This document shows, one piece after another, positions 1 through 64,000 of a DNA stretch of 64,000 nt (positions are counted from its first letter, which is position 1; the number at the start of each line of letters is the position of its first letter). The stretch spans positions 82,507-146,506 of the forward strand of contig DATLTS010000035.1 of the NCBI GenBank assembly GCA_035533475.1, given 5' to 3'. The notes below the pieces were generated by a model that saw only the letters and a program-made list of their open reading frames with translations, was not told where the DNA came from and did no database searches. Origin of the DNA: Mycobacteriales bacterium (GTDB lineage: Bacteria; Actinomycetota; Actinomycetes; DATLTS01). The translations under genes were made by a program, and so were the position numbers.

Positions 1-3000
1 GTCCTCGAGCCGGCGTCGGTCGGTGACGTCCCGGGTGTTCAGCACCAGCGCGGCCACGGTCGGCTCGTCGAGCAGGTTCGTGACCGCAGTCTCGGCCGAC
101 CGATACGAACCGTCGGAGTGCCGGAACCGGCACTCGATCCGGGCGCCCTCCGAGTCCGCCGCCGTCGCCAGGGCCTCGGTGAACCGGGTCAGATCGTCGG
201 GGTGCACCCAGTCCGTGATCGGCTGACCGAGAAGTCCCGGGGCGGGCAGGGCGAACACCCGCGTCGCTGCCGCGCTCTGGTAGCTGACGACCCCGTCCCG
301 ATCTACCAATGTGATGACGTCGCTCGAGTTCTGGGCAAGCGAGCGGAACCGGGTCTCGCTACCGGCCAGATGCTCGAAAGCCGCTCCGGCCAGGGTGGCG
401 ATGAACGCGGCCAGCTGGACCTCCTCGTCCCCGAACAGCTGGCCGATCTTCCCGTGTGTGACGTAGAAACAGGACACCGGCTCGCCGTCGACGGCGATCG
501 GCGCCGCCAGCACGGAGCGGATCCCGGATAGCAGCAGGCTCTCGCAGTCGTCCGTGCCGGGCTCACCGGCGACGACCGGGGCGCCCAGCTCGACCGCCCG
601 ACGGAGCAGGGTGCGGCTGATCTCGTCGACCGCCTCCCCCGATTGCGTGATGAGCTGCTCGTCGTGCAGCGCCGCCACGGGGACGAGATGGCACCGCTCG
701 CCGCGGAGCAGGGTGAGCGCCGCTTCGCGGATTGCCGCCTCCACCGCACCGCGCGAGGTTGCCGCGGTGATCATCCGCCCGACCTTCAGCAGCGTGGTGA
801 AGCGGTCGAACAACGACACCGAGGCACCGCTGCCGCCATCCGTCTCCGAGATCGGCTCGTCGGGCGGCTCGAACCGGCGGATCGCCGCGAGCGCGTCGGC
901 GTGCGGCTGCTGCGAACCCCCGCCGGCCATGGCGAGCTCGGCCAGGGCCAGCCGGGTCAGTGCCAGCTCGAACTGGGCACCTTGCTCCTCCGCCGTGCGA
1001 AGACTGCGGCCGAGCAAACGTTCGGCCCGCCGGCGGCGGCCGCGCAGCGACGCGACGAGGCCGGCTTCACGCAGCGCATGCGGCGCGTTGTTCCGGTAGG
1101 TGAAAGCCCACCGGCGGCTGCGGCGGGACGCGGACGCGGCCCTTCGGATCCGTGCCGAGCGCAGGGCCGGATTGTGCGCCGGGGCCGCCTCCGCGAGCCG
1201 GCGCTGGACGGTCGCGTACCACGGGTAGATGGGCGCCACGTACTCCTGGCGGAGCCCGGCCCGCCCGGCGGTCGTCATGGCGGCTTCCAGTGCCGCAGCC
1301 GCCGCGTCGAGATCCCCCTGGTCCAACAGCCGTAGCCCGGACGCGAGCTGGAGCTCGCAGGTGGTGTGCGCGTCTTCACTGCCGCCGGCGAGTTGCTCGT
1401 CGATCAGACGACCGTCGATCCGGCCACCTCGGGCCCGGGCCCAGACGCTGAGCGCGATCCCGGCGGCAGCCTGGTCTCCGATCGCCTGTGCGGCCCCCAG
1501 CACCTCGCGCGCCACATCCGCTGCCTCGGCAAGCTCGCCGGTCCGGTACAGGCAGAACGCGATGTGCCAGCCTGCGGTGTTCACCTCCCAACGGTCGCCG
1601 GTGCGCTCGAGCAGGCGCACCGCCTCGCGGCAGGCCGCCATGGCTTCGGTGTATCGGGAGGCGGCGTACAGCACGACGCCGGCGAAGCCGAGGCTCTGGC
1701 CCTGACCCCAGACGTCGTCGAGCTGCCGCCGGATCTCGAGCGAACGTTCCGCGTACTTCACCCCGCGGCCGTACCACGGCAGCATGGTCATCACCGGCGC
1801 GTGTTCGGAGTAGGCCTGCCCGAGCTCCGCGGACGGCGGGTAGCGTTCGGCCAGGTTCATCCCGCGCAGGTGGGCCCAGGCGCAGGGCACCTTCCCGGAG
1901 TGGAACCAGTACACGTAGGCCAACCGGCTGTAGAGGCGCATCGCGAGGAAGTCCTCGTCCCGCCCGTCGGCGCAGCGCCGGCCAACGGTGAGCCGGGGCA
2001 GGATCGAGTGCACCGTCTGCACCGCCAGCTCCCAGGACAACCGGACCAGCGTGAGGACGGGATGCCGCGGGATCGGCCGCCCGAGCCGGGCCAGCGCCGC
2101 CTCCAGATGCCGCTTCGCGACCGGCACGTCGCCCTGCTTGAACGCGAGATCCCCCAGCTTCCCGTCGAGCGCGGCCGCGCGGGTGGGGTCGTCCACCAGC
2201 GAGCGGGCGGCGCCCAGCTGGGTTTGCGCCTCGGCGTAGGCCCCTTGCAGCGTGAGCACGTCGCCGAGCCCCTCGCAGACCTGGATCCGGGTCACCTCGT
2301 CGGCCGGGTCGAGGCCGCGCGCGGCCATCCGGTAGTGGACGACCGCCGCGTCGAGCGCGTACTGGGCGCGGGCCAGCGAGGCGCCGGCCAGGGCGTACGG
2401 CAGCGCGTCGGCGTCCCGGCCGGCCGCACTGAGGTGGTAGGCGAGATCGAACACCGGGACTGGCTCGCCGTCGTTGCCGTTCGCGAGCGCGTCCGCGGCC
2501 CGACCGTGCAGCTCGCGCCGGGCGTCCTCGCTCAAGCGGTCGAGCAGCGCCTCACGGATCTTGTCGTGGGAGAAGCTGCAGTGACCGCTGCGATCGTCGA
2601 CCCAGAGCAGCCGCCGGCTCCGGGCATCCTCGATGATGGCCGCCGCGTCGTCCGGGTCACCAGCCAAGGCGACGGCGGCGGCGATATCGAACTCCTTGCC
2701 GAGCACCGCCCCGGCCGAGAGCAGCCCGAGCGCCTCGGCGGAGAGCAACTCCAGCCGGCTGACCAGGAACGCGGCCGAGCGCCGCGCGGTCTGCACGTCC
2801 TTCAGCGCCGGTTCATCGACGACCCAACCCTCGGGCGTGCCGGTGAGCGCGCCGCACTCGACTAGTCCGCGGAGCACGGCCGCGCCCATGAACGGGTTGC
2901 CATCGGCCAGCCGGACCAGCGTGTCCAGCGCCTCCCGCGGAACCGGCCCAGCCATCGACTCGGCGAGCATCACCATCGATTCGGGCGGCAGCGGTCCGAG

Positions 3001-4554
3001 CCGGAGCGGGCGGGCGATCGACCGGAGCGGATGATCCGCCGGCACCTCCTCGGAACGAAATGCGGCGATCACGCCGAGATACGCGGTGGGCTGGCCGCGG
3101 TTCGCCGAGAGGCCCCGGAGCAGCCGAACCGTCAGGCCGTCGGCCCACTGGCAGTCGTCGAGTACCAGCAGCACCGGTCGTCGGGCCGACGCGACCGTGA
3201 CCAGCATCTGCTGGATCGCGCCCACGCTGCGCTGCTCGCCGAACTGTTCCGGACCGGCGTCCTCGTCGGGTGCCACCCCGAGCAGCCCGCTCAGCGACGG
3301 GAGCGCCCGGGCGACCGCCGGCGCGGCGTTCCCAAGTTCCGAGATCAGCTCCGCACGTGCCTCGACGTCCGCCTCCAGGGCGACGGCCAACCCCTGCGCG
3401 ATGCCGTCGAGCAGGGTGAAGGGACGCTGGGCCCCACGTGCCACCCCCTGCCCCTGTAGCACGGTGCAGCCGGCCTGGCTGGCCATTCGGGTGATCTCCG
3501 CGAGCAGGCGGCTCTTGCCCCCACCGGAATCCGCCTCGAGCAGGACCAGTCCACCGCTTCCCGCGGCAACGGCGTCGACCAGCAAGGTCAGCGACTCGAT
3601 TTCGGCAGCTCGGCCGACGAACGCGGGGTCCGCCAGGTTGCGCCGCTGGTCGAGCCGGCCGATGACGATCCGCGGATCGGCCTCGCCGCCCTGCACCGCC
3701 GCCAGCAGCTCGGACAGATCGGCAGCCAGCGCCGAAGCCGACTGGTAGCGCTCCCCCGGCTCCTTGCGCAACAGCCGCTGAATCACCGCGTCGACCGCTC
3801 CGGGAACGGCTATCCCGAGCCCGGGCAGGTCGGGTACCGGCATGCTCAGGTGTTGGCGGAGCATCTCCCCCACCCCGGGGCCGAGGAAGGGCGGCCGACC
3901 GGCCAGGCACTCGAAGAGCAGCACACCCAGCGCATAGAGGTCGGAACGTTCGTCGGCGGGGGCCCCGACCAGGCCGGCCGCTTCTGGGGCCAGGTAGCGC
4001 ACGGTTCCGACCAGGTCGTCGCGGATCGACTCGTCCAGCGACGGGCTCCGGGCGAACCCGAAGTCGATCAGCGTGACCGACGAGACCGGGTCGGTACCGT
4101 CGACGACGACGTTGGCCGGCTTGATGTCGCGATGGCAGATCCCGGCGCCGTGCGCGATATCCAGCGCGGTCGCCACGTCGACGCCGACGCGGAGAGCGGC
4201 CTCGACGCCGAGCCGGCCCCGCCGCAAGGCGGCCTCGAGGGTCGTGCCGGGCACGAACGGCTGGACGAGGAAGAGGCGGCCCTCGGCGTACCCGGAGTCG
4301 AGGAGCCCGGTGAGCCCGACGCCGGTCAGTTCCCGGAGCACCCGGGTCTCGTGCTCGAAGCGCAGCCGGGCAGCGGCGTGGACGAAGCTCGGATCGATCG
4401 ACTTGAGGACCACCTGGCGTCCGGTGTGGGTGTCGACCGCCAGCACGGTGTCGACCCCGCTGCCGCTCTTGAGAATCGGGCCCAACCCGTAGCGGCCGGC
4501 GAACCGGACCGCGCCGGCCGCCCATTCGGGCTGGCCCAGCCGATCGGACACCAC
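1..4554 (-). CDS. Multidomain Ser/Thr protein kinase (PknK-like): N-terminal kinase, AAA/NB-ARC-like ATPase, TPR-like repeats, GAF and PAS domains; 3' end beyond window (partial)
   Basis: Reverse-strand translation from GTG ~4554 gives HRDIKPANVVVDG...LIDFGFAR (kinase subdomains VIb/VII), then P-loop 'DSGGGKSRLL' and 'LVLDDCQWAD' (Walker B-like), then helical repeats, then GAF- and PAS-like sequence near 300-800. Kinase codon phase equals GAF/PAS phase (4554-774 divisible by 3). No stop-terminated ORF is listed for this frame, consistent with one ORF running off the edge. GGAGG-like RBS sits upstream of the GTG; an in-frame TAG lies just upstream. Confidence 0.75.
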   Translation of the reverse strand, partial: MVSDRLGQPEWAAGAVRFAGRYGLGPILKSGSGVDTVLAVDTHTGRQVVLKSIDPSFVHAAARLRFEHETRVLRELTGVGLTGLLDSGYAEGRLFLVQPFVPGTTLEAALRRGRLGVEAALRVGVDVATALDIAHGAGICHRDIKPANVVVDGTDPVSSVTLIDFGFARSPSLDESIRDDLVGTVRYLAPEAAGLVGAPADERSDLYALGVLLFECLAGRPPFLGPGVGEMLRQHLSMPVPDLPGLGIAVPGAVDAVIQRLLRKEPGERYQSASALAADLSELLAAVQGGEADPRIVIGRLDQRRNLADPAFVGRAAEIESLTLLVDAVAAGSGGLVLLEADSGGGKSRLLAEITRMASQAGCTVLQGQGVARGAQRPFTLLDGIAQGLAVALEADVEARAELISELGNAAPAVARALPSLSGLLGVAPDEDAGPEQFGEQRSVGAIQQMLVTVASARRPVLLVLDDCQWADGLTVRLLRGLSANRGQPTAYLGVIAAFRSEEVPADHPLRSIARPLRLGPLPPESMVMLAESMAGPVPREALDTLVRLADGNPFMGAAVLRGLVECGALTGTPEGWVVDEPALKDVQTARRSAAFLVSRLELLSAEALGLLSAGAVLGKEFDIAAAVALAGDPDDAAAIIEDARSRRLLWVDDRSGHCSFSHDKIREALLDRLSEDARRELHGRAADALANGNDGEPVPVFDLAYHLSAAGRDADALPYALAGASLARAQYALDAAVVHYRMAARGLDPADEVTRIQVCEGLGDVLTLQGAYAEAQTQLGAARSLVDDPTRAAALDGKLGDLAFKQGDVPVAKRHLEAALARLGRPIPRHPVLTLVRLSWELAVQTVHSILPRLTVGRRCADGRDEDFLAMRLYSRLAYVYWFHSGKVPCAWAHLRGMNLAERYPPSAELGQAYSEHAPVMTMLPWYGRGVKYAERSLEIRRQLDDVWGQGQSLGFAGVVLYAASRYTEAMAACREAVRLLERTGDRWEVNTAGWHIAFCLYRTGELAEAADVAREVLGAAQAIGDQAAAGIALSVWARARGGRIDGRLIDEQLAGGSEDAHTTCELQLASGLRLLDQGDLDAAAAALEAAMTTAGRAGLRQEYVAPIYPWYATVQRRLAEAAPAHNPALRSARIRRAASASRRSRRWAFTYRNNAPHALREAGLVASLRGRRRRAERLLGRSLRTAEEQGAQFELALTRLALAELAMAGGGSQQPHADALAAIRRFEPPDEPISETDGGSGASVSLFDRFTTLLKVGRMITAATSRGAVEAAIREAALTLLRGERCHLVPVAALHDEQLITQSGEAVDEISRTLLRRAVELGAPVVAGEPGTDDCESLLLSGIRSVLAAPIAVDGEPVSCFYVTHGKIGQLFGDEEVQLAAFIATLAGAAFEHLAGSETRFRSLAQNSSDVITLVDRDGVVSYQSAAATRVFALPAPGLLGQPITDWVHPDDLTRFTEALATAADSEGARIECRFRHSDGSYRSAETAVTNLLDEPTVAALVLNTRDVTDRRRLED

Positions 4555-4732
4555 TCGGGACCTCGCCTCCGCACCCGCCCATGTCGACTACGGACCGAAT
4601 TGTTTTGACTGCACACAGTGTCGCACCGCTTCGGCCCCCCATGGCCTTCGCGCAGGCCAAATGACTCGAAAGGACCACGCCCGGCCCGATGGCAGCGGGC
4701 CGACCGGCCGAACCGGCCCCGCGCGACCGGAC

Positions 4733-5101
4733 TCAGATCAGCGCGAGGCCGAAACCGGTCGCGGCCGCCGCCAGCCCGGCGGCAAAGCTACCGACGATGT
4801 TCAGGCCGGCCTCCCATGACGCACCTGCCTCCACCAGGGCGAGCGACTCGTACGCCCAGGTGGACAGGGTCGTGAAGCCGGCACAGAACCCTGCCGTGAG
4901 ATCCACGGTCGCCGTCCCCGGGAGTCCGTGGTGGAGCGCCAGACCGGCGAAGAGCCCGGCGAGCAACGAGCCCACGGTGTTGATGACGAACGTGCCGAGG
5001 GGGAACTGCCCCGTCGTCCGGTGATACACGAGCAGGTCCACGACGTACCGCGCGACCGCCCCGATCCCCGCGGTGACCGCCACTTCGACGCCCAGGATCA
5101 C
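4733..5101 (-). CDS. crcB: Fluoride ion channel CrcB/FluC (second subunit gene of a pair)
   Basis: 122 aa, 4 TM helices, CrcB-like 'GFCGGFTTFSTW'-type motif (here [12 protein letters not shown]). GTG start overlaps the upstream DUF190 stop (GTGA). Confidence 0.85.
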
Positions 5102-5463
5102 CGGTCCGGCTCGTCCCCGGGCTGGGCCACCCGGCCGACGTAGCGGACCACCTCGACGTCGTCGAGAATGACCAGCCCCTCGCTGATCAGCTCGTCCAGC
5201 TCGGGGAGGAAGGCCCGGATGCTTGCCTCGTCATCCACGACGACGATCACCAGCGGCAGGTCGTCGGACAGGCTGAGGATTCGGGTGGTGTGGATGTGGT
5301 TGGACGCGCCGAATCCTTCGATGCCGCGCAGAACCGAGCAGCCGGCGAGGCCGGCGCGGTGCGCCCGGGCGACGATCTCGTGGTACAGCGGCTTGTGGTG
5401 GTACTGGTCCGATTCGCCCAGGAAGATGCTGAGCCGAAGGGCCGGACCCTGCCGTCGCATCAT
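5098..5463 (-). CDS. DUF190-family protein (CrcB-associated, fluoride-responsive operons)
   Basis: About 121 aa starting [20 protein letters not shown]...; sits between two crcB genes with ATGA/GTGA overlaps. Upstream part of the listed ORF (to 5772) is out-of-frame overlap with crcB2. Confidence 0.75.
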
Positions 5464-5937
5464 GCTGCTCCCATCTCGCGGACGTGCGGTCGCCGGCCGG
5501 CGATCCAGCGGCCGGCGATGAAACCGAGCCCCGCGGCGGCCAAGCCGGCGGCCAGGCTCGCGAGCAGATAGGCCACGGCCGTACCGGGATGGCGGTGGGC
5601 CATCAACTGGTCGGTCCCGACCACGATCGAGGAGAAGGTGGTGTAGGCCCCGCAGAAGCCGGTGCCGAGCATCGGGCGCAGGAACCGGTCGCCACGGCCC
5701 AGGTCGATGGACAGCACGAGGAGCAATGGCAGGAGAAACGCCCCCGAACCGTTCACGACCAGCGTCGACCACGGGAAGCCGCGATCGGGGGTCGGCCAGG
5801 CCGCGGTCACGGCATAGCGCGCCGCTCCGCCGGCAACCCCCCCGATGAGCACGGCCACCAGGACGCCGGGACGCGGGCCCGGCCGGTGGCGTGCGCGAGC
5901 CGCGCCGAACGGCCGGTCGTCGGCGGCCTGCGTCACG
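5460..5937 (-). CDS. crcB: Fluoride ion channel CrcB/FluC (first subunit gene)
   Basis: C-terminal '[18 protein letters not shown]' CrcB motif. Start taken as GTG (~5937) preceded by GGAGG (ggaggtgtcGTG). The listed longer ORF to 6161 reads through the leader. Confidence 0.8.
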
Positions 5938-5949
5938 ACACCTCCAGCA

Positions 5950-6010
5950 GCAAAGCCGGTAGGGACCGTCGGCACGTGGCGGTTATCGGCTGGCCCCACA
6001 GCCGTGAACG
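5950..6010 (-). ncRNA. Candidate fluoride riboswitch (crcB RNA motif) in the leader of the crcB-DUF190-crcB operon
   Basis: Minus-strand RNA GGCUGUGGGGCCAGCCGAUAACCGCCACGUGCCGACGGUCCCUAC. P1 stem GGCUG/CAGCC with loop UGGGGC. Conserved A-rich AUAACCGCC block. 3' UCCCUAC with UCCC able to pair with loop GGGG (pseudoknot). Same length and spacing as remembered crcB-motif examples (GGCGAUGGxGUUCGCC..AAAC.GCC....UGAUxxCCUAC). Directly upstream of the RBS of the first crcB. Confidence 0.55.
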
Positions 6011-6054
6011 CGCAGCGATCGTACCGGGCCGGAACCGAGCGGATGATCCTGCGG

Positions 6055-7839
6055 CTAGCTGCGCCGGTGCAGCCGTCGGCCGAGGCCGGCCGAGAGCAGT
6101 AGCAGAAGGCCGACGGCGGGCACCTCCGCGGGCAAGCCGGTGGCGGGCAGGCCCGGTGCATCCGCGTGGCTCGCGGGACTCACCGATGACACGGGTTGCG
6201 TGCCTGGGCACCAGGGGTTGGCCGGCACGCCGGCACACGGGTTGGGCATCGTAGCCAAACCGGCCGGCAACGGATGCATGATGACCCGGGTACGTCGCGG
6301 GTACGTCGTCCCGGGAAGGCAGACGGTCCCACCGAGAACCGGGCCGATCGAGATCGCTTGTGAATCGCAGGCGATCTGGTCGGTGAACACCGGATTCGGG
6401 TCGGGGGCCGTGGTGCCGCCGCCGCAGGTGGTGTTGGTCTGCTGCAATGTCGACGGCGAACTCGTGGTGGTTCCGCCACCTTCCTCGTAGTTCCCGACGT
6501 AACAGTTCGCCGGCCCCGGCTCGAGCGTGGTCTCCGCGAAATCGGCGTTCGACGGGTTGCCGAAGAAGCCGTTGTGCCGGTAGCCGTTGTCCAACAAGGA
6601 GTTACCCGAGTCGTCGTACAGGCACGCGGCCGGGGTGAGGGTCCCGCCGGTGCAGGGCGGCCCGTTGTCCGGGTAGGGGACGAAAACGGTGCCCCACGCA
6701 CCGTTGTTCTCGAAGCGGTTGGCCATCACGGTGTCATTGCGGCCACCGGAGAGCGACATACCGGTCCCGACCGGGCCGGCGGCCGCGGAGCCGGCCGACG
6801 GGACGTTCGGGTTGTTGTTGTCGTGCACGTAGTTGTGCATGAACACCCAGCAGGAATGAGTGTGCGTGATGGGGCTGATCCCGTTGTTCAGGCAGGCACC
6901 ATTCTGCGGGGGCGGGTTGTCGCCGTTCTGGCTGTTGGTGTCGAATCCGTCCTCGTTGTTGTCGAACTGCGAGTTCTCGACGAGCATGGTCCCGCCCGAG
7001 TTCGACCCGGAGTACCCGAGGGCCGAGTACTCGGCCCAGGCGTGGTTCACCGTCTGGTCGCACACCTGCTGGCAGGCCCCGACGTAATAGTCGGAGTCGT
7101 CGAAGTTGCTCGCATAGGTCTGATCCCAGGTGCCACCGCTCCAGTTGCTCGAGAAGATCCCATACGCGGCGGCGGTCGCCTGGGTGCCGTAGAAAGTGGT
7201 GGTCGCGGTCAGATACGTGCCGGAGAAGTCCCAGCCGCCGACCTGGCCGCTGCCGTCCCCGCCGTTCCACCAGATCTCGTTTCCCGAAGCACCGCTACCG
7301 GACAGGAAGTTGCACGCCGTCAGATTGTCGACCGACACCCCGTCGGCCTTCCAGATCTCCACCCCGTTGCGGCCGAACGCCCGGCCGGAACTCCCCCGGG
7401 GCCCGTAGAGCTGGTCCCCCGGTGCCGACGAGCAGGCAGGCGCACCGGGCTTCGTGCCGTCGACGATGACCGTGTTGCGGTTCATGCCGCGCAGGTGGAT
7501 GCCCGGGGTGGCGATCCAGACGCCGGCACCCGCCTCCCGGCCCGCGGGATACGGCTTGTGCGTCGTGTAGTCGCCGTTCTCGTGATAGTCGCCGGGACCG
7601 ACGAGGATCCAATCGCCGGGCTTCGCGGCGTCGACGGCGGCCTGGATGCTGCGGTACTGGCCGGCTTGGCCGTGCCAGCTGCCGACCCGCAGGACGCGTG
7701 GTGCGGATGTGGCCGAGGCCGCGGACATCGTGGCCGCCGCGGTCGCCAGCACGACGGCGAGCAGGGTAGGTCGGGCGAGTCTCAGCGCGGCGGTTCGCGA
7801 CACTTGTTCCTCATCCTGCACTCGGCGGCGGACGGGCAA
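6055..7839 (-). CDS. Secreted right-handed beta-helix repeat protein (pectate-lyase-like fold), cell-wall anchored via LPATG sortase signal
   Basis: Signal peptide (AxA), Asn/Gly/Asp-rich repeats typical of parallel beta-helix, Cys pairs. C-terminus LPATG + hydrophobic segment + RRLHRRS. Confidence 0.8.
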   Translation of the reverse strand: MPVRRRVQDEEQVSRTAALRLARPTLLAVVLATAAATMSAASATSAPRVLRVGSWHGQAGQYRSIQAAVDAAKPGDWILVGPGDYHENGDYTTHKPYPAGREAGAGVWIATPGIHLRGMNRNTVIVDGTKPGAPACSSAPGDQLYGPRGSSGRAFGRNGVEIWKADGVSVDNLTACNFLSGSGASGNEIWWNGGDGSGQVGGWDFSGTYLTATTTFYGTQATAAAYGIFSSNWSGGTWDQTYASNFDDSDYYVGACQQVCDQTVNHAWAEYSALGYSGSNSGGTMLVENSQFDNNEDGFDTNSQNGDNPPPQNGACLNNGISPITHTHSCWVFMHNYVHDNNNPNVPSAGSAAAGPVGTGMSLSGGRNDTVMANRFENNGAWGTVFVPYPDNGPPCTGGTLTPAACLYDDSGNSLLDNGYRHNGFFGNPSNADFAETTLEPGPANCYVGNYEEGGGTTTSSPSTLQQTNTTCGGGTTAPDPNPVFTDQIACDSQAISIGPVLGGTVCLPGTTYPRRTRVIMHPLPAGLATMPNPCAGVPANPWCPGTQPVSSVSPASHADAPGLPATGLPAEVPAVGLLLLLSAGLGRRLHRRS

Positions 7840-7976
7840 ATCTACCCCTCGCCAGGGCGGTGTCGCCAGGAGGTCCGACGGGGTGCGACCCGACCCGACC
7901 GCGCCCGACCCGACCGCGGCTCGGTGAGAGTGCGGCCCAACCGTCCCGTGGGACAGTGAGGACGGGAAGGGGGCCG

Positions 7977-8171
7977 ATGGCGAAAATTCGGGTGCACTCC
8001 GATCGGCATCCCGGCGAAGTCGTCATGCGGGGAGTCGACGACGCCGTGCGGCGCGTGATCGACGATCAGCCAGACGCAGATCGCGAGCGGTCGCTGGGCC
8101 GGCAGGAAGCCTTCGTTCGTGAGATGCGTCGTATCGGGCGGTCCCGCCGTGACCGGCGCCGGGCGCGCTGA
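7977..8171 (+). CDS. Small hypothetical protein (~64 aa) at the edge of a lower-GC islet
   Basis: ATG preceded by GGAAGGGGG. Decent GC3 bias. Basic C-terminus. No recognisable family. Confidence 0.4.
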   Translation: MAKIRVHSDRHPGEVVMRGVDDAVRRVIDDQPDADRERSLGRQEAFVREMRRIGRSRRDRRRAR

Positions 8172-8201
8172 GCTCGAGCGATCCACCGGACCTTCCGGCG
8201 A

Positions 8202-8882
8202 TTGAGCTCGATCCGGAAGCGATCCTCCGTGCGCTCGACGGACACCGCGTTCGATACGTGCTCAGTCGACGCCCGGGTGACCTACGACCTCGATGTCGTC
8301 CCGCAAGCCGGGCATCTCAATCTGCGTCGGCTCGGATCGGCGTTGCGGAAGATTGGCGCCCGCGTGATCACCTTTTGGGATCCCGACACCGACGAGTTGC
8401 ACGTGGAGAGCATGAAGACCTCTTCGCACTTCAGCCTCGTCACGAAGCCCTCGAGGCTCCACGTCCGTCGCAGCCTTCGTGCTCTCGAAGTCCTTCTCGC
8501 AGGTGATGAGCGCTGCGGTCCTTCGATTTGCAGCGTCCCACTGCGAGGTGCCAGCACTCGCCCAGACACTGATCACTTCCCGGGGTCCGGCCGAGGCTTC
8601 GCGCGGCTCGGCGGGACGCGGGCCGGCTCGCCGGGCATCTTCGGGAAGTTCGGCGGGTACCCCGCCTCCCCGAGCCCCCGGTCCTTCTCGTCCCGCCCAT
8701 CCCATTCCAGCAGCGGCTCCAGCGAGAACGCGACGTCGTCGATCCCGGCGTGCAGATCACCCAGCTCCGCGAAGCGCGCCGGCATCGTCGCCATCGTGAA
8801 GTCGGTCGTCTCACAGTCCGCCAGCTCGTCCCAGGTGACGGGCGCCGACACGGTCGCGTCGGGTCGAGCGCGGACGCTGTAG
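8202..8882 (+). CDS. Hypothetical protein; N-terminal ~125 aa look genuine, 3' part reads antisense through the duplicated ligD fragment (possibly disrupted gene). Weak nucleotidyltransferase-like R-x-[ST]-x-D-L-D motif
   Basis: Strong GC3 bias on plus strand for 8202-8575 (minus-strand mirror ORF 8262-8705 has poor GC3). Motif RVTYDLDVV is reminiscent of AbiEii/MNT-type NTase toxins. Local GC markedly lower than surroundings. Confidence 0.35.
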   Translation: MSSIRKRSSVRSTDTAFDTCSVDARVTYDLDVVPQAGHLNLRRLGSALRKIGARVITFWDPDTDELHVESMKTSSHFSLVTKPSRLHVRRSLRALEVLLAGDERCGPSICSVPLRGASTRPDTDHFPGSGRGFARLGGTRAGSPGIFGKFGGYPASPSPRSFSSRPSHSSSGSSENATSSIPACRSPSSAKRAGIVAIVKSVVSQSASSSQVTGADTVASGRARTL

Positions 8883-8906
8883 GCGCTGGCGATGGTCCGG
8901 TCACGG
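8604..8906 (-). pseudogene. 3'-terminal fragment (~100 codons) of a LigD polymerase-domain gene; duplicate of 10344-10646
   Basis: Translated fragment DRTIASAYSVRARPDATVSAPVTWDELADCETTDFTMATMPARFAELGDLHAGIDDVAFSLEPLLEW... is near-identical to the C-terminus of the full gene at 10318-11370. No N-terminal catalytic part. Confidence 0.65.
8604..8906. repeat. Direct repeat copy 1 (~303 bp), identity high (~99%) over the distal ~200 bp and lower near the ligD stop
   Basis: Matches 10344-10646 with constant offset of 1740 bp. Confidence 0.8.
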
Positions 8907-8957
8907 AAGTCCTGTATGGCAACCTTCAGCGCCCGGCGAGTGCCCCGGCCCATGTGG

Positions 8958-9644
8958 CTAACTCGGACGGCTCCCTCCTCTGCCGCGCCGGGCGTTCGTT
9001 CGACGCTCCGGCTTAGCGAGTCGTTCTTGGGTGATGTCGATGGTCGTTCGCCGCTCTCTCCCAGAGCGTCGGTCCGACCGGGAAGGGCGACCGGCAGCCG
9101 GGGGTCCGTCGCCGAAATGCCGGACGAGGGGCAAGAGGCGCGCCGTAGGAGCGCCAACGTCGACTGCTGCCCACCCGCGGCTGTCAGGGGGGGCACCAAA
9201 GATCGCCCAGACGACCCCGTCGACGTCGGGCGCTTCGACAAGGCCACCTCGCGTGAATTGCCCGCGGGCGCCTCCTGGACGGAGAGCCGCTGAGGGGGCC
9301 TCGATGGCGTCTGCTCCGGCAGCGCGTAGCCGTCTCGCCTCATCTTGGCAGCTTGCGTACGTGTCAGTCCCGCCAAGGAGGATGTGTTCCGGAAGTTGCG
9401 GCTCGACAGCGTCGCCGATTTCTACGGGCAGTTGCACCGCCCAGATCCGGCGAATGATGCCTGCAAGGTCGGCCGGCTCCGTGATCTCCTCGTGGCGAAG
9501 AAATTCGGCCCATGCGCCGTCTGGGGTATCAGCGAGATATTGAACAGGACCGTCGCCTGCCGCGTGCCATCGCGCCGATGGCTGACCAGTGGACTCCCAG
9601 AAAAAGGGGAAGCGCGCGTCACTGTGCCGGAAGCCGATCGCCAT
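8958..9644 (-). CDS. RES-domain toxin (RES-Xre type II toxin-antitoxin family; MbcT-like)
   Basis: N-terminal 150 aa with RES-domain hallmarks (..ARWHAAGDGPVQYLADTPDGAWAEFLRHEE.., conserved R, E, S positions). Start ATG overlaps the antitoxin stop (TGATG). Arg-rich C-terminal tail of uncertain reality. Confidence 0.75.
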   Translation of the reverse strand: MAIGFRHSDARFPFFWESTGQPSARWHAAGDGPVQYLADTPDGAWAEFLRHEEITEPADLAGIIRRIWAVQLPVEIGDAVEPQLPEHILLGGTDTYASCQDEARRLRAAGADAIEAPSAALRPGGARGQFTRGGLVEAPDVDGVVWAIFGAPPDSRGWAAVDVGAPTARLLPLVRHFGDGPPAAGRPSRSDRRSGRERRTTIDITQERLAKPERRTNARRGRGGSRPS

Positions 9645-10252
9645 CAGGTGGCGCCGGCGCCAACCAGCCCCGCAGCGAGATCCCGCAACCGTTGTGTGTC
9701 ACCACTGTCAGCGTCAAAGCTGGTGCCGAGTAGGTCGCGTGGAGACCGCCCGTCCAGTCTCGCTCTCGGTCGATCGAACCAACGGCGGATGCCGTAGTCG
9801 TTGTAGGCGCCAGACAGGTCCGCGATGAGGAGTGCGAGATAGTGAAGCTGCGTAGCGACCTGGTCGGGTGTCGTGCGCGTGCCAGTGGCATAGCGGCGAA
9901 GTGAACTCGGTGATATCCCGACGAGATCTGCGAGGAGCCCCTCTCCCAACGTTTCAATGAGCGGGGCCCATTCACTCGTGGGCAGCGGGGACTGCTCGGT
10001 CTGCTCGAGCGCCGCGTCCAGCAGGGTGAGGTAGTCATCAGGGCCGCTGGCCCGTTGGAGCAACAGCCTGGACTTTTGGCCGACTCCAGCCTCGGAGAGC
10101 TTCGTGAACGCGAGAAGCAAGAGTGCTCGGTCGAGCTCGAGCGGCCCCTCAAGGCCCGGGAGGAGTCCGAAGTAATGGATGCGCGAGATCAATCGAGCGG
10201 CCGCGCTGCCGACGGCCGGATCTACGGATAGTGGCTCGCTAATGGACAGAAT
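9644..10252 (-). CDS. Xre-family antitoxin with HTH and C-terminal DUF2384 domain (MbcA/ParS-like)
   Basis: HTH 'LVGISPSSLRRYATGTRTTPDQVATQLHYLALL'. DUF2384-like 'YGIRRWFDRPRARLDGRSPRDLLG'. Start uncertain (no in-frame ATG; GTG ~10252 proposed). Upstream part of the listed ORF (to 10444) overlaps the repeat. Confidence 0.7.
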   Translation of the reverse strand: MLSISEPLSVDPAVGSAAARLISRIHYFGLLPGLEGPLELDRALLLLAFTKLSEAGVGQKSRLLLQRASGPDDYLTLLDAALEQTEQSPLPTSEWAPLIETLGEGLLADLVGISPSSLRRYATGTRTTPDQVATQLHYLALLIADLSGAYNDYGIRRWFDRPRARLDGRSPRDLLGTSFDADSGDTQRLRDLAAGLVGAGAT

Positions 10253-10317
10253 CTGGATAGCTGGCACACCCAAAGTATGCCCGAAACGGATCCGCGAGAC
10301 AAGGTCCAGGTCCCTCG

Positions 10318-11370
10318 TCAGCTCGGCGACCTCTTTCGAGCCCGGCTCGGCTGGACGCGGGCCGGCTCCCCGGGCATCTTCGGGAAGTTCGGCGGGTACG
10401 GCGCCTCCCCCAAGCCGCGGTCCCGCTCGTCTCGCTCCGCCCACTCGAGCAACGGCTCCAGCGAGAACGCCACGTCGTCGATCCCGGCGTGCAGATCACC
10501 CAGCTCCGCGAAGCGCGCCGGCATCGTCGCCATCGTGAAGTCGGTCGTCTCACAGTCCGCCAGCTCGTCCCAGGTGACGGGCGCTGACACGGTCGCGTCG
10601 GGTCGAGCGCGGACGCTGTAGGCGCTGGCGATGGTCCGGTCACGGGCGTTCTGGTTGAAGTCGAGGAACACCTTCTCGCCTCGTTCCTCCTTCCACCACG
10701 ACGTGGTCACCGCGTCCGGAAGGCGGCGCTCGAGTTCGCGGCCGAAAGCCAGCGCGGCCCTCCGCACCACCGGAAACTCCCAACGCGGCTCGATCCGCAC
10801 GTAGACGTGTATCCCGCGATTGCCGGAAGTCTTCGGCCAGCCGGTGTAGCCCAGATCGGAAAGCACGGCCCGGACCTCTGCGGCCACGGTGCGAGCCTCC
10901 GCAAAAGACGTGCCAGGCTGAGGGTCGAGGTCTAGCCGCAGCTCGTCGGGATGCTCGGTGTCGCGCCGGCGGGCCGGCCACGGGTGGAAGTCGAGGGTCG
11001 CCAGGTTGGCGGCCCAGCAGACCGCCGCGACATCGGTGACGCACAGGGCATCCGCGTGCCGGCCCGAGGGGAAGCTCACCCGGGCGGTCTCGATCCATTC
11101 CGGCCGGTGCTCGGGCACCCGTTTCTGGTAGATCGGCTCGGTCCCGGCGCCGTCTGGGTGCCGCTTGAGATACGTCGGTCGCTCGAACAGGCCCCGGACC
11201 ACGCCGTCGCCGACGGCGAGGTAGTAATTCACCAGATCGATCTTGGTTTCCCCGCGAACCGGGAAGAGCACCTTGTCCGGGTTGCTCACTCGCACCGCGT
11301 GCCCCGCCGCCTCGACCTCGACCGCGGGCACCGGCATGACGCGGACGCTACCTTGCGCCGGCCCGGTCAC
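10318..11370 (-). CDS. ligD: Stand-alone LigD polymerase domain (NHEJ primase-polymerase PolDom/PrimPol-like)
   Basis: 350 aa; motifs 'LDLDP', 'GNRGIHVYVRI', 'DRTIASAYSVRAR' typical of LigD-Pol/archaeo-eukaryotic primase superfamily. No Ku or ligase domain nearby. Confidence 0.85.
   Translation of the reverse strand: MTGPAQGSVRVMPVPAVEVEAAGHAVRVSNPDKVLFPVRGETKIDLVNYYLAVGDGVVRGLFERPTYLKRHPDGAGTEPIYQKRVPEHRPEWIETARVSFPSGRHADALCVTDVAAVCWAANLATLDFHPWPARRRDTEHPDELRLDLDPQPGTSFAEARTVAAEVRAVLSDLGYTGWPKTSGNRGIHVYVRIEPRWEFPVVRRAALAFGRELERRLPDAVTTSWWKEERGEKVFLDFNQNARDRTIASAYSVRARPDATVSAPVTWDELADCETTDFTMATMPARFAELGDLHAGIDDVAFSLEPLLEWAERDERDRGLGEAPYPPNFPKMPGEPARVQPSRARKRSPS
10344..10646. repeat. Direct repeat copy 2 (3' end of intact ligD-pol gene)
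   Basis: See copy 1. Confidence 0.8.
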
Positions 11371-11449
11371 GGCCTGAATGAAATACCCCGCCGCCCGGGT
11401 GATTCACCCCTCCGGCTGGGTAAGAGCACCCTGACGGAAACGTTCCTGT

Positions 11450-12013
11450 GTGGAGGTGAGTTCGGTGCTCGCGCTGTCAAGACGGTTTGCTGGGTTGATG
11501 CTGCTGGTGCTCGGCGCCTGGGGCGCCGCCCTTCCCTACGTCGGGCCGCTGTTCGGCTACCGGATGGACGGCACACCGACCTTCACGACGGCACACTGGG
11601 AGCTAAACCTGCTCCCCGGGATCGGGGCTGCGCTGGCCGGGCTGATCCTCATCGTCACGGCCCGCTCGTCGAGCGGCCTCGGTGGGCTGCTCGCGATCGG
11701 CAGTGGCGCCTGGTTCGTTGTCGGCCCGCTGTTCGCCTCCACATGGCTCGCGAACGCCCAGACCCGGGTGGCATCGGGCCGGCTCTCGCAGACCCTGGCG
11801 CCGCTCGGTTACCACTACGGACTGGGTCTGTTGATCGTCGCGATCGGCGCCTGGGTACTCGGTCGCCTGCTCGTTCTCGCCCATCCGGTCGGTGACTACG
11901 CGCCGCCGTCGACTGCCACCGGACGGCGCCGGCACCGGCTCGGCCGCGGAGCGGCCGACGCACCGGACCCGACCGTCGCTGAACCGGAGATGGCACCCAC
12001 GACCACCCGCTAG
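11450..12013 (+). CDS. Hypothetical integral membrane protein (4-5 TM)
   Basis: GTG start, hydrophobic helices, Ala/Gly/Leu-rich. Confidence 0.5.
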   Translation: MEVSSVLALSRRFAGLMLLVLGAWGAALPYVGPLFGYRMDGTPTFTTAHWELNLLPGIGAALAGLILIVTARSSSGLGGLLAIGSGAWFVVGPLFASTWLANAQTRVASGRLSQTLAPLGYHYGLGLLIVAIGAWVLGRLLVLAHPVGDYAPPSTATGRRRHRLGRGAADAPDPTVAEPEMAPTTTR

Positions 12014-12086
12014 TGCGGGGACTACAGCCGAGCAGACGGACCGATTCCCGCCGGCGCCTGCTGGGGCGCCGGCGGCGCCGTTGAAG

Positions 12087-12800
12087 CTATGGCAAGGCGG
12101 CGACGAGATCGCGTAGCGGCTTGCGCACCCCGGTGTAGAAGGGAACCTCGATCCTGGTGTGGATCCGGGCCCGGGCCCCCCGCAGGTGGCGCATGAGGTC
12201 GACGATCCGGTGCAGCTCGTCCGCTTCGAAAGCGAGCATCCACTCGTAGTCGTTGAGCGCGAAACAGGCCACGGTGTTCGCCCGGACGTCCGGGTACTCG
12301 CGGGCCATCTTCCCGTGCTCCGCAAGCATTTCCTGACGCTCCGCGGGGTCGAGCAGGTACCAGTCGTAGGAGCGGACGAACGGATACACGCACAGGTAGC
12401 GCCGTGGCTCCTCATCGCGGAGGAACGCCGGGATGTGGCCCTTGTTGAACTCGGCGGGCCGGTGCAACGCCATCACCGACCACACCGCCTCGCTGGCCCG
12501 GCCGAGTGCGGTCTGCCGGAACCGGCCGTACACCTCCTGGAGTTCGTCCGGTCCCGGGGCGGTCCACCAGAACAGGTAGTCTGCGTCCGCCCGGTAGCCG
12601 GCTACGTCGTAGCTGCCGCGGGTCACGATGTCCTTGGTCGCGCACTGTTCGAGCAGCTGCGCCACCTCGTCGCTCACGCCATCGCGAGCCGCGTCGCCGA
12701 GGCGGCCAGTATCAGTGCGCGCCCGGAACACCGCATACATGGTGTAGCGCAACTCGTCGTTGAGCTCCCGGGCGGTTTTCGCTTGTCGGGTAGCTGCCAT
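12087..12800 (-). CDS. hemQ: Coproheme decarboxylase HemQ/ChdC (chlorite-dismutase-like)
   Basis: 'YTMYAVFR', 'WYLLD' motifs. Start may be the ATG at 12824 or 12800. Confidence 0.85.
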   Translation of the reverse strand: MAATRQAKTARELNDELRYTMYAVFRARTDTGRLGDAARDGVSDEVAQLLEQCATKDIVTRGSYDVAGYRADADYLFWWTAPGPDELQEVYGRFRQTALGRASEAVWSVMALHRPAEFNKGHIPAFLRDEEPRRYLCVYPFVRSYDWYLLDPAERQEMLAEHGKMAREYPDVRANTVACFALNDYEWMLAFEADELHRIVDLMRHLRGARARIHTRIEVPFYTGVRKPLRDLVAALP

Positions 12801-12866
12801 GGGGACATTGTCGCGTGCGTGCACGGAGGCGTCGGGCGCCGGTCCCCGGCGGCCAGCGGTCAGCGG

Positions 12867-14240
12867 TCAGCGGGGCATGACGGCCCGTCCGGCGGACCGG
12901 CCGGAACGGATGCAGGCCGCGATCCCGACCCCGTCATAGGCCGCCCCGCACACAGCGATACCGGATAGCCCCGCTAAACCGGCTCGGATCCGCGTCACCC
13001 GGTCCAGGTGACCCACGGTGTACTGCGGGAGAGCCCCGCCCCAGCGGCTGACCCGGCTCTCGACCGGCCGGGATGCCCCGATCGCAGCGGCCAGATCGTC
13101 CGCGGCCCCGGCGACGAGATCGGCGTCGTCGCGCTGAAGATCGCCGACGTCGCCGTAGCGGCCCACCGAGCATCGGATCACGGCCAGCTCGCCCGCTAGA
13201 TGCGCCCATTTCGCCGAGGCGAACGTCGCCGCCTTGATCAGGCGGTGGTCGACTGCCGGCACCAGGAAGCCGCTTCCGGTGGCCCGCGCGGCGGCCCCCT
13301 TGGGATAGGCGAGGGTGACGATCGCGACGCTGGCGTAGTCGATGCCTGCCACGCCCGCCGCCACCGAGGGGAAGAGGGGGCGTAACAGGCGTGCCGCCGG
13401 AGCCGCCGGAAGCGCGAGGATCACGGCGTCGGCGTCCAGTCGCTCCCCCCCGGCCGTGCCGTCACCGAGCACAAGTCGCCAGCCACCGTCGCTCGTGCGG
13501 GCCAGCTCCCGGACCGGGTGCCCGGTGCGCACGACGACCCCCTCGGCCGCGAGCCGGGCGCCCAGCACCGTCGGCAGGGCACCCAGCCCGCCGGCGAGGG
13601 TTGCGAACACGGGACCGGCGGACGGGGCGGCGGCCAGGCCGCGGCGAGCCGCCCGGACCAGCGATCCGCCCCGAGCGGCCGCCGCGGCGAGCGCGGGCAT
13701 CGTCGCCGCGACCGACAGCTCGTCGGCCCGACCGGCGTAGACGCCGCCGAGCAGCGGGTCAACCAGCCGCTCGACCACCTCGCGGCCCAGCCTGCGCCCG
13801 ACGAACGCCCCCACCGCCTGATCCGCCCCGAACCGCCCACCGGTTCGACCTAGATCGGCCATGGCGCGCAACAGACCGGGCCACGACAGAACGCGGCTGC
13901 GGCCCAGGGTGCGCAGATCGGCGGGGACACCGAGCAGGGTGCGGGCCGGCAACGCCCGAAGCCGGCCGCGGGTCCACACCCACGCCGACGCGGTTGCCGG
14001 GTAGGCGAGTCGGTCGCCCAGCCCGAGTTCGCGGACCAGCCCCACCGCGTCCGGCACCCGGGCAAGGAACGACTCTGCCCCCTCGTCGACCGCCCGGCCG
14101 GCGACCTCGGACGTCGCAAGCTTCCCGCCGAGCCGCCCGCTGGCTTCGACGACCGTGACCGCCGCATCGGCCCGCAGCTCCCAGGCCGCGGCCAGCCCGC
14201 TGATCCCGCCGCCCACGACGACGACGTGCGGTCGTGGCAC
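12867..14240 (-). CDS. hemY: Coproporphyrinogen/protoporphyrinogen oxidase HemY (CgoX), FAD-dependent
   Basis: N-terminal 'VVVGGGISGLAAAW' dinucleotide fold. Length 457 aa. Confidence 0.85.
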   Translation of the reverse strand: MPRPHVVVVGGGISGLAAAWELRADAAVTVVEASGRLGGKLATSEVAGRAVDEGAESFLARVPDAVGLVRELGLGDRLAYPATASAWVWTRGRLRALPARTLLGVPADLRTLGRSRVLSWPGLLRAMADLGRTGGRFGADQAVGAFVGRRLGREVVERLVDPLLGGVYAGRADELSVAATMPALAAAAARGGSLVRAARRGLAAAPSAGPVFATLAGGLGALPTVLGARLAAEGVVVRTGHPVRELARTSDGGWRLVLGDGTAGGERLDADAVILALPAAPAARLLRPLFPSVAAGVAGIDYASVAIVTLAYPKGAAARATGSGFLVPAVDHRLIKAATFASAKWAHLAGELAVIRCSVGRYGDVGDLQRDDADLVAGAADDLAAAIGASRPVESRVSRWGGALPQYTVGHLDRVTRIRAGLAGLSGIAVCGAAYDGVGIAACIRSGRSAGRAVMPR

Positions 14241-14241
14241 G

Positions 14242-15138
14242 TCAGCGGGCGAGCACGAGGTCGGCCAACCCGGCGATGACTCCTGGGTCGGTACCCACCG
14301 TGTGGGTCCGGGCGAAGGGCAGCCCGAGCTCTGCGGCCAGCCCCGCGGCCTCTATGTCCAGGTCGTAGGCGACCTCCAGATGATCGCTGACGAATCCGCA
14401 TGGGCAGGTGAGGAGGCCGGGGGCGCCCTGGACGGCCCGGTCCCGGACGACCGCTAGGATGTCCGGCCCCAGCCAGGCTTCAGCGGTGCGACCAGCCGAC
14501 TGCCACCCCACCGACCAGCTCGCCAAGCCGGCCCGCTCGGCGACTGCGGCGGCCGTCTCCGCCAGCTGCCCCGGGTAGAGGTCGCCGCTGTCGGCGATCC
14601 GGGCCGGCAGGGAGTGCGCCGTGAACACGACCTCCGCACCCGGCGGGAGCCCGGCCAGCGCCTCCCGGACCGCGGCCGCGAGAAAATCGAGGTAGGCCGG
14701 CAGCAGGTGCCACGACGGAATGGTCGTCACGTCGAGCCCGTGCATGCGCGCGGCCGCGGCCGCCCGGTCGGCATACTGGCCGACCGAGTACGCCGAGTAG
14801 TGGGGGGCGAGCACCACACCGACCATCCGGTCGACCCCGGCCGCGGCCAGCCCCGCGACCCCGTCCTCCACGCGCGGATCGGAATGCTTGCAGCCGAGAC
14901 TTACCCGGAATCCCGCCGGGCGACGGCGGTCGAGCTCGGCCTGCAATGCCGCGCACTGGGCCTCGGTCGCCGCCCGCAGCGGGAATGTGCCGCCGATCGC
15001 GTCGTAGCGGGCGACCAGGGCCGCGAGCAGGTCGCCCGGCGGCGGGGCTCCGCGGCGGATGTCGGTGTAATAGGCGGCGATGTCGGCCCGGTCGCGCGGG
15101 GTTCCGTAGGCCATGGCGAGAACGCCGACGCTCACCGG
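14242..15138 (-). CDS. hemH: Coproporphyrin ferrochelatase HemH (CpfC)
   Basis: 'FTAHSLP' and 'SWQS...GP' ferrochelatase motifs. GTG start overlapping hemE stop. Upstream part of the listed ORF is out of frame. Confidence 0.75.
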
Positions 15139-16148
15139 GCGGACTCCCGGTGAACCAGTTCGACGACCCGGGCCAGCCGGTCCGGGTCGGTGTCGGGGTG
15201 GACCCCGTGTCCGAGATTGAAGATGTGACCCTCGGCCCTCCGGCCGACCGCCAGCGTGTCTCGCACCCGGGCCTCGATCACCGGCCACGGCGCGAACAGC
15301 ACCGCCGGGTCGAGATTGCCCTGCACCGCCCGGCCCGGACCGATCCGCTTCGCCGCCTCGTCGAGCGGGACCCGCCAGTCGACCCCGACGACGTCGGCCC
15401 CCGCCCGGCCGAGCAAGCCGAGCAGCTCCCCGGTGCCGACACCGAAATGGATCCGCGGGACGTCCGCGACGGCGGCGAGGATCGCCGCGCTGTGCGGGAG
15501 CACGTAGCGTTCGTAATCTTCCGCGGCCAGCGCACCGACCCACGAGTCGAACAGCTGGATCGCCGATGCGCCGGCGTCGATCTGGACCCGCAGGAACGTC
15601 GAGGTCAGGGTCACCAGCCGCCGGCAAAGCTCATGCCAGGTGGCCTCGTCTCCATACATCAGCGCCTTTGTCCGGTCGTGGGTGCGCGATGGGCCCCCCT
15701 CGACCAGGTAGCTCGCCAGGGTGAACGGGCCGCCGGCGAACCCGATCAACGGTGTGCCGGACAGCTCGCCGACCAGCCCCCCCACCGCGGTGGACACCGG
15801 GGCCAGCGCTGCCGGGTCCAGTTCGGGCAGCGCGGCCACGTCGGTCGCGTCGCGGACGGGGTCGGCGACGACCGGGCCGACGCCGGGGGCGATGTCGAGG
15901 TCGACTCCGGCGGCCCGCAGCGGTAACACGATGTCGCTGAAAAGGATCGCGGCGTCCACCGGGTAGCGGCGAACCGGCTGAAGGGTGATCTCCATGATCA
16001 AGTCCGCGCGCAGGCAGGCCTGGAGCATCGGCACGCCCTCACGCAGGGCCCGGTACTCCGGCAGCGAACGGCCGGCCTGCCGCATGAACCACACCGGGGT
16101 GTGGTCGACCGGTTCACGGCGCGCGGCAGCGAGAAACGAACTGGGCAC
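15132..16148 (-). CDS. hemE: Uroporphyrinogen decarboxylase HemE
   Basis: '[10 protein letters not shown]' signature N-terminus; 338 aa. Confidence 0.9.
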
Positions 16149-16311
16149 GACATCGATGTTCCCACGTCAGGACCGCGCCCGATGTTCCGCTGACCGTGAC
16201 GGGTGCCCGGGCCGGTCCATCCCCGGCGCGCCGCTCCCCCAGGTCGGCCCTCGACACGCCGGGGCCCGGTTCCCCGGAATTGTCGGGGCCGCGTGTCACC
16301 GTCAGGGCATG

Positions 16312-16482
16312 ACGCGAAACCGCTACTGCCCGGCCTGCCGCGACGAGCGCGAGTTCGAGCAGCCGCCGTGTCTTGACGGGCACTCGGACTGCCCCGAGTG
16401 GTCCTGCGTCGAGTGCGGGCATGCCGTGTTCGTGGGTTGGTTCGCCGATCAGGCACCAGCCCGGCGCTCTGCCGCCGCCTGA
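16312..16482 (+). CDS. Small zinc-ribbon protein (CPAC...CVEC), ~56 aa
   Basis: ATG start; four Cys in C-x2-C...C-x2-C arrangement. Upstream part of the listed 165-aa ORF looks non-coding. Confidence 0.45.
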   Translation, partial: TRNRYCPACRDEREFEQPPCLDGHSDCPEWSCVECGHAVFVGWFADQAPARRSAAA

Positions 16483-16515
16483 TCCGACCGGCCGGTCCGC
16501 CGGGAGCACGAGCCA

Positions 16516-17268
16516 GTGACGCGGGAATGGGACGCGCCCGGATATGACCGGGTGGCGGGCCCGCAGACCAGGTGGGGGGCCGCGGTTCTCGACCGGCTGC
16601 CTCTCGCCGGCGACGAGACCGTGCTCGACGCCGGATGCGGCACCGGCCGGGTGACCGAACGCCTCCTTGCCCGGCTCCCCCGCGGGCGGGTGGTGGCCCT
16701 CGACGCCTCCGCGGAGATGCTCGCCGAAGCCGGCCGGCGGCTGGCCCCGGCTGGCGATCGGCTGCGCCTCGTCGAGGCGGACCTGCTTGACCTCACGCCG
16801 GCCACATTGGAGCCGGATGCTCCGGTGGACGCAGTGTTCTCGACCGCGACGTTCCATTGGGTGACCGACCATGACCGGCTGTTCGCCAACCTCGCATCAG
16901 TACTCCGCCCCGGCGGGTCACTGATTGCCCAATGCGGAGCGGAAGGCAACATCGACGGGTTGTTGGCGGCGATCCGGTCGATAGGCGTCGAGCGCGTGGG
17001 GACCTGGGAGTACGCCTCGGTGGCGACAACCCGCCGCCGGCTTGCCGCTGCCGGCTTCGTGGACCTGGAGGTGTGGACCCATCCGGAGCCAACCCGGTTC
17101 GACCCGGGCGAGGCACTGGAGGGCTTCCTCGAGACGGTCTGCCTGCGCGAGCACCTCGCCGGGCTCCCGCCGGCGGACCGACAACCATTCGTCCGGGCGG
17201 TCGCCGCGGCGATGCCGGAGCCGGTCATCGACTACCTGCGGCTCAACATCACCGCCCGGCGCGGCTGA
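16516..17268 (+). CDS. Class I SAM-dependent methyltransferase (trans-aconitate methyltransferase-like)
   Basis: 'VLDAGCGTGRVT' SAM-binding motif I. Confidence 0.8.
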   Translation: MTREWDAPGYDRVAGPQTRWGAAVLDRLPLAGDETVLDAGCGTGRVTERLLARLPRGRVVALDASAEMLAEAGRRLAPAGDRLRLVEADLLDLTPATLEPDAPVDAVFSTATFHWVTDHDRLFANLASVLRPGGSLIAQCGAEGNIDGLLAAIRSIGVERVGTWEYASVATTRRRLAAAGFVDLEVWTHPEPTRFDPGEALEGFLETVCLREHLAGLPPADRQPFVRAVAAAMPEPVIDYLRLNITARRG

Positions 17269-17284
17269 CGGGCCCGGCGGGCCG

Positions 17285-17500
17285 GGCCGTCCCGTCGCCG
17301 GCGGCTGATCGAGCGCATCGAGTGGGGCCGTCCCGTCGCCGGCGGCTGGATCGAGCGCCGAGTGGGCGATCTGCCCGAGGCAAAGCGCCCACTCGACGAG
17401 TGGGCGATCAACACAACCGCCCACTCGGCGCCGGCGAGGGCCCGCGGGCGAGGCGAGGGCAACGGCAACGGCGAGGGCAACGGCAACGGCAAGGGCAGCC
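17285..17500. repeat. Convergent-intergenic repeat cluster: ~41-bp tandem duplication, two 9-bp-stem hairpins sharing the arm CGAGTGGGCG, and a (GGCAAC)n hexanucleotide microsatellite
   Basis: ggccgtcccgtcgccggcggctg[g]atcgagcgc occurs twice. gagtgggcg...cgcccactc occurs twice (17359-17395, 17397-17428). GGCAACGGCAACGGCGAGGGCAACGGCAACGGCAAGGGCAGC at 17455-17497. Confidence 0.7.
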
Positions 17501-17501
17501 G

Positions 17502-19208
17502 TTAGCGGGAGCCGACCCGGCGACGTCGTCGCCGAAGCAACAGGCCGGCCACCCCGACCACCAACCCGGCCCACGCCAGGCCGGACGGCGCTCCGGTGGC
17601 GGCCAGCGTCGCCCCGCCCGCGACCGCACCGGCGTCCGAGCCGGGTGCGTGGGCGCCCGACCCCGATCCGGTCGCGGCCCGGGTCCCGCCAGGGGTGATG
17701 GTCAACGTCACGACGGCCGCGCCCGGTTCGATGGTCAGGGCCAGTGAGCTCGCCCCGGGCGCCGACACGACGCGGGCGCCGCTCACCCGGGTCCGGTACC
17801 CGTGCGGGTACTGCAACGCGGGGACGTAGACGGTTGTGGTGGTACCGGGCGGATACCTGCCGCCGCCAGGGCGGCCAGCCACGTAGCGGAGGGTGAAAGT
17901 CGCGCTGACCGGATCGAAGTGGTACCCGAGCGGCGTCCCGGCGACGGCCTGCGGGTAGGGCTCGTCGAGGGCTCGGAGAGTCGTCTGGTCGACGTTGGCG
18001 CCGATCGGTGGCTTTTGCGGGTCGTAGACCAGCGCCTCGGCGGACCCGGCGCCGGTCGGGTCACCGCAGGCGCAGTACGCCCATTCGAGCCACGGGACGC
18101 TGTGCGCGTCGGCGAGGCCGACCACCTCGTCGAGCTCGGCGACATCGGTCGTCGCCCCGAACTCGGTGAGGAGGAGGGCGTCCCCGCTGGTGCCCGCCTG
18201 TGACAGCGCGTTGCCGACGGTGCTGGATTCCACCTGGTTGCACAACGATCGGGTCGGCGGGGTCTCCGGCGCGCCGACCGCGGCGAGGCAGTAGGCATGG
18301 AAGCCGAAGCCGCTCCGGGCGTCGCCGACCTTCCCGAGGTATGTGGGGGCGCTGTAGTCGAACGGCAACGCCGGCTCGTAGAAGGCCAGATGGGTGGGGT
18401 CGACCTTGTGGATCGCCGCGATCACCTTCGCGGAGAAGGGAGCCAGCACGGTGCGGTCGAACACCGGGCAGCCGGCCGGCGGGAAACAACCGGGCCAGAC
18501 CGAACCGGGCCAGGGTTCGTTGAAAAGGTCGTAGCCGAGTACGGCTGGGTCGCCGCGGAACGCGGTCGCCAGGTGGGCCCATGCCGCCGCGTACCGGTCC
18601 TGCAGGCCGACCCCACCGGGACCGGCCGCGTTCGCCCAGAAATTGTCGAAAGCCCGGTTGAGCCCGGGCATGACGAAATAGTCGCCCGGGAACCCGGCCT
18701 GCGGCTCGGCCGGCAGCCCGTCGTCCAGCACCATCCACGCCGGCAGCCCTTCGCCCTGGAACCGCTGGTTGTACAGGTCCTGGTGGAAGTCGAGCAGGCT
18801 GCGAATGCCGTACCCGGCCAGCAGGCGAACCGTGCTGGCGATGCTCGCCAGATAGCTCGCGTCATACACCCCCGGCTGCGGTTCCAGCCCTTCGAGGAGC
18901 ACCCCCAGGCGGACCGCGGTGAAGCCGTGCGCGGCCAGGAAGGCCGCGTCGTCCGCGCCGAAGCCGGTCCCGGCCGGCTCGTACGGCGCCCGTTTCACCA
19001 CGACGTTGAAACCGTGGACGATCACCACACGGCCCTGCGCGTCGGTGACCCAGCGGCCTTGGTGACCCAGGACCGACAGTGCGGGCAGCCGGGCCGGCGG
19101 GGCGACCCCGGCCAGGGCACCGGCCTCCGCCGCCGGGCCGGCCGCTGCGATCAGCCCGGCCACGGCGACCGCCAGCAGCCGGCGACGGTAGGACCTCGAT
19201 CTGCCCAC
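17502..19208 (-). CDS. Secreted glycoside hydrolase family 5 (cellulase/endoglycosylceramidase-like) with sortase-E-type LAATG cell-wall sorting signal
   Basis: GH5 'LFNEP' catalytic acid motif (GYDLFNEPW), signal peptide. C-terminal LAATG + hydrophobic stretch + RRRRRR. Start GTG 19208 or 19232 (uncertain). Confidence 0.8.
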   Translation of the reverse strand: MGRSRSYRRRLLAVAVAGLIAAAGPAAEAGALAGVAPPARLPALSVLGHQGRWVTDAQGRVVIVHGFNVVVKRAPYEPAGTGFGADDAAFLAAHGFTAVRLGVLLEGLEPQPGVYDASYLASIASTVRLLAGYGIRSLLDFHQDLYNQRFQGEGLPAWMVLDDGLPAEPQAGFPGDYFVMPGLNRAFDNFWANAAGPGGVGLQDRYAAAWAHLATAFRGDPAVLGYDLFNEPWPGSVWPGCFPPAGCPVFDRTVLAPFSAKVIAAIHKVDPTHLAFYEPALPFDYSAPTYLGKVGDARSGFGFHAYCLAAVGAPETPPTRSLCNQVESSTVGNALSQAGTSGDALLLTEFGATTDVAELDEVVGLADAHSVPWLEWAYCACGDPTGAGSAEALVYDPQKPPIGANVDQTTLRALDEPYPQAVAGTPLGYHFDPVSATFTLRYVAGRPGGGRYPPGTTTTVYVPALQYPHGYRTRVSGARVVSAPGASSLALTIEPGAAVVTLTITPGGTRAATGSGSGAHAPGSDAGAVAGGATLAATGAPSGLAWAGLVVGVAGLLLRRRRRRVGSR

Positions 19209-19340
19209 GACGACCTCGGATCCCGGATGCACGCGGAAGGGGCCGAGGCTACCGCCCGACCGGGGCGGAGAACCGATCGGCGGGCGCGCGCGTCCAACCC
19301 ATGACACGGCCGCGGGCCGCGCGCAAATCCGGGAGGTTCG

Positions 19341-20129
19341 ATGTCGTCTCGCCTGCTGGCTCCGGTCGTTGCCGGGGCCGCATTGATCACCTTGGCTGCC
19401 GGCTGCGGCGGCGGGGGCGGCGCCCCCGCCCGGACCAAACCGCTGGGCACCAACCAGCCGGCCATCGCGCCGGCCGGTTTCACCGGAGCCGGCTCTGGCA
19501 CCACGATCCCCGCCGGGATCACCGTGACCGGCGTGGGGCTGGCGTCCGGCACGCCGGACACGGCGAACCTTCAGATGCACGTCGACGTGACCCGGAGCAG
19601 CGTCGGGGAGGCGCTGGACACGGCGAACGGGGCGGCCGGCGCGGTCCAGGCGGCGCTGGCGCATGACGGCGTGTCCAGCCGGGATCTCGCCACCTCCGGG
19701 CTGTCGCTCAACCCGAGCTACGACAGTCACGGGAACGTCATCGGCTACGAGGTGACCGAGTCGATCACCGCCCAGCTGCGTTCGCTGCGCAACGCCGGAC
19801 GCACGATCGGGGATGCCGTGGCCGCCGGTGGTCCTGCGGTGAGGGTCGACAACCTCTCCCTCGACATCGAGCAGGACAGCGGCCTGCTCGCCGTCGCCCG
19901 CGAGGCGGCGTTCCAGGACGCGCACGGGAAGGCGGCCCAGTACGCGCAGCTCGCCGGCCGGACGTTGGGCCCGGTGGAGAGCATCTCCGAGGTGGTGGCG
20001 ACGCCCTACCCGCAATCGGTCGGCTTGGGCCAGTACAACGCAGGGGCGGCGGCGTCGTCGGCGGTGCCGATCCAGCCGGGCAGCCAGAACCTGAGCATCA
20101 CCGTCACCGTCGTGTACGGGTTGCTGTAG
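19341..20129 (+). CDS. SIMPL/DUF541 family lipoprotein (LpqG-like)
   Basis: Lipobox LAAGC. DUF541-like body. Confidence 0.75.
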   Translation: MSSRLLAPVVAGAALITLAAGCGGGGGAPARTKPLGTNQPAIAPAGFTGAGSGTTIPAGITVTGVGLASGTPDTANLQMHVDVTRSSVGEALDTANGAAGAVQAALAHDGVSSRDLATSGLSLNPSYDSHGNVIGYEVTESITAQLRSLRNAGRTIGDAVAAGGPAVRVDNLSLDIEQDSGLLAVAREAAFQDAHGKAAQYAQLAGRTLGPVESISEVVATPYPQSVGLGQYNAGAAASSAVPIQPGSQNLSITVTVVYGLL

Positions 20130-20139
20130 CGGAGCCCGA

Positions 20140-20976
20140 TCAGCGGGTCCCGCCACCCGCCGCGATCAGGGCGATCCCGACCAGCGCGGCCGCCACGCCG
20201 GCCCCTTGCACCGGCCGCAGCGCCTCGTGGTGGAAACGGCGGGCCAGCAGCACGGTCACCGCGGGATACAGGGAGGCCAGCACGGCGACGACGGCCAGCA
20301 GCCCCCGCGTCGAGGCGACGGCGTAGCAGGCGTTGGCGCACACGTCGGCTATGCCGGTCGCCGCCAGCACCGGGACATCCGACCGGCCGACCCGTGGCGA
20401 GTGGCGCAAGGCGAGCGCGGCGAGGGTAAGCAGCGAAACCCCGGTCGCGCGCATCACGAGCAGTGTCATCACGACGCTCCCCCGACTGCCGCGCGCGATG
20501 AACACGATCGTGACCCCGAAGCCCAGCGCCGCCAGCAGGGCCAGGCCGAGCGGCCGCAGCCCCCCCGGCCTGGCGGCGCTTGGCCCGCTGGCCAACACCA
20601 CGCCGGCCACGGCAGTGGCCAACCCCGCCGCCTGGACTTCTCCCGGCGCGTGGCCGCCGAGCACGCCGACGAGCACCGGCACGGCGACCGAGAGGGCCGC
20701 GATCGGCGCCACCACCCCCATCGTCCCGGTCGCGAGCGCCCGGTAGAACGCGGCCAGCCCCACCAGGCCGGCCAGCCCGGCGAGCGCCGCGTCGAGCGCG
20801 TACCCGCGGGCGTGGAACCCGCCGGTGCCGGCCGCGATCGGCAGGAGCAGGACGAGCGCAACCAGTTGCGAAACGCCGACGACTACCAGCGGGGGCATCC
20901 GCCGCGACACGGTGCCGCCGAGGAAGTCCGACAACCCCCACAGCCCACTCGAGAGCAGGGCGAGCAGGGCGGTCAT
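20140..20976 (-). CDS. EamA/DMT-family transporter
   Basis: 10 TM helices, two EamA-like halves. Confidence 0.8.
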   Translation of the reverse strand: MTALLALLSSGLWGLSDFLGGTVSRRMPPLVVVGVSQLVALVLLLPIAAGTGGFHARGYALDAALAGLAGLVGLAAFYRALATGTMGVVAPIAALSVAVPVLVGVLGGHAPGEVQAAGLATAVAGVVLASGPSAARPGGLRPLGLALLAALGFGVTIVFIARGSRGSVVMTLLVMRATGVSLLTLAALALRHSPRVGRSDVPVLAATGIADVCANACYAVASTRGLLAVVAVLASLYPAVTVLLARRFHHEALRPVQGAGVAAALVGIALIAAGGGTR

Positions 20977-21086
20977 CGGCGTGACCCTACGACCGCCTAC
21001 GACCGCCTACGACCGGATACGGCCGGAAGAGCCCGAGGGCGTGTCATCCCGCTCCGGCGGACGCCGCCCGCGCTTACCCTTCGGTT

Positions 21087-21689
21087 GTGCCCCCGCCCCG
21101 ACCCCCAGCGCTGCCCCCGGGCTTCGCCCGCGCGGTGGCCGGCCTGCGGGCGGCCGACCTGCGGCCCGAGGTGACGGTCGGCGAGGCGCCGGCCCCGCAA
21201 CGGCTGGCGCCGTTCGCGGTGGCGCTCTCCGCGGAGGTCGCGCTCGACGGGACGGAGCTGGCCACCGGGCGCCTGGTCGTCCTGCACGACCCCGAGGGCC
21301 AGGATGCCTGGGAGGGTGAGACTCGGATCGTCGCGTTCGCGCACGCGCCGCTGGACCCGCACATGGGCGCCGACCCGCTGCTGCCTGCCGTCGGTTGGAG
21401 CTGGCTACTCGACGCGTTGACCGGGGCCGGGGCGGAGCACGCGGCCGCCGGCGGCACGGTCACCCGGGTCGCGTCGGAGCGGTTCGGAACGCTGGTCAGC
21501 CAACCCGAGGCGGCCGAGGTCGAGATCCGGGCCTCATGGTCGCCGGTCGGCGAGGACTTGGCCCCACACCTCAGAGCCTTTGCGGAGCTGCTGTGCTCTG
21601 CGGCCGGGCTTCCACCGACGACGCCTGGTGTGGTGGCGATCCCGCCCACCCGACGTGCCCGCCATCCGCGAGCTCGCGCCCGGGGGTAG
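21087..21689 (+). CDS. DUF3000-family protein
   Basis: 'LRPEVTVGEAPAPQRLAPFA' family signature. 3' end overlaps convergent kinase gene, so exact end uncertain. Confidence 0.65.
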   Translation: MPPPRPPALPPGFARAVAGLRAADLRPEVTVGEAPAPQRLAPFAVALSAEVALDGTELATGRLVVLHDPEGQDAWEGETRIVAFAHAPLDPHMGADPLLPAVGWSWLLDALTGAGAEHAAAGGTVTRVASERFGTLVSQPEAAEVEIRASWSPVGEDLAPHLRAFAELLCSAAGLPPTTPGVVAIPPTRRARHPRARARG

Positions 21690-22743
21690 CCTGCGGCAGG
21701 TCGGTTCCGTGGCCCGCCGGACCGAGGGGCAGCCGGAGGGTCAAGGTGGTTCCGTCGTGCGGCCAGGACGTCACGTCGAGTGAGCCACCGGCCAGTCGGG
21801 CCCGTTCGCGGAGCAACCCGAGCCCCACGTGCCGGCCGCGGACGGGCCGTACCTGGTCGGGATCGAATCCCGGCCCGGCGTCGGACACCGCCGCGGTGAC
21901 CCCCTCGCGATCGACGAACAGCGCAGCCTGCGCCTCGTCGACATCGGCGTGTTTCACGACGTTCAGGAGCGCCTCCTGGAAGAACCGGTAGACGGTGACC
22001 GCGGTGACCAGCGGCAGGGGGTGCGCCTCCGCGGGCCAGGCGATCCGAACCGTGAGCCCGTACCTGGTGAGCAGATCGTCGCGCAGCGCGCCGACGGCCT
22101 GCGCCAGGTCGTCGTCACGCAGCGCCGGTGGGCGGGTCCGGGCCATCACCGCCCGGACCTGATCCTCGGCCTCCGCGACGAAGTCCCCGGCAGCAGCGAT
22201 CTCCTGCGGGGTTTCGGCGCCGGAAAGATGCGATCGGGCCAGCGACAAGGTCTGCGCGACGGTGTCGTGCAGCTCGGCGGCGAGTTGCCCGCGAGCGCCT
22301 TCTTCGGCCGCGACGAGCCCCGAGAGAAGCTCGAACATGCCGATGCTTGCCGTTTGTGCGGATCGACGGTGGCGCTCCGCGACCTCGTCGGCGACGCGGA
22401 CCCGAAGATGCAGCGCCTCGAGGGTGCGGGCCAGTTCGTTGACCTCGGAGCTGGAGCGGACGGACAGCGAACCGGTCGAGGTCGAGCCGCTCGGGTCGTG
22501 CAACCGGCGGATCGCCTGCGCGCGCAGCACGCGCAGGCCCCGGGTGTAGCGGGTCGCGGCGAACGCGGCAAGCGCGCCAGCCACCGCGGCCACCGCGAAG
22601 CCGGCCAGGAAAGCCGCCGGACGCGACGGCGCCCCGCTGACGGCCATCGCCACGCCGACGGCGGCCGCGCAACCGAAGAACGCCCCACCACCCGCCAGCA
22701 ACGGCAGTGGGAGGCCCGAGGTGGATCGGCGCCAGGGCATCAC
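21571..22743 (-). CDS. Sensor histidine kinase, NarL/DesK type (HisKA_3 + HATPase_c), 2 TM
   Basis: 'LAAELHDTVAQTLS' H-box. 'GLGLLRERARLAGG' G-box region. GTG-ATG start overlapping upstream gene stop. Confidence 0.8.
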   Translation of the reverse strand: MMPWRRSTSGLPLPLLAGGGAFFGCAAAVGVAMAVSGAPSRPAAFLAGFAVAAVAGALAAFAATRYTRGLRVLRAQAIRRLHDPSGSTSTGSLSVRSSSEVNELARTLEALHLRVRVADEVAERHRRSAQTASIGMFELLSGLVAAEEGARGQLAAELHDTVAQTLSLARSHLSGAETPQEIAAAGDFVAEAEDQVRAVMARTRPPALRDDDLAQAVGALRDDLLTRYGLTVRIAWPAEAHPLPLVTAVTVYRFFQEALLNVVKHADVDEAQAALFVDREGVTAAVSDAGPGFDPDQVRPVRGRHVGLGLLRERARLAGGSLDVTSWPHDGTTLTLRLPLGPAGHGTDLPQATPGRELADGGHVGWAGSPPHQASSVEARPQSTAAPQRL

Positions 22744-24165
22744 AGCGAGAGGTTCGCCTCCGCGAGGATGCCCGTCGTGGTCCAGTGCTCCGGGGTCCGC
22801 AGATCGAGCGGTCCGTCGTCGGCGGCGGTCCCGGTGAGCCGCGCCAGCTCCGGGTCCGCGGCGATCGCGATCGCCCCGAGGAGCGAGGCGACGGCCCGTT
22901 CCACGGCGTGCAGCTCATCCACGATGTCGGTGACCTGATCGGGTTCGGTGGCGGCCAGCCGGGCCAGCCGGGACGTGGTCTCGCGGAGCACCGCGAGGCT
23001 CGGTGCGGTGTGCGCCCCGATGTCACCGAGGGCCCGGGCCGCGCCTTCCGCCGCCTCCGCCTTCTCCAGCGCCTCGGCCCGGGAGGCGGTCAGTTCGGCC
23101 AGCGACAGCCAGGATTCGGCTTGCCGCACGAGGACCTGGGCGAGCATGATCTCGCGCCGCCCGAAGCCGGCCGCGCCGGCCGGCCGGCGGGCGATCAGAA
23201 CGGCCAGCGGTGAGCCGCTGTCGCCGAGCACCGCCGAGCAGTACGGGCGCCCCTCGACGTGGCCGGTCCGCACCCCGCCGGCGCCGAGCGCCTGGAGGAC
23301 CCATGGCGAGTCGAACGCCTCCGGGTCGACCCGCCGGCGGGCGATCCCGTGCTCGTCACCGGTGAAGCGGATCGGGCCGTCCGCCCCCACCAGCACCATC
23401 TCGACGTCAGCGCCCCCGAACAGTCGCGCGGCGGCGGTGAGGACGACCAGGGCCGAGCTGTCCGTCGAGCGCCCGGCGGCCTGCTCCTGGAGGCGGGCGA
23501 GCTCGGCGAACAGCCGCGCTTCGGCGGCCCTGGAGGTCTGCTCGTCGTAGGAGAGCCAGAGCAGCAGGAGCGGGACGATCAGCCCGGCGACCCCGAATGG
23601 GGCGTGGAGGAGCAGCCAGGCGCCCAGCACCCCGAGGCTGGACGTGCCGGAGGAGTGCACCGCGGAAAGCGGGGCGGATTCCCAGAGCAGCCGGAGCAAC
23701 CGCTGGTTGGACATCACGGCGACCGCGTGGGCGATCAGCAGGTTGTTGACGAGCCAGAACACCCCCATGCCGGCGATGCCGCCGGGGACCCCGCCACCCA
23801 CCAGATGGGAGGTGGCGGCCGCCAGGGCAGTGCCGGCGCAGAACTGGGCGACGTTGTACTCGAACTTGAGCCGGGGCTGGCGCCGCACGGCGAGTGCGAC
23901 GACGATGCCGAGCGCGGCCGCGACGATGACCCACCCGCCCGGGTCGAGCACGAACGCGGCCGCCAGCGCCGCCTCGGTGAGCGAGAACGTCCAGCGTTGC
24001 CGGCCGAAGGCAAGGTGCACGACGGCGATCTCGCAACCGGCGACGGCGCCGGCGAGCAGGGGCAGCCCCCACCAGGCGACCTGGCCATAGCCCAGCCGGA
24101 AGCCGACGATCACCGCCGCCACGGACGCGAGGGTGCCGACGGTGCGGACCCGGCGGGTCGGGGTC
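22740..24165 (-). CDS. Polytopic membrane protein with C-terminal cytoplasmic GAF-like sensor domain
   Basis: About 6 TM helices then soluble domain. GTG start with GGGGAGG RBS one nt after the subtilase stop. Listed N-terminal Pro/Gly-rich extension is antisense of the subtilase repeat and rejected. Confidence 0.65.
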
Positions 24166-24168
24166 ACC

Positions 24169-25719
24169 TCAGCCTCCCCACGACTCGTCGGACCAGGTCG
24201 ACGCCGACCAGGTCGAGGCGGACCAGGTGGAGGCCGACCAGGTCGAGGCCGACCAGGTCGACGCGGACCAGGTGGAGGCGGACCAGGTGGAGGCCGACCA
24301 GGTGGAGGCCGACCAGGTGGAGGCGGACCAGGTCGAGGCCGTCCAGGCCGGCCCCGACCACCCGCTGGCCAGCCACTGCTCCCACGAACCATTCAGCCAG
24401 GCGTTTCCCTGCCACTGCTGGGAGTCGAAGCCGGCCATGCCGGACCACTGGTCGGTGGCGTCCGCGCTAAGCATCCGGTCGGCGATCTCGAGCAACCCGG
24501 CGCCAGCCGCGATCCCCGCGGTAGGACCGGAGATGGCGTCGGCCGAGCGGCGCAGCGACGCCTTGGCCTCGAGCGGGCTGGCGCCGCGGTGCTCACTGAA
24601 GAAGATGGCGGCGACCCCGCTGGCGATCGCGGTCGCCATGCTCGAGCCTGACCCACGGAACAGGCCGCTCGGTTGCCAGCCCTGCGGGTTCTGCTCGGCG
24701 ATCACCGAGTTCGCCGGCATCTCACCGAGCACGTGGACACCGGAGGCGACCAGGTCTGGTTTGGCCACACCGGCCACCAGGCCCGAGCCGGAGAAGTCGG
24801 CGACCCGCGGCGCCTCGCCGGTCGTGTCCGCGGCGCCGACCGTGAGCGCCGCGACGTCATCCCCCGGGTCACCGACCTGACCGGGCGTGTTGCCCACGGC
24901 GACGACCGGCAGGACCCCCGCGGCGAACACGTGCTCGATCCCGGCGGTCAACGGATCGGCCCCGTAGTCCGGTGCCATCGGCCGGACCTGGGCGAGCGCG
25001 ATGTTGACGACTTGGATCGCCCGCGCGTGGGCGGCCACCCAGTCCAGGCCGGCGAGCACCTCGGACAGCGAGGTGGTGCCGGTGTCGTCGGCAACCTTGA
25101 CCACGACGATCCGGGCTCCCGGCGCGACGCCCAGGGCCTGACCGTGACTTCCCGGTGCGGGGCCCCCGGCGATCAGCGAGGACAGGAAGGTGCCGTGCCC
25201 GTAGCCATCGGTGAACGTTCCGCTGGTCTGCGCCTGTCCCCCGTTGAACAGCTGCGAGACGTCGACCCCGTCGGTCACCTGACCCGAGGCCCGGTTCAGG
25301 GCGGGGGTGTCGGTGAGGCCGGTGTCGAGGACCGCGACGTTGACACCGGTGCCCGCCTCCGGCGATCCGGCTCTGCCGCCGAGCCCGGCGGACGCGAACA
25401 CCGAACCGTCGCCCGACCCGTCCTGGCCGCGGCCCTGCACCGCGAAGCGGGAGTCCCCGGCGATGCCGAGCACGCCGGGGGCGTGGGCCAACCGGGCGAG
25501 GGCGTCGGGCGTGCCGCTGACGACCTCGCTTTGGACGTGCACCAAGTTCGCCAGGAGCCGCACGCCGGGCACCGTCACCGGGTGCGTCGAGGCGAGCGCC
25601 ACGACCGCGGTGACCGGGCGCCCGGTTGGTGCCACGGCAAGGGCAGGCGTCACCGACAGCGCGAGGGCGCCGGCGGCGACCGCCGCCACTAGTGCTGCCG
25701 AGCGTCGGGAGTCGGGCAC
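24169..25719 (-). CDS. Secreted subtilisin-like serine protease (S8) with C-terminal Trp-rich (STWSA)x10 repeat
   Basis: D (VAVLDTG), H (GHGTF) and S (GSSMATA) catalytic triad motifs. Signal peptide. Confidence 0.85.
   Translation of the reverse strand: MPDSRRSAALVAAVAAGALALSVTPALAVAPTGRPVTAVVALASTHPVTVPGVRLLANLVHVQSEVVSGTPDALARLAHAPGVLGIAGDSRFAVQGRGQDGSGDGSVFASAGLGGRAGSPEAGTGVNVAVLDTGLTDTPALNRASGQVTDGVDVSQLFNGGQAQTSGTFTDGYGHGTFLSSLIAGGPAPGSHGQALGVAPGARIVVVKVADDTGTTSLSEVLAGLDWVAAHARAIQVVNIALAQVRPMAPDYGADPLTAGIEHVFAAGVLPVVAVGNTPGQVGDPGDDVAALTVGAADTTGEAPRVADFSGSGLVAGVAKPDLVASGVHVLGEMPANSVIAEQNPQGWQPSGLFRGSGSSMATAIASGVAAIFFSEHRGASPLEAKASLRRSADAISGPTAGIAAGAGLLEIADRMLSADATDQWSGMAGFDSQQWQGNAWLNGSWEQWLASGWSGPAWTASTWSASTWSASTWSASTWSASTWSASTWSASTWSASTWSASTWSASTWSDESWGG
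24181..24340. repeat. Perfect in-frame 15-bp tandem repeat x ~10 (GACCAGGTSGASGCS) inside the subtilase 3' end
   Basis: Read directly from sequence. Confidence 0.9.
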
Positions 25720-25983
25720 CCGTCATCCCTTCGTCGCAGGGCCCGCCCAGGCGGGTGTTCCGTTCTGTTCGCATACCTCGGCAGCAGCGGCGCTGGACTT
25801 TCGGCCGGCGCACCGGGTTCATCCGCACGGAGCAGTGCCGACCGCACGCGGACTGGTTAGCCCAGGCGGCCCAGTTCGGCACGGAAACGGGCTACAGCCG
25901 GCCGGCGCCGCAGCCGATGCACAGGCTGAGGCCCGGTAAGGGCCGAGACCCGGCAAGGGCCGGACCGCGCCCGAGGAGGATCC

Positions 25984-26664
25984 GTGTCGATGCTCGCCGA
26001 GCGGCCGATCACGCCGCAGCAGGGCGCGTCACTGGGCTTTTCCGCCATGGTCGTGGACGACCATCCGCTCGTCCGCGAGTCGATGGTGGCCCGGCTGATG
26101 GCCATGGGCGCCCGCGAGGTCGTCGAAGCGGCGAGCGTCGCCGAGGCCCGCGCGCGTGCCCACGCCGGTGGTCCCCGCGACCTGTGCATCCTCGACGTGG
26201 GCCTCCCGGACGGCTCCGGTCTCGACCTGCTGGCGGACCTTCGAGCCAACGGCTGGGCCCGGCTCGTCGTCCTGTCCGCCGCGGACGACCCCTACTCGGT
26301 GCGTGCCGCGTTCGTCGCCGGCGCCCAGGGCTACCTGCTCAAGTCGGCGTCACCACTCGTCGTGGCTGACGGGGTGCGCCGGGTCCTCGACGGTGGCGTG
26401 TACGCGGACCCCTCCGTCGCGTCGCTGCTCGCCGCCGGCCTGCGGGGCGGCCCGAGCACCGAAGGCGTCAGCGAGCTGTCCGGCCGCGAGGTCGAGGTGC
26501 TCCGTCTGGTCGCCGATGGACGCTCGAACAAGGAAATCGGCGAAGACCTCGGCCTGTCCGCGCTGACTGTGAAAAGCCACCTGGCCCGGATCGCGCGCAA
26601 GCTTGGAACCGGTGACCGGGCGGAGATGGTCGCCCTCGCCATGCGGGCCGGCGTCATCCGCTAG
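25984..26664 (+). CDS. LuxR/NarL-family two-component response regulator
   Basis: REC domain (D..D, 'LSAADDP', K). C-terminal LuxR HTH 'LSGREVEVLRLVADGRSNKEIGEDLGLSALTVKSHL'. Divergent from the protease-sensor-HK operon. Confidence 0.85.
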   Translation: MSMLAERPITPQQGASLGFSAMVVDDHPLVRESMVARLMAMGAREVVEAASVAEARARAHAGGPRDLCILDVGLPDGSGLDLLADLRANGWARLVVLSAADDPYSVRAAFVAGAQGYLLKSASPLVVADGVRRVLDGGVYADPSVASLLAAGLRGGPSTEGVSELSGREVEVLRLVADGRSNKEIGEDLGLSALTVKSHLARIARKLGTGDRAEMVALAMRAGVIR

Positions 26665-26701
26665 ACCCGCAACTCCCCGCCCGGCCGCTTACGGTAGTCG
26701 G

Positions 26702-27922
26702 GTGTGCGCACTCCCCCTGCTCGAGCCGCGCGACGGCGTGCCCCCGGTGGTGGCGTCACCCGACGCCTTGGCCCGGACCGTAGCGGCCTTCGCTGCCGGC
26801 ACCGGCCCGGTCGCCGTCGACGCCGAGCGGGCCTCCGGCTATCGCTACGGCCAGCAGGCCTACCTCGTCCAGATCCGCCGGGCCGGGGCCGGTACGGCAC
26901 TCATCGATCCGGTCGGATGTCCCGACCTCTCCACGCTCGGTTCCATCATCTCTAACGAGGAGTGGATCCTCCACGCAGCGAACCAGGACCTGCCCTGCCT
27001 GGCCGGCGTGGGCCTGGTCCCGCGGCTGATTTTCGACACCGAGCTGGCCGGTCGGTTGGCCGGATACGAACGCGTCGGGCTGGGCGCCATCGTCGAGGAG
27101 CTGCTCGGTTTCACCCTGGAGAAGGGCCACTCGGCCTCCGACTGGTCACAGCGGCCGTTGCCGGCTGCGTGGCTTGTCTACGCCGCCCTCGACGTAGAGG
27201 TACTCGTCGAGCTTCGGGACGCACTCGCGGCGGAGCTCGAACGGCAGGGGAAGCTCGGCTGGGCCCGCGAGGAGTTCGCGGCGATCGTCGCCGCGCCGCC
27301 CGCGCCGTCGCGGGTCGACCCCTGGCGGCGCACATCGGGCATCCACCGGCTCCGAACCCGCCGGCAGCTGGCCGCCCTGCGGGGGGTGTGGGAACTGCGG
27401 GAGAACATGGCCCGGGATCGCGACCTCGCGCCCGGCCGGCTGCTCTCCGACACCGCCCTGATCGCGGCCGTGCTCCAGGCGCCGGCGTCGGTGGATGCGC
27501 TCACCGCGCTTCCGGTGTGGGGTGGCCGGGCGACCCGCCGGCTGGCTGGACAGTTCTTCGCGGCGCTCCGTTCGGCCGGTGAGCTCCCGGAGCCGAGCCT
27601 GCCGACGGTCAACCTCGCGGTGGACGGGCCGCCCCCGACCAGCCGGTGGGCGGAGAAGGACCCGGCCGCGGCCGCCCGGCTCACCCGGGCCCGCGCCGCG
27701 GTCGCCGCCCTGGCGGCGGAACACCGGATGCCCGCCGAGAACCTGCTCGCCCCCGACCTGGTCCGTCGGCTCGCGTGGGAACCGCCCGGCCTGCACACCG
27801 AGGATGCGGTGGGGGCCGTGCTCCGGGCCGGCCGGGCGCGGGACTGGCAGGTGCGGCTGACCGCGGCCGCGCTGGCGGCGGTTCTCGATCCGCCCCCGGA
27901 GATGGACGATCCGCTCGGGTGA
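26702..27922 (+). CDS. RNase D-like 3'-5' exonuclease with HRDC domain
   Basis: DEDDy exonuclease motifs ('VAVDAERASGYRY', 'HAANQDL'), HRDC-like C-terminus. GTG start. Confidence 0.8.
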   Translation: MCALPLLEPRDGVPPVVASPDALARTVAAFAAGTGPVAVDAERASGYRYGQQAYLVQIRRAGAGTALIDPVGCPDLSTLGSIISNEEWILHAANQDLPCLAGVGLVPRLIFDTELAGRLAGYERVGLGAIVEELLGFTLEKGHSASDWSQRPLPAAWLVYAALDVEVLVELRDALAAELERQGKLGWAREEFAAIVAAPPAPSRVDPWRRTSGIHRLRTRRQLAALRGVWELRENMARDRDLAPGRLLSDTALIAAVLQAPASVDALTALPVWGGRATRRLAGQFFAALRSAGELPEPSLPTVNLAVDGPPPTSRWAEKDPAAAARLTRARAAVAALAAEHRMPAENLLAPDLVRRLAWEPPGLHTEDAVGAVLRAGRARDWQVRLTAAALAAVLDPPPEMDDPLG

Positions 27923-28398
27923 ACCAGCCGGCCATCCACACCGAGCGCTGCGTTCTCGAGCCGCTCGACATCCCCACCGCGCGCGCACTCGCGGCCGGGC
28001 GCTGGGACGCCGTGCCCGGCGGCCCGGGCTGGCCGCATCCGGACACCGCGGTCGTGGTGTCGGCGGCGCTTTCGCTGGGCTGGCCGACCTGGCTGATCCG
28101 GTGCGGGCCCGCGGATGGAGCGGTGATCGGTGAATGCGGGCTCAAGGGCGCCCCCGAGCCCGGCGGCCCGGTCGAGATCGGATACGGCCTGGCCGGCCCG
28201 GCCCGGGGCCACGGCTACGCCCGGGAGGCGGTGGCCGCGCTGCTGGGGTGGCTGGCCGAGGACCGGCAGGCGACCGCGGTGCTCGCCGAGGTCAAGCTGA
28301 CGAACACGGCGTCCCGCCGGCTGGTCGAGGGGCTCGGGTTCACCCTCGACGAGGAGCGGGACGGCTTCGCTCACTACCGGCTGCCGTTGCCCCGCTGA
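27919..28398 (+). CDS. GNAT-family N-acetyltransferase
   Basis: 'RGHGYAREAV' acetyl-CoA binding motif. GTGA overlap with upstream gene. Confidence 0.7.
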   Translation: MNQPAIHTERCVLEPLDIPTARALAAGRWDAVPGGPGWPHPDTAVVVSAALSLGWPTWLIRCGPADGAVIGECGLKGAPEPGGPVEIGYGLAGPARGHGYAREAVAALLGWLAEDRQATAVLAEVKLTNTASRRLVEGLGFTLDEERDGFAHYRLPLPR

Positions 28399-28466
28399 CC
28401 GGCCCGGCGGCCGCCGTTACCCACGGGTAATATCAGCCGCCATCCTCCTCGCTCCGGGAGTCCGCC

Positions 28467-29675
28467 GTGCCGCACGCCAGCCCCGCCGCGCCCTCCGTGG
28501 TCTTCGTCGACGGGGTCCGCACCCCCTTCGGCAAGGCCGGACCGAACGGCCTCTACGCCCAGACCCGGGCCGACGACCTCGTCGTGCACGTGCTGCGCGA
28601 GTTGCTGCGCCGGCACCCGGAGCTCCCGCCGGAACGGGTCGACGACGTGGCGATCGCCGCCACCACGCAGATCGGCGACCAGGGCCTCACCCTCGGCCGG
28701 ACCGCCGCGATCCTCGCCGGCCTGCCCAAGACGGTCCCCGGCTTCGCTCTCGACCGGATGTGCGCCGGGGCGATGACCGCCGTGACGACGATGGGCTCCG
28801 GCATCGGCTTCGGCGCGTACGACGTGGCCATCGCCGGTGGCGTCGAGCACATGGGCCACCACCCGATGGGCGAGGGCGTCGACCCGAACCCCCGGTTTCT
28901 CACCGAGCGACTGGTCGACCCTTCGGCGCTGGTCATGGGCCAGACCGCAGAGAACCTGCACGACCGCTTTCCCGAGCTGACCAGGGAGCGCGCCGACGCT
29001 TTCGCGCTCGCCAGCCAGCGGCGTTACGCCGAAGCGCTCGCCGCCGGCCGGATCGCTGCGGACCTCGTCCCGGTCGCCGTGCGGTCCGCGGAGTCCGGCT
29101 ACGGGCTCGCTACCGCCGACGAGCCGCCCCGCCCGGGCACGACGCTCGAGGATCTCGCGCGGCTCAAGACCCCGTTCCGCCCGCACGGCCGGGTGACCGC
29201 CGGCAACGCGGCCGGACTCACCGACGGCGCGACCGGTTGCCTGCTCGCCGCGGAGGACGCAGCCCGGCTGCTCGGGCTGCCGGTGAAGATGCGCCTGGTC
29301 GGCTACGCCTTCGCGGGGGTGGAGCCCGAGGTCATGGGGGTCGGGCCGATCCCGTCCACCGAGAAGGCCCTGGCCCGCAGCGGCCTGGCGATCGAGGACA
29401 TCGGGCTGTTCGAGATCAACGAAGCCTTCGCCGTCCAGGTCCTCGCCTTCCTCGACCATTTCGGGCTCGCGGACGACGACCCCCGGGTCAACCCCTACGG
29501 CGGCGCGATCGCGCTCGGTCACCCCCTCGCCTGTTCCGGGGTGCGGCTGATGATCCAGTTGGCTCGCCAGTTCACCGAGCAGCCGCGGGTCCGCTACGGG
29601 ATCACCGCCATGTGCGTCGGGATCGGAATGGGCGCAACGGTCATCTGGGAGAACCCACACTGGGAGGGCGCGTGA
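28467..29675 (+). CDS. fadA: Acetyl-CoA C-acyltransferase (3-ketoacyl-CoA thiolase)
   Basis: 'DRMCAGAMTAV' active-site Cys. 'GGAIALGHPLACSG' C-terminal thiolase signature. Confidence 0.9.
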   Translation: MPHASPAAPSVVFVDGVRTPFGKAGPNGLYAQTRADDLVVHVLRELLRRHPELPPERVDDVAIAATTQIGDQGLTLGRTAAILAGLPKTVPGFALDRMCAGAMTAVTTMGSGIGFGAYDVAIAGGVEHMGHHPMGEGVDPNPRFLTERLVDPSALVMGQTAENLHDRFPELTRERADAFALASQRRYAEALAAGRIAADLVPVAVRSAESGYGLATADEPPRPGTTLEDLARLKTPFRPHGRVTAGNAAGLTDGATGCLLAAEDAARLLGLPVKMRLVGYAFAGVEPEVMGVGPIPSTEKALARSGLAIEDIGLFEINEAFAVQVLAFLDHFGLADDDPRVNPYGGAIALGHPLACSGVRLMIQLARQFTEQPRVRYGITAMCVGIGMGATVIWENPHWEGA

Positions 29676-31780
29676 CCACCGAGTTCCCCGAGGAGGTCGT
29701 CACCCGGGCGCTGACCCGCCGGGTCGAACTTCCCGACGGCCCCGCCTTCGCGCTGATCACCCTGGACAACGGGCACGACCACACCCGGCCGAACACGTTC
29801 GGGCCGGCCGGCCTGCTCGCACTCGACGCCGCGCTCGACGCCGCCGCGGCGAGCGACGTGGATGCGATCGCGATCACCGGGAAGCCGTTCATTTTCGCGG
29901 TCGGCGCAGACCTGTCCGGGGTTTCCCGGCTCACCCGCCGGGATCAGGCGCTCGACATCGGTCGGCTCGGACACCGGGTCTTCGGCCGGCTCGGCGCCGG
30001 CAAGCCGACCTTCGCCTTCGTCAACGGAGCGGCGATGGGCGGCGGGGTCGAGATCGCGCTGCACTGCACCTACCGGACGATCTCCTCCGGGGTTCCCGCG
30101 GTCGCCCTGCCCGAGTGTTTCCTCGGGCTGGTCCCCGGCTGGGGAGGAACCCAGCTGTTGCCGAACCTGATCGGCCCGGACGCCGCCATCAAAGTGATCC
30201 TGGAGAACCCGCTCAGCCAGAACCGGACGCTCCGCGGCGCGCAGGCTTTCGAGCTCGGGCTGGCGGACGCCCTGTTCGAGCCGGCCGACTTCCTCGAGCG
30301 CTCGCTGCACTGGGCCGCCGACGTGCTCGCCGGCCGGGTCCGCCCCGCCCGGCCGGAACCGGACCGCGGCCCCGCCTGGGACGAGGCCGTGGCCCGCGGC
30401 CGGGACCTGGTCGACGCCTCGGTGCACGGTGCCGCCCCGGCGCCCTACCGGGCTCTGGAGCTGATCGCTCTTGCGAAAAGCGCGGATCGGGCCACCGGGT
30501 TCGCCGCGGAGGACGAGGCGCTCGCCGACCTGATCCTCGGCGAGGAACTGCGCTCCGGGCTGTACGCGTTCGACCTCGTCCAAAAGCGGGCGCGCCGCCC
30601 GGTCGGCGCCCTCGACCGGTCCCTCGCCCGGCCCGTCACCAAGGTGGGCATCGTCGGCGCGGGGCTGATGGCCAGCCAGCTCGCCACCCTGTTCGTCCAG
30701 CGGCTCGAGGTCCCGGTCGTGCTGACCGACGTCGACCAGTCCCGGCTGGACACCGGCGTCGGATACGTCCACGGCGAGGTCGACCGTCTCCTCGGCCGGG
30801 GCCGGATCACGCCCGACCGGGCGAACCGACTCAAGGCTCTGGTCACCGGGTCGCTGTCGAAAGCCGGATTCGCGGACGCTGACTTCGTCATCGAGGCGGT
30901 GTTCGAGGAGTTGACGGTCAAGCAGCAGGTGTTCGCCGAATGCGAGGCGGTCGTCTCCGACACGTGCGTGCTCGCTACCAACACATCCTCGCTGTCGGTC
31001 ACGGCGATGGCCGCGGGGCTCAGCCACCCGGAGCGGGTCGTCGGCTTCCACTTCTTCAACCCGGTCGCCGTGCTGCCGCTGCTGGAGATCGCGCGGACCG
31101 CGCGGACCGACGACCCCACATTGGCCACCGCGTTCACTATCGCCCGGGCGCTGAAGAAGTCGGCGGTGCTCGTTAAAGATGCTCCGGCGTTCGTCGTGAA
31201 TCGGGTGTTGACCCGATTCCTCGGCGAGGTGACCCGCGCGGTCGACGAGGGCACGGCTTTCGAGGACGCCGACGCTGCCCTGCGGCCGCTGGGACTGCCG
31301 ATGTCGCCGTTCGAGTTGCTGGCCCTGGTCGGGCCGACGGTTGCGCTGCACGTCGCGGAAACGTTGCATGCCGCGTTCCCCGAGCGCTTCTACGTGTCGG
31401 AGAACCTCCGCCGGATGGTGGAGGCGGGCAAGACCGGTGTGTACAGCTGGGCGTCCGGGGCGGCGCAGGTGGACCCCGAGGTAGCCGACCTGTTTCTCCG
31501 ACCAGCCGACCCGCGCGCGTCCTCCGCGGAGGAGGTGCGCGGCCGGGCCCTCGACGCGCTCGCCGAGGAGATCCGGCTGATGCTCGACGACGGGGTCGTC
31601 GCCGAGGCAGCGGACATCGACCTGTGCCTGCTCCTCGGCGCCGGTTGGCCCTTCCACCTCGGCGGAATCACCCCGTACCTGGACCGCGCGGGGGTCTCCG
31701 AACGGGTCGCCGGCCGGCGATTTCTGCCCGCCGGCGTGGCCAGCCTGCCGCGCATGGATTGCCCAGATTCACCCGATTGA
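29672..31780 (+). CDS. fadB: Fatty-acid oxidation complex alpha subunit (enoyl-CoA hydratase + 3-hydroxyacyl-CoA dehydrogenase)
   Basis: Crotonase fold N-terminus. 'VGIVGAGLMASQLA' NAD-binding. GTGA overlap with fadA. The listed 1006-aa ORF starts too far upstream. Confidence 0.9.
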   Translation: MTTEFPEEVVTRALTRRVELPDGPAFALITLDNGHDHTRPNTFGPAGLLALDAALDAAAASDVDAIAITGKPFIFAVGADLSGVSRLTRRDQALDIGRLGHRVFGRLGAGKPTFAFVNGAAMGGGVEIALHCTYRTISSGVPAVALPECFLGLVPGWGGTQLLPNLIGPDAAIKVILENPLSQNRTLRGAQAFELGLADALFEPADFLERSLHWAADVLAGRVRPARPEPDRGPAWDEAVARGRDLVDASVHGAAPAPYRALELIALAKSADRATGFAAEDEALADLILGEELRSGLYAFDLVQKRARRPVGALDRSLARPVTKVGIVGAGLMASQLATLFVQRLEVPVVLTDVDQSRLDTGVGYVHGEVDRLLGRGRITPDRANRLKALVTGSLSKAGFADADFVIEAVFEELTVKQQVFAECEAVVSDTCVLATNTSSLSVTAMAAGLSHPERVVGFHFFNPVAVLPLLEIARTARTDDPTLATAFTIARALKKSAVLVKDAPAFVVNRVLTRFLGEVTRAVDEGTAFEDADAALRPLGLPMSPFELLALVGPTVALHVAETLHAAFPERFYVSENLRRMVEAGKTGVYSWASGAAQVDPEVADLFLRPADPRASSAEEVRGRALDALAEEIRLMLDDGVVAEAADIDLCLLLGAGWPFHLGGITPYLDRAGVSERVAGRRFLPAGVASLPRMDCPDSPD

Positions 31781-31818
31781 CGCGCCTGGTTGCGATCGCG
31801 GCTGGGTAGCGTAGGGAA

Positions 31819-32670
31819 GTGCCGCCCAAACCGCCGCTGGACATCGCGCTGCGCCGGTGCGCGCTCGCGGTATCGGTCCTGCACGACGTGGACCTGCGCC
31901 CGTCGCTCACCGGCATCGTGCTGACCCAGGTCCCCCGGATCAAGGTCACTTGGGCGGAGATCCGCCGGGCCGTCGCCGGCGCCGACCCGGAGAGCGATCT
32001 GGCACGCACCCGGCTGGCCCGATGGCTCGCGGTCCGGCGCTGGCTCGCCTCCCGCACCGCCCGGGAGCTCGCCGAGATGGCTCGCCCTTACGGCGTCCCG
32101 GTCGAAAGCGAGTTGCACCCTGGGCTCGACTGGGTGCGGCTGCGGGTCCTCGGCGACGCGCTGGACATCGGACTGGGTTTCGTCGGCCTCGACCCGACCC
32201 ACCCCGACGACATCGTCGTCCCACCGCAGCGGCTGCTCGAGGCCGCCGGTTTCGACGCCGATCCGTGGTGGCCCGCGCAGCTGGTCTATCTGGAGCAGAT
32301 GGGTCGGATGGCCGCCGAACGGTACCTGCGCCAGCCGGCCGCTCCGCTGCGTCCGATGGGCGACTGCGACGTCGTCACGCTCCTGGGGTCGCGCAGCCTG
32401 CGGGTGGTGCTCGTAGCCGCCAGCGAAGGCATGCGCTCGGCGGCGGTCCCGATGCGGGTGCGGGGTTGGCTCGACCTGACCAGGATCGACCCCGCCTACG
32501 TTCTAGCCGCGGCCGCGCTCACCGAGGCGCCGCATCGCGGTTTCCCCCGGCCCCTTCTCGTCACCGCCGACGAGCTCGCGCTGGCTCGACCCGGCGGCCA
32601 GCCGGAACAACTCGTCCTGCGCGACCCGGCCGTTCACGAGCCGTGGCTGCGCGACGTCCTCTACCGGTAG
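31819..32670 (+). CDS. Conserved hypothetical protein
   Basis: Good GC3, no recognisable motif. Confidence 0.55.
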   Translation: MPPKPPLDIALRRCALAVSVLHDVDLRPSLTGIVLTQVPRIKVTWAEIRRAVAGADPESDLARTRLARWLAVRRWLASRTARELAEMARPYGVPVESELHPGLDWVRLRVLGDALDIGLGFVGLDPTHPDDIVVPPQRLLEAAGFDADPWWPAQLVYLEQMGRMAAERYLRQPAAPLRPMGDCDVVTLLGSRSLRVVLVAASEGMRSAAVPMRVRGWLDLTRIDPAYVLAAAALTEAPHRGFPRPLLVTADELALARPGGQPEQLVLRDPAVHEPWLRDVLYR

Positions 32671-32686
32671 CCGGGCGAGGAGCCCG

Positions 32687-33765
32687 TCAGATCAGCGGAT
32701 GCGGCGGGCGCTGCCTGGGCTTGGCGAACCGGCCCAGGCCGCGCTCCACCCCCACCGGGCCGACCGCGCCGGTGAACGCGGAACGCCTTCGGCCGAATCC
32801 GGTGTTCGTCGCCAACAGCACCAGGCCCATCGCGGCGAGAAGCCCAACCGCGACGTTTCTGGTCCGCCCGGTTGTGGGTGTGCTGGCGGCGACGGCGCGC
32901 TGCGCGACCGGCGCGTTGTTCGCCCCGGTCCCGGCCACCGCCGGAGCGGCGCCGGTCGACGTGGTCGTCGTGGCTGCGCCTGCCGGGAGCGATCCCCCGG
33001 TCACCACCGGGCCGGTTGTGCCCGCGCCGCTCGCGACGGCCGGTGTGGTGCGGCTCGGCGGCGCGCTCGTCGTGCTCGCCCCGGTCGAGCCGGGCGTGCT
33101 TCCGGACGAGCCGGACCCACCCGAGCCGCCAGCGCCCGGACCACCGATCGGCGGAGACTGCGAGCCGGCCCCGCTGAACGACTCGCCCCCGGGCGTCGCC
33201 AGGTCCACCGAGAAGGGCGGGGTGGCGTCGGTGGGGGCGCCGATGTCGAGAACCGGCACGTTGTTGGTCGTGGCCGGCACGATCGCGACGCTGTACAGGC
33301 CAGCCGCTACCTGGGCACCGGAGTCGAGTAGGAAAGTCACCGATTTGCCGCTGGAGGACAGCACCCCGGCGTAGGAATGGGCGGCGCAGTTGTAGCCCGG
33401 CGCGGCGCTGGACGGCTGGTCGTCCCCGTTTCGCCAGCTGGTGTTCAGCGTCGGGCAGGCCAGCAGCGACGGCGTGCCCTGCTCCGTGCTGGTATCCACC
33501 GCCACGGTGAGCGTCGCCGATCCCGCGGAGCCGACCTGGTAGGCGAGCGCGGAATAGGCGAGCACCTGACCCGGGGCCACCGCCACGTGCAGCTCGCCCG
33601 CCGGGGTCGTGGCCGGCGCCGCGGATCCGTTCGCCGACACGAGGTTCCACCAGCCGGCGCGGAGCGGGGCTTCGGCGAACGCCGGGCCGGCCAGAGCGAA
33701 CGTGGCCGCCACGGTGGCCACGCAGCTGGTTCCGGCCAGGCGCAACGCCAGACGCGTCCTCGAGT

Positions 33766-33769
<4 letters not shown>
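32687..33769 (-). CDS. Secreted Gly/Ser/Thr-rich protein with C-terminal membrane anchor; last gene of the ABC operon
   Basis: Signal peptide 'ALAGPAFAEA'. Low-complexity G/S/T region. C-terminal TM + RRRS. ATGA overlap with ATPase gene. Confidence 0.6.
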
Positions 33770-35474
<1,705 letters not shown>

Positions 35475-35478
<4 letters not shown>

Positions 35479-37694
35479 CGGACCGGCTCCGGCTCGCGGG
35501 CGGTGAGCGCGGCGCCGAAAGCCTGCTCCTGGTGTTCCGGTTCGTGCTCGTCGACCCGCCGGTCCGCGACGAGCGAGGGCACGTGCAGCTGGTGACGCGA
35601 GGCCAGGCGGCGCAGCCAGTCGTCGCGGAGCTGGAACACCCAGCCGGCGAGACCGCCCGGGTTGAACCACAGGTTGAGGATCAGCAGGGGGCCGGTCAAC
35701 AACAGCGGCATCACCGAGTCCCACGTGGTGCCGAGGTGGTGCCAGATCAGCGGCCCGAACAGCACCAGCGCCTCGAATGCGATCACCCCGAGCACGCCGC
35801 CGGCGAGCGAGCCGAGGCCGCCGACCGCGGCGGCGAGGAACACCCCGATGCTCGCCGTCACGCTGTACGTTCCGGCGTTGACGCTGAACTGCAGGTAGGC
35901 GAACAGCACGCCGGCGACGCCGGCGAAGACGCCGGCGACGGCGAAGGCGGCCAGCCGGCTGCGCACCGGCGCGATCCCGTAGGACGTGGCGGCCCGCTGG
36001 TTGTCGCGCAGCGCGATGAGGATCCGCCCGCTGTGGTGGCGGCGGAACGACAGGGCCCCGGCGATGCACAGGCCGAAGAACGCCACGCACAGGAAGTAGA
36101 AGCTCTTCGGGTCGTTCATGTCGAACCGGCCGTAGAGCAGCGGGCGCAGCAGGTGTGCCGTGTAGCCGGACGGCAGGATGTGCGCGCCGATGAAGTAGTT
36201 CGTGTTCAACATGTAGTTTTCGACGGCGTAGCCGAACGCCAGGGTCGTCACCGCGAGGTAGATGCCGTGGATCCGGACGGCCGGCAACCCGATGATCACC
36301 GCGGTGACCACCCCGGTTGCGATCCCGATCGCCAACGCCGCGAAGAAGTCGATGTTGTGGTTGGCGGCGAGCCCGCCGGAAACGGCCGCGGACATTCCGA
36401 CCAGACCGAACTGGCCGAGACTGATCTGGCCGGCCCACCCGGTGAGGACGACCAGGGAGACGCCGATGATGCCGTAGACCGGCAGCACGGTGAGCTCCGG
36501 CACGTAGGCGGCTCCCGCGAGGAACGGAAGCCCGATCGCGAGCCCGATCGCCGCGGCGATGCCGATCGCGCGCAGCCGAAGGACCTCCGGCAGCCGGCGC
36601 AGCTCGATCGGGATCGGGCGGAAGACGGCGATCGCCTGCCAGCTCGAGGCGCCGGCTTCCACGGCTCGGGACCGGGTCCGCCGCTGGGCCAGCAAGCCGA
36701 GCAGGATCACGACGATCATCAGCCCGGACGCGTAGTCGTTGTTCCCGGCCGTGGCCACCGAGCCGGCGATGAGCAGTCCGATGCCGAGGCCGGTCAGCAG
36801 CGCCAGGCCGACGCTCTGCATGCGGGCGACGACGGCCGCGGCCAGCCCGTAGAGCAGCGTGTCGAAACCCAGGGTTGCGTCGCTCGGTACCCCGATCAGC
36901 GGGGACTGGCCGAAGATCGCGATCCCGGAGAGCAGCCCGGCGAGCGCCCAGGCGATGGTGGCGACCCGGGCGACCGGGATGCCGAGCAGGGCCGCCCGTT
37001 CGGCGTTCTCGCTCGACGCGCGCAGCGCGATGCCGAAGCGGCTGCGCTTCAGGAACAGGGCCAGCGCGCCGGTGACGATCAGCACCGAGACGATCGCGAA
37101 GACGTCGTTGCCGGTCAGGACGGGTTCGCCGCGGGAGCTGTGGTAGGCGAGGCTCTGCCATGGCGTGGTGACCTTGGGGGCCTGCGCCGCCTTCTGACCG
37201 AACCACACCGGGATGAAGAAGCCGAGCGCGGCATAGCTTTGCGCTACCCCGATGGTGACGACGGTCACGATGAGCCGCGAGGCATGGTTGAACCGGCGCA
37301 GGACGACGACCTCGGTGAGGGCACCAAACGCCAGCCCGCCGACGACCGCGATCGGCAGGGTCAGCAGGTAGCTGACATGGTCGGCGATGGTGAGCGACAC
37401 CGCGAAGATGGCCGGCACCGCGCCGACCGCGGCCGCAGCGAAGTTGATCACCCGGCTGGTCCGGTAGGACAGGACCAGCGCGACACCGATGATTCCGTAC
37501 AGGGCGCCCAGGGACAGCCCGTTGACGATGTCGACCGACGACATCCCGAACCACGCCCGGATCCCGAAGAAGGCCGCGGCCGCGATGACGGTGCGGCGGA
37601 CCAGCGTCGCGGTCCGGCCGGAGCTGCTGGCGAGCGAGCCGAGCAGGTCTCGTAGCCCGGCGACGGACGGTGGCGAGGCGCCCAGGATGGTCAC
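35475..37694 (-). CDS. Fused branched-chain-amino-acid-type ABC permease (LivH-like + LivM-like domains), 739 aa
   Basis: About 18 TM helices, two permease halves. Confidence 0.85.
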
Positions 37695-39499
37695 TTACGG
37701 TTCTCCGGCTCCGGTGCCGGAGGCTCGGCGAACGCCGGGAAGTTGAAGTTGAACCGGGATCCCTCGACCGGGATCCAGTGCCCGGCCACACCGTTGTAGG
37801 GACTGATCGCCTTGTGATCCCAGTACATGACCGCGACGTCCTGGTTCCAGCACCAGTCGTTCGGCAGGAACTGGCGCAGCACGTACCCGGTGGTGCCGCC
37901 ACCGCGGGCACCCATCTGCGGGGCCAGCGCCTGCATCCGCGGCGGCGTGAGCTGCGGGCCGGTGTTCTCGATCATGCTGCCCAGCATGTTGTAGTTGTCC
38001 CAGAAGATCTGGAGCACCGCCGACGAGACCGGCAGCGCCTTGCCGCCGGTCTCCAGGTTCCAGACCTTGACGGCCGATGACTGCGCGGGCGCGGTCTGCG
38101 GGTCGTCGGCGCCCAGCCCGATCGCGTTGTCGAACGGGCAGCCCTGATTGGGGTTGGGGCAGGCGAGGCTGCCGTCATAGGTCTGCGCGCTCGAGTCCCA
38201 GTCCATCGTCTGGTCACTCGCGATCAGAGACTCCGGCCAGTAGTTGTCGGAGGCCGAGGCGTTGTAGGCGAACTGGGGTGCCACCGGGTCGCACAGGCAG
38301 AGCACGCTCGTCGCCGGGTTGCTGGTGGTGTCCATCCGCGCGGTCCCCTCCTGGGACTGCTGGGTGGCGGTGTTGATGTTCTGCGCGTAGAAGTAGGTGT
38401 GGGTGACCGACTCGCCGCAGTCGGACTGAAGGGCCGGGAACAACACCTGCTTGACGGTGGCCTCGTTGTCCGGGTCGTTCGTGCTGATCACGCCGAGGAC
38501 GCGCTTGGAGTGCCGGAAGTTCTGCGCCGGGTTCTCCGTCCCGGCGAAGATCGCGGTGCGCCCGCTGCCGCGCTGGCTCGTCATCTGCGAGCACCACCAC
38601 TTGGCGAACTGGAGCTCCACCCGGCTCGAGCTTTCCGCCGCGTCGAAGGAGTACGGGGCGTTGGCGTTGTGGAAGGCGTCCGAGAAGCCGGCGCCGCCGA
38701 AGTTCACCACGTGCAGACGGGACAGCTCGGCGTAGCAGGCGGAGCAGACGGTGGTGTTCCAGAACACCGCGTATGGGTGGTACTGGGTCACGATCTTGTC
38801 CATCTCGCCGATCAGGCAGGTGTAGTCCGGCGGCACCGTGGTGCAGGTTCCCTGGTAGCTATCGATATGGATCTTGCGCCCGTAGAGCTGGTAGTGGCTG
38901 TCGATGAACGCCGCGTCGGCCCCGTCCCAGACCTGGGCCTGCGCCGCGGTATAGTACAGGCCCTGTGCCTTCAGGATCGCGTCCACTTCCGCGCCGTAGT
39001 CCGCCACGTAGTTGACGACTTCGATCTGCTGCCCGGTCACGCCCTGCCAGGTCGCGCCCCCGTTGCTCGGGTCGGCCGCGCCGACCGTGCCCGGGGTGCA
39101 TGGCGGTGCGAAGAAGTCGATCGACGGGCTGTACTGGCGGCCACTCACGCAGTGCGTGGTGTCCCCGCCGACGCCGCCCGTGGACACACTGGTGGTCGTG
39201 GGCTGGCTTCCGGTTACCCCGGGGCCGGGCCCCTGACCGGAACCTGTTCCCGCGGCGCCGGTGCCGGCCGCGCCCGTGGCCGCGGCCCCGGGCAGCCCCG
39301 AGGTCGAGCCGGGGGTGCCCGGCGCGCCACTGGTGGTGGTGGTGCCCCCGGCGCCGGTTCCGGAGGAGTAACCGGTGCCGAGCGCCGAAGAGCCGTTGGC
39401 CCCGGGCGCGGTTGAGGGCAGCACGAGCACCAGAACCAGTTGCATGGCGACGAGCAAACCCAGCGGACCGAACTTGCTGAGCAGCGGACTCGAACCCAT
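37691..39499 (-). CDS. Large secreted Cys/Trp-rich protein with Thr/Gly-rich linker; candidate atypical substrate-binding component of the ABC system
   Basis: ATG with GGAGGA RBS. Signal peptide. About 16 Cys. ATGA overlap with permease. Does not resemble classical LivJ. Confidence 0.65.
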   Translation of the reverse strand: MGSSPLLSKFGPLGLLVAMQLVLVLVLPSTAPGANGSSALGTGYSSGTGAGGTTTTSGAPGTPGSTSGLPGAAATGAAGTGAAGTGSGQGPGPGVTGSQPTTTSVSTGGVGGDTTHCVSGRQYSPSIDFFAPPCTPGTVGAADPSNGGATWQGVTGQQIEVVNYVADYGAEVDAILKAQGLYYTAAQAQVWDGADAAFIDSHYQLYGRKIHIDSYQGTCTTVPPDYTCLIGEMDKIVTQYHPYAVFWNTTVCSACYAELSRLHVVNFGGAGFSDAFHNANAPYSFDAAESSSRVELQFAKWWCSQMTSQRGSGRTAIFAGTENPAQNFRHSKRVLGVISTNDPDNEATVKQVLFPALQSDCGESVTHTYFYAQNINTATQQSQEGTARMDTTSNPATSVLCLCDPVAPQFAYNASASDNYWPESLIASDQTMDWDSSAQTYDGSLACPNPNQGCPFDNAIGLGADDPQTAPAQSSAVKVWNLETGGKALPVSSAVLQIFWDNYNMLGSMIENTGPQLTPPRMQALAPQMGARGGGTTGYVLRQFLPNDWCWNQDVAVMYWDHKAISPYNGVAGHWIPVEGSRFNFNFPAFAEPPAPEPENRK

Positions 39500-39761
39500 C
39501 AGTCCTCCGGGCGCTGGGTGAACCGGCTGAATCGGCTGGATCGGCTGAATCATGCGAGCGGCGGGATGTCCCGTCAAGGCAGGTATGTGACCCTGGTCAC
39601 GCCTGACCGGCCGCGAACGCGCCGCCGGTCCATCGAGTTCAGCACGCGGCGAGTGGGCGATTCGTCAACATCAGCACGCGGCGACTGGGCGGTTCACCCC
39701 GGGCAAACCGCCCACTCGGCATGCGGCAGGGGCGACGGAGGGAGCTGGCCACGCGGCCCGG

Positions 39762-41687
39762 CTAGCGCTGATCGGCCTCGCGGATGTCGACCGGCGCGGA
39801 CTCGACCGGGGCCGACCGGGCCACCATCTCGACGACGGCGCGGGCGATGTCCTGCGCGGTGAGCCCGGCGGCAGCGAGGACCTGGGCCCGGGTGCCGTGC
39901 GCGAAGAACCGTTGCGGGAGTCCGAACTGGCGGATCGGGACGTCCACCCCCGCATCCCCGAGTTCCTGCGCGATTGCGGCGCCGACCCCGCCGACCCGGC
40001 CGTTGTCCTCGACCGTGACCACCAGCCGATGCCCGCCGGCCAGCCGCTCCAGTGCCGCGTCGACGGGCTTCACCCAGCGCGGGTCGACGACGGTGGAGCT
40101 GATCCCCTGGGCACCGAGCCGCTCGGCGACCTCGAGCCCGACCCGGGCCATCGCGCCGATCGCGATGACCAGCACGTCGCCGTTTCCGGTCCCGGCCAGG
40201 ACGTCGACCGCGCCCACGCGGTCCACGGCCGGGATGTCGGCGCCGACCGGTCCCTTGGCGAACCGCACCACGGTGGGGCCGTCGGCGATCTCGACGGCCT
40301 CGCGGAGGGCCGCGCGCAGGGTCGCGGCGTCCCGCGGCGCCGCCACCCGCAATCCGGGCACGACCTGGAGGATCGACAGGTCCCACATCCCGTTGTGGCT
40401 CGGCCCGTCGTCCCCGGTGACCCCCGCCCGGTCGAGCACGAAGGTGACCGCCGACCGATGCAGGGCGACGTCCAGCAGGAGCTGGTCGAAGGCCCGGTTG
40501 AGGAAGGTGGCGTAGATGCAGACGACCGGATGCAGCCCCCCCTCGGCGAGCCCGGCCGCCGAGGTCACCGCGTGCTGCTCGGCGATCCCGACGTCGAACA
40601 CCCGGTCCGGAAACAGCTGTTGGAACTTCTCCAGCCCAACCGGCGCAAGCATCGCCGCGGTGAGCGCCACGACATCCGGCCGGTCCCGCCCGATGCCGAC
40701 CATCTCGTCCGAGAAGACCTGCGTTCCGGTGGGGCCGCCCCCCTTCGGATGGACCAACCCGGTCTGCGGGTCGAACGCGCCTCCCGGACTGTGCAGCCGG
40801 TCCGCGTCGTCCGCCTCGGCCGGCGCGTAGCCGAAACCCTTGCGAGTCACGCAGTGCACGATGACCGGGCCGCCGAAGTCCCGAGCCCGACGCAGCGCAC
40901 TCTCCACCGCCTCGATGTCGTGCCCGTCGATCGGGCCGACGTATTTCAACCCCAGGTCCTCGAACAGGCCCTGCGGGGCGAGGACGTCCTTGATGCCCTT
41001 CTTCAGTCCATGCAAGGCCTCGTAGAGCGGCGGGCCGACCACCCGGGTCCGGCTGAGCACCGACTTGACCAGGTCGAGCGCCTGCTCGTATCCCTGGGTC
41101 AGCCGCAGCGCCGCCAGGTGGTCGGCGACGCCTCCGACGGTCGGGGCGTAGGAGCGGCCGTTGTCGTTGACGACGATGATCACCGGGCGATGCGGGGCGG
41201 CGGCGATGTTGTTCATCGCCTCCCAGCACATCCCGCCGGTCAGCGCGCCGTCCCCGACCACGGCGACCACGGCACGATCCGGTTCGCCGCGCAGCGCGTA
41301 TGCCTTGGCCAGCCCGTCGGCGTAGGACAGCGCCGTCGAGGCGTGCGAGTTCTCGATGACGTCGTGCTCGGACTCGGCACGGCTCGGATAACCGGACATC
41401 CCGCCGGCCTGGCGCAACGCGACGAAGCCGGCCTGGCGCCCGGTCAGGATCTTGTGCACGTACGCCTGGTGTCCGGTGTCCCACAGGATCCGGTCCCGGG
41501 GCGAGTCGAACACCCGGTGCAGGGCGATGGTCAGCTCCACCGCCCCGAGGTTCGGCCCGAGATGTCCGCCGGTCCGGGACACCGACGTGATGAGGAAGTC
41601 GCGGATCTCGGTCGCCAGCCGCGGGAGGTCGGCGGCCCCCAGCCGCTTGAGGTCGGCCGGACCCTGGATCGACTCGAGCAGCGTCAC
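39762..41687 (-). CDS. dxs: 1-deoxy-D-xylulose-5-phosphate synthase
   Basis: TPP-binding 'GDGALTGGM', transketolase-like domains; 641 aa. Confidence 0.9.
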
Positions 41688-41727
41688 CGGACGAGTCTAA
41701 GCTTCGCCCCGACCCGCCCGGCCCGCG

Positions 41728-42087
41728 TCACAGCCGGGGCACGTACCGCCGGCCGCGCAATGCCGACTCGATCAGGTCGACCGCATGCGCCGCCGTCGCC
41801 AGCCGGCCGACCTCCCGCTCGTACACCGACACCGCCGCGTCGACCACCTCCGGTGCGACCACCGGCGCCAGGGCGGCTCGCGCCCCGGCCAGCCCCCGCC
41901 GGGAAGCCTCGACCGCGGCGGCGAGATGGCCGGCGGCGAACCGGGCGAGCACGATCGGGTGCCGGCGAAGCACCTCGTATCCCCGGTAATCCGCCGGACA
42001 CTGGTCGAACAGCCAGCCGACCGCCGTACCTTCCCAGTCCGGACTGCCCGGCGTTCGGACGCCGGGCGGCCAGCCCGGCGGCAGTTG
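41728..42087 (-). CDS. Hypothetical protein (~120 aa)
   Basis: GTGA overlap with upstream methyltransferase stop. Moderate GC3. Confidence 0.4.
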   Translation of the reverse strand, partial: QLPPGWPPGVRTPGSPDWEGTAVGWLFDQCPADYRGYEVLRRHPIVLARFAAGHLAAAVEASRRGLAGARAALAPVVAPEVVDAAVSVYEREVGRLATAAHAVDLIESALRGRRYVPRL

Positions 42088-42089
42088 GG

Positions 42090-43352
42090 TCACCGGGGCT
42101 CCGGGACCAGCAGCCCGATGCACTCGACGTGTCCCGTCATCGGAAAGGCGTCGAACGCGCGCAACCCGGTCAGCCGGTAACCCTGCGCGGCAAACGACGC
42201 GACGTCGCGCGCCAAGGCGGAAGGGTCGCATGCCACGTAGGCGACGGCCCGCGGCCGCAGTCCGACTATCGCCGCGACGACCGCCGCGCCGGCGCCGGCT
42301 CGCGGCGGGTCGAGCACGACCACGTCGCTGCGTCCGAGGGAGCCGAGCCGCCGCGGGTCGACCCGCGCGTTGAGGACCTGGACCTGTGGCAGGTCGGCGA
42401 GGTTGACGGCCGCGTCGGCGGCCGCGTCACGGTCGGACTCGACGGCGGTGACCCGCCCCTCGGCCCCGACCCGTTCGGCGAGCGCTGCCGCGAAGAGGCC
42501 GACCCCGCTGTAGAGATCCACCGCCCGCTCCCCGGGTCGCGGCGCGAGGAACGCACAGACGGCGGCGCTGAACGTCTCCGCGGCCGCCGGGTGAACCTGC
42601 CAGAAGCCGCGGCCGCTGACTCGGAACTGCCGCCCGAAGGCACGCTCGCGGACCCCGGGTCGGCCATGGCGCGCGAGCGGCCCGTCGCGGCCGACGGTGA
42701 GCAGGGCATGCGCGGCGTCGAGCGGCGGAGTGAACGGCTCGACCCCGCCGGAGGCCGCGGTGACGACGACGGCACGGTCCCGCGTGGCCGCCGCGACGGC
42801 GACCTCGACGAGGGCGGCCCCGGGCCAGCGACGACGCTCCACCCCGAGGTCTTCGACGAGTGGATGGGCCAGCGGGCATGCGGTCAGGGGCTCGATCTCG
42901 TGCGAGCGGTGCCGGCGCAGACCGACCACCGCGTCCGCTCCGACGGCGAACTGCACCCTGGTGCGCCAGCCGAGACCGTCTGGGCAGCCGGCCAGGGCCT
43001 CGACCTCGACCTCGACGTCCAGGCCGGCGAGCCGACGCAGTTGCTCACGGATGACGGCCGCTTTCCCGGCGCGTTGTGCCGGCAGCGCAGCGTGCTGCCA
43101 GTCGCAGCCCCCGCACCGCCCTGGTCCGGCGTGCTGGCACGGCGGTGAAACCCGGTCCGGCGAGGCCCGGAGCACCTCGACGGCGTCGGCCCTCGCGTAC
43201 CGCGCCCGTTGCTCGGTGATCCGGGCGCGGACCAGCTCACCGGGTAGCGCGTGGCGGACGAAGACCACCCGGTCACCGTCTCGCGCCACACACATCCCCC
43301 CGGATGCGACCGGCCCCACCTCGAGATCGAGTTCGGGCTGCCCGCCGGTCAC
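42090..43352 (-). CDS. TRAM + class I SAM-dependent RNA (uracil-5-)-methyltransferase (RumA/TrmA-like)
   Basis: N-terminal TRAM, 4-Cys cluster (CQHAGPGRCGGCDWQ). 'VVLDPPRAG' motif IV. Confidence 0.8.
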   Translation of the reverse strand: MTGGQPELDLEVGPVASGGMCVARDGDRVVFVRHALPGELVRARITEQRARYARADAVEVLRASPDRVSPPCQHAGPGRCGGCDWQHAALPAQRAGKAAVIREQLRRLAGLDVEVEVEALAGCPDGLGWRTRVQFAVGADAVVGLRRHRSHEIEPLTACPLAHPLVEDLGVERRRWPGAALVEVAVAAATRDRAVVVTAASGGVEPFTPPLDAAHALLTVGRDGPLARHGRPGVRERAFGRQFRVSGRGFWQVHPAAAETFSAAVCAFLAPRPGERAVDLYSGVGLFAAALAERVGAEGRVTAVESDRDAAADAAVNLADLPQVQVLNARVDPRRLGSLGRSDVVVLDPPRAGAGAAVVAAIVGLRPRAVAYVACDPSALARDVASFAAQGYRLTGLRAFDAFPMTGHVECIGLLVPEPR

Positions 43353-45724
43353 GCGTCGGGCAGCAGGATGAGCCTCGGGTTGCGCATCGCAAGCCGACCC
43401 TCGTAGGTGGCGACCATGCCTTCCACCCTGACCCGCCGCCCCGGCGCCACGCCACGGATCTCGCGCCGGCCGAGGAAGACGAGCGACACCCCTCCGGTGT
43501 CGTCCGCGACGACCGCCTCGAGCACCGGGGCCTCGTCTTTCGGTCGCACCTCGACCGACCGGATGCGCCCCTCGATGCGGGCCCGTTCCCGATAGCGAAG
43601 CTGGTTGATGGCGACCACCCCGTCCGGCCGGGCCGGCGTCCTGGCCGCCTCACCCGATTCCACCCGGGCGGCCCGGCGCCGCCCGGAGTCCTCGGCGGCC
43701 GCGAACTCCTGCTCCATGGTCAGCCGCTTATGCGACGCGGTGTGCACCGGAGGCAGCCGCGGGTCGAACGGCACGATGGTGGCCGCCGCGTGGGGGACCC
43801 GGCTCACCGTGGCCGCGATCCGGTCGGCCGTGCGGTCGTGCAGGAGCCGGCCGATCAGTGGCGAGTACGACCGCCGGGGCAGCAGCACGGTCGCCTCGGT
43901 CACGCCGTCGTCGACCTCCCCCACTACCAGTTCGAGGGCGGTCCGGCGGATCCGGCGGTCGGGGCAGTCGTGCAGCTCGAGATTTATCCCACCGTGCTCG
44001 AGCCGGCCCCACCGGTCGGCGAGGGTCTCGGCCCGAGCCGAGTCGAGGACGATGTGCACCGCTCGAATCTCGCTCGGCCGCAAGCCGCGGGCATAGCGGA
44101 CCGCCCGCAGGGTCGCAAGATCGAGGCTGTCGACGAAGACGAGCACCACATGGCGGCGGAAGTTCGGTTCGACATCGAGTCGCGGGGCGAACGTCCGATA
44201 TGCCTCGGCCTCGTCGCGGTACTGGCGGTTCAGCCGGATCAACACGTAGACCATGATCGGGAAGATCACCACCACGAGCCACGCGCCCTGGGTGAACTTC
44301 GTCACCGCGAAGATGAGCACGATGAACCCGGACAGCGCCGCGGACGTCAGGTTGATCGAGAGCTTGCGCCGCCAGCCGGCCTCCCTCGTGCGCAGGTGGT
44401 AGCGGGACAACCCGGCCCCGGCCATCGCGAACCCGGTGAATACCCCGATCGCGTAGAAGGCGATCAGGGAGTCCACCTTGGCTCGGGTCGCGATGAGCAG
44501 CGCGACCGACACGACGGCGAGCACCACGATCCCGTTGGAGAAGGCCAGCCGGTGCCCCCGATGGGTGAGCTGGCGAGGCAGGAACGCGTCTTCGGCGACG
44601 AAACTGGCGAGGAACGGGAAGCCGTTGAAGCTGGTGTTCGCTCCGGTGTAGAGGATGAGCATCGTGGAGAGCTGGACGAGGAAGAACAGGGTCTTGCCAG
44701 CCAGGCTCGTTCCGAGCACGTCGTGCGCCACCTGCGAGATGACCGTCGGAGTCCCGCTCCGGTAGGGCACCGCGTGGGTGTAGTGGGTGAGAACCGAGAC
44801 CCCGGTGACGAGCGAGCCGAGGATCGCGCACATGACCACCAACGTCCGCCGGGCATTCCTCCCCTCGGGCGGGCGGAACGCGCTCACGCCGTTGGAGACC
44901 GCCTCGAGCCCGGTGAGCGAGGACCCACCGTTCGCGAAGCTCCGCAGCAGGTAGAAGATGCCGAGTCCGGTGAGGATGCCGTGGCTCTTGTTGATGACAC
45001 CGATCGGACCGTGCAGCGGGATCGGGTGCGGGTGCAGGTGACCGGTGGCGAGCTCGACGAGTCCGATGACCACCACGAGGCCGAGGGAGACCGAGAAGAA
45101 GAAGGTGGGAAAGGCGAAGGCCCGCCCGGCTTCGCGGATTCCGCGCAGGTTGCCGTAGGCCAGCAGGGCGACGACCCCAACCGTTATCCACGTCTCGGAC
45201 GGGGCGAGCCGGGACAGCGCCGGGTAGGAAACGACCGCGGCCGTCCCGGCCGCCGTCTGGACCGCAACCGTCACGGTGTAGTCGATGAGCAGCGCCACGG
45301 CCGCGACCTGGGCGACCCCGGGCCCGAAGTTCTCCCGGGCGACAACGTAGGAGCCGCCGGCGCGGGTGTAGATCATGACTACTTCGCGGTAGGACAGCAT
45401 CGTCACCACGAGGACGAAGATGACCGCGAGCGTCATCGGCAACAGCAGCGTGAATGCGGCCGCCCCGAACCAGGGCAGCAGGATGAGCAACATCTCCTCG
45501 GTCCCGTACGCCGAGGAAGAGATCATGTCCGGGGCGAGCACACCGAGCGCGACCGGATTTGCCAGCCGCTCTTCACGCAGCTGGGCAGTGGTCAGCGGCG
45601 CCCCGAGCAACCTGCGTTTGATCTGGTAGCCCAGGGTCTCCGGAAGCTCGGTCGTGAGCAACGGGATCGGCGCGGGTGAGGGTGGGGCAGGGTCGTCATC
45701 GTCGGGGGGCACGGACCAAATCAT
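43349..45724 (-). CDS. APC-superfamily permease fused to a C-terminal OB-fold (tRNA-anticodon-like) domain
   Basis: 12 TM APC core, long cytoplasmic linker, C-terminal OB-fold-like segment. ATG 45724. GTGA overlap with downstream MTase. Confidence 0.7.
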   Translation of the reverse strand: MIWSVPPDDDDPAPPSPAPIPLLTTELPETLGYQIKRRLLGAPLTTAQLREERLANPVALGVLAPDMISSSAYGTEEMLLILLPWFGAAAFTLLLPMTLAVIFVLVVTMLSYREVVMIYTRAGGSYVVARENFGPGVAQVAAVALLIDYTVTVAVQTAAGTAAVVSYPALSRLAPSETWITVGVVALLAYGNLRGIREAGRAFAFPTFFFSVSLGLVVVIGLVELATGHLHPHPIPLHGPIGVINKSHGILTGLGIFYLLRSFANGGSSLTGLEAVSNGVSAFRPPEGRNARRTLVVMCAILGSLVTGVSVLTHYTHAVPYRSGTPTVISQVAHDVLGTSLAGKTLFFLVQLSTMLILYTGANTSFNGFPFLASFVAEDAFLPRQLTHRGHRLAFSNGIVVLAVVSVALLIATRAKVDSLIAFYAIGVFTGFAMAGAGLSRYHLRTREAGWRRKLSINLTSAALSGFIVLIFAVTKFTQGAWLVVVIFPIMVYVLIRLNRQYRDEAEAYRTFAPRLDVEPNFRRHVVLVFVDSLDLATLRAVRYARGLRPSEIRAVHIVLDSARAETLADRWGRLEHGGINLELHDCPDRRIRRTALELVVGEVDDGVTEATVLLPRRSYSPLIGRLLHDRTADRIAATVSRVPHAAATIVPFDPRLPPVHTASHKRLTMEQEFAAAEDSGRRRAARVESGEAARTPARPDGVVAINQLRYRERARIEGRIRSVEVRPKDEAPVLEAVVADDTGGVSLVFLGRREIRGVAPGRRVRVEGMVATYEGRLAMRNPRLILLPDA

Positions 45725-45882
45725 GCCGTCCCCGGTGTCGGCGTCGGCGTCAACCCGCTGACCAGCGACGCCCGGACGTATGCTCGACGCGCACTGCGGA
45801 CCGGGGAACACCTCACGCACCCGCGGCTGGTTCCGGTCGCCGGCCTCGGGGCCGAGCGCACGGAGGCCGGAGATCCACGTCG

Positions 45883-46535
45883 TGATCATGGGCTGTGGTC
45901 GGGTGGGCTCCAGCCTGGCGCACAGCCTCGAGAAGCTCGAACACTCGGTGGCCATCATCGACCAGAACGCGGAGGCGTTCCGGCGGCTCGGCCCGGACTT
46001 CGGCGGCAAGACCATCACCGGGGTCGGGTTCGACCGTGACAAGCTCATCGAGGCCGGGATCGAGACCGCAGGTGCCTTCATCGCGGTGAGCAGCGGGGAC
46101 AACTCGAACATCATCTCGGCGCGGGTCGCCCGGGAGAACTTCGGCGTAACGCGGGTGGTCGCTCGCATCTACGATCCGCGGCGGGCCGAGATCTACCAGC
46201 GGCTCGGGATCCCCACGGTGGCAACCGTGCGCTGGACCGCCGACCAGATCCTGCGCACCCTGTTGCCGGAGGACGTCCACAGCGACTGGGTCGACCCGTC
46301 CGGGCACGTGATGCTGGCCGCCCTGCCCTTCAATGAGACCTGGATCGGGCGCCCGATCTCCGAGCTGGAACGCGAGACCGGCGAACGGGTGGCGTTCGTG
46401 ACCAGGCTCGGGGACGCGCTGATCCCAGACCGGCAGACGATCATCCAGGAAGGCGACCGGGTCCACGTCTTGACCACCAAGGAACGGCTGGTCGCCGCCG
46501 GAACGCGCTGCAGCAAGCGGATCGAGCAGAACTGA
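45883..46535 (+). CDS. ceoB: TrkA-family potassium-uptake regulatory protein (CeoB-like)
   Basis: 'VIMGCGRVGSSLA' Rossmann + TrkA_C. Confidence 0.8.
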
Positions 46536-47218
46536 TGCGGGTAGCCATCGCGGGCGCCGGGAAGGTCGGCCGTTCGATCGCGGGCGAGCTTCTGGCGAAC
46601 GGCCACGAGGTCCTGCTCATCGACAAGGATCCGAGCGTCGTCAAGGAGTCGCTCGCGGGAGCCCGCTGGTACCTTGCGGACGCCTGCGAGATCGCCTCGC
46701 TCGACGAGGCGGACCTCGACCGTTGCCAGGTGGCCATCGCCTCCACCGGCGACGACAAGGTCAACCTGGTCGTGTCCCTGCTCGCGAAAACCGAGTACGG
46801 CGTCCCGCGAGTCGTTGCCCGGGTCAACCATCCCAAGAACGAGTGGCTGTTCAACGAATCCTGGGGGGTCGACGTCGCCGTCAGCTCGCCCCGGCTGCTC
46901 TCGGCCCTCGTCGAGGAAGCGGTCACGGTCGGCGACCTGGTCCGGCTCATCTCCTTCCGGGAAGGTAAGGCGAGCCTCGTCGAGCTCACCCTCGCCGGCG
47001 AGGCGGACCTGGTCGGCGCGCGAGCCGGATCGGTGGACTGGCCGAGGGACACCGCATTGGTGGCGATCCTGCGCGAAGGCCAGGTGATCGTGCCGTCCCC
47101 CGACGATCCGCTGGAGGCCGGCGACGAGCTGATGTTCGTCGCGACCCCGGAGGCGGAAGACCAGCTCGAGCGCCTGCTCTCGACCGGATCCGAGGGCGAC
47201 CTCAGCGGGTCTCGGTGA
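46535..47218 (+). CDS. ceoC: TrkA-family potassium-uptake regulatory protein (CeoC-like)
   Basis: 'VAIAGAGKVGRSIA' Rossmann + TrkA_C. TGATG overlap. Confidence 0.85.
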   Translation: MRVAIAGAGKVGRSIAGELLANGHEVLLIDKDPSVVKESLAGARWYLADACEIASLDEADLDRCQVAIASTGDDKVNLVVSLLAKTEYGVPRVVARVNHPKNEWLFNESWGVDVAVSSPRLLSALVEEAVTVGDLVRLISFREGKASLVELTLAGEADLVGARAGSVDWPRDTALVAILREGQVIVPSPDDPLEAGDELMFVATPEAEDQLERLLSTGSEGDLSGSR

Positions 47219-47966
47219 TCTCCGGGCCGCGCCGAAACGGATCTATGCCGGGGCGCGCCGCCTCGGGTGCCTCGGCCAGGCCGAGGGCCGCCTTCGCGTC
47301 CCGGGGCAGGACCAGCGGGATCGGGTCGCGGGGGGCCATCGCCTCCCCACCCCGGTCGACGACGATGCCGCGGAAGGCGTCCTCCAGCCGACGGGCCTGA
47401 CCGGGGTCCGTCGCCGCGACGCCGGTGAGCAGCCCGCGCAGGAACCAGCGGGGACCGTCGACACCGAGGAAGCGCACCGCCTGGCCCCCGGAGCCGGGGG
47501 CGGGCGCGCGGCCGCGCAACTCCACGCCGAACGGCCCGGTCACCTCTTCCGCCGCACCACCTGAACCGCGGAGCGACTCGGCGATCTCGGCGCGGACGTC
47601 GGCCCAGATCCCGGCCGACTTCGGCGCGGCGAAAACGCTGACCTGAAGCATGCTGCGACCGTCGACGAAGGTAACGGCCAGGACCTGCTGACTCGCCGGG
47701 TCCAACTCCATCCGGACCTCGATCCCATCCGGGGTCGGGATCCTGATCGGTCCGAAGTCGAACCGGGCGAGCGCCGCGTCGAATTCGTCGTTGATGTCCC
47801 AGGGACCGGCGGGTCGACCGGGTACCGGGTCGAGGTCCGCACCTTCCCCGGCCGCGCCCGGCCCGACCGCCCCATCGTCAGCCGCCCCATCGTCAGCGGC
47901 GGCGTCGTCAGCGGCGGCATCGTCGAGGCCGTCGTCGTCAACCACCTCGCGTCGGCGACGGAACAC
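47202..47966 (-). CDS. DUF3710-family protein (acidic Ala/Asp-rich N-terminus)
   Basis: Family-typical 'GPWDI..EFD' region. Confidence 0.65.
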   Translation of the reverse strand: MFRRRREVVDDDGLDDAAADDAAADDGAADDGAVGPGAAGEGADLDPVPGRPAGPWDINDEFDAALARFDFGPIRIPTPDGIEVRMELDPASQQVLAVTFVDGRSMLQVSVFAAPKSAGIWADVRAEIAESLRGSGGAAEEVTGPFGVELRGRAPAPGSGGQAVRFLGVDGPRWFLRGLLTGVAATDPGQARRLEDAFRGIVVDRGGEAMAPRDPIPLVLPRDAKAALGLAEAPEAARPGIDPFRRGPEITETR

Positions 47967-47968
47967 GA

Positions 47969-48433
47969 CTACCTCCCGTTCCCGGCGGCGCTGCCGCCGG
48001 TCGACCCGAAGCCCCCGTCGCCACGTGCGGATCCGGGCAGCTGTTCCACGTCGGCGAACGTGACCCGTTCCACCCGCTGCACAACGAGCTGCGCGATCCG
48101 GTCGCCGCGGGCAAAGCGCACCGGAGCCACCGGGTCAAGGTTCACGACGATCACCTTGATCTCCCCACGGTATCCGGCGTCCACCGTGCCGGGTGAGTTG
48201 ACCAGCGCCACCCCGGCGCGCGCAGCCAGGCCGGAGCGGGGGTGGACGAACGCCGCGTAACCCTCCGGGAGCGCGATCGCCACGCCGGTCGGCAGGACCG
48301 CACGCTCCCCGGGGGCCAGCTCGACGTCGACGGTGGTCACGAGATCCGCGCCCGCGTCCCCGGGATGGGCGTATGTCGGCAGCGGCACCCCGGCGTCCAA
48401 CCGGCGGATCGGCACGGTGATCTTCGGGGTCAT
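47969..48433 (-). CDS. dut: dUTP diphosphatase
   Basis: 'AGADL', 'PRSGLA', 'GxIDxGYRGE' dUTPase motifs. Confidence 0.85.
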
Positions 48434-48528
48434 GGCTGGTCGGTAGAACCCAGGGCCCGCACGAAGCGTGAGCCTACCGAGCGTCATCGGTTGCCGGCCC
48501 GCCCCAGCCCTGTGGCACCCTCAAAACC

Positions 48529-49014
48529 GTGTCGGACTACCGGGAACGGCTGGCCACCCCATGGTGGTGGTGGCTCGCGGTCGTGGGCGTCGTCGCCGTC
48601 CTGGGGGCCGAGCTGTACACCGGGGTCGACCTGGTCTGGGACCTGTCGGGGTTCGCCGCCGTGGGAGTGGCCGCGGTGGCCCTGCTGGCCGGGCTGGGGC
48701 GCACTCGGATCGAGGTGTCCGGGGTCACGCTGACCGCGGGTCGGGCCCGGATCCCGGTCCGGATGCTCGGCGCGCCACTCGTCCTCGACCCCGACCTCCT
48801 CCGCCACCAGATCGGCCCCGAAGCCGACCCGACCGCCTACCTGATGGTGCGCTGGTGGGTGCGCCAGGCGGTCCGGCTCGACGTGCTCGACCCGGACGAC
48901 GACACCCCGTACTGGATCGTGTCGACAAGGCATCCGATGGAGCTCGCCGCCGCGGTCGAAGCCGCGAAGGCGCGGGAAGCGGCTGGCCGGCCGCAAGATG
49001 CCCCCGCCGCCTAG
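48529..49014 (+). CDS. DUF3093-family membrane protein
   Basis: Two TM, WWWW motif. Confidence 0.65.
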   Translation: MSDYRERLATPWWWWLAVVGVVAVLGAELYTGVDLVWDLSGFAAVGVAAVALLAGLGRTRIEVSGVTLTAGRARIPVRMLGAPLVLDPDLLRHQIGPEADPTAYLMVRWWVRQAVRLDVLDPDDDTPYWIVSTRHPMELAAAVEAAKAREAAGRPQDAPAA

Positions 49015-50210
49015 CCGATCGCCTGACCCAGCGCGGTCGCCAGATCCCCGCATGGTTCGACGTCCACGGACCCGCATCCCAACCAACCCGCGACGCCGCG
49101 CAACTCCGCCGCCAACGCGGTCGCGGTCGGCTCCGCCGCGGCGGACGGTTCCAGCCACGCCGCCCGCACGCGCAGCACCCCGGCCGCCCGGTCGGTCTTG
49201 AGGTCGACCCGCGCGGCTAGCTGCTCGCCGAGCAGGAAGGGCAGTACGTAATAGCCGTGCACCCGCCGGGGCGCCGGGACATAGATCTCAACCCGGTAGT
49301 CGAAACCGAAGATCCGCCGCACCCGGGACCGCTCCCAAACCAGCGGGTCGAAGGGGCAGAGCAGCGCCGATGCCCGGACCGGCCCGGGCACGACCGTGTC
49401 CGGGAGGAGGTAACCAGGCGACCGCCAGCCCGCCACGGCGACCTCGACGAGCCGACCGGAGGTCACAAGCTCCCCTACCCGGGCGTGCGCCTCGGGCGCT
49501 TTGATCCGGTAGTAGTCGCCGAGATCGCCGGCGGTCGCGACCCCGAGTGCGCGAGCGGCCCGCAGCACCAGGGCGCGCTGCGCGGCGGCCTCGCTGGGCG
49601 TCGGAGCCTCCAGCACCGCCCTCGGCAGGACGCGCTCCGGCAGGTCGTAGAGGCGGGTGAAATTGCGCCGGCCGGAGCAGGTCACCGCACCGGTCCAGAA
49701 CAGCCACTCGAGAGCCACCTTTCCCGCCCGCCAGTTCCAGCCCCATTGCCCGGACGGCCGGTCGCCGGCGCTCACCAGGTCCGCGACGGTGAGCGGGCCA
49801 CTGGCTGCCACCTCCGCGAGAACCGACGAGATGTATTCCGGCTGCTCCCGGGCGAGCCGGGCAACCCCGCTCCAGGTGCCGAGTCCCTGCGCCGCCCGCG
49901 CCATCCGCCATCGGAACAGCGGGTGCAGCTCCACGGGAAGCAGCGACGCCTCGTGGCCCCAGTACTCGAATAGTTCGTGATCGCGGTAGGCGAGGGCATC
50001 CAGCCGTTCCCGCGGGTAGCCGCCGAGCCGGGACCAGGGCGGCAGGTAGTGCGCGCGGGCGAACACGTTCACCGAGTCGATCTGGAGCACCCCGAGCTCG
50101 CCGGCGACCCGGCGCAACGCGCCTAGCCCGGCCGGCCCTTTCGGCCGTGGTCGACGCAGCCCGGATGCGGTGAGGGCAAGCCGTCGCACATCACGACTCT
50201 TCAGCTCCAA
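49011..50210 (-). CDS. Winged-helix DNA-binding protein, YcaQ/DUF1006 family (putative DNA crosslink-repair glycosylase)
   Basis: Family-like 'HYLPPWSRLGGY', 'EYWGHEAS' blocks. Confidence 0.65.
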   Translation of the reverse strand: MELKSRDVRRLALTASGLRRPRPKGPAGLGALRRVAGELGVLQIDSVNVFARAHYLPPWSRLGGYPRERLDALAYRDHELFEYWGHEASLLPVELHPLFRWRMARAAQGLGTWSGVARLAREQPEYISSVLAEVAASGPLTVADLVSAGDRPSGQWGWNWRAGKVALEWLFWTGAVTCSGRRNFTRLYDLPERVLPRAVLEAPTPSEAAAQRALVLRAARALGVATAGDLGDYYRIKAPEAHARVGELVTSGRLVEVAVAGWRSPGYLLPDTVVPGPVRASALLCPFDPLVWERSRVRRIFGFDYRVEIYVPAPRRVHGYYVLPFLLGEQLAARVDLKTDRAAGVLRVRAAWLEPSAAAEPTATALAAELRGVAGWLGCGSVDVEPCGDLATALGQAIG

Positions 50211-50327
50211 CGACGCGCCCGCCTACCGATCCGCCTCAGCGCACGAGATCACGCCGGCCACGCGCAATCCTGCACCGGGCGACGGGGCACAATGCCGGTC
50301 GACACGCCACCGCACACTCGAGGGCCG

Positions 50328-51524
50328 ATGGAAAACCGCTGGGGACGCATCGACGCGTCCGGGACCGTCTACGTGACGTCACCGGACGGCGAACGGGCAG
50401 TGGGCTCGTGGCAAGCCGGACCGCCGGCCGAGGGGCTCGCCCATTTCGAGCGCCGGTTCGCCGAGCTGGAGGCCCAGGCGGCGCTGCTGAGCCAGCGCCT
50501 GGAATCGGGCGTCGCCGATCCGGCGGCGCTGCGGACAACGGCCCGCCGGCTGCGCGACTCGCTGCCGACCGCTAACGCGGTCGGCGACTTCGCCGGGTTG
50601 CACGGCCGGCTCGAGGAGTTCATCGCGCGAGCCGACGAGCAGGTGGCGACCGCCGCAGCCACCAGGGCCGCCCGCAAGGCGGAGGCTGTGGAGGCGCTTG
50701 GCCGGCTCGCGGCGGAGGCGGAGACGCTCGCGGCGAGCTCCCAGTGGAAGGCGAGCGGGGACCGGCTCCGCGCCCTCGGCGAGGAATGGAAGGCGGCCGC
50801 CCACGGCGTCGACCGCAAGGTCGCGACCCAGCTCTGGCAGCGTTTCGCCGCCGCCCGGGCGGAGTTCACCCGTCGGCGCGGCCAGCACTTCGCCGCCCTC
50901 GCTGTCGAGCGGCATGCCACGGAGGAACGCAAGACGGCGCTCGTCGTCGAGGCCGAAGGGCTGGCCGAGTCCAGCGACTGGACCGGTGCGGCCCGCCGGT
51001 TTCGTGAGCTCGTGACCGCATGGAAGGACGCCGGCCGAGCGGCGAAAGCCACCGAGGACGCGCTGTGGAACAGGTTCCGGGCCGCACAGCAGACCTTCTT
51101 CGGCCGGCGCGCGACCGCACTCGCCGAACGCGATGCGGTCCGGCGCGGCCAGCACAACGCGCGGGAGGAGCTGGTTGCCGCGGCGGAAGCCCTGGAGCCG
51201 AACACCGACCTGGCCGGCGCCAAGCGCCAGCTGCGCGAGATCCAGGAACGCTGGGCCGCGGCCGGACCGGTGCCGCGGGAAGAGCAGGCGGCATGGGATC
51301 GACGCTTCGCCGCGGTCGAGGACCGGGTCCGGTCGGCATCGGAGGAGCGGTGGGACCGGCCGAACCCGCAGACCTCCCCGCTCGTCGAACGGCTACGCGA
51401 GTCGGTCGCCAAGCTCGAGCGACGCGCCGAACGGGCCCGGGCAGCCGGCCGGGACGACGAGGCGGCCGAGGCCGAAGCCAAACTGTCCACCCAGCGCGAA
51501 TGGCTGGCTCGGGCCGTACGTTGA
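50328..51524 (+). CDS. DUF349-family protein (Arg/Ala/Glu-rich helical repeats)
   Basis: Repeated 'W..A...F..RR' DUF349 units. Start 50292 or 50328. Confidence 0.65.
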   Translation: MENRWGRIDASGTVYVTSPDGERAVGSWQAGPPAEGLAHFERRFAELEAQAALLSQRLESGVADPAALRTTARRLRDSLPTANAVGDFAGLHGRLEEFIARADEQVATAAATRAARKAEAVEALGRLAAEAETLAASSQWKASGDRLRALGEEWKAAAHGVDRKVATQLWQRFAAARAEFTRRRGQHFAALAVERHATEERKTALVVEAEGLAESSDWTGAARRFRELVTAWKDAGRAAKATEDALWNRFRAAQQTFFGRRATALAERDAVRRGQHNAREELVAAAEALEPNTDLAGAKRQLREIQERWAAAGPVPREEQAAWDRRFAAVEDRVRSASEERWDRPNPQTSPLVERLRESVAKLERRAERARAAGRDDEAAEAEAKLSTQREWLARAVR

Positions 51525-51527
51525 CCG

Positions 51528-52280
51528 CTACCGCGCCGGTGGCTTGCGGGGGGCGCGTCGGGTCCGCGCCGGGGTCGCGACGACGTCCACTTCTGGGGTG
51601 ATGTCCACCGGGGCTGGCGGGGATGGCAGCGGGCGCGGGCGGCCGAACTGCGGCCTTACCTCGGCTGGGACGTCGCGCAGGTGCCAGCGAGCCAGGGCGG
51701 CGGCGGCCACCGCGAAGTAGGCGGTCGGGATCAGGCCGCGCAGGCTGGCCACCCGGTTACCGCCGTGGAAGACGCCGGGACCGGCGATCCGGAACAGCTG
51801 GTAGACGGCGATCACCGCCGTGACGGCGACGATCAGCACACACAGGAAGATGACCGCCGAACCGTAGCTGCGCCGGACCCGGCCGAGCGGACCGAGCGGG
51901 ACCAGATCCTCGGCGCTGGCGCGGGCACCGGCCCGCTGGTGCACGAGGTAGAGGCCGCCGGCCACGGCGAGCACCAGCAGGCTGAGCACCGACTGCCGGG
52001 CCACCGCGTCACCCACCGGGTGTGACCCGGGACCTTGCCCCGGGGTCGCGCCGATCAGCTGGCACAGCCCGGCCACGAACGCGACGCTCGCGAATAGCCC
52101 GGCGAACAACGTGACGAACGAGGTGGCGAACAGGTAGACGAGCGTGGGACGGCGTCCGCTCGGATCCGGCTCCGCGCGGTTCGCCACGATGAGGATGACG
52201 AAGATCAGACCGAACAGGAGCGGGAGGAGGGCCGCCACGGCGATGCCGGCGGCCACCAGCGAGCCGGTGTTGGAGATCAT
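51528..52280 (-). CDS. Hypothetical integral membrane protein
   Basis: 6 TM. The listed 647-aa ORF upstream part is antisense of the amidase. Confidence 0.5.
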   Translation of the reverse strand: MISNTGSLVAAGIAVAALLPLLFGLIFVILIVANRAEPDPSGRRPTLVYLFATSFVTLFAGLFASVAFVAGLCQLIGATPGQGPGSHPVGDAVARQSVLSLLVLAVAGGLYLVHQRAGARASAEDLVPLGPLGRVRRSYGSAVIFLCVLIVAVTAVIAVYQLFRIAGPGVFHGGNRVASLRGLIPTAYFAVAAAALARWHLRDVPAEVRPQFGRPRPLPSPPAPVDITPEVDVVATPARTRRAPRKPPAR

Positions 52281-52369
52281 GGGGAAACGGTAAGGGCTGA
52301 TACCCGTCGCCCCGCCACGCCACGCCGCCATGCCACGATGCCGCGACGGAGACGTGGAAGGGTGACCCC

Positions 52370-52657
52370 ATGGCCGCATCCTCGAAGGTCGGCTGGAAGG
52401 TGTACGGCGGTCTGTCCGGAGCGCTCGCCGGGCTCGCCGCCGAACGCGTGCTGCGGGTCGCCTGGCGGGCGCTGGCCGGTCATCCTCCGCCCGAGGAGCC
52501 GGGGAGTCCAGCCGTCCGCTGGGGCGAGGCGGCCGCCTGGGCCGGCGGGTCCGCGGCGGCGGTCGCGCTGGCTCGGCTGGCGGCGACGCGCCGGGCGGCC
52601 GCCTCCTGGCAGCAGGCCGCGGGGTCGCCGCCACCCGGACTCGGACCCCGCCGGTGA
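52370..52657 (+). CDS. DUF4235-family small protein
   Basis: RBS GAAGGG. 'KVGWKVYGGLSGALAG' family signature. Confidence 0.5.
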   Translation: MAASSKVGWKVYGGLSGALAGLAAERVLRVAWRALAGHPPPEEPGSPAVRWGEAAAWAGGSAAAVALARLAATRRAAASWQQAAGSPPPGLGPRR

Positions 52658-54036
52658 ACCGGGAGGAGGAGCTGGCCTTCGCCGGGGTCGCCGGCCAGGC
52701 AGCCCGGCTCGCGGACGGCTCGGTCACCTCGGTCGGACTGCTCGACACCCTGCTCGGACGCATCGAGCGCCTCGATCCGGAGCTCGGGGCCTTTCGGGTG
52801 CTGCTCCCCGACGAAGCCCGGGCCGCCGCGGCGGCGGCGGACACGGCCCGGGCGGCCGGGGACCCACGGCCACTGCTCGGCGTGGCGGTGGCGGTCAAGG
52901 ACAACGTCGACCTCGCCGGGGTGCCCACCCGCCACGGCACCGGCTCCCCGCAGCGCCCGGCGGCCACCGACGGCCCGACAGTCCGGCGGCTGCGCGACGC
53001 CGGTCTGGTCATCGTCGGAAAGACCAACCTGCCCGAGCTCGCGCTCTGGGCGGTGACCGCGTCCCCCTGGCAGCCGGTGACCCGCAACCCGTGGCGCACG
53101 GACCGGACGCCGGGCGGCTCGAGCGGGGGCTCAGCGGCTGCGGTGGCCGCCGGCCTGGTGGCTGCGGCGCACGCCACCGACGGCCTCGGCTCGATCCGGA
53201 TCCCCGCCGCGTGGAGCGGGCTGTTCGGGCTCAAACCGAGCCGCGGTGTGGTCGCCCACGACGAACCCGACCACTGGCACGGGCTCTCGCACAGCGGTTT
53301 CCTCACCAGGACGGTTCTCGACACGGCGCTGCTGCTCGACGCCACCGGCTCCGGACCCGGCTTCGTCGCCGGCCTGAGCAGCGGACCCCGGCTGCGGGTC
53401 GGCTGGACCGACCGGCCGCCGACGCCGGGGGTCGGGGTCCACCCGGAGATCCGGGAGGCGCTAAGCGCCACCGTCCGGGCTCTCGTCGAATGCGGCCACG
53501 ATGTCCGGCCGGTGCGACTGCCGCGCGCAGAGATCCTGCACGTGCTGCTGCCCCGCTATCTGCGTGGGGCCGCCGACGACCTGGCTCTGCTGGTCGACCC
53601 GGCGCGCACGCAGGCGCGGACCCGGGCGATGGCGCGGGCCGGCCGGCGGGTGCCCGCCCGGCTGCTCCGCGGGGCTCGCCGGTCCGGCGACCGGATCGGC
53701 GAGCGACTCGCGGCGACGACCTTCTCCGAGGTCGACGTGCTGATTCAGCCGAGCACCGCGCAGCTCCCGATCCGGGCGGACGCCTTCACCGGCCGCGGGG
53801 CGCTGCTGACCCTCGGTGGCTTTGGTCGGTCGGTGCCGTTCACCCAGCTGTGGAACATCACCGGCCAGCCGGCGGCCAGCCTGCCCGCGGCCGTGAGCCG
53901 CGCCGGACTGCCGATCGGGATCCAGCTGGTCGGGCGGCGCGGGGAGGACCGGCTCCTGCTCACGCTGGCCGCCGAGTTGGAGACGCACCTCGGCTGGTCC
54001 GGCCGGTACCCGCCGATGGCGGTCAGCGCGCCCTAA
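52654..54036 (+). CDS. Amidase (amidase-signature family)
   Basis: 'GGSSGGSAAAVAAG' AS signature, Ser-cisSer-Lys triad region. Confidence 0.85.
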   Translation: MNREEELAFAGVAGQAARLADGSVTSVGLLDTLLGRIERLDPELGAFRVLLPDEARAAAAAADTARAAGDPRPLLGVAVAVKDNVDLAGVPTRHGTGSPQRPAATDGPTVRRLRDAGLVIVGKTNLPELALWAVTASPWQPVTRNPWRTDRTPGGSSGGSAAAVAAGLVAAAHATDGLGSIRIPAAWSGLFGLKPSRGVVAHDEPDHWHGLSHSGFLTRTVLDTALLLDATGSGPGFVAGLSSGPRLRVGWTDRPPTPGVGVHPEIREALSATVRALVECGHDVRPVRLPRAEILHVLLPRYLRGAADDLALLVDPARTQARTRAMARAGRRVPARLLRGARRSGDRIGERLAATTFSEVDVLIQPSTAQLPIRADAFTGRGALLTLGGFGRSVPFTQLWNITGQPAASLPAAVSRAGLPIGIQLVGRRGEDRLLLTLAAELETHLGWSGRYPPMAVSAP

Positions 54037-54117
54037 CTGGGGTGGCCACCCGGTCGCGGAGGTAAACCGAGCGTGTCGAAGGGGTTGGATCGGTCGCCGG
54101 CTGGTTATCTGTGAGGT

Positions 54118-55386
54118 GTGGCCCGACCCGCTGCCCTAGTCGCCGCTTCCGGCCTGGACGGGTTGTTCGCGGCCCGCGTGCGCTTCGGCGTCGGTGCCGC
54201 CCTCGGTGAACTGCGCGGCACGGTGGTGTTCGACATCGCCGTCGGCGGTACCTGGACATTGCACATCGACGAGGGCCGGGTCGGGTTGCGCCGCGGGCCG
54301 GTGCGCCGGCCGAGCGCCACGATCCGTACCGATCCGCAGACGATGGCCGCCATCCTCGACGGCGAGACCTCCGGCGCCCAAGCCTTCCTCGACGGGCGGC
54401 TGACCACCCGCGGGGACATCGCGCTGGCGCTTCAGGTCGACGGCGCCTTCGACGTCGGGGAGCGGCCCGCGAGCTATCCGCGGGCCCGGACGGTCCGCCT
54501 GAACGGGGTACGCACCGGCTACCTGGAGGCCGGGCCACGGGACGCCCCTCCGGTGCTCCTGCTGCACGGCCTGGGAGCGACGAACGCGTCCATGCTGCCG
54601 CTGCTGCCGGCCCTGGCCGACGCCTACCGGGTCATCGTCCCGGACACCCCGGGTTTCGGCTCGAGCGACGCCCCACGTTGGCGTTACACCATGCGCGAAC
54701 TGGCCGGTTGGCTCACCGAGTTCAGTGCCGCGATCGGCGCCACTCGACCGGCACTGGTCGGAAATTCGCTCGGCGGCCGGATCGCAATCGAGGCCGGGCT
54801 GACCGCCCCGGACGCGCTCGACCGGCTGGTCCTGCTCTGCCCGTCCCCGGCCTTCCGGCGGCTCCGCCAACTGGTGCCGGCCGTGCGACTGATCAACCCG
54901 GACATCGGGTGGTTACCGATCTGGCTGTCGCACCGGCTCGTCGTGGAGTTCACCCGGATGATGTTCAGCCGGCCGGATCGACTGCCCCGCGAGTGGTACG
55001 ACGCGGCAGCCGACGAATTCCGCCACGTGATGAGCCGCCCGGCCCACCGGCGGGCGTTCGTCGCGTGCCTCCGCCAGATCTACATCGAGCAGGCCTACGG
55101 CGGCGACGGGTTCTGGGACCGGCTGACCGCCCTCGACGTGCCGGCGCTGTTCGTCTGGGGCGAACGCGACCGGCTGGTCCCGGCTGGCTTCGCCCGTTTC
55201 GTCAGCGCCGCGGTACCCGCCGCGCGCAGCGTCGTCCTGCCCGATTGTGGGCACGTCCCCCAGTACGAGTTCCCGGACGAGACCGGCGCGCTGGTCCGGG
55301 AGTTCCTCGACGCTTCCGACGGCGCGGTCAGGGGCGCAGGTCGGCGGCGATCCGCTCGCCGAGTCGGCGCGTCTCGCGCCGGTTGA
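54118..55386 (+). CDS. SCP2 sterol-binding domain fused to alpha/beta hydrolase
   Basis: N-terminal SCP2-like. 'GNSLGG' nucleophile elbow. Overlaps the convergent gene by ~58 bp. Confidence 0.7.
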   Translation: MARPAALVAASGLDGLFAARVRFGVGAALGELRGTVVFDIAVGGTWTLHIDEGRVGLRRGPVRRPSATIRTDPQTMAAILDGETSGAQAFLDGRLTTRGDIALALQVDGAFDVGERPASYPRARTVRLNGVRTGYLEAGPRDAPPVLLLHGLGATNASMLPLLPALADAYRVIVPDTPGFGSSDAPRWRYTMRELAGWLTEFSAAIGATRPALVGNSLGGRIAIEAGLTAPDALDRLVLLCPSPAFRRLRQLVPAVRLINPDIGWLPIWLSHRLVVEFTRMMFSRPDRLPREWYDAAADEFRHVMSRPAHRRAFVACLRQIYIEQAYGGDGFWDRLTALDVPALFVWGERDRLVPAGFARFVSAAVPAARSVVLPDCGHVPQYEFPDETGALVREFLDASDGAVRGAGRRRSARRVGASRAG

Positions 55387-56046
55387 GCGCGCCGCCGGCG
55401 ACCGCTCCGACGAGGAAAGGCGCCAGCGTGGTTACGTTGCGACCGAGCCTTCGGGCCACCCGTTGCCGGAGCTCGCGACGGGTGGCCGAGGAGAGCACCC
55501 CCACGATGCCGTCCTCGGCCGACTGGTCGAGGCCCCGGCGGCGGGCCCAGGCTCCGAGGTAGCTGAGCCCGCGCTGCGCCGGGGTGCCGGTGGCCGGCCG
55601 GGCGTAGACCTCGTGCAGTTCCGCCACCAGCTTGAGCTCGATCGCGACCACCGCCACCGTTTCGGCAGCCAGCTGCACGGGCGCGGACAGCAACGTCGGC
55701 GGGGCGGCGAACTCCACCCCGGCAAGGGCACCGCCGGCGGCTCCGACCGCGGCGGTCGCCCGGCTGGCGGTCTCGATCAGCGCGGCGGCCAGCGCATCCG
55801 CGGCCAGCCCCTCGTGCTGGGCACGCAGCGTCGGGAGATCCCGCACCGGGACCCGCGGCGCGAGATCGGCCACGAGTCCGGCGAGCCACCGCCCACTACC
55901 GACCGCCGTGATCCCCGCCTGACGAGCGCTGGCCGCGATCGCCCTGCCGAGGGCGGCGAGGACCCGGACCCGATCGGCGGCCGGCTCCGCGGCCGTCAGC
56001 TCCTCGACGAGCCCGGCGATCTCCGCCGGCCGGCTCAGGCGCCGCA
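55328..56046 (-). CDS. Conserved hypothetical protein (Ala/Leu-rich)
   Basis: GTG start inside the 3' end of the DUF4193 gene. Confidence 0.55.
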
Positions 56047-56331
56047 CTCCCGGCAGATCATCTTGCCGTTCTTCTCGCTCGCCAGTTGGCTGCGGTGGTG
56101 CACGAGGAAACACCGGGAACAGGTGAACTCGTCCGCCTGGCGCGGCATGACCCGGACCGTGAGCTCTTCTCCGGACAGGTCGGCGCCCGGCAGCTCGAGC
56201 GACTCCGCCAGTTCGGCCTCGTCGACGTCGACGCTGCCGGCCTGGGCGTCGCGGCGCGCCTTGAGCTCCTCGAGGCTGTCCTCGCCAAGATCGTCATCGG
56301 TCGCGCGTGGGGTGTCGTAATCGGTTGCCAT
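56035..56331 (-). CDS. DUF4193-family acidic protein with C-terminal CxxC...CxxC zinc ribbon
   Basis: 'MATDYDTPR...' N-terminus. 'CSRCFL...CRECG' C-terminus. Confidence 0.6.
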   Translation of the reverse strand: MATDYDTPRATDDDLGEDSLEELKARRDAQAGSVDVDEAELAESLELPGADLSGEELTVRVMPRQADEFTCSRCFLVHHRSQLASEKNGKMICRECGA

Positions 56332-56527
56332 GAGTGTCCTCACCTTCTCGCGCGCCTATAACGCCCGACGGACCGGGTCTGTGCCCGATTCGGCGAACCA
56401 ATCTCCCGGCCGCCTCGGGGACCGCGGGCATTCTGCCCGACCCGGGGCCGGCTGTCCTCACCTACCCCGGGGACGTCGGGCAGAATCCGGGCACCGCCGC
56501 CCACCGGTGCAGAAGGAGAGGACCCGG

Positions 56528-57043
56528 ATGCCGATCTATGCGCTCGGCGATCGCTCGCCGACAATCGACCCCACCGCCTTCGTCCATCCGGATGCCGTCG
56601 TTATCGGGGCAGTGACCATCGCCGCGCAGGCGAGTATCTGGCCCGGATCGGTGCTCCGGGGGGACTACGGGCGGATCGAGGTCGGTGCCCGAACCTCGAT
56701 CCAGGACGGGACGGTCGTCCACGCCACCGACGATCTGCCCACCCGCATCGGGGCGGACTGCGTCGTCGGGCACCTCGCGCACCTCGAGGGCTGCACCGTC
56801 GAGGACGGCAGCCTGATCGGGTCCGGTTCGGTCGTGCTGCACCGTGCCGTCGTGCGCTCCGGCGCGCTTGTCGGAGCCGGCGCGGTCGTCCCCAATGACA
56901 CCGAGGTGCCGACGGGGGCCATGGCCCTCGGCGTGCCCGCCCGGATCCGCCCGGATGCCGTCCCGGCCGGGATCTTCGACGAAGCGGTCCGCCGCTACGT
57001 CGAGAACGCCGAGCGCTACCGCCGGGAACTGCGCCGGCTCTGA
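56528..57043 (+). CDS. Gamma-class carbonic anhydrase/hexapeptide-repeat protein (PaaY/YrdA-like)
   Basis: Left-handed beta-helix hexapeptide repeats. RBS GGAGAGGA. Confidence 0.8.
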   Translation: MPIYALGDRSPTIDPTAFVHPDAVVIGAVTIAAQASIWPGSVLRGDYGRIEVGARTSIQDGTVVHATDDLPTRIGADCVVGHLAHLEGCTVEDGSLIGSGSVVLHRAVVRSGALVGAGAVVPNDTEVPTGAMALGVPARIRPDAVPAGIFDEAVRRYVENAERYRRELRRL

Positions 57044-57139
57044 CCGGAGGACCCGCGCTGGCGCCGCCCGGCGCTAACCCCTACTCTGGGTCATACCGAA
57101 CGGCATTCTGTTCTGGTTTCGCGCCTTGCTGGAGGGTCC

Positions 57140-58321
57140 GTGGACTTCCGTGACACCACCGAGGAGGCGGCGTTCCGCAAGGAGCTCCGCGACTGGCTGA
57201 CCGCGGCCCTGCCGGCCGACTGGTCGAGCCGGCCGCCACACGTCGGCCGCTGGGACGTCGAATTCGCCCGGGACTGGAGCCGGCGGCTCTACGAGGCCGG
57301 ATACGTCGGGATCACCTGGCCGGCCGAATACGGGGGCCGCGGGCTGCCGCCGATCTACGAGGGCATCTACCTCGAGGAGAGCGCCCGGATCGACTCGCCC
57401 GGTCACCTCGGGGTGATCGGCCTCGGCATGGCAGGTCCGACGATCATCGCCTGGGGTAGCGACGAGCAGAAACGCCGGTTCCTGCCCAAGCTGCTGTCCG
57501 CCGAGGAGGTCTGGTGCCAGGGCTTCTCCGAGCCGGGCAGCGGATCGGACCTCGCCGGCGCCAAGACCCGGGCCGTCCTCGACGGTGACGAATGGGTGGT
57601 GACCGGGCAGAAGGTTTGGTCGAGCTACGCCCATCTGGCCGACTGGTGCATCCTCGTCGTCCGCACCGACCCCGAGGCGCCGCGCCACCGCGGGCTGTCC
57701 TACCTGCTCGTTGACATGAGCAGTCCCGGCGTGGAGGTCCGGCCGCTGCGGCAGATAACCGGGGACCCCGAGTTCAACGAGATCTTCTTCACCGACGTTC
57801 GGGTTCCGCGGGACTCGATGCTCGGCGCTCCGGGCGAGGGGTGGAACGTCGCGATGACGACCCTGCTCCACGAACGGGGCACCCTCGGCTTCGCGCTGAC
57901 CGGTCAGCTCGAGCGACAGGTCAACCGCCTGGTCCGGCTCGCCCGCGAACCCGGTCCGGACGGGCGGACGGCGGCCGACGACCCGCTGGTCCGGGACCAG
58001 ATCGCGCAGCATTGGGTCGACCTACAGGCCCTGCGCTACACGAACTACCGCTCGCTGACCGCACTGCTCAAGACCGGCGTGCCGGGCCCGGAAGGCTCGA
58101 TCTCCAAGCTGCACATGAGCGAGACCAACCAGCGGCTCACCAAGCTCGCCCAGTCGATCAACGGGTTGACCGGCCAGCTGACCGGCGACGGGGCCGTCCT
58201 CGACGGCTACTGGACCTACCATCAGCTGCGCAGCCGGGGGAACACGATCGAGGCCGGCACCTCCGAGATCCTCCGCAACATCATCGCCGAGCGCGTCGTC
58301 GGCCTCCCGCGCAGCCGCTGA
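57140..58321 (+). CDS. Acyl-CoA dehydrogenase
   Basis: ACAD N, middle and C domains; 'GFSEPGSGSD'. Confidence 0.85.
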   Translation: MDFRDTTEEAAFRKELRDWLTAALPADWSSRPPHVGRWDVEFARDWSRRLYEAGYVGITWPAEYGGRGLPPIYEGIYLEESARIDSPGHLGVIGLGMAGPTIIAWGSDEQKRRFLPKLLSAEEVWCQGFSEPGSGSDLAGAKTRAVLDGDEWVVTGQKVWSSYAHLADWCILVVRTDPEAPRHRGLSYLLVDMSSPGVEVRPLRQITGDPEFNEIFFTDVRVPRDSMLGAPGEGWNVAMTTLLHERGTLGFALTGQLERQVNRLVRLAREPGPDGRTAADDPLVRDQIAQHWVDLQALRYTNYRSLTALLKTGVPGPEGSISKLHMSETNQRLTKLAQSINGLTGQLTGDGAVLDGYWTYHQLRSRGNTIEAGTSEILRNIIAERVVGLPRSR

Positions 58322-58346
58322 CCCCCCAACCCCAAGGACCGCACCG

Positions 58347-59387
58347 ATGGACTTCGCCTTCTCCGACGAGCAAGAGATGCTCCGCGCGGCCGCTCGCGCC
58401 TACCTCGCCGACCGCTACACCCCCGAGCGGGTGATCGAGCTCGCCGACTCGCCGGACGGGTGGGATCCGGCCTCCTGGCAGGCCCTCGCGAACCTCGGCT
58501 GGCTGGAGCCCGATCTCGGCGTCCTGGAGCACGCCGTCCTGTTCGAGGAGACCGGCGCCGCCCTGTATCCGGGTCCGTTCTTCTCCACCATCGGCCTGGC
58601 CGGCCCGGCGCTCCCCGAGGACCTCGCCGCCGCGGTCGCCCGCGGCGAACGCTCGGCCACCGTGGCGGTTGCGGAGCCGGGCGGCCCGGCCTCGCTGGCA
58701 GACGCCGACCGGGTGGCCACCACCGCGGATGCCGCCGGCCGGCTCACCGGCCACAAGATCCTCGTCCCCGACCTCACCTCGGTCACCGACGTGCTCGTCG
58801 TCGCCCGCGGGCCGCAGGGGGTCGGCCTCTTCCACGTCGAGGCCCCCGGCGCGGTCACGGCCCGGGAGACCATCGACCGGACCCGAAGGCTCGGTGAGCT
58901 CGTCCTCGACGCCACCCCGGCCCGGCCACTGCCGGAGGCCACGAGCCTCCCCCTGCTGCGCCTCAACGCCCTGGCCGCGCTCGCTTGCGAGGCCGTCGGT
59001 GTCGGCCAGCGGGCCCTGGACTTCGCGACCGAACACGCCAAGACCCGCGAGCAGTTCGGCCGGGTCATCGGTACCTACCAGGCCGTCTCGCACAAGATCG
59101 CCGACATGTTCGTACAGGTCCAGCTCGCCCGTTCGCTCGCCTACTGGGCCGCCTGGTGCGTGGCGGAGGGCGACGACCAGGCGCCGCTCGCCGTGGCCGC
59201 GGCAGCCTCCGACGCGGCGGCGGCGGCAGTGGCGGCCTGTGAGAATGCGATCCAGGTGCACGGTGGGGTCGGGTTCACCTGGGAGCACCCGTTGCACCGC
59301 TTCTACAAGCGGGCGCAGTGGATCCAGGCCTACGAGGGTCCCGGGCAGCGGCACCGGGCTGCGATCGCGACCGCCCTGCTCGGCTGA
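58347..59387 (+). CDS. Acyl-CoA dehydrogenase family protein (paired subunit)
   Basis: ACAD C-terminal helical domain. Immediately downstream of the first ACAD. Confidence 0.75.
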   Translation: MDFAFSDEQEMLRAAARAYLADRYTPERVIELADSPDGWDPASWQALANLGWLEPDLGVLEHAVLFEETGAALYPGPFFSTIGLAGPALPEDLAAAVARGERSATVAVAEPGGPASLADADRVATTADAAGRLTGHKILVPDLTSVTDVLVVARGPQGVGLFHVEAPGAVTARETIDRTRRLGELVLDATPARPLPEATSLPLLRLNALAALACEAVGVGQRALDFATEHAKTREQFGRVIGTYQAVSHKIADMFVQVQLARSLAYWAAWCVAEGDDQAPLAVAAAASDAAAAAVAACENAIQVHGGVGFTWEHPLHRFYKRAQWIQAYEGPGQRHRAAIATALLG

Positions 59388-59422
59388 CCGCCCCGCCGAC
59401 CCGGTCGGCGATACTGGTCGGA

Positions 59423-60949
59423 ATGCCCCGACGCCTGGCCGCTGCGGCCCTGCTCGCCCTCGCGGTCGGCTGTTCGGGTACCGCGCCCCCCCCGACGCCG
59501 CCGAGCCCGGACCCCGCGCCCAGCTCACCGGCCGCCACCAGTCCCCCATCGGTGCCGCTGATGCCGACCGGGGACTGGTCGGTGCACACCGCCGGGCCGC
59601 AGGACGCCATCGAGGGGTTCACCGACCGGGTGAGCGTGCTCCCGGGCACCCCGGTGCGCCTCTACATCTCGACGACGGCGACGAGCTACCGGATCGAGGC
59701 GTTCCGGATGGGCTTCTACGCGGGGGCGTGGGCGGCCCGTGTCTGGACCAGCCCGACGGAGCCCGGGCGACGCCAGGCCGGCGCGGACCTCACCGGCGGC
59801 ACCTTCACCGCCGTCGCCCGTTGGCGGGTGTCGGTCACCGTCGCGACCACCGGCTGGCCGGCCGGGGACTACCTGTTTCGGCTGGACGCCGCGAACGGCG
59901 ACCAGCGATTCGTCCCGCTCACCCTGCGCAGTCCGAGCACGGCCGGCCGGATCGTTCTGCTCGCGGCGGTGACGACCTGGCAGGCTTACAACAGTTGGGG
60001 TGGCTACAGCCTCTACCGGGGACCGAACGGGTTCGCCGACCGGGCCCGGGTGGTGTCGTTCGACCGGCCGTACGCCTACGGGGAAGGCGCAGCCGACTTC
60101 GTCGGCAACGAGCTCCCGGCGGTGATCCTGGCCGAGAGCCTGCGCCTGCCGGTGGCCTACGCGACGGACGTCGAACTCGACGACGACCCCGGTTTGCTCG
60201 ACGGCGCCCGGGCGGTGATCTCCATGGGCCACGACGAGTACTACTCGCAGGCGATGCGCGACGCGCTGACCCGGGCCCGGGACCGCGGCGTGAACCTGGC
60301 CTTCCTCGGCGCCAACGCCGTCTACCGTCACATCCGGTTCGCCCCCGCCGGGGCCGTACCGGACCGGCTGGAGATCGACTACAAGAGCTTCCTCGACGAC
60401 CCGCTGCACACCAGCGACCCGGCGGGCGCCACCGGCCCGGCCTGGCGCAGCCCGCCCGACCCGCGCCCGGAGAGCGTGCTCACCGGCACCTACTACCAGT
60501 GCAACCCGGTCGACGCGGACATGGTGGTCGCCGACCCGGGCAGCTGGTTGCTCGCCGGCATCGTCACCCCCGGTGAGCACCTGCACCGCCTCGTCGGCTC
60601 GGAATACGACGCCGTCGACCCGTCGGTACCGACCCCGCAGCCGATCGAGGTGCTTTTCCACTCCCCGCTCACCTGCGGCAGCGGGCGACCGTTCGCCGAC
60701 GCGGCGTACTACACGACGCCGAGCGGCGCGGGGGTCTTCGACTCCGGAACGAGCTCCTGGGTCTGCGCCATCGCCGTCTTCCTCTGCGAGAAGGGCCATG
60801 GCGATCCGGCCGCCCAGCGGGTGGTCACCGCGGTGACCACCCGGCTGCTCGAGGCCTTCGCCGCTGGGCCGGCCGGCGCGGTGCATCCGGCCCGGCAGAA
60901 CCTGGCTCGGCTCGGAATCGCTGCGCCCCCGGTGGCACCCACCCGCTGA
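59423..60949 (+). CDS. Secreted lipoprotein, possibly N,N-dimethylformamidase-large-subunit-like/GATase-like fold (uncertain)
   Basis: Lipobox LAVGCS, Pro-rich linker. Confidence 0.6.
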   Translation: MPRRLAAAALLALAVGCSGTAPPPTPPSPDPAPSSPAATSPPSVPLMPTGDWSVHTAGPQDAIEGFTDRVSVLPGTPVRLYISTTATSYRIEAFRMGFYAGAWAARVWTSPTEPGRRQAGADLTGGTFTAVARWRVSVTVATTGWPAGDYLFRLDAANGDQRFVPLTLRSPSTAGRIVLLAAVTTWQAYNSWGGYSLYRGPNGFADRARVVSFDRPYAYGEGAADFVGNELPAVILAESLRLPVAYATDVELDDDPGLLDGARAVISMGHDEYYSQAMRDALTRARDRGVNLAFLGANAVYRHIRFAPAGAVPDRLEIDYKSFLDDPLHTSDPAGATGPAWRSPPDPRPESVLTGTYYQCNPVDADMVVADPGSWLLAGIVTPGEHLHRLVGSEYDAVDPSVPTPQPIEVLFHSPLTCGSGRPFADAAYYTTPSGAGVFDSGTSSWVCAIAVFLCEKGHGDPAAQRVVTAVTTRLLEAFAAGPAGAVHPARQNLARLGIAAPPVAPTR

Positions 60950-61014
60950 CCAGAGGAGCCCCCGCGCGGACGTGCGACCCTGTACCGGCACGCACCAGCC
61001 GTCCGAGGAGCGCC

Positions 61015-62520
61015 ATGTCCGTCACCGCCGAGGCCCGCGCCGATTCCGCCACCTTCAACTCGCTGTCCCCCGCAACCGGCGAGGTCGTCGCAACCCTCCC
61101 GGTCGACGGACCCGAGCAGGTGGCCGCCGCCGTCGTCCGGGCCCGGGAAGCCGCTGGCTGGTGGCGGGAGCTCGGCTTCGCGGGCCGGCGCCGCCGGCTG
61201 CGCACCTTCCAAGGTGTCCTGCTCCGTGGCCGGGACGAGCTGCTCGACCTGATCCATCGGGAGAACGGCAAGCCGATCGTCGATGCGTGGATCGAGCACA
61301 CCCTCGCCCTGGAGCACATCGGCTGGGCGGCGCGGCATGCGGGCAAGGTGCTCGGGCGGCAGCGGCCGGGGGGGTCGCTCATGCTGGCCAACATCTCCGC
61401 CCGGCTCGAATACCAGCCGCTCGGCGTGGTGGGCGTCATCGGGCCGTGGAACTACCCGCTGTTCACGCCGATGGGATCGATCGCCTACGCGCTCGCCGCC
61501 GGCAACACCGTCGTGTTCAAGCCAAGCGAATACACCCCGGCGGTGGGCCGCTGGCTGGCTGACGCCTTCGCCGACGTCGTCGACCAACGCCCCGTGTTCC
61601 AGGTGGTGACCGGCTTCGGCGAGACGGGGGCGGCCTTGTGCCGGTCCGGCGTCAACAAGATCGCTTTCACCGGATCGGCCCCCACGGGTCGCAAGATCAT
61701 GGCCACCTGCGCCGAGACGCTCACCCCGGTGCTACTGGAGCTAGGCGGCAACGATGCCATGATCGTGGACGACGACGCCGACGTGGCCGCGGCGGCGCGG
61801 GCCGCGCTTTGGGGGGGCTGCGCGAATGCGGGCCAGACCTGCATCGGCATCGAGCGGGTCTACGCGACGGCGGCGGTCTACGACTCGCTCGTGGACAAGG
61901 TCCGTGAGCTCGCCGGCCCGCTGCGCGCCGGGGCCGGGTCGGACGCGGCGCTCGGACCGATCACGATGCCGAAGCAGGTCGAGCTGATCGAGGCGCACGT
62001 CCGGGACGCTCTGGACCGCGGGGCCCGGACCGTCGTGGGCGGCCTGGAGTCCATCCATGCGCCCTACGTGGAACCGATCGTCCTGGTCGACGTACCGGAG
62101 GACGCCCGGCTCATGCAGGAGGAGACCTTCGGCCCGGTGCTCCCGATCATCAAGGTGCAGGACGCGGACGAGGCGGTGGCTCGGGCCAACGCCTCGCCGT
62201 TCGGTCTCGGGGCGGCGGTCTTCGCCAAGCGACGCGGCGTCGACATCGCCCGTCGGCTCCAGACCGGCATGGTCAGCGTCAACTCGATGCAGGCGTTCGC
62301 CGGGTTGCCGTCCTTGCCGTTCGGCGGGGTTGGGGACTCCGGCTTCGGTCGGATCCACGGCGCCGACGGGTTACGCGAGTTCACCCGACCCAAGGCCACC
62401 GCCGTACAGCGGTTCAAGCTGCCGGCGGAGCTGCTGGCCTTCGACCGGCCGGCCTGGCTGCCGCGGGCCGTGCAGCGGGTCGACGAGTTGCGCTACGGTC
62501 GCCGCCGCCCTCCGGGTTAG
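61015..62520 (+). CDS. NAD(P)-dependent aldehyde dehydrogenase
   Basis: 'ELGGND' and catalytic Cys 'GQTCIG' motifs. Confidence 0.85.
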   Translation: MSVTAEARADSATFNSLSPATGEVVATLPVDGPEQVAAAVVRAREAAGWWRELGFAGRRRRLRTFQGVLLRGRDELLDLIHRENGKPIVDAWIEHTLALEHIGWAARHAGKVLGRQRPGGSLMLANISARLEYQPLGVVGVIGPWNYPLFTPMGSIAYALAAGNTVVFKPSEYTPAVGRWLADAFADVVDQRPVFQVVTGFGETGAALCRSGVNKIAFTGSAPTGRKIMATCAETLTPVLLELGGNDAMIVDDDADVAAAARAALWGGCANAGQTCIGIERVYATAAVYDSLVDKVRELAGPLRAGAGSDAALGPITMPKQVELIEAHVRDALDRGARTVVGGLESIHAPYVEPIVLVDVPEDARLMQEETFGPVLPIIKVQDADEAVARANASPFGLGAAVFAKRRGVDIARRLQTGMVSVNSMQAFAGLPSLPFGGVGDSGFGRIHGADGLREFTRPKATAVQRFKLPAELLAFDRPAWLPRAVQRVDELRYGRRRPPG

Positions 62521-63314
62521 TCGTCCCGGTCGGCGCCGAGCGGGGCCAGCAACCGGGCGAGTTCGTCGAACAGCGCCGGCGGGGCGGCGATGACGAGATC
62601 CTCGCCGGCCGACTCGCCGGCAAGCCCGCCGACCACGGCGCCGGCCTCGGTGGCGATCAGCCCCCCGGCGGCCAGATCCCAGGGCCGCAGGCCGCGCTCG
62701 TAGAAGGCGTCGACCCGGCCGGCGCCGACCGCGACCAGGTCGAGCGCGGCGGCACCGAACCGGCGGATGTCGCGGACCTTGGGAAGGACCACGCCGAGCA
62801 CGGCGGCCTGCCGCGCCCGGCGGGCCGATGCGTAGCCGAAGCCGGTCGCGACCAGGGCCTGGGCCAGGTCGTCCTGTGCCGAGCAGCGCAGCGGCCGGCC
62901 GTTACAGCTGGCCCCGCCGCCGAGGCATGCCGCGAACAGCTCGTCCGACTCGGGGGCGTAGACGACGCCGGCCACCACCCGCCCATCGATTTCCGCGGCG
63001 ATCGAAACCGCATATTGCGGGATCCGGTAGAGATAGTTCACGGTCCCGTCCAGCGGGTCGACCAGCCAGCGCACCGGGCTGTCCCCCGCGGCGGCACCGC
63101 TCTCCTCCGCGAGCACGGCGTCGTCCGGCCGGTCGGCCCGGATCCGGTCCAGGATGAGCCGCTCGGCCGCCGTATCCATCACGGTCACGACATCGGTTGG
63201 TGATGACTTCGTTCCGACCGCCAGATCGACCGGCCGGTCGCGGAGCAGCGCACCGGCGGCGCGAGCGACGTTGCCCGCCAGCTCGAGCAGGTCCGCAGGG
63301 TCCGGCCCGACCAC
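62517..63314 (-). CDS. suhB: Inositol monophosphatase family protein
   Basis: 'WLVDPLDGT' and 'GG...D' IMPase motifs. Confidence 0.8.
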   Translation of the reverse strand: MVGPDPADLLELAGNVARAAGALLRDRPVDLAVGTKSSPTDVVTVMDTAAERLILDRIRADRPDDAVLAEESGAAAGDSPVRWLVDPLDGTVNYLYRIPQYAVSIAAEIDGRVVAGVVYAPESDELFAACLGGGASCNGRPLRCSAQDDLAQALVATGFGYASARRARQAAVLGVVLPKVRDIRRFGAAALDLVAVGAGRVDAFYERGLRPWDLAAGGLIATEAGAVVGGLAGESAGEDLVIAAPPALFDELARLLAPLGADRDD

Positions 63315-63319
63315 CGGGG

Positions 63320-64000
63320 TCAGCCGTTGCGGTGGCGTCGGCGCATGACGAGCGCCGTAACCATACCCAGTCCGACGGCGGGTAACGCCCCCCAGCGCAG
63401 CCAGCGGGTGAACGGCCCAGCCGGCGGGGTCGTCGCGGCCGGCTCCGGCAGCTCGACCGCCTGGACCGGACCTGGAGCCGGAACGGGCAGCGGGTGATCC
63501 GGCTCGGGCAGCGGGTGATCGGGCTCGGGTGGCGGCGCAACCGGCCCGGCCGGCGTGCCCCCCGGCCGTTTGATCGGGCTGGGGCCGTCACCACCGGCTG
63601 CCGTGACCGGAGCGCGCCGGTCCCGCCGGGAGATCTTGGTACCGAGGAACACCAGCGGGTCGTACTTGCGGTCGACCACGCGCTCCTTCAGCGGGATGAT
63701 CGCGTTGTCAGTGATCTTGATGTGTTCGGGGCAGACCTCGGTGCAGCATTTCGTGATGTTGCACATCCCGAGGCCCATCTGGTCCTGCAATAGAGCGCGC
63801 CGGTCGCTCGTGTCCAGGGGGTGCATCTCGAGTTCGGCGTATTTGATGAACATCCGTGGCCCGGCGAACGCCGGTTTGTTCTCCTCGTGGTCCCGGATGA
63901 CGTGGCACGTGTCCTGGCACAGGAAACATTCGATGCACTTATGGAACTCCTGGCCGCGCTCGACGTCGACCTGCGCCATCCGGTAGTTCCCGTCCGCATC
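63320..64000 (-). CDS. Succinate dehydrogenase/fumarate reductase Fe-S subunit-like protein with Pro-rich repeat and C-terminal TM extension; 5' end beyond window (partial)
   Basis: Two Cys clusters 'CIECFLCQDTC' and 'CNITKCCTEVCP' (4Fe-4S/3Fe-4S ligands of SdhB C-terminal half). Then EPDHPLP x2 (21-bp tandem repeat 63481-63530). Terminal TM helix. Confidence 0.6.
   Translation of the reverse strand, partial: DADGNYRMAQVDVERGQEFHKCIECFLCQDTCHVIRDHEENKPAFAGPRMFIKYAELEMHPLDTSDRRALLQDQMGLGMCNITKCCTEVCPEHIKITDNAIIPLKERVVDRKYDPLVFLGTKISRRDRRAPVTAAGGDGPSPIKRPGGTPAGPVAPPPEPDHPLPEPDHPLPVPAPGPVQAVELPEPAATTPPAGPFTRWLRWGALPAVGLGMVTALVMRRRHRNG

Follow-up and report, generated by a model that had tools for sequence, protein, structure and literature searches.

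A foreign RES-Xre cassette bracketed by an intact and an orphan ligD-pol 3' end: a possible scar of homologous recombination

Introduction

How does a two-gene RES-Xre cassette come to lie between two copies of the 3' end of a housekeeping NHEJ polymerase gene? This question is raised by a locus in a 64-kb window (the whole stretch of DNA analysed here, 64,000 nucleotides), where an intact ligD-pol gene is followed by the cassette and then by an orphan ligD-pol 3' fragment in the same orientation. The ligD-pol gene, the antitoxin gene, the RES gene and the orphan fragment are all encoded on the minus strand (Table 1). A first-pass annotation of the window had described ligD-pol 3' repeats bracketing a RES-Xre pair, and blastn and base-by-base comparison bear this description out. 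It had also assigned copy 2 to the intact gene and called copy 1 an orphan, which agrees with the Pfam LigD_Prim-Pol matches of the two copies.

Table 1. Features of the ligD-pol/RES-Xre locus (positions counted from the first nucleotide of the window)
Feature	Coordinates	Strand	Remarks
DUF6036/AbiEii-type nucleotidyltransferase pseudogene	8202..8500	+	decayed, 3'-truncated; convergent on orphan fragment
ORF over orphan fragment, 126 aa	8573..8953	-	own Pro-rich tail and stop; ATG 4 nt past RES stop
Repeat copy 1 (orphan)	8600..8906	-	blocks A 8714-8906, B 8661-8713, C 8600-8660
Spacer	8907..8957	-	51 nt, RES stop to sharp 5' edge of copy 1
RES-domain toxin, 228 aa	8958..9644	-	PF08808, 40.2 bits (cut-off 23.2), E=4.5e-10
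Antitoxin, distant Xre/ParS-type, 207 aa	9644..10267	-	start GTG 10267, by alignment with relatives' partners
Candidate cassette promoter	10274..10302	-	TTGTCT, 17 nt, CATACT; read from sequence
LigD primase-polymerase, stand-alone, intact	10318..11370	-	Pfam PF21686 LigD_Prim-Pol, E=1.2e-92
Repeat copy 2, block C	10339..10399	-	61 nt, 3-4 mismatches
Repeat copy 2, block B	10400..10452	-	53 nt, 72% identity with copy 1
Repeat copy 2, block A	10453..10645	-	193 nt; 2 differences from copy 1, both synonymous

Extent of the repeat and support from assemblies

Counted base by base, the direct repeat is 307 nt long (8600-8906 and 10339-10645), with an offset of 1739 rather than the constant 1740 bp given at first. 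An alignment of the two copies had been proposed, with identity below ~85% counting against the repeat; blastn aligned 8601-8906 with 10340-10645 (306 nt, 93.5%, E=3e-128), and a repeat search paired 8601-8900 with 10340-10639 (93%, spacing 1739). By blastn, this pair is the sole long dispersed repeat in the window. No homology continues past either repeat edge, and no residual ligD-pol homology was detected upstream of the edge of copy 1 (shuffle p=0.76). On the 3' side of block C, copy 2 continues into an unrelated 21-nt tail and then the stop codon (10318-10320), and the two copies end in different, natural-looking Pro/Arg-rich tails, each with its own stop codon. Copy 1 matches the Pfam LigD_Prim-Pol profile at positions 199-254 only; we take it for the 3' end of a ligD-pol allele, orphaned by displacement. 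The spacer that separates it from the RES stop codon is presumed to be an illegitimate junction.

The sources are short-read metagenome assemblies compared at the contig level, and the Logan contig, which is k=31-based and present in three runs, ends inside both repeats. Both circumstances would suit an assembly chimera, in which two strains or loci were threaded through the near-identical 193 nt. However, JGI, ENA (k141) and Logan contigs agree with the window at 100% identity across 5.5 kb of comparison, and the five long contigs carrying the exact ligD-pol all collapse to one place with the same neighbouring genes. The longest exact match between the copies, 113 nt, falls below both k=141 and the length of a typical read. 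Moreover, the Logan contig holds both unique junctions, one from the ligD tail to the antitoxin and the other running from RES through the spacer into 32 nt of ligD block A, so that a cassette with ligD sequence on either side is real, whatever the phasing. We consider a chimera very improbable.

The RES-Xre cassette

The RES gene, whose PF08808 match is above its cut-off, had been described as translationally coupled to an upstream partner, and the cassette conforms to this: the antitoxin stop and the toxin ATG share 1 nt (TGATG, 9644-9646). The same gene order and overlap occur in all relatives examined. We found 2,558 RES homologues, the closest 66-70% identical, and they carry the NCBI name 'RES family NAD+ phosphorylase'. 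The toxin has an Arg-rich C-terminal extension that is common to a subfamily and aligns with relatives to its end. In a 16-sequence RES alignment, R6, R11, R25, E52/E53 and S118 were invariant or near-invariant, and they are candidates for the conserved Arg, Glu and Ser catalytic positions. Weak matches to the solved RES toxins 9r35 and 6gw6 were retrieved, and the AlphaFold model (pLDDT 45) is too low in confidence for use.

The partners of the closest RES relatives are likewise 207 aa long, and the ~100-aa N-terminal extension of the antitoxin is conserved among them. Its match to Pfam Xre_MbcA_ParS_C/DUF2384 (PF09722) reaches 22.5 bits against a cut-off of 24.5, and that to NCBIfam Xre_ParS_antitoxin NF049845 has E=9e-5 and covers profile positions 20-97 of 112, with 22.5 bits against a cut-off of 90. 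A weak helix-turn-helix near residues 112-135 (HTH_3, E=0.011) is accompanied by a toxin-binding-like C-terminal region. A profile built from six homologues retrieved no PDB match, and the single-sequence model had a pLDDT of 37. The candidate promoter agrees with the consensus at 8 of 12 positions, below the threshold of a consensus scan, which reported no site; it ends 6 nt before the antitoxin GTG, so the transcript would be leaderless. The cassette should act as a type II RES-Xre module.

The cassette is foreign by composition. Its GC3 is 0.67-0.71, compared with 0.86-0.88 in hemY, hemQ, ligD-pol and the beta-helix gene, and the GC3 of its relatives is likewise below that of their hosts. 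The closest RES relatives occupy five unrelated genomic contexts, none of which has a ligD-pol neighbour or flanking repeats. A donor layout, with ligD-pol directly followed by the TA genes, was absent from these five contexts and from 80 ligD-pol loci, a thin sampling in which the closest RES protein is only 66-70% identical. Pfam finds just two genes between the repeats, with no recombinase or transposase, and a repeat search found no inverted repeats pairing the cassette ends.

A transposon with target-site duplication (2-15 bp, terminal inverted repeats, transposase) was also considered, and the 193-307 nt length of the duplication together with the lack of terminal inverted repeats and transposase excludes it, as the first-pass annotation had already argued from length.

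The ligD-pol gene and the flank beyond copy 1

The ligD-pol product is 350 aa long by longest ORF and 339 aa in public records, which list an identical protein as 'non-homologous end-joining DNA ligase, MAG Mycobacteriales bacterium'. Many actinobacterial loci share hemY-hemQ-ligD-pol synteny, which places the intact gene in its ancestral position, downstream of hemY-hemQ. Its nearest counterpart in 5.8 billion proteins is only 81% identical, and for this reason neither an empty site nor a donor was found. Within 10 kb of ligD-pol, none of the 80 genome loci (0/80) carries an Xre or RES gene. As a separate observation, an unrelated MAG (L031) has a second copy of a 249-nt internal ligD-pol fragment, 98% identical and 1169 bp downstream, and no TA genes are involved.

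The 126-aa ORF over the orphan fragment is called as a gene by public pipelines but is probably a pseudogene. Beyond it lies the convergent remnant at 8202..8500. Among 1.84 billion representatives it has only six homologues (best E=4e-11), and these match DUF6036/AbiEii. In the alignment, the nucleotidyltransferase core is kept and both ends are degenerate; the codon-position GC signal is a further part of the evidence for this pseudogene. The longer ORF at 8202-8882 matches the antisense strand of ligD-pol at residues 133-225 in the genome loci examined. The '8202 gene' put forward as the neighbour expected at an empty site thus dissolves into an antisense shadow of copy 1 for one half and the nucleotidyltransferase pseudogene for the other. 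The presence of this decayed gene in the 3' flank indicates that the site took other insertions too.

The locus might also be the remnant of a site-specific integrative element that inserted at the ligD-pol 3' end, carried a replacement for that end and was then stripped of everything except the TA module. Such elements characteristically leave an intact target and, in direct orientation, an orphan 3' copy; the ligD-pol 3' flank of the window is not shared with its nearest relatives, and TA modules are typical survivors of decayed islands. Nevertheless, the space between the repeats holds no integrase or other extra gene, no viral contig carrying a ligD-pol 3' fragment was found, and a second 3' fragment within 10 kb is absent from all 80 ligD-pol loci. 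Nor does an integrative element predict the mosaic described below. We regard this origin as extremely unlikely.

A recombination mosaic within the repeat

Identity between the copies had been described as graded, decaying toward the stop codons. What we find instead is a three-block mosaic with a breakpoint. Mismatches amount to 2/193 nt in block A, 15/53 in block B and 3-4 of 61 nt in block C (~94% identity in C), and Fisher tests gave p=1.7e-9 for A against B and 7e-4 for B against C. Eight of the nucleotide changes in block B are synonymous and seven non-synonymous; with about half of them synonymous, the two sequences look like alleles under purifying selection, not like a gene and its decaying copy. 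In block B, the amino acids of copy 2 equal the family consensus (LLEWAERDERDRGLGEAP). Copy 1 carries private changes at two near-invariant sites, with P replaced by G in EAPYPP and Q by P in RVQPSR. A consensus-like allele adjoining the cassette, together with a privately changed orphan, is the expected outcome of displacement.

As a reference set, identity per block was taken from 3,240 ligD-pol orthologue pairs. Pairs whose block C identity is 0.90-0.97 range from 0.52 to 0.98 in block B and from 0.66 to 0.97 in block A, so the distal pattern is ordinary for diverged alleles. Unlike the distal pattern, the 99% proximal block is outside the normal range for orthologue pairs: block B minus block A is -0.27 for the two copies, and the minimum over the 3,240 pairs is -0.259. 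We read the A/B boundary as a recombination breakpoint, the true duplication as limited to 193 nt and the distal ends as those of two alleles.

The mosaic also bears on an origin through purely local events. The cassette could have arrived past the ligD-pol stop by an unrelated route, after which the 3' end was copied downstream, either by a 1739-bp tandem duplication with deletion or by filler or template-switch repair, and the 53-nt patch came later. Host-like GC3 in both copies is consistent with this, as is the nucleotidyltransferase, truncated ~70 nt from the stop of the orphan where a deletion endpoint would fit; the 249-nt fragment in MAG L031 indicates that partial local ligD-pol copies do occur. 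However, a 53-nt block at 72% identity with half its changes synonymous is left unexplained, and so are the two different natural-looking tails. No template for the patch exists within the window, and no ligD-pol encoding it was found in the scanned metagenome collection. The end of the repeat, at most ~20 nt from the start of the cassette, would also have to be a coincidence. Local events are, in our view, distinctly unlikely.

How the locus may have formed

In our judgement the chances are about even that the locus records a 3'-end displacement, a scar left by recombination with DNA from a related donor. The scar is most likely the product of a one-off recombination event. Its anatomy, the mosaic, the foreign composition and the lack of this layout in the other loci compared are observed; the donor, the sequence of steps, the kind of join and the activity of the toxin are inferred. 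Before it, the resident ligD-pol would have ended in the sequence now seen as copy 1, facing the convergent nucleotidyltransferase gene or pseudogene. The incoming DNA would have come from a related high-GC actinobacterium with an Xre-RES cassette directly after its ligD-pol. By our own count from a codon table, the distal part of copy 2 has a GC3 of ~0.93, host-like rather than cassette-like, which suggests that the cassette was already foreign to its immediate donor, itself a high-GC relative. Donor and resident would have paired through the conserved 3' coding region, and the crossover of this homologous exchange may lie between repeat positions 179 and 198, which is ~135-150 nt short of the stop codon. 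At its other end, 51 nt past the RES stop, the donor DNA would have been joined illegitimately to the resident gene, 193 nt upstream of the crossover.

Such an event would yield a functional hybrid ligD-pol, its 5' part resident and its last ~45 codons from the donor, followed by a cassette with its own putative promoter and by the resident 3' end, now displaced. Orthology between the donor and resident alleles would account for the other ~115 nt of similarity. Once in place, free RES protein would be expected to use up NAD+; binding by the antitoxin would prevent this, and the antitoxin would also repress the operon. Should the 193-nt repeats recombine, the cassette would be lost, and cells without it would be penalised by the toxin.

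Of the homology-mediated insertion or conversion first proposed, recombination with a diverged ligD-pol allele stands, given a mosaic outside the range of the 3,240 pairs, and so does the foreign cassette; against displacement, there is a single instance, for which neither the donor arrangement nor an empty site has turned up. In addition, with a linear donor and one chromosome, two simple crossovers cannot duplicate resident DNA, so sister-chromosome bridging, an ends-in or circular intermediate or later conversion must be assumed.

This difficulty is avoided by a Campbell-type integration followed by gene conversion. A circle bearing a foreign ligD-pol 3' end and the cassette would integrate by a single crossover, duplicating the ~330-nt homology whole, and later conversion between the repeats would homogenise the first 193 nt. 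Crossover with a circle gives exactly a repeat-insert-repeat order without the need for sister chromosomes, the distal blocks resemble two alleles, and the start of the near-identical block coincides with the limit of homology, beyond which conversion could not run. On the other hand, two events are required, as is a ~1.7 kb circle without a replication or recombination gene of its own, and the first crossover would have joined sequences only ~80% identical. Neither a circular form nor a second copy of the cassette was found in databases. We consider this route unlikely.

A broader version of displacement would treat the 1.7-kb unit, cassette plus ligD-pol 3' end, as a recombinationally mobile hitchhiker. 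With a piece of a core gene as its portable homology arm, it would spread among related actinobacteria by homologous capture, loop out in circular form through the 193-nt repeats and be retained by addiction. If this held generally, repeats of core-gene ends would mark recombinase-free mobility of TA and defence genes. We find this reading very unlikely. The first-pass annotation had taken the locus as an example of a TA module moving by homologous capture; taken as a general statement about TA modules, this stays a single case.

Comparison with known systems

Integrative elements such as phage 21 and e14 at icd, and the islands at tRNA genes, restore the 3' end of their target gene. The present locus resembles them in having an intact target with an element-borne 3' end and the orphaned original end as a direct repeat on the far side. 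It differs in that there is no integrase, the insert is only 1.4 kb and a mosaic breakpoint lies inside the repeat, and the ligD-pol target is not used recurrently in the other genomes examined.

Among RES-Xre type II TA systems, represented by MbcTA of Mycobacterium tuberculosis (PMC6436930) and the Xre-RES structure from Pseudomonas putida (6gw6), the cassette shares an antitoxin gene that overlaps the RES gene behind it and whose product has an HTH-like part and a toxin-binding-like C-terminal part, and it is likewise a solitary two-gene unit found in varied chromosomal contexts. It belongs to a divergent subfamily, with an antitoxin below the Pfam and NCBIfam thresholds that carries ~100 aa of extra N-terminal sequence; the Arg-rich C-terminal extension distinguishes the toxin from those of MbcTA and 6gw6.

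The underlying process is of an already known kind. Homology-facilitated illegitimate recombination is attributed to de Vries & Wackernagel 2002, Prudhomme et al. 2002 and Meier & Wackernagel 2003 in citations within PMC5361080, and PMC3240628 deals with E. coli conjugation. As in these transformation and conjugation cases, homology on one side and an illegitimate join on the other would have trapped foreign DNA beside a conserved gene. The experimental products of the three studies from 2002 and 2003 were reportedly mostly insertion-deletions, whereas 193 nt of resident DNA are duplicated here.

Rhs/T6SS loci contain strings of orphaned 3' regions, also linked with homology-facilitated illegitimate recombination (PMC5361080), and C-terminal displacement at Rhs, CDI and T6SS effector-immunity loci is attributed to this process there, with Jackson et al. 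2009 (PMC2935791) as a cited source. The parallels are close: a conserved gene serves as the homology anchor, a new 3' end is brought in with downstream cargo, the old 3' end is kept downstream in the same orientation, and no integrase or transposase is involved. In the Rhs, CDI and T6SS systems, displacement affects a variable toxin tip and recurs, giving arrays that diversify the weaponry. Here, by contrast, a housekeeping NHEJ polymerase gene is involved, its two ends encode the same conserved domain, the cargo is a classical TA pair and a single event is seen.

Organization of the locus

The cassette, a two-gene Xre-RES toxin–antitoxin (TA) pair, lies between an intact stand-alone ligD-pol gene and an orphan fragment of a ligD-pol 3' end. 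The first-pass annotation had claimed a repeat around the TA pair, and we recovered it as a direct repeat of 306 nt with 93.5% identity (E=3e-128, offset 1739), the sole long dispersed repeat within the 64-kb window.

Features of the ligD-pol locus, in gene order as read along the minus strand
Feature	Position	Strand	Remarks
hemY	12867-14240	-	first in order
hemQ/chlorite-dismutase-like gene	12087-12824	-	after hemY
Small membrane ORF		+	between hemQ and ligD-pol
LigD primase-polymerase gene (ligD-pol), stand-alone, intact	10318-11370	-	Pfam LigD_Prim-Pol, E=1.2e-92
Antitoxin-like gene	start GTG 10267	-	upstream of the RES gene
RES-domain gene	8958-9644	-	PF08808, 40.2 bits (cut-off 23.2)
Orphan ligD-pol fragment	8600-8906	-	after the RES gene; LigD_Prim-Pol profile matched in its last quarter only

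The source of the window sequence is contig Ga0307374_10000171 of JGI 3300031670, a soil-type metagenome. An ENA assembly and a Logan contig were both 100% identical to the window across the region compared. The exact ligD-pol was found on five long recorded contigs, all of which collapse to a single place and share their neighbouring genes, and the Logan contig, present in three runs, spans the two unique junctions, one from the ligD tail into the antitoxin and the other from RES through the spacer into ligD block A. NCBI attributes the ligD-pol product to a 'Mycobacteriales bacterium' MAG. An assembly chimera, the explanation on which these records bear, is very improbable in our estimate.

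The repeat as a mosaic of two ligD-pol alleles

Counted from its sharp 5' edge in ligD orientation, the repeat consists of block A (193 nt; two mismatches, both synonymous; 99% identity), block B (53 nt; 15 mismatches; 72%) and block C (61 nt; three to four mismatches; about 94%), after which the last ~20 nt and the stop codons are unrelated between the copies. The blocks differ significantly in identity (A vs B, p=1.7e-9; B vs C, p=7e-4), and the graded identity described in the first-pass annotation gives way to a three-block mosaic. No homology was found past the repeat edges (shuffle tests, p=0.76 upstream and 0.69 downstream), and a KV..DF resemblance upstream of the orphan copy was no better than shuffles.

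About half of the nucleotide changes in block B are synonymous, which argues for two alleles, each under purifying selection, and not for one decaying copy. The allele on the intact gene agrees with the family consensus from end to end, while the orphan departs from it at three variable positions and at two that are nearly invariant, with G for P in EAPYPP and P for Q in RVQPSR. The blocks were compared across 81 ligD-pol genes (3,240 pairs). Pairs with a block C identity of 0.90-0.97 had block B identities of 0.52-0.98 and block A identities of 0.66-0.97; since orthologue pairs span the same range, the distal B/C pattern is that of moderately diverged orthologous alleles. The difference B minus A is -0.27 here, lower than the minimum among all 3,240 pairs. 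From these alignments we conclude that a recombination breakpoint lies near repeat position 180-198, block A being one allele in both copies and B, C and the tail deriving from two different ligD-pol lineages. No template for the 53-nt patch exists elsewhere in the window, and the degenerate pattern WDGRDEKD gave ten matches in metagenome contigs, none of them in ligD-pol.

A purely local duplication of ligD-pol is, against this background, quite unlikely, as block B is allele-like and the tails are distinct, although partial local copies of ligD-pol do arise, as L031 demonstrates. This locus, in an unrelated MAG assembled from long reads (uncultured Actinomycetota MFD09671.bin.2.120), gives a second instance of ligD-pol being partly copied beside the gene itself. 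A 249-nt internal fragment (residues 141-222) is duplicated there at 10387-10635 and 11556-11804, with the copies 1169 bp apart and 98% identical and with no TA pair. A small membrane gene on the opposite strand separates the downstream copy from ligD-pol, and the copy forms an in-frame fusion with the start of a 1636-aa ORF.

The toxin–antitoxin cassette

Alignment of the reading frame to the partners that accompany related RES genes set the antitoxin start, which is only 50 nt past the ligD-pol stop and gives a protein of 207 aa, the antitoxin length in the closest relatives too. A weak candidate -35/-10 pair (TTGTCT, 17 nt, CATACT) ends 6 nt before the GTG, and a transcript from it would be leaderless; a consensus promoter scan returned no site at its threshold, this pair included. 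The antitoxin stop overlaps the RES start (TGATG). Against Pfam the antitoxin scored 22.5 bits (cut-off 24.5; weak HTH), against NCBIfam Xre_ParS_antitoxin it gave E=9e-5, and it had no PDB match; judged by these profiles, it is probably a distant Xre/ParS type. Its N-terminal region of ~100 aa (residues 1-105; window 9950-10267, minus strand), with the motif M..IQ..SI.EPL...AAARL, is conserved in the partners of related RES genes and is matched by no Pfam or NCBIfam model.

The complete RES protein has an Arg-rich tail that aligns to its end with a subfamily of relatives. This tail (residues ~180-228; window 8958-9110, minus strand) is a C-terminal extension of ~50 aa with spaced (D/E)RR motifs (RRSG.ERR.TIDL...ER..PERR...DRR.G.DRR), shared by a subfamily of relatives 226-244 aa long and lacking in the majority, which are ~176 aa long. 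AlphaFold models of the RES protein (pLDDT 45) and the antitoxin (pLDDT 37) were too poor for use. GC3 is 0.67-0.71 in the cassette vs 0.86-0.88 in hemY, hemQ, ligD-pol and the beta-helix gene, and the relatives' cassettes are likewise GC3-poorer than their host genomes.

Cassette relatives and ligD-pol loci in other genomes

The closest RES relatives (66-70% identity) occur in five unrelated chromosomal contexts, all without ligD-pol and without cassette-flanking repeats, which speaks against flanking repeats as a general trait of this TA family. In L115-L118, loci that carry related Xre-RES pairs, the sole repeat is an unrelated one of 181 nt and 78% identity upstream of the TA pair. The repeated segment, which overlaps a 66-aa gene, has its copies (L115:2256-2431 and L115:3650-3824) on either side of a 254-aa gene and does not flank the TA pair. 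A functional link between RES-Xre pairs and DNA damage (GndRX, PMC12457610) was set aside because the cassette relatives are never near NHEJ genes.

The hemY-hemQ-ligD-pol synteny is kept in many of 80 ligD-pol loci from other species, and within 10 kb of ligD-pol none of the 80 carries an Xre or RES gene. The intact ligD-pol therefore occupies the ancestral position, and the cassette is a lineage-specific insertion. At these loci ligD-pol is at most 75% identical and the cassette is absent. The search for an empty site or a donor yielded neither: the exact ligD-pol was found only in assemblies with the same layout, and the next-best ligD-pol protein in the collections is 81% identical. In tblastx comparisons of the downstream flanks, which are noisy in high-GC DNA, the window shared no strong downstream gene with its relatives.

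Recurrent orphan ligD-pol ends were also sought. The orphan's distal 52 aa retrieved many short C-terminal ORFs on long contigs; the two that were checked are frameshift artefacts, as they lie in long-read assemblies with many fragmented genes. None of the short C-terminal ORFs found has the orphan's private residues. Long-read contigs with fragmented neighbours, such as L101 and L102 (ENA ERZ25039583 and ERZ25039557), can mimic orphan gene ends in searches, and the protein collection owes many short 'ligD-pol C-terminal' proteins to such assemblies.

The ligD-pol 3' flank and the rest of the window

The ORF at 8202-8882 (+), once proposed as the neighbour that would mark an empty site, proved unusable, being half antisense shadow and half decayed nucleotidyltransferase. 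Its residues 133-225 are the shadow of the orphan and match the ligD-pol antisense strand in the examined genome loci. Its first ~100 codons have a coding signal and are homologous to DUF6036/AbiEii-type nucleotidyltransferases, with both ends degenerate and the 3' third missing. By this match, the remains of another TA-like gene lie in the ligD-pol flank, and this fits a site that takes up insertions. A 64-aa ORF (7977-8171, +) is in frame with the nucleotidyltransferase remnant (8202-8500), with one stop codon between them; the two ORFs may be what is left of a single gene or of another two-gene module. Across 7977-8500 the local GC falls to 0.63.

Downstream of the locus, at ~4700-5936 on the minus strand, public gene calls show a crcB-DUF190-crcB cluster. 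In the Rfam scan, which covered the entire window, no family reached its gathering score and hence no fluoride riboswitch was detected; there is no tRNA in the window either. At 24191-24347, inside long ORFs, a 15-nt unit (GACCAGGTCGAGGCC) is repeated in tandem (10.5 copies, 90% identity) and probably encodes a 5-residue protein repeat.

Origin of the arrangement

The description that best suits the event is a 3'-end displacement that duplicated 193 nt, a reading whose chances we consider evenly balanced. The resident ligD-pol would once have ended in the sequence of the orphan. Incoming DNA from a related high-GC actinobacterium with the cassette after ligD-pol would have undergone homologous exchange inside the conserved 3' coding region, its far end being joined illegitimately 193 nt upstream of the exchange. 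The product would be a hybrid, functional ligD-pol, followed by the cassette and the displaced resident end. The interpretation in the first-pass annotation is thus partly borne out: the sequence shows homologous recombination with a foreign allele, and the 193-nt duplication takes the place of one of 300 nt with graded decay.

Displacement predicts an empty site, with a ligD-pol ending ...WDGRDEKD...PSRAKPRPDPGK* and then a nucleotidyltransferase gene, and a donor, with a ligD-pol ending ...WAERDERD...RKRSPS* and this same Xre-RES pair 50 nt on. Duplication of resident DNA would take more than two crossovers on one chromosome, and candidate routes are sister-chromosome bridging, an ends-in or circular intermediate, or Campbell-type insertion plus conversion of block A. 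Taken as an explanation in its own right, Campbell-type integration with such a conversion is rather unlikely. A decayed integrase-borne island is the least probable explanation that we weighed: it has no recombinase, recurrence or viral counterpart, and no ligD-pol 3' fragment was found in viral contigs.

If 3'-end displacement is the right reading, the locus is a clean natural record of a TA cassette crossing related genomes without a mobility gene of its own. Homology with a conserved neighbour would have carried the cassette, and the traces would be a displaced gene end and a duplication of 193 nt that can be dated. The locus would also provide a case in which self-protection of a TA module from deletion between its flanking repeats can be tested, and would add a housekeeping repair gene with TA cargo to the polymorphic-toxin loci from which 3'-end displacement is known. 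As a single case in an uncultured organism without comparators, it is an illustrative example and not a new principle. For the orphaned 3' regions of Rhs loci and the effector-immunity arrays of the Vibrio T6SS, homology-facilitated illegitimate recombination was proposed (PMC5361080). The displacement envisaged at ligD-pol follows the same logic, and the locus is one tidy example of an already known process, met here in new surroundings.

Follow-up and report, generated by a model that had tools for sequence, protein, structure and literature searches.

A conserved protease-sensor-kinase operon with a divergent NarL-type regulator in uncultured Frankia-like actinobacteria

We analyze a 64,000-nt stretch of a Mycobacteriales genome (contig DATLTS010000035.1; hereafter, “the window”) in which three closely packed minus-strand genes encode, in order, a subtilase, a membrane protein (the middle protein, “MID”) and a histidine kinase, with the gene of a NarL/FixJ-family response regulator transcribed divergently from them. 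All four genes were found where the original prediction had placed them, and its account of their anatomy is largely right. New relative to it are three features described below: the Trp repeats that end the protease, a sigma-28-type promoter motif and a WhiI-like setting of the regulator.

Anatomy of the locus

The gene at the head of the operon (24169-25719, minus strand) encodes a 516-aa pre-pro-subtilase that is predicted to be secreted. The protein matches Peptidase_S8 in Pfam (PF00082; 116 bits, E = 2.5e-33) and is composed of a Sec-type signal peptide (~aa 1-30, read from the sequence), a propeptide-like region (~36-90), a catalytic domain (~120-410) and a Trp-repeat tail. The D132/H175/S360 triad and the oxyanion N277 are invariant in relatives, and the best Foldseek matches of the AF2 model (pTM 0.79) are pro-subtilisins, including the propeptide (3afg at 1.8e-24). 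A triad in subtilisin order, an oxyanion Asn and a predicted subtilisin fold point to a subtilase (MEROPS S8). A mycosin (TIGR03921) was ruled out (90.7 bits versus a cut-off of 278.75, and no C-terminal hydrophobic helix); there were no ESX genes in the neighborhoods examined.

In the tail (24172-24375, minus strand), Trp recurs at every fifth residue up to the last residues of the protease, with 14 copies in the window, including 10 regular STWSA units. The underlying DNA is a 15-bp tandem repeat (TRF: period 15, 10.5 copies, 90% matches). All 120 protease homologues among the matches listed carry such a tail, with 5-19 copies (mode 14) of the unit W-S-A-[S/A/V]-[S/T]. The pentapeptide-repeat family (PF00805) was ruled out for the tail, which has no Pfam match beyond Peptidase_S8 and is modeled by AF2 as unstructured (pLDDT < 50).

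The MID gene (22740-24167, minus strand) starts at GTG 24167, with GGGGAGG ahead of it, and the resulting 475 aa align end to end with 41 homologues. The longest reading frame, a 550-aa ORF from ATG 24392, is an artifact, as its first 75 residues are the protease repeat array read out of frame. The three genes had been described as translationally coupled through overlaps of 1-4 nt. This holds for MID and the kinase, whose start is GTG 22743 or ATG 22740 and whose overlap with the MID TGA is correspondingly 4 or 1 nt, but not for the protease and MID, as 1 nt lies between the protease TGA (24171-24169) and the MID GTG in the window; in relatives with called genes, that overlap is 4 nt.

Profile searches of Pfam and NCBIfam with the window MID returned no match, and MASE9 (PF20972) was not matched even at E up to 10. 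Homologue alignment, AF2, Foldseek and hhalign together suggest that residues 1-215 form a MASE9-like membrane domain, in which 50-61 make a beta-hairpin, and that residues 235-330 form a small GAF-like domain; a long helix (337-384) then leads to a conserved C-terminal helical hairpin (~390-437). The AF2 model (mean pLDDT 74.5; ~90 in the membrane domain) has about six membrane helices plus the short hairpin, and its external loops are a few residues each. Among the 41 family members, 14 match MASE9 (E up to 0.05; best E = 7e-7), the window copy not among them; homologues P0103, P0111 and P0112 score 27.2, 25.6 and 29.8 bits, against a Pfam gathering score of 24.3 bits. Support for the GAF-like domain is modest: GAF domains make up nearly all of the best 50 Foldseek matches in the PDB (E ~1e-2, target TM-scores up to 0.64), hhalign aligns this short domain (~100 aa) with the GAFs of fused relatives at E = 6.4e-4 over 106 columns, and GAF_3 is matched by one of the 41 family members (E = 0.016), the window copy having no Pfam GAF match. 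These results agree with the earlier prediction of several membrane passes and a GAF-like domain on the cytoplasmic side, and the domain search of the middle protein, a check set beforehand, did point to sensor-type domains.

In distant relatives, the MID module is fused to PAS/GAF-HisKA-HATPase or to GAF-GGDEF-EAL. Its membrane and GAF parts are homologous to the N-terminal input region that fused histidine kinases and GGDEF-EAL proteins carry. E46, N105 and N141 in the membrane, as well as the C-terminal helices, are kept in relatives of 27-56% identity. No similarity between these helices and a DHp domain was detectable by hhalign, and AF2 confidence is low in that region.

The 390-aa kinase (21571-22743, minus strand) matches HisKA_3 (28.6 bits, cut-off 24; E = 2.2e-6) and HATPase_c (41.2 bits, cut-off 26.4; E = 2.5e-10) in Pfam, which shows no sensor domain of its own. 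Hydropathy predicts two N-terminal membrane helices (~aa 11-33 and 43-61) separated by a ~9-residue loop; these are followed by a HAMP-like linker, the HisKA_3 H-box (His159 in AAELHDT) and HATPase_c. The histidine is kept in 88 of 88 tblastn matches covering that residue. The best NCBIfam matches (UhpB, MctS and MacS) are all far under their cut-offs. With two predicted helices, a very short loop and no other sensor domain, the kinase appears to have the input layout of intramembrane sensing. Its 3′ end overlaps a convergent DUF3000 gene by 119 nt.

On the opposite strand, the 226-aa regulator (25984-26664, plus strand) combines Response_reg (2e-17) and GerE (3.3e-18) domains in Pfam, in keeping with the divergent LuxR-family regulator of the original prediction. 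Its phosphorylation pocket is complete (D25, D26, D71, S98, K120) and invariant in 73-74 loci. The closest solved structure is DevR/DosR (3c3w, 6.6e-25), and VraR is among the closest. The domains of the kinase and the regulator would place the pair in the HisKA_3/NarL-type two-component class.

Conservation of the genes and of two intergenic motifs

A four-gene signaling cassette is conserved in uncultured Frankia-like actinobacteria; the best 120 matches listed in protein searches all come from one uncultured clade. Gene order is retained in essentially all of 80 species-level genomes, so that the three-gene arrangement is co-conserved in relatives, a point singled out for checking beforehand. 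MID and kinase genes are adjacent in these 80 genomes, mostly with 4-nt overlaps, and in every syntenic locus the regulator gene is a direct, divergently oriented neighbor. However, the positions of the flanking RNase D, DUF3000 and EamA genes are equally conserved within the main clade, so shared synteny accounts for part of the co-conservation there, and independent evidence comes only from a few distant contexts. MID and kinase genes also stay side by side in unrelated contexts where identity is down to 28-38%, among them two pairs that share a contig; no regulator gene lies near the distant pairs L085 and L088. The idea of a split sensor kinase holds up, given this adjacency, a kinase input of only two helices and a ~9-residue loop, and the homology of the MID module to the input part of fused kinases.

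The protease is present in ~90% of syntenic loci. It also travels with MID at 30-35% MID identity, its tail included (L090 and L091), and in every protease-containing neighborhood examined, a MID gene follows immediately downstream. It is missing from 6 of ~70 syntenic loci and from L087, all of which keep sensor, kinase and regulator, and likewise from the L085 and L088 pairs. This distribution marks it as an old, dispensable partner and not an obligatory gate, and the earlier suggestion of protease-gated signaling has to be given up as an obligatory mechanism. The model also gives both sensor and kinase external loops of only a few residues, which would leave a protease little to cut. Among relatives, regulator identity is 77-91% versus 44-72% for the other three proteins.

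The intergenic region shared by the protease and regulator genes contains two motifs, which were counted in related sequences with mononucleotide shuffles as controls. On the plus strand, a promoter-like element (25892-25918), CTACAG-N15-GCCGAT, stops 65 nt short of the regulator start and can be read as a -35 TACA, an N16 spacer and a -10 GCCGATGC. It occurs on the regulator strand in 65 of 71 related loci, whereas the opposite strand has 6 and shuffled sequences average 1.3 (maximum 6), and a position table of 63 instances finds it once in the 64-kb window. The published sigma-28/WhiG consensus is T(A/C)AA-N16-GCCGATAA or CTCA-N16-17-GCCGAACT, with the central CGA conserved (PMC12871210), and WhiG promoters typically have N16 spacing (PMC7005675). 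The element fits this consensus with one -35 mismatch and N16 spacing.

The second motif is an operator-like site on the minus strand (25819-25834), TGCTCCGTGCGGATGA, located 100 nt upstream of the protease start. It agrees with the BldM-WhiI site TGnnCCGnnCGGGTGA (PMC4125116) at 11 of 12 specified positions. Allowing at most one mismatch, the site is found in 14 of 71 related intergenic regions (shuffle mean 0.34, maximum 3) and, allowing at most two, in 40 of 71 (shuffle mean 4.6, maximum 11), mostly on the same strand and at a similar position. We regard it as a candidate binding site of the regulator.

Proposed mechanism and alternatives

We lean, with a little more than even confidence, toward a vertically inherited two-component system that divides sensing and kinase functions between two proteins and has the secreted protease as a frequent third partner. 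From gene anatomy, domains, conservation and the two DNA motifs, we infer the interactions, the cue, the direction of regulation and the role of the protease as follows. MID would perceive a cue in or at the membrane via its MASE9-like domain, where polar residues within the bilayer are conserved; the small GAF-like domain on the cytoplasmic side may have a share in sensing. The state of MID would be passed to the adjacent kinase by membrane-helix packing and by the conserved C-terminal helical hairpin of MID. The kinase would then autophosphorylate on His159 and transfer the phosphate to Asp71 of the divergent NarL-type regulator. The phosphorylated regulator would bind the TGnnCCGnnCGGnTGA-like site in the shared intergenic region and, bound there, control the protease-sensor-kinase operon, and probably other genes too. 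The regulator gene itself may be driven by the sigma-28/WhiG-type promoter, in which case the system would be armed only while that sigma factor is active. The exported subtilase would act on the envelope or on extracellular proteins, as an effector or a feedback arm, probably held at the membrane or wall surface by its Trp-repeat tail.

The role of the protease could also be read in other ways. An ordinary subtilase engaged in nutrient scavenging or envelope turnover might share the transcript merely as a regulated output or passenger, with no feedback. Its catalytic domain is that of a generic subtilisin, at 44-62% identity it is conserved less than the other three proteins, several otherwise intact loci do without it, and two-component operons with a protease gene as a regulon member are known (mprAB-pepD, and CssRS with htrA/htrB). 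This reading is nonetheless rather improbable in our judgment, because it is a specific W-tail subfamily that accompanies MID over deep divergence, with overlapping stop and start codons: the tail is present in all 120 homologues among the matches listed, and all those with an examined neighborhood sit directly upstream of MID. At the other extreme, the protease might carry the signal. The W-S-A-x-S array would then be a built-in precursor in a quorum-like peptide-signaling module, cut to Trp pentapeptides by its own or a neighbor’s protease and sensed by the MASE9-like domain of MID, which would switch the kinase. Such Trp-containing pentapeptides would partition into the membrane interface, and the tiny external loops of MID and the kinase favor a small membrane-partitioning ligand. 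The exact five-residue period, the 5-19 copies and the conserved unit in 120 of 120 homologues among the matches listed are consistent with a precursor, as are the persistence of the array where MID has diverged to 30-35% identity and its predicted disorder (AF2), which would leave it accessible to proteases. Precedents are the Phr pentapeptides of Bacillus, which subtilisin-family proteases release, and the multi-core precursors of cyanobactins, which the S8 proteases PatA and PatG cleave. However, we know of no signaling system in which the precursor is fused to the protease, and a role as an anchor or as a glycosylated stalk would suit the repeat just as well. There is no sign of cleavage sites or of export of Trp peptides, and loci that have neither the protease nor a W-repeat ORF in the available flanks retain MID, kinase and regulator; we consider peptide signaling of this kind distinctly unlikely.

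A further alternative concerns MID itself, which might be unrelated to the kinase and have a role of its own, e.g., ECF S-component-like binding or transport, or that of a nucleotide-binding GAF protein with another output. The ECF S-components RibU (5kbw) and FolT (9kym) are indeed in its Foldseek list, with target TM-scores of 0.51-0.56, and MID has no recognizable output or DHp domain. We give this very little credence, as MID always has a kinase without a sensor beside it, even in unrelated contexts, homologous modules occur as fusions with kinases and GGDEF-EAL domains, and ECF transporter genes are absent beside MID in every locus examined.

Relation to known systems

Taken as a split sensor and kinase with a divergent regulator, the locus is an uncharacterized variant of an accessory-sensor two-component system. 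Like LiaF-LiaS-LiaR of Bacillus and VraT-VraS-VraR of Staphylococcus, it combines a NarL-type regulator with a HisKA_3 kinase that has two membrane helices joined by a minimal loop; a neighboring membrane protein would supply or modulate the input, and the operon is probably autoregulated. However, MID has MASE9-like and GAF-like domains, kinase-fused in relatives, in place of a LiaF-type domain; the regulator here is divergent and outside the operon, which is headed by a subtilase. The kinase scores 49.4 bits with the NCBIfam LiaS model, versus a cut-off of 450, and MID has no Pfam or NCBIfam match, so we do not assign the locus to this family.

A genetic link between a two-component system and an extracytoplasmic serine protease is also found in MprAB-PepD of Mycobacterium and CssRS-HtrA/HtrB of Bacillus, where the protease, either co-transcribed with an envelope-related two-component system or under its control, acts back on the signal. 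Those proteases are of the HtrA type (S1C) with PDZ domains, whereas here a pre-pro-subtilisin (S8) with a Trp-pentapeptide tail is encoded by the first gene of the operon.

MASE9 is described as a promiscuous sensor whose ligand is probably bound inside the membrane (bioRxiv 10.1101/2021.11.05.467447). As described there, MASE9 proteins resemble MID: their membrane domain has multiple helices and a short intramembrane hairpin, polar and charged residues lie in the bilayer, and the external loops are very short. The outputs we found listed there are HD-GYP, HD-GYP-GAF-GGDEF and GGDEF-EAL, with no kinases among them, whereas MID is unfused to an enzymatic output and stands, with its GAF-like domain, beside a separate kinase; the Pfam match to MASE9 is marginal.

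The regulator also invites comparison with WhiI (SCO6029/vnz_28820), an orphan atypical response regulator of Streptomyces sporulation in which the conserved Lys and one residue of the Asp pair are missing and which has no kinase next to it (PMC4125116). WhiI is reported to be absent from Frankia (PMC4255298). Both proteins belong to the NarL/FixJ family and are unusually well conserved. In S. coelicolor, whiI (SCO6029) is followed by a putative ribonuclease gene (SCO6028) and fadAB (SCO6027-6026); the corresponding order in the window is regulator, RNase D, GNAT, FadA and FadB. By the ribonuclease gene and fadAB, the regulator occupies the chromosomal slot of whiI. Transcription of whiI is from a WhiG (sigma-28 family) promoter, which the motif conserved upstream of the regulator resembles, and the conserved intergenic site resembles the BldM-WhiI operator. 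Unlike WhiI, with its degenerate pocket and orphan status, the regulator described here has a full, invariant pocket and an adjacent kinase. On the basis of chromosomal position and DNA motifs, its locus may thus be a kinase-partnered counterpart of the Streptomyces sporulation regulator WhiI.

Gene anatomy of the locus

The DNA of the window is actinobacterial in character (GC 69-75%), and its 21571-26664 stretch carries three genes on the minus strand and one divergent gene on the plus strand. The operon begins with a subtilase of 516 aa (24169-25719, minus strand; Pfam Peptidase_S8, E 2.5e-33), continues with a stand-alone sensor protein of 475 aa, which we call MID (22740-24167, minus strand, starting at GTG 24167), and ends with a kinase (21571-22743, minus strand; HisKA_3/HATPase_c by Pfam). 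The divergent gene encodes a response regulator (25984-26664, plus strand; REC-GerE by Pfam). The original prediction had described this gene anatomy, and the Pfam domains at these positions bear it out. On one side the locus is flanked by DUF3000, EamA and SIMPL genes, and on the other by genes for RNase D, a GNAT acetyltransferase, the thiolase FadA, and FadB.

The start of MID lies 5 bases past a GGGGAGG and 1 base past the protease TGA, and the start codon of the kinase (GTG or ATG) overlaps the TGA of MID. The longest middle ORF would start at ATG 24392 and encode 550 aa, of which the first 75 codons are the protease repeat array in another frame; we rejected this start because its N-terminus (PPPGRP...) is that array read out of frame and because homologues align from GTG 24167. 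The 475-aa product and 41 homologues align over their full lengths. Read in the alternative frame, the array (24169-24392, minus strand) forms a proline-rich pseudo-N-terminus, and database gene calls are likewise over-extended or fused, as in P0121 (a 686-aa homologue joining an S8 fragment to MID) and in MID homologues of 520-548 aa.

Several smaller features were seen at the gene borders. The 3′ ends of the kinase gene and the convergent DUF3000 gene share 119 nt (21571-21689), and the kinase has a 49-aa tail past its HATPase domain; the overlap is similar in the related locus L003 and absent from L001 and L004. The longest RNase D ORF (from TTG 26603) runs 62 nt into the end of the regulator gene (26603-26664, plus strand). 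Since the gap between these two genes is about 60-90 nt in L001, L003 and L004, the true RNase D start in the window is probably further downstream. No sigma-70 promoters or intrinsic terminators were found in the locus region, and a riboswitch or other known RNA was discarded as a candidate there, as Rfam gave only a chance tRNA-Sec match inside the MID gene (E 0.79).

A putative sensor and a kinase in separate genes

The kinase lacks a sensor domain, and its two membrane helices are joined by a loop of about 9 residues. Intramembrane-sensing kinases, whose input needs a partner, are built in this way. Sensor-less kinases that rely on accessory membrane proteins are already known. The window's own copy of MID has no Pfam or NCBIfam match. 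A match to MASE9 is seen in 14 of the 41 homologues; this membrane sensor domain was described in proteins with HD-GYP or GGDEF-EAL outputs (bioRxiv 10.1101/2021.11.05.467447). In an AF2 model of MID, aa 1-215 form a helical membrane domain that includes a short hairpin and is modelled with confidence. Next come an alpha/beta domain (aa 235-330, roughly 100 residues), a long helix and, with low confidence, a helical hairpin (about aa 390-437). GAF domains make up nearly all of the top 50 Foldseek matches of the model (E about 1e-2), and the MID profile matches the Pfam-recognised GAF domains of fused relatives at E 6.4e-4 over 106 columns. An exhaustive search gathered the relatives of MID into 431 clusters, and in the most distant of these the same membrane module is fused to GAF-GGDEF-EAL, PAS-HisKA-HATPase or GAF-HisKA-HATPase.

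Three polar residues within the membrane helices are conserved (E46, N105, N141), and the C-terminal helical hairpin is the best-conserved part of MID among relatives of 27-56% identity. We considered whether these C-terminal helices are a degenerate DHp or phospho-His domain and rejected the idea, as hhalign gave E 0.24-0.43 and His386 is unconserved in distant relatives. Among the Foldseek matches there are also S-components of ECF transporters, RibU (5kbw) and FolT (9kym), at target TM-scores of 0.51-0.56, which suggests that the modelled MASE9-like membrane domain (aa 1-215) may share their small-molecule-binding six-helix fold.

MID has 822 detected homologues, the named ones all "hypothetical", from metagenomes and MAGs labelled Frankiales, Frankiaceae, Acidothermaceae, Jatrophihabitantaceae or "Mycobacteriales". 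A relative of MID occurs in roughly 154 GTDB genomes. The arrangement RNase D, regulator / protease, MID, kinase / DUF3000, EamA hardly varies across 80 species-level genomes. Because the flanks are equally syntenic, this arrangement alone is not proof of functional coupling, and more can be learned from the exceptions and from distant relatives. The protease is absent from six loci (L019, L030, L047, L053, L078, L081) and from the more distant L087, in all of which the regulator stays divergent from the MID-kinase pair; no W-repeat ORFs were found in the available flanks of these loci. One metagenomic contig (shared by L085 and L088) carries two convergent, paralogous MID-kinase pairs in an unrelated context (6001-8354 and 10210-12706 in L085), with MIDs 33% and 28% identical to that of the window and neither a protease nor a response regulator near them. 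From the protease-less loci and the distant contexts it therefore follows that MID and the kinase are the invariant core. As a separate observation, a small unannotated gene stands ahead of each pair on this contig, and one of the two encodes a lysine/proline-rich repeat protein.

The protease is an ancient yet dispensable companion of this core. In L091 and L090 (MID 35% and 30% identical), a gene end carrying the Trp repeat directly precedes MID; in L090 this upstream gene is a recognisable S8 fragment and both ends of MID have 4-nt overlaps, and in L091 a kinase gene follows MID and overlaps it by 4 nt. The window's protease has a Sec-type N-terminus, and its AF2 model (pTM 0.79) comprises an alpha/beta domain resembling a propeptide and a catalytic domain predicted with confidence, with unprocessed pro-subtilisins as the closest structural matches (3afg at 1.8e-24). 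The 40 homologues compared all keep the triad D132/H175/S360 and N277. The final ~70 residues (24172-24375, minus strand) are an uninterrupted array with Trp in every fifth position (W-S-A-[S/A/V]-[S/T]), encoded by a 15-bp tandem repeat, which we call the W-tail. Among the matches listed, it is present in 120 of 120 protease homologues, with 5-19 units (mode 14), and reaches the C-terminus; wherever the protease is present, the W-tail is co-conserved with MID. It matches no Pfam family or solved structure and is unstructured in the AF2 model, and we found no description in the literature of a subtilase with a C-terminal tail bearing Trp at every fifth residue. A word-indexed protein search with the repeat consensus gave no candidates for the W-tail in other proteins, since no database entry had three 5-residue words in common with it. 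The W-tail might anchor the enzyme at the membrane surface, serve as a stalk or be a signal precursor built into the protease.

Taken against the alternatives, a split sensor kinase is the best-supported model, and this part of the original prediction stands on the lack of a sensor domain in the kinase and on the fusion of the MID module to kinases elsewhere. The prediction had also proposed that the module is protease-gated or peptide-sensing; protease gating as an obligatory feature is not supported, given the six loci and L087 that do without the protease. Peptide sensing is a minority possibility, which the pentapeptide tail makes more concrete. The protease is not a mycosin/ESX protease, as its score of 90.7 bits falls short of the cut-off of 278.75 and a membrane anchor is absent, and its tail is not a pentapeptide-repeat beta-helix, being without a Pfam match and modelled by AF2 as disordered. 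An anti-phage defence system was likewise set aside: PADLOC returned only generic subtilase and helix-turn-helix matches, and the conserved chromosomal position also speaks against it.

Intergenic DNA and a possible relation to WhiI

The divergent intergenic region spans 264 bp and holds blocks conserved across the family. Of 71 related loci, 65 carry a promoter-like motif, GGCT[A/T]CAG-N15-[G]CCGA[T/A], on the strand of the regulator, and 6 carry it on the opposite strand (shuffle mean 1.3), these and the following motif statistics being drawn from related sequences. Its sole occurrence within the 64-kb window is at 25892-25918 (plus strand), upstream of the regulator gene, as TACA-N16-GCCGATGC, read as a -35 TACA, N16 and a -10 GCCGAT. 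The consensus reported for actinobacterial WhiG-type (sigma-28 family) promoters is T(A/C)AA-N16-GCCGATAA or CTCA-N16-17-GCCGAACT, with CGA invariant (PMC12871210), and N16 spacing is characteristic of WhiG-type promoters (PMC7005675). The sequence at 25892-25918 fits this consensus with one mismatch in the -35 element, has the N16 spacing, and is a putative WhiG-type promoter.

A conserved 16-bp operator-like site, TGCTCCGTGCGGATGA, lies at 25819-25834 (minus strand), 100 nt ahead of the start codon of the protease gene; a second, weaker copy is near 25862-25877. It agrees at 11 of 12 specified positions with the BldM-WhiI heterodimer site TGnnCCGnnCGGGTGA, an operator defined experimentally in Streptomyces venezuelae (PMC4125116). 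With at most one mismatch it is found in 14 of 71 loci (shuffle mean 0.34), and with at most two in 40 of 71 (shuffle mean 4.6). The presumed 5′ leader of the regulator gene, downstream of the promoter-like motif and ahead of the start codon, also contains a 17-bp direct repeat, GGCCGAGACCCGGCAAG (2.6 copies, 25924-25966, plus strand); a related k-mer, CGAGACCGGC, is present in 19 of 71 related loci.

WhiI, the orphan response regulator of Streptomyces sporulation, is a WhiG-dependent, highly conserved NarL-type protein with a degenerate pocket (PMC4125116), and it was reported absent from cultured Frankia (PMC4255298). In S. coelicolor, whiI (SCO6029) is accompanied by a putative ribonuclease (SCO6028) and fadA-fadB (SCO6027-6026). 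This mirrors the window, where the regulator, RNase D, GNAT, FadA and FadB follow in order at 25984-31780 (plus strand), the GNAT gene being an addition. Whereas WhiI is an orphan with a degenerate pocket, the window's regulator is canonical and kinase-partnered: its pocket (D25/D26/D71/S98/K120) and His159 of the kinase are invariant, and it is 77-91% identical among relatives versus 44-72% for the protease, MID and kinase. Its position, promoter type, operator type and family liken it to WhiI, of which it may be the canonical counterpart. No WhiI or BldM chain was among the solved-structure matches.

Proposed mechanism and significance

In the split-kinase model, MID would perceive its cue in the membrane, by its GAF-like domain, or both, and would control the sensor-less kinase, which would phosphorylate the divergent regulator. 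The regulator, its expression gated by a sigma-28-type factor, would act on the operator in the shared intergenic region, and the protease would serve as an exported effector or feedback arm. A further reading, which we consider doubtful, is that the locus is an ancestral, still phosphorylation-dependent WhiI switch, comprising a WhiG-driven regulator, a sensor-less kinase, a separate MASE9/GAF sensor and a subtilase whose W-tail supplies or positions the extracellular cue; Streptomyces would then have lost the three upstream genes, its receiver pocket would have decayed, and the orphan WhiI would be what is left.

Systems of this kind are already known: intramembrane-sensing kinases that work with an accessory membrane protein, and two-component systems linked to a protease. 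Our literature searches turned up no system in which a MASE9/GAF sensor standing on its own is combined with a W-tail subtilase, a regulator driven from a WhiG-type promoter and a context like that of whiI, and the protein families of the locus are unannotated. If our reading holds, the accessory protein would here be an entire MASE9-plus-GAF input module, of a kind that is fused elsewhere to kinases and c-di-GMP enzymes. The locus would then be a clean natural case of one sensor kinase divided over two genes, and it would give several hundred "hypothetical" proteins their first functional context. As all members found come from uncultured Frankiales- or Acidothermaceae-like soil and peat genomes, testing will need heterologous reconstruction. 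The interest of the locus would be higher if WhiI orthology were confirmed. Because WhiI is an orphan and its receiver pocket is dead, its input signal has been hard to pin down; a WhiI relative that retains its kinase and sensor would, if truly such, open the original input to experiment.
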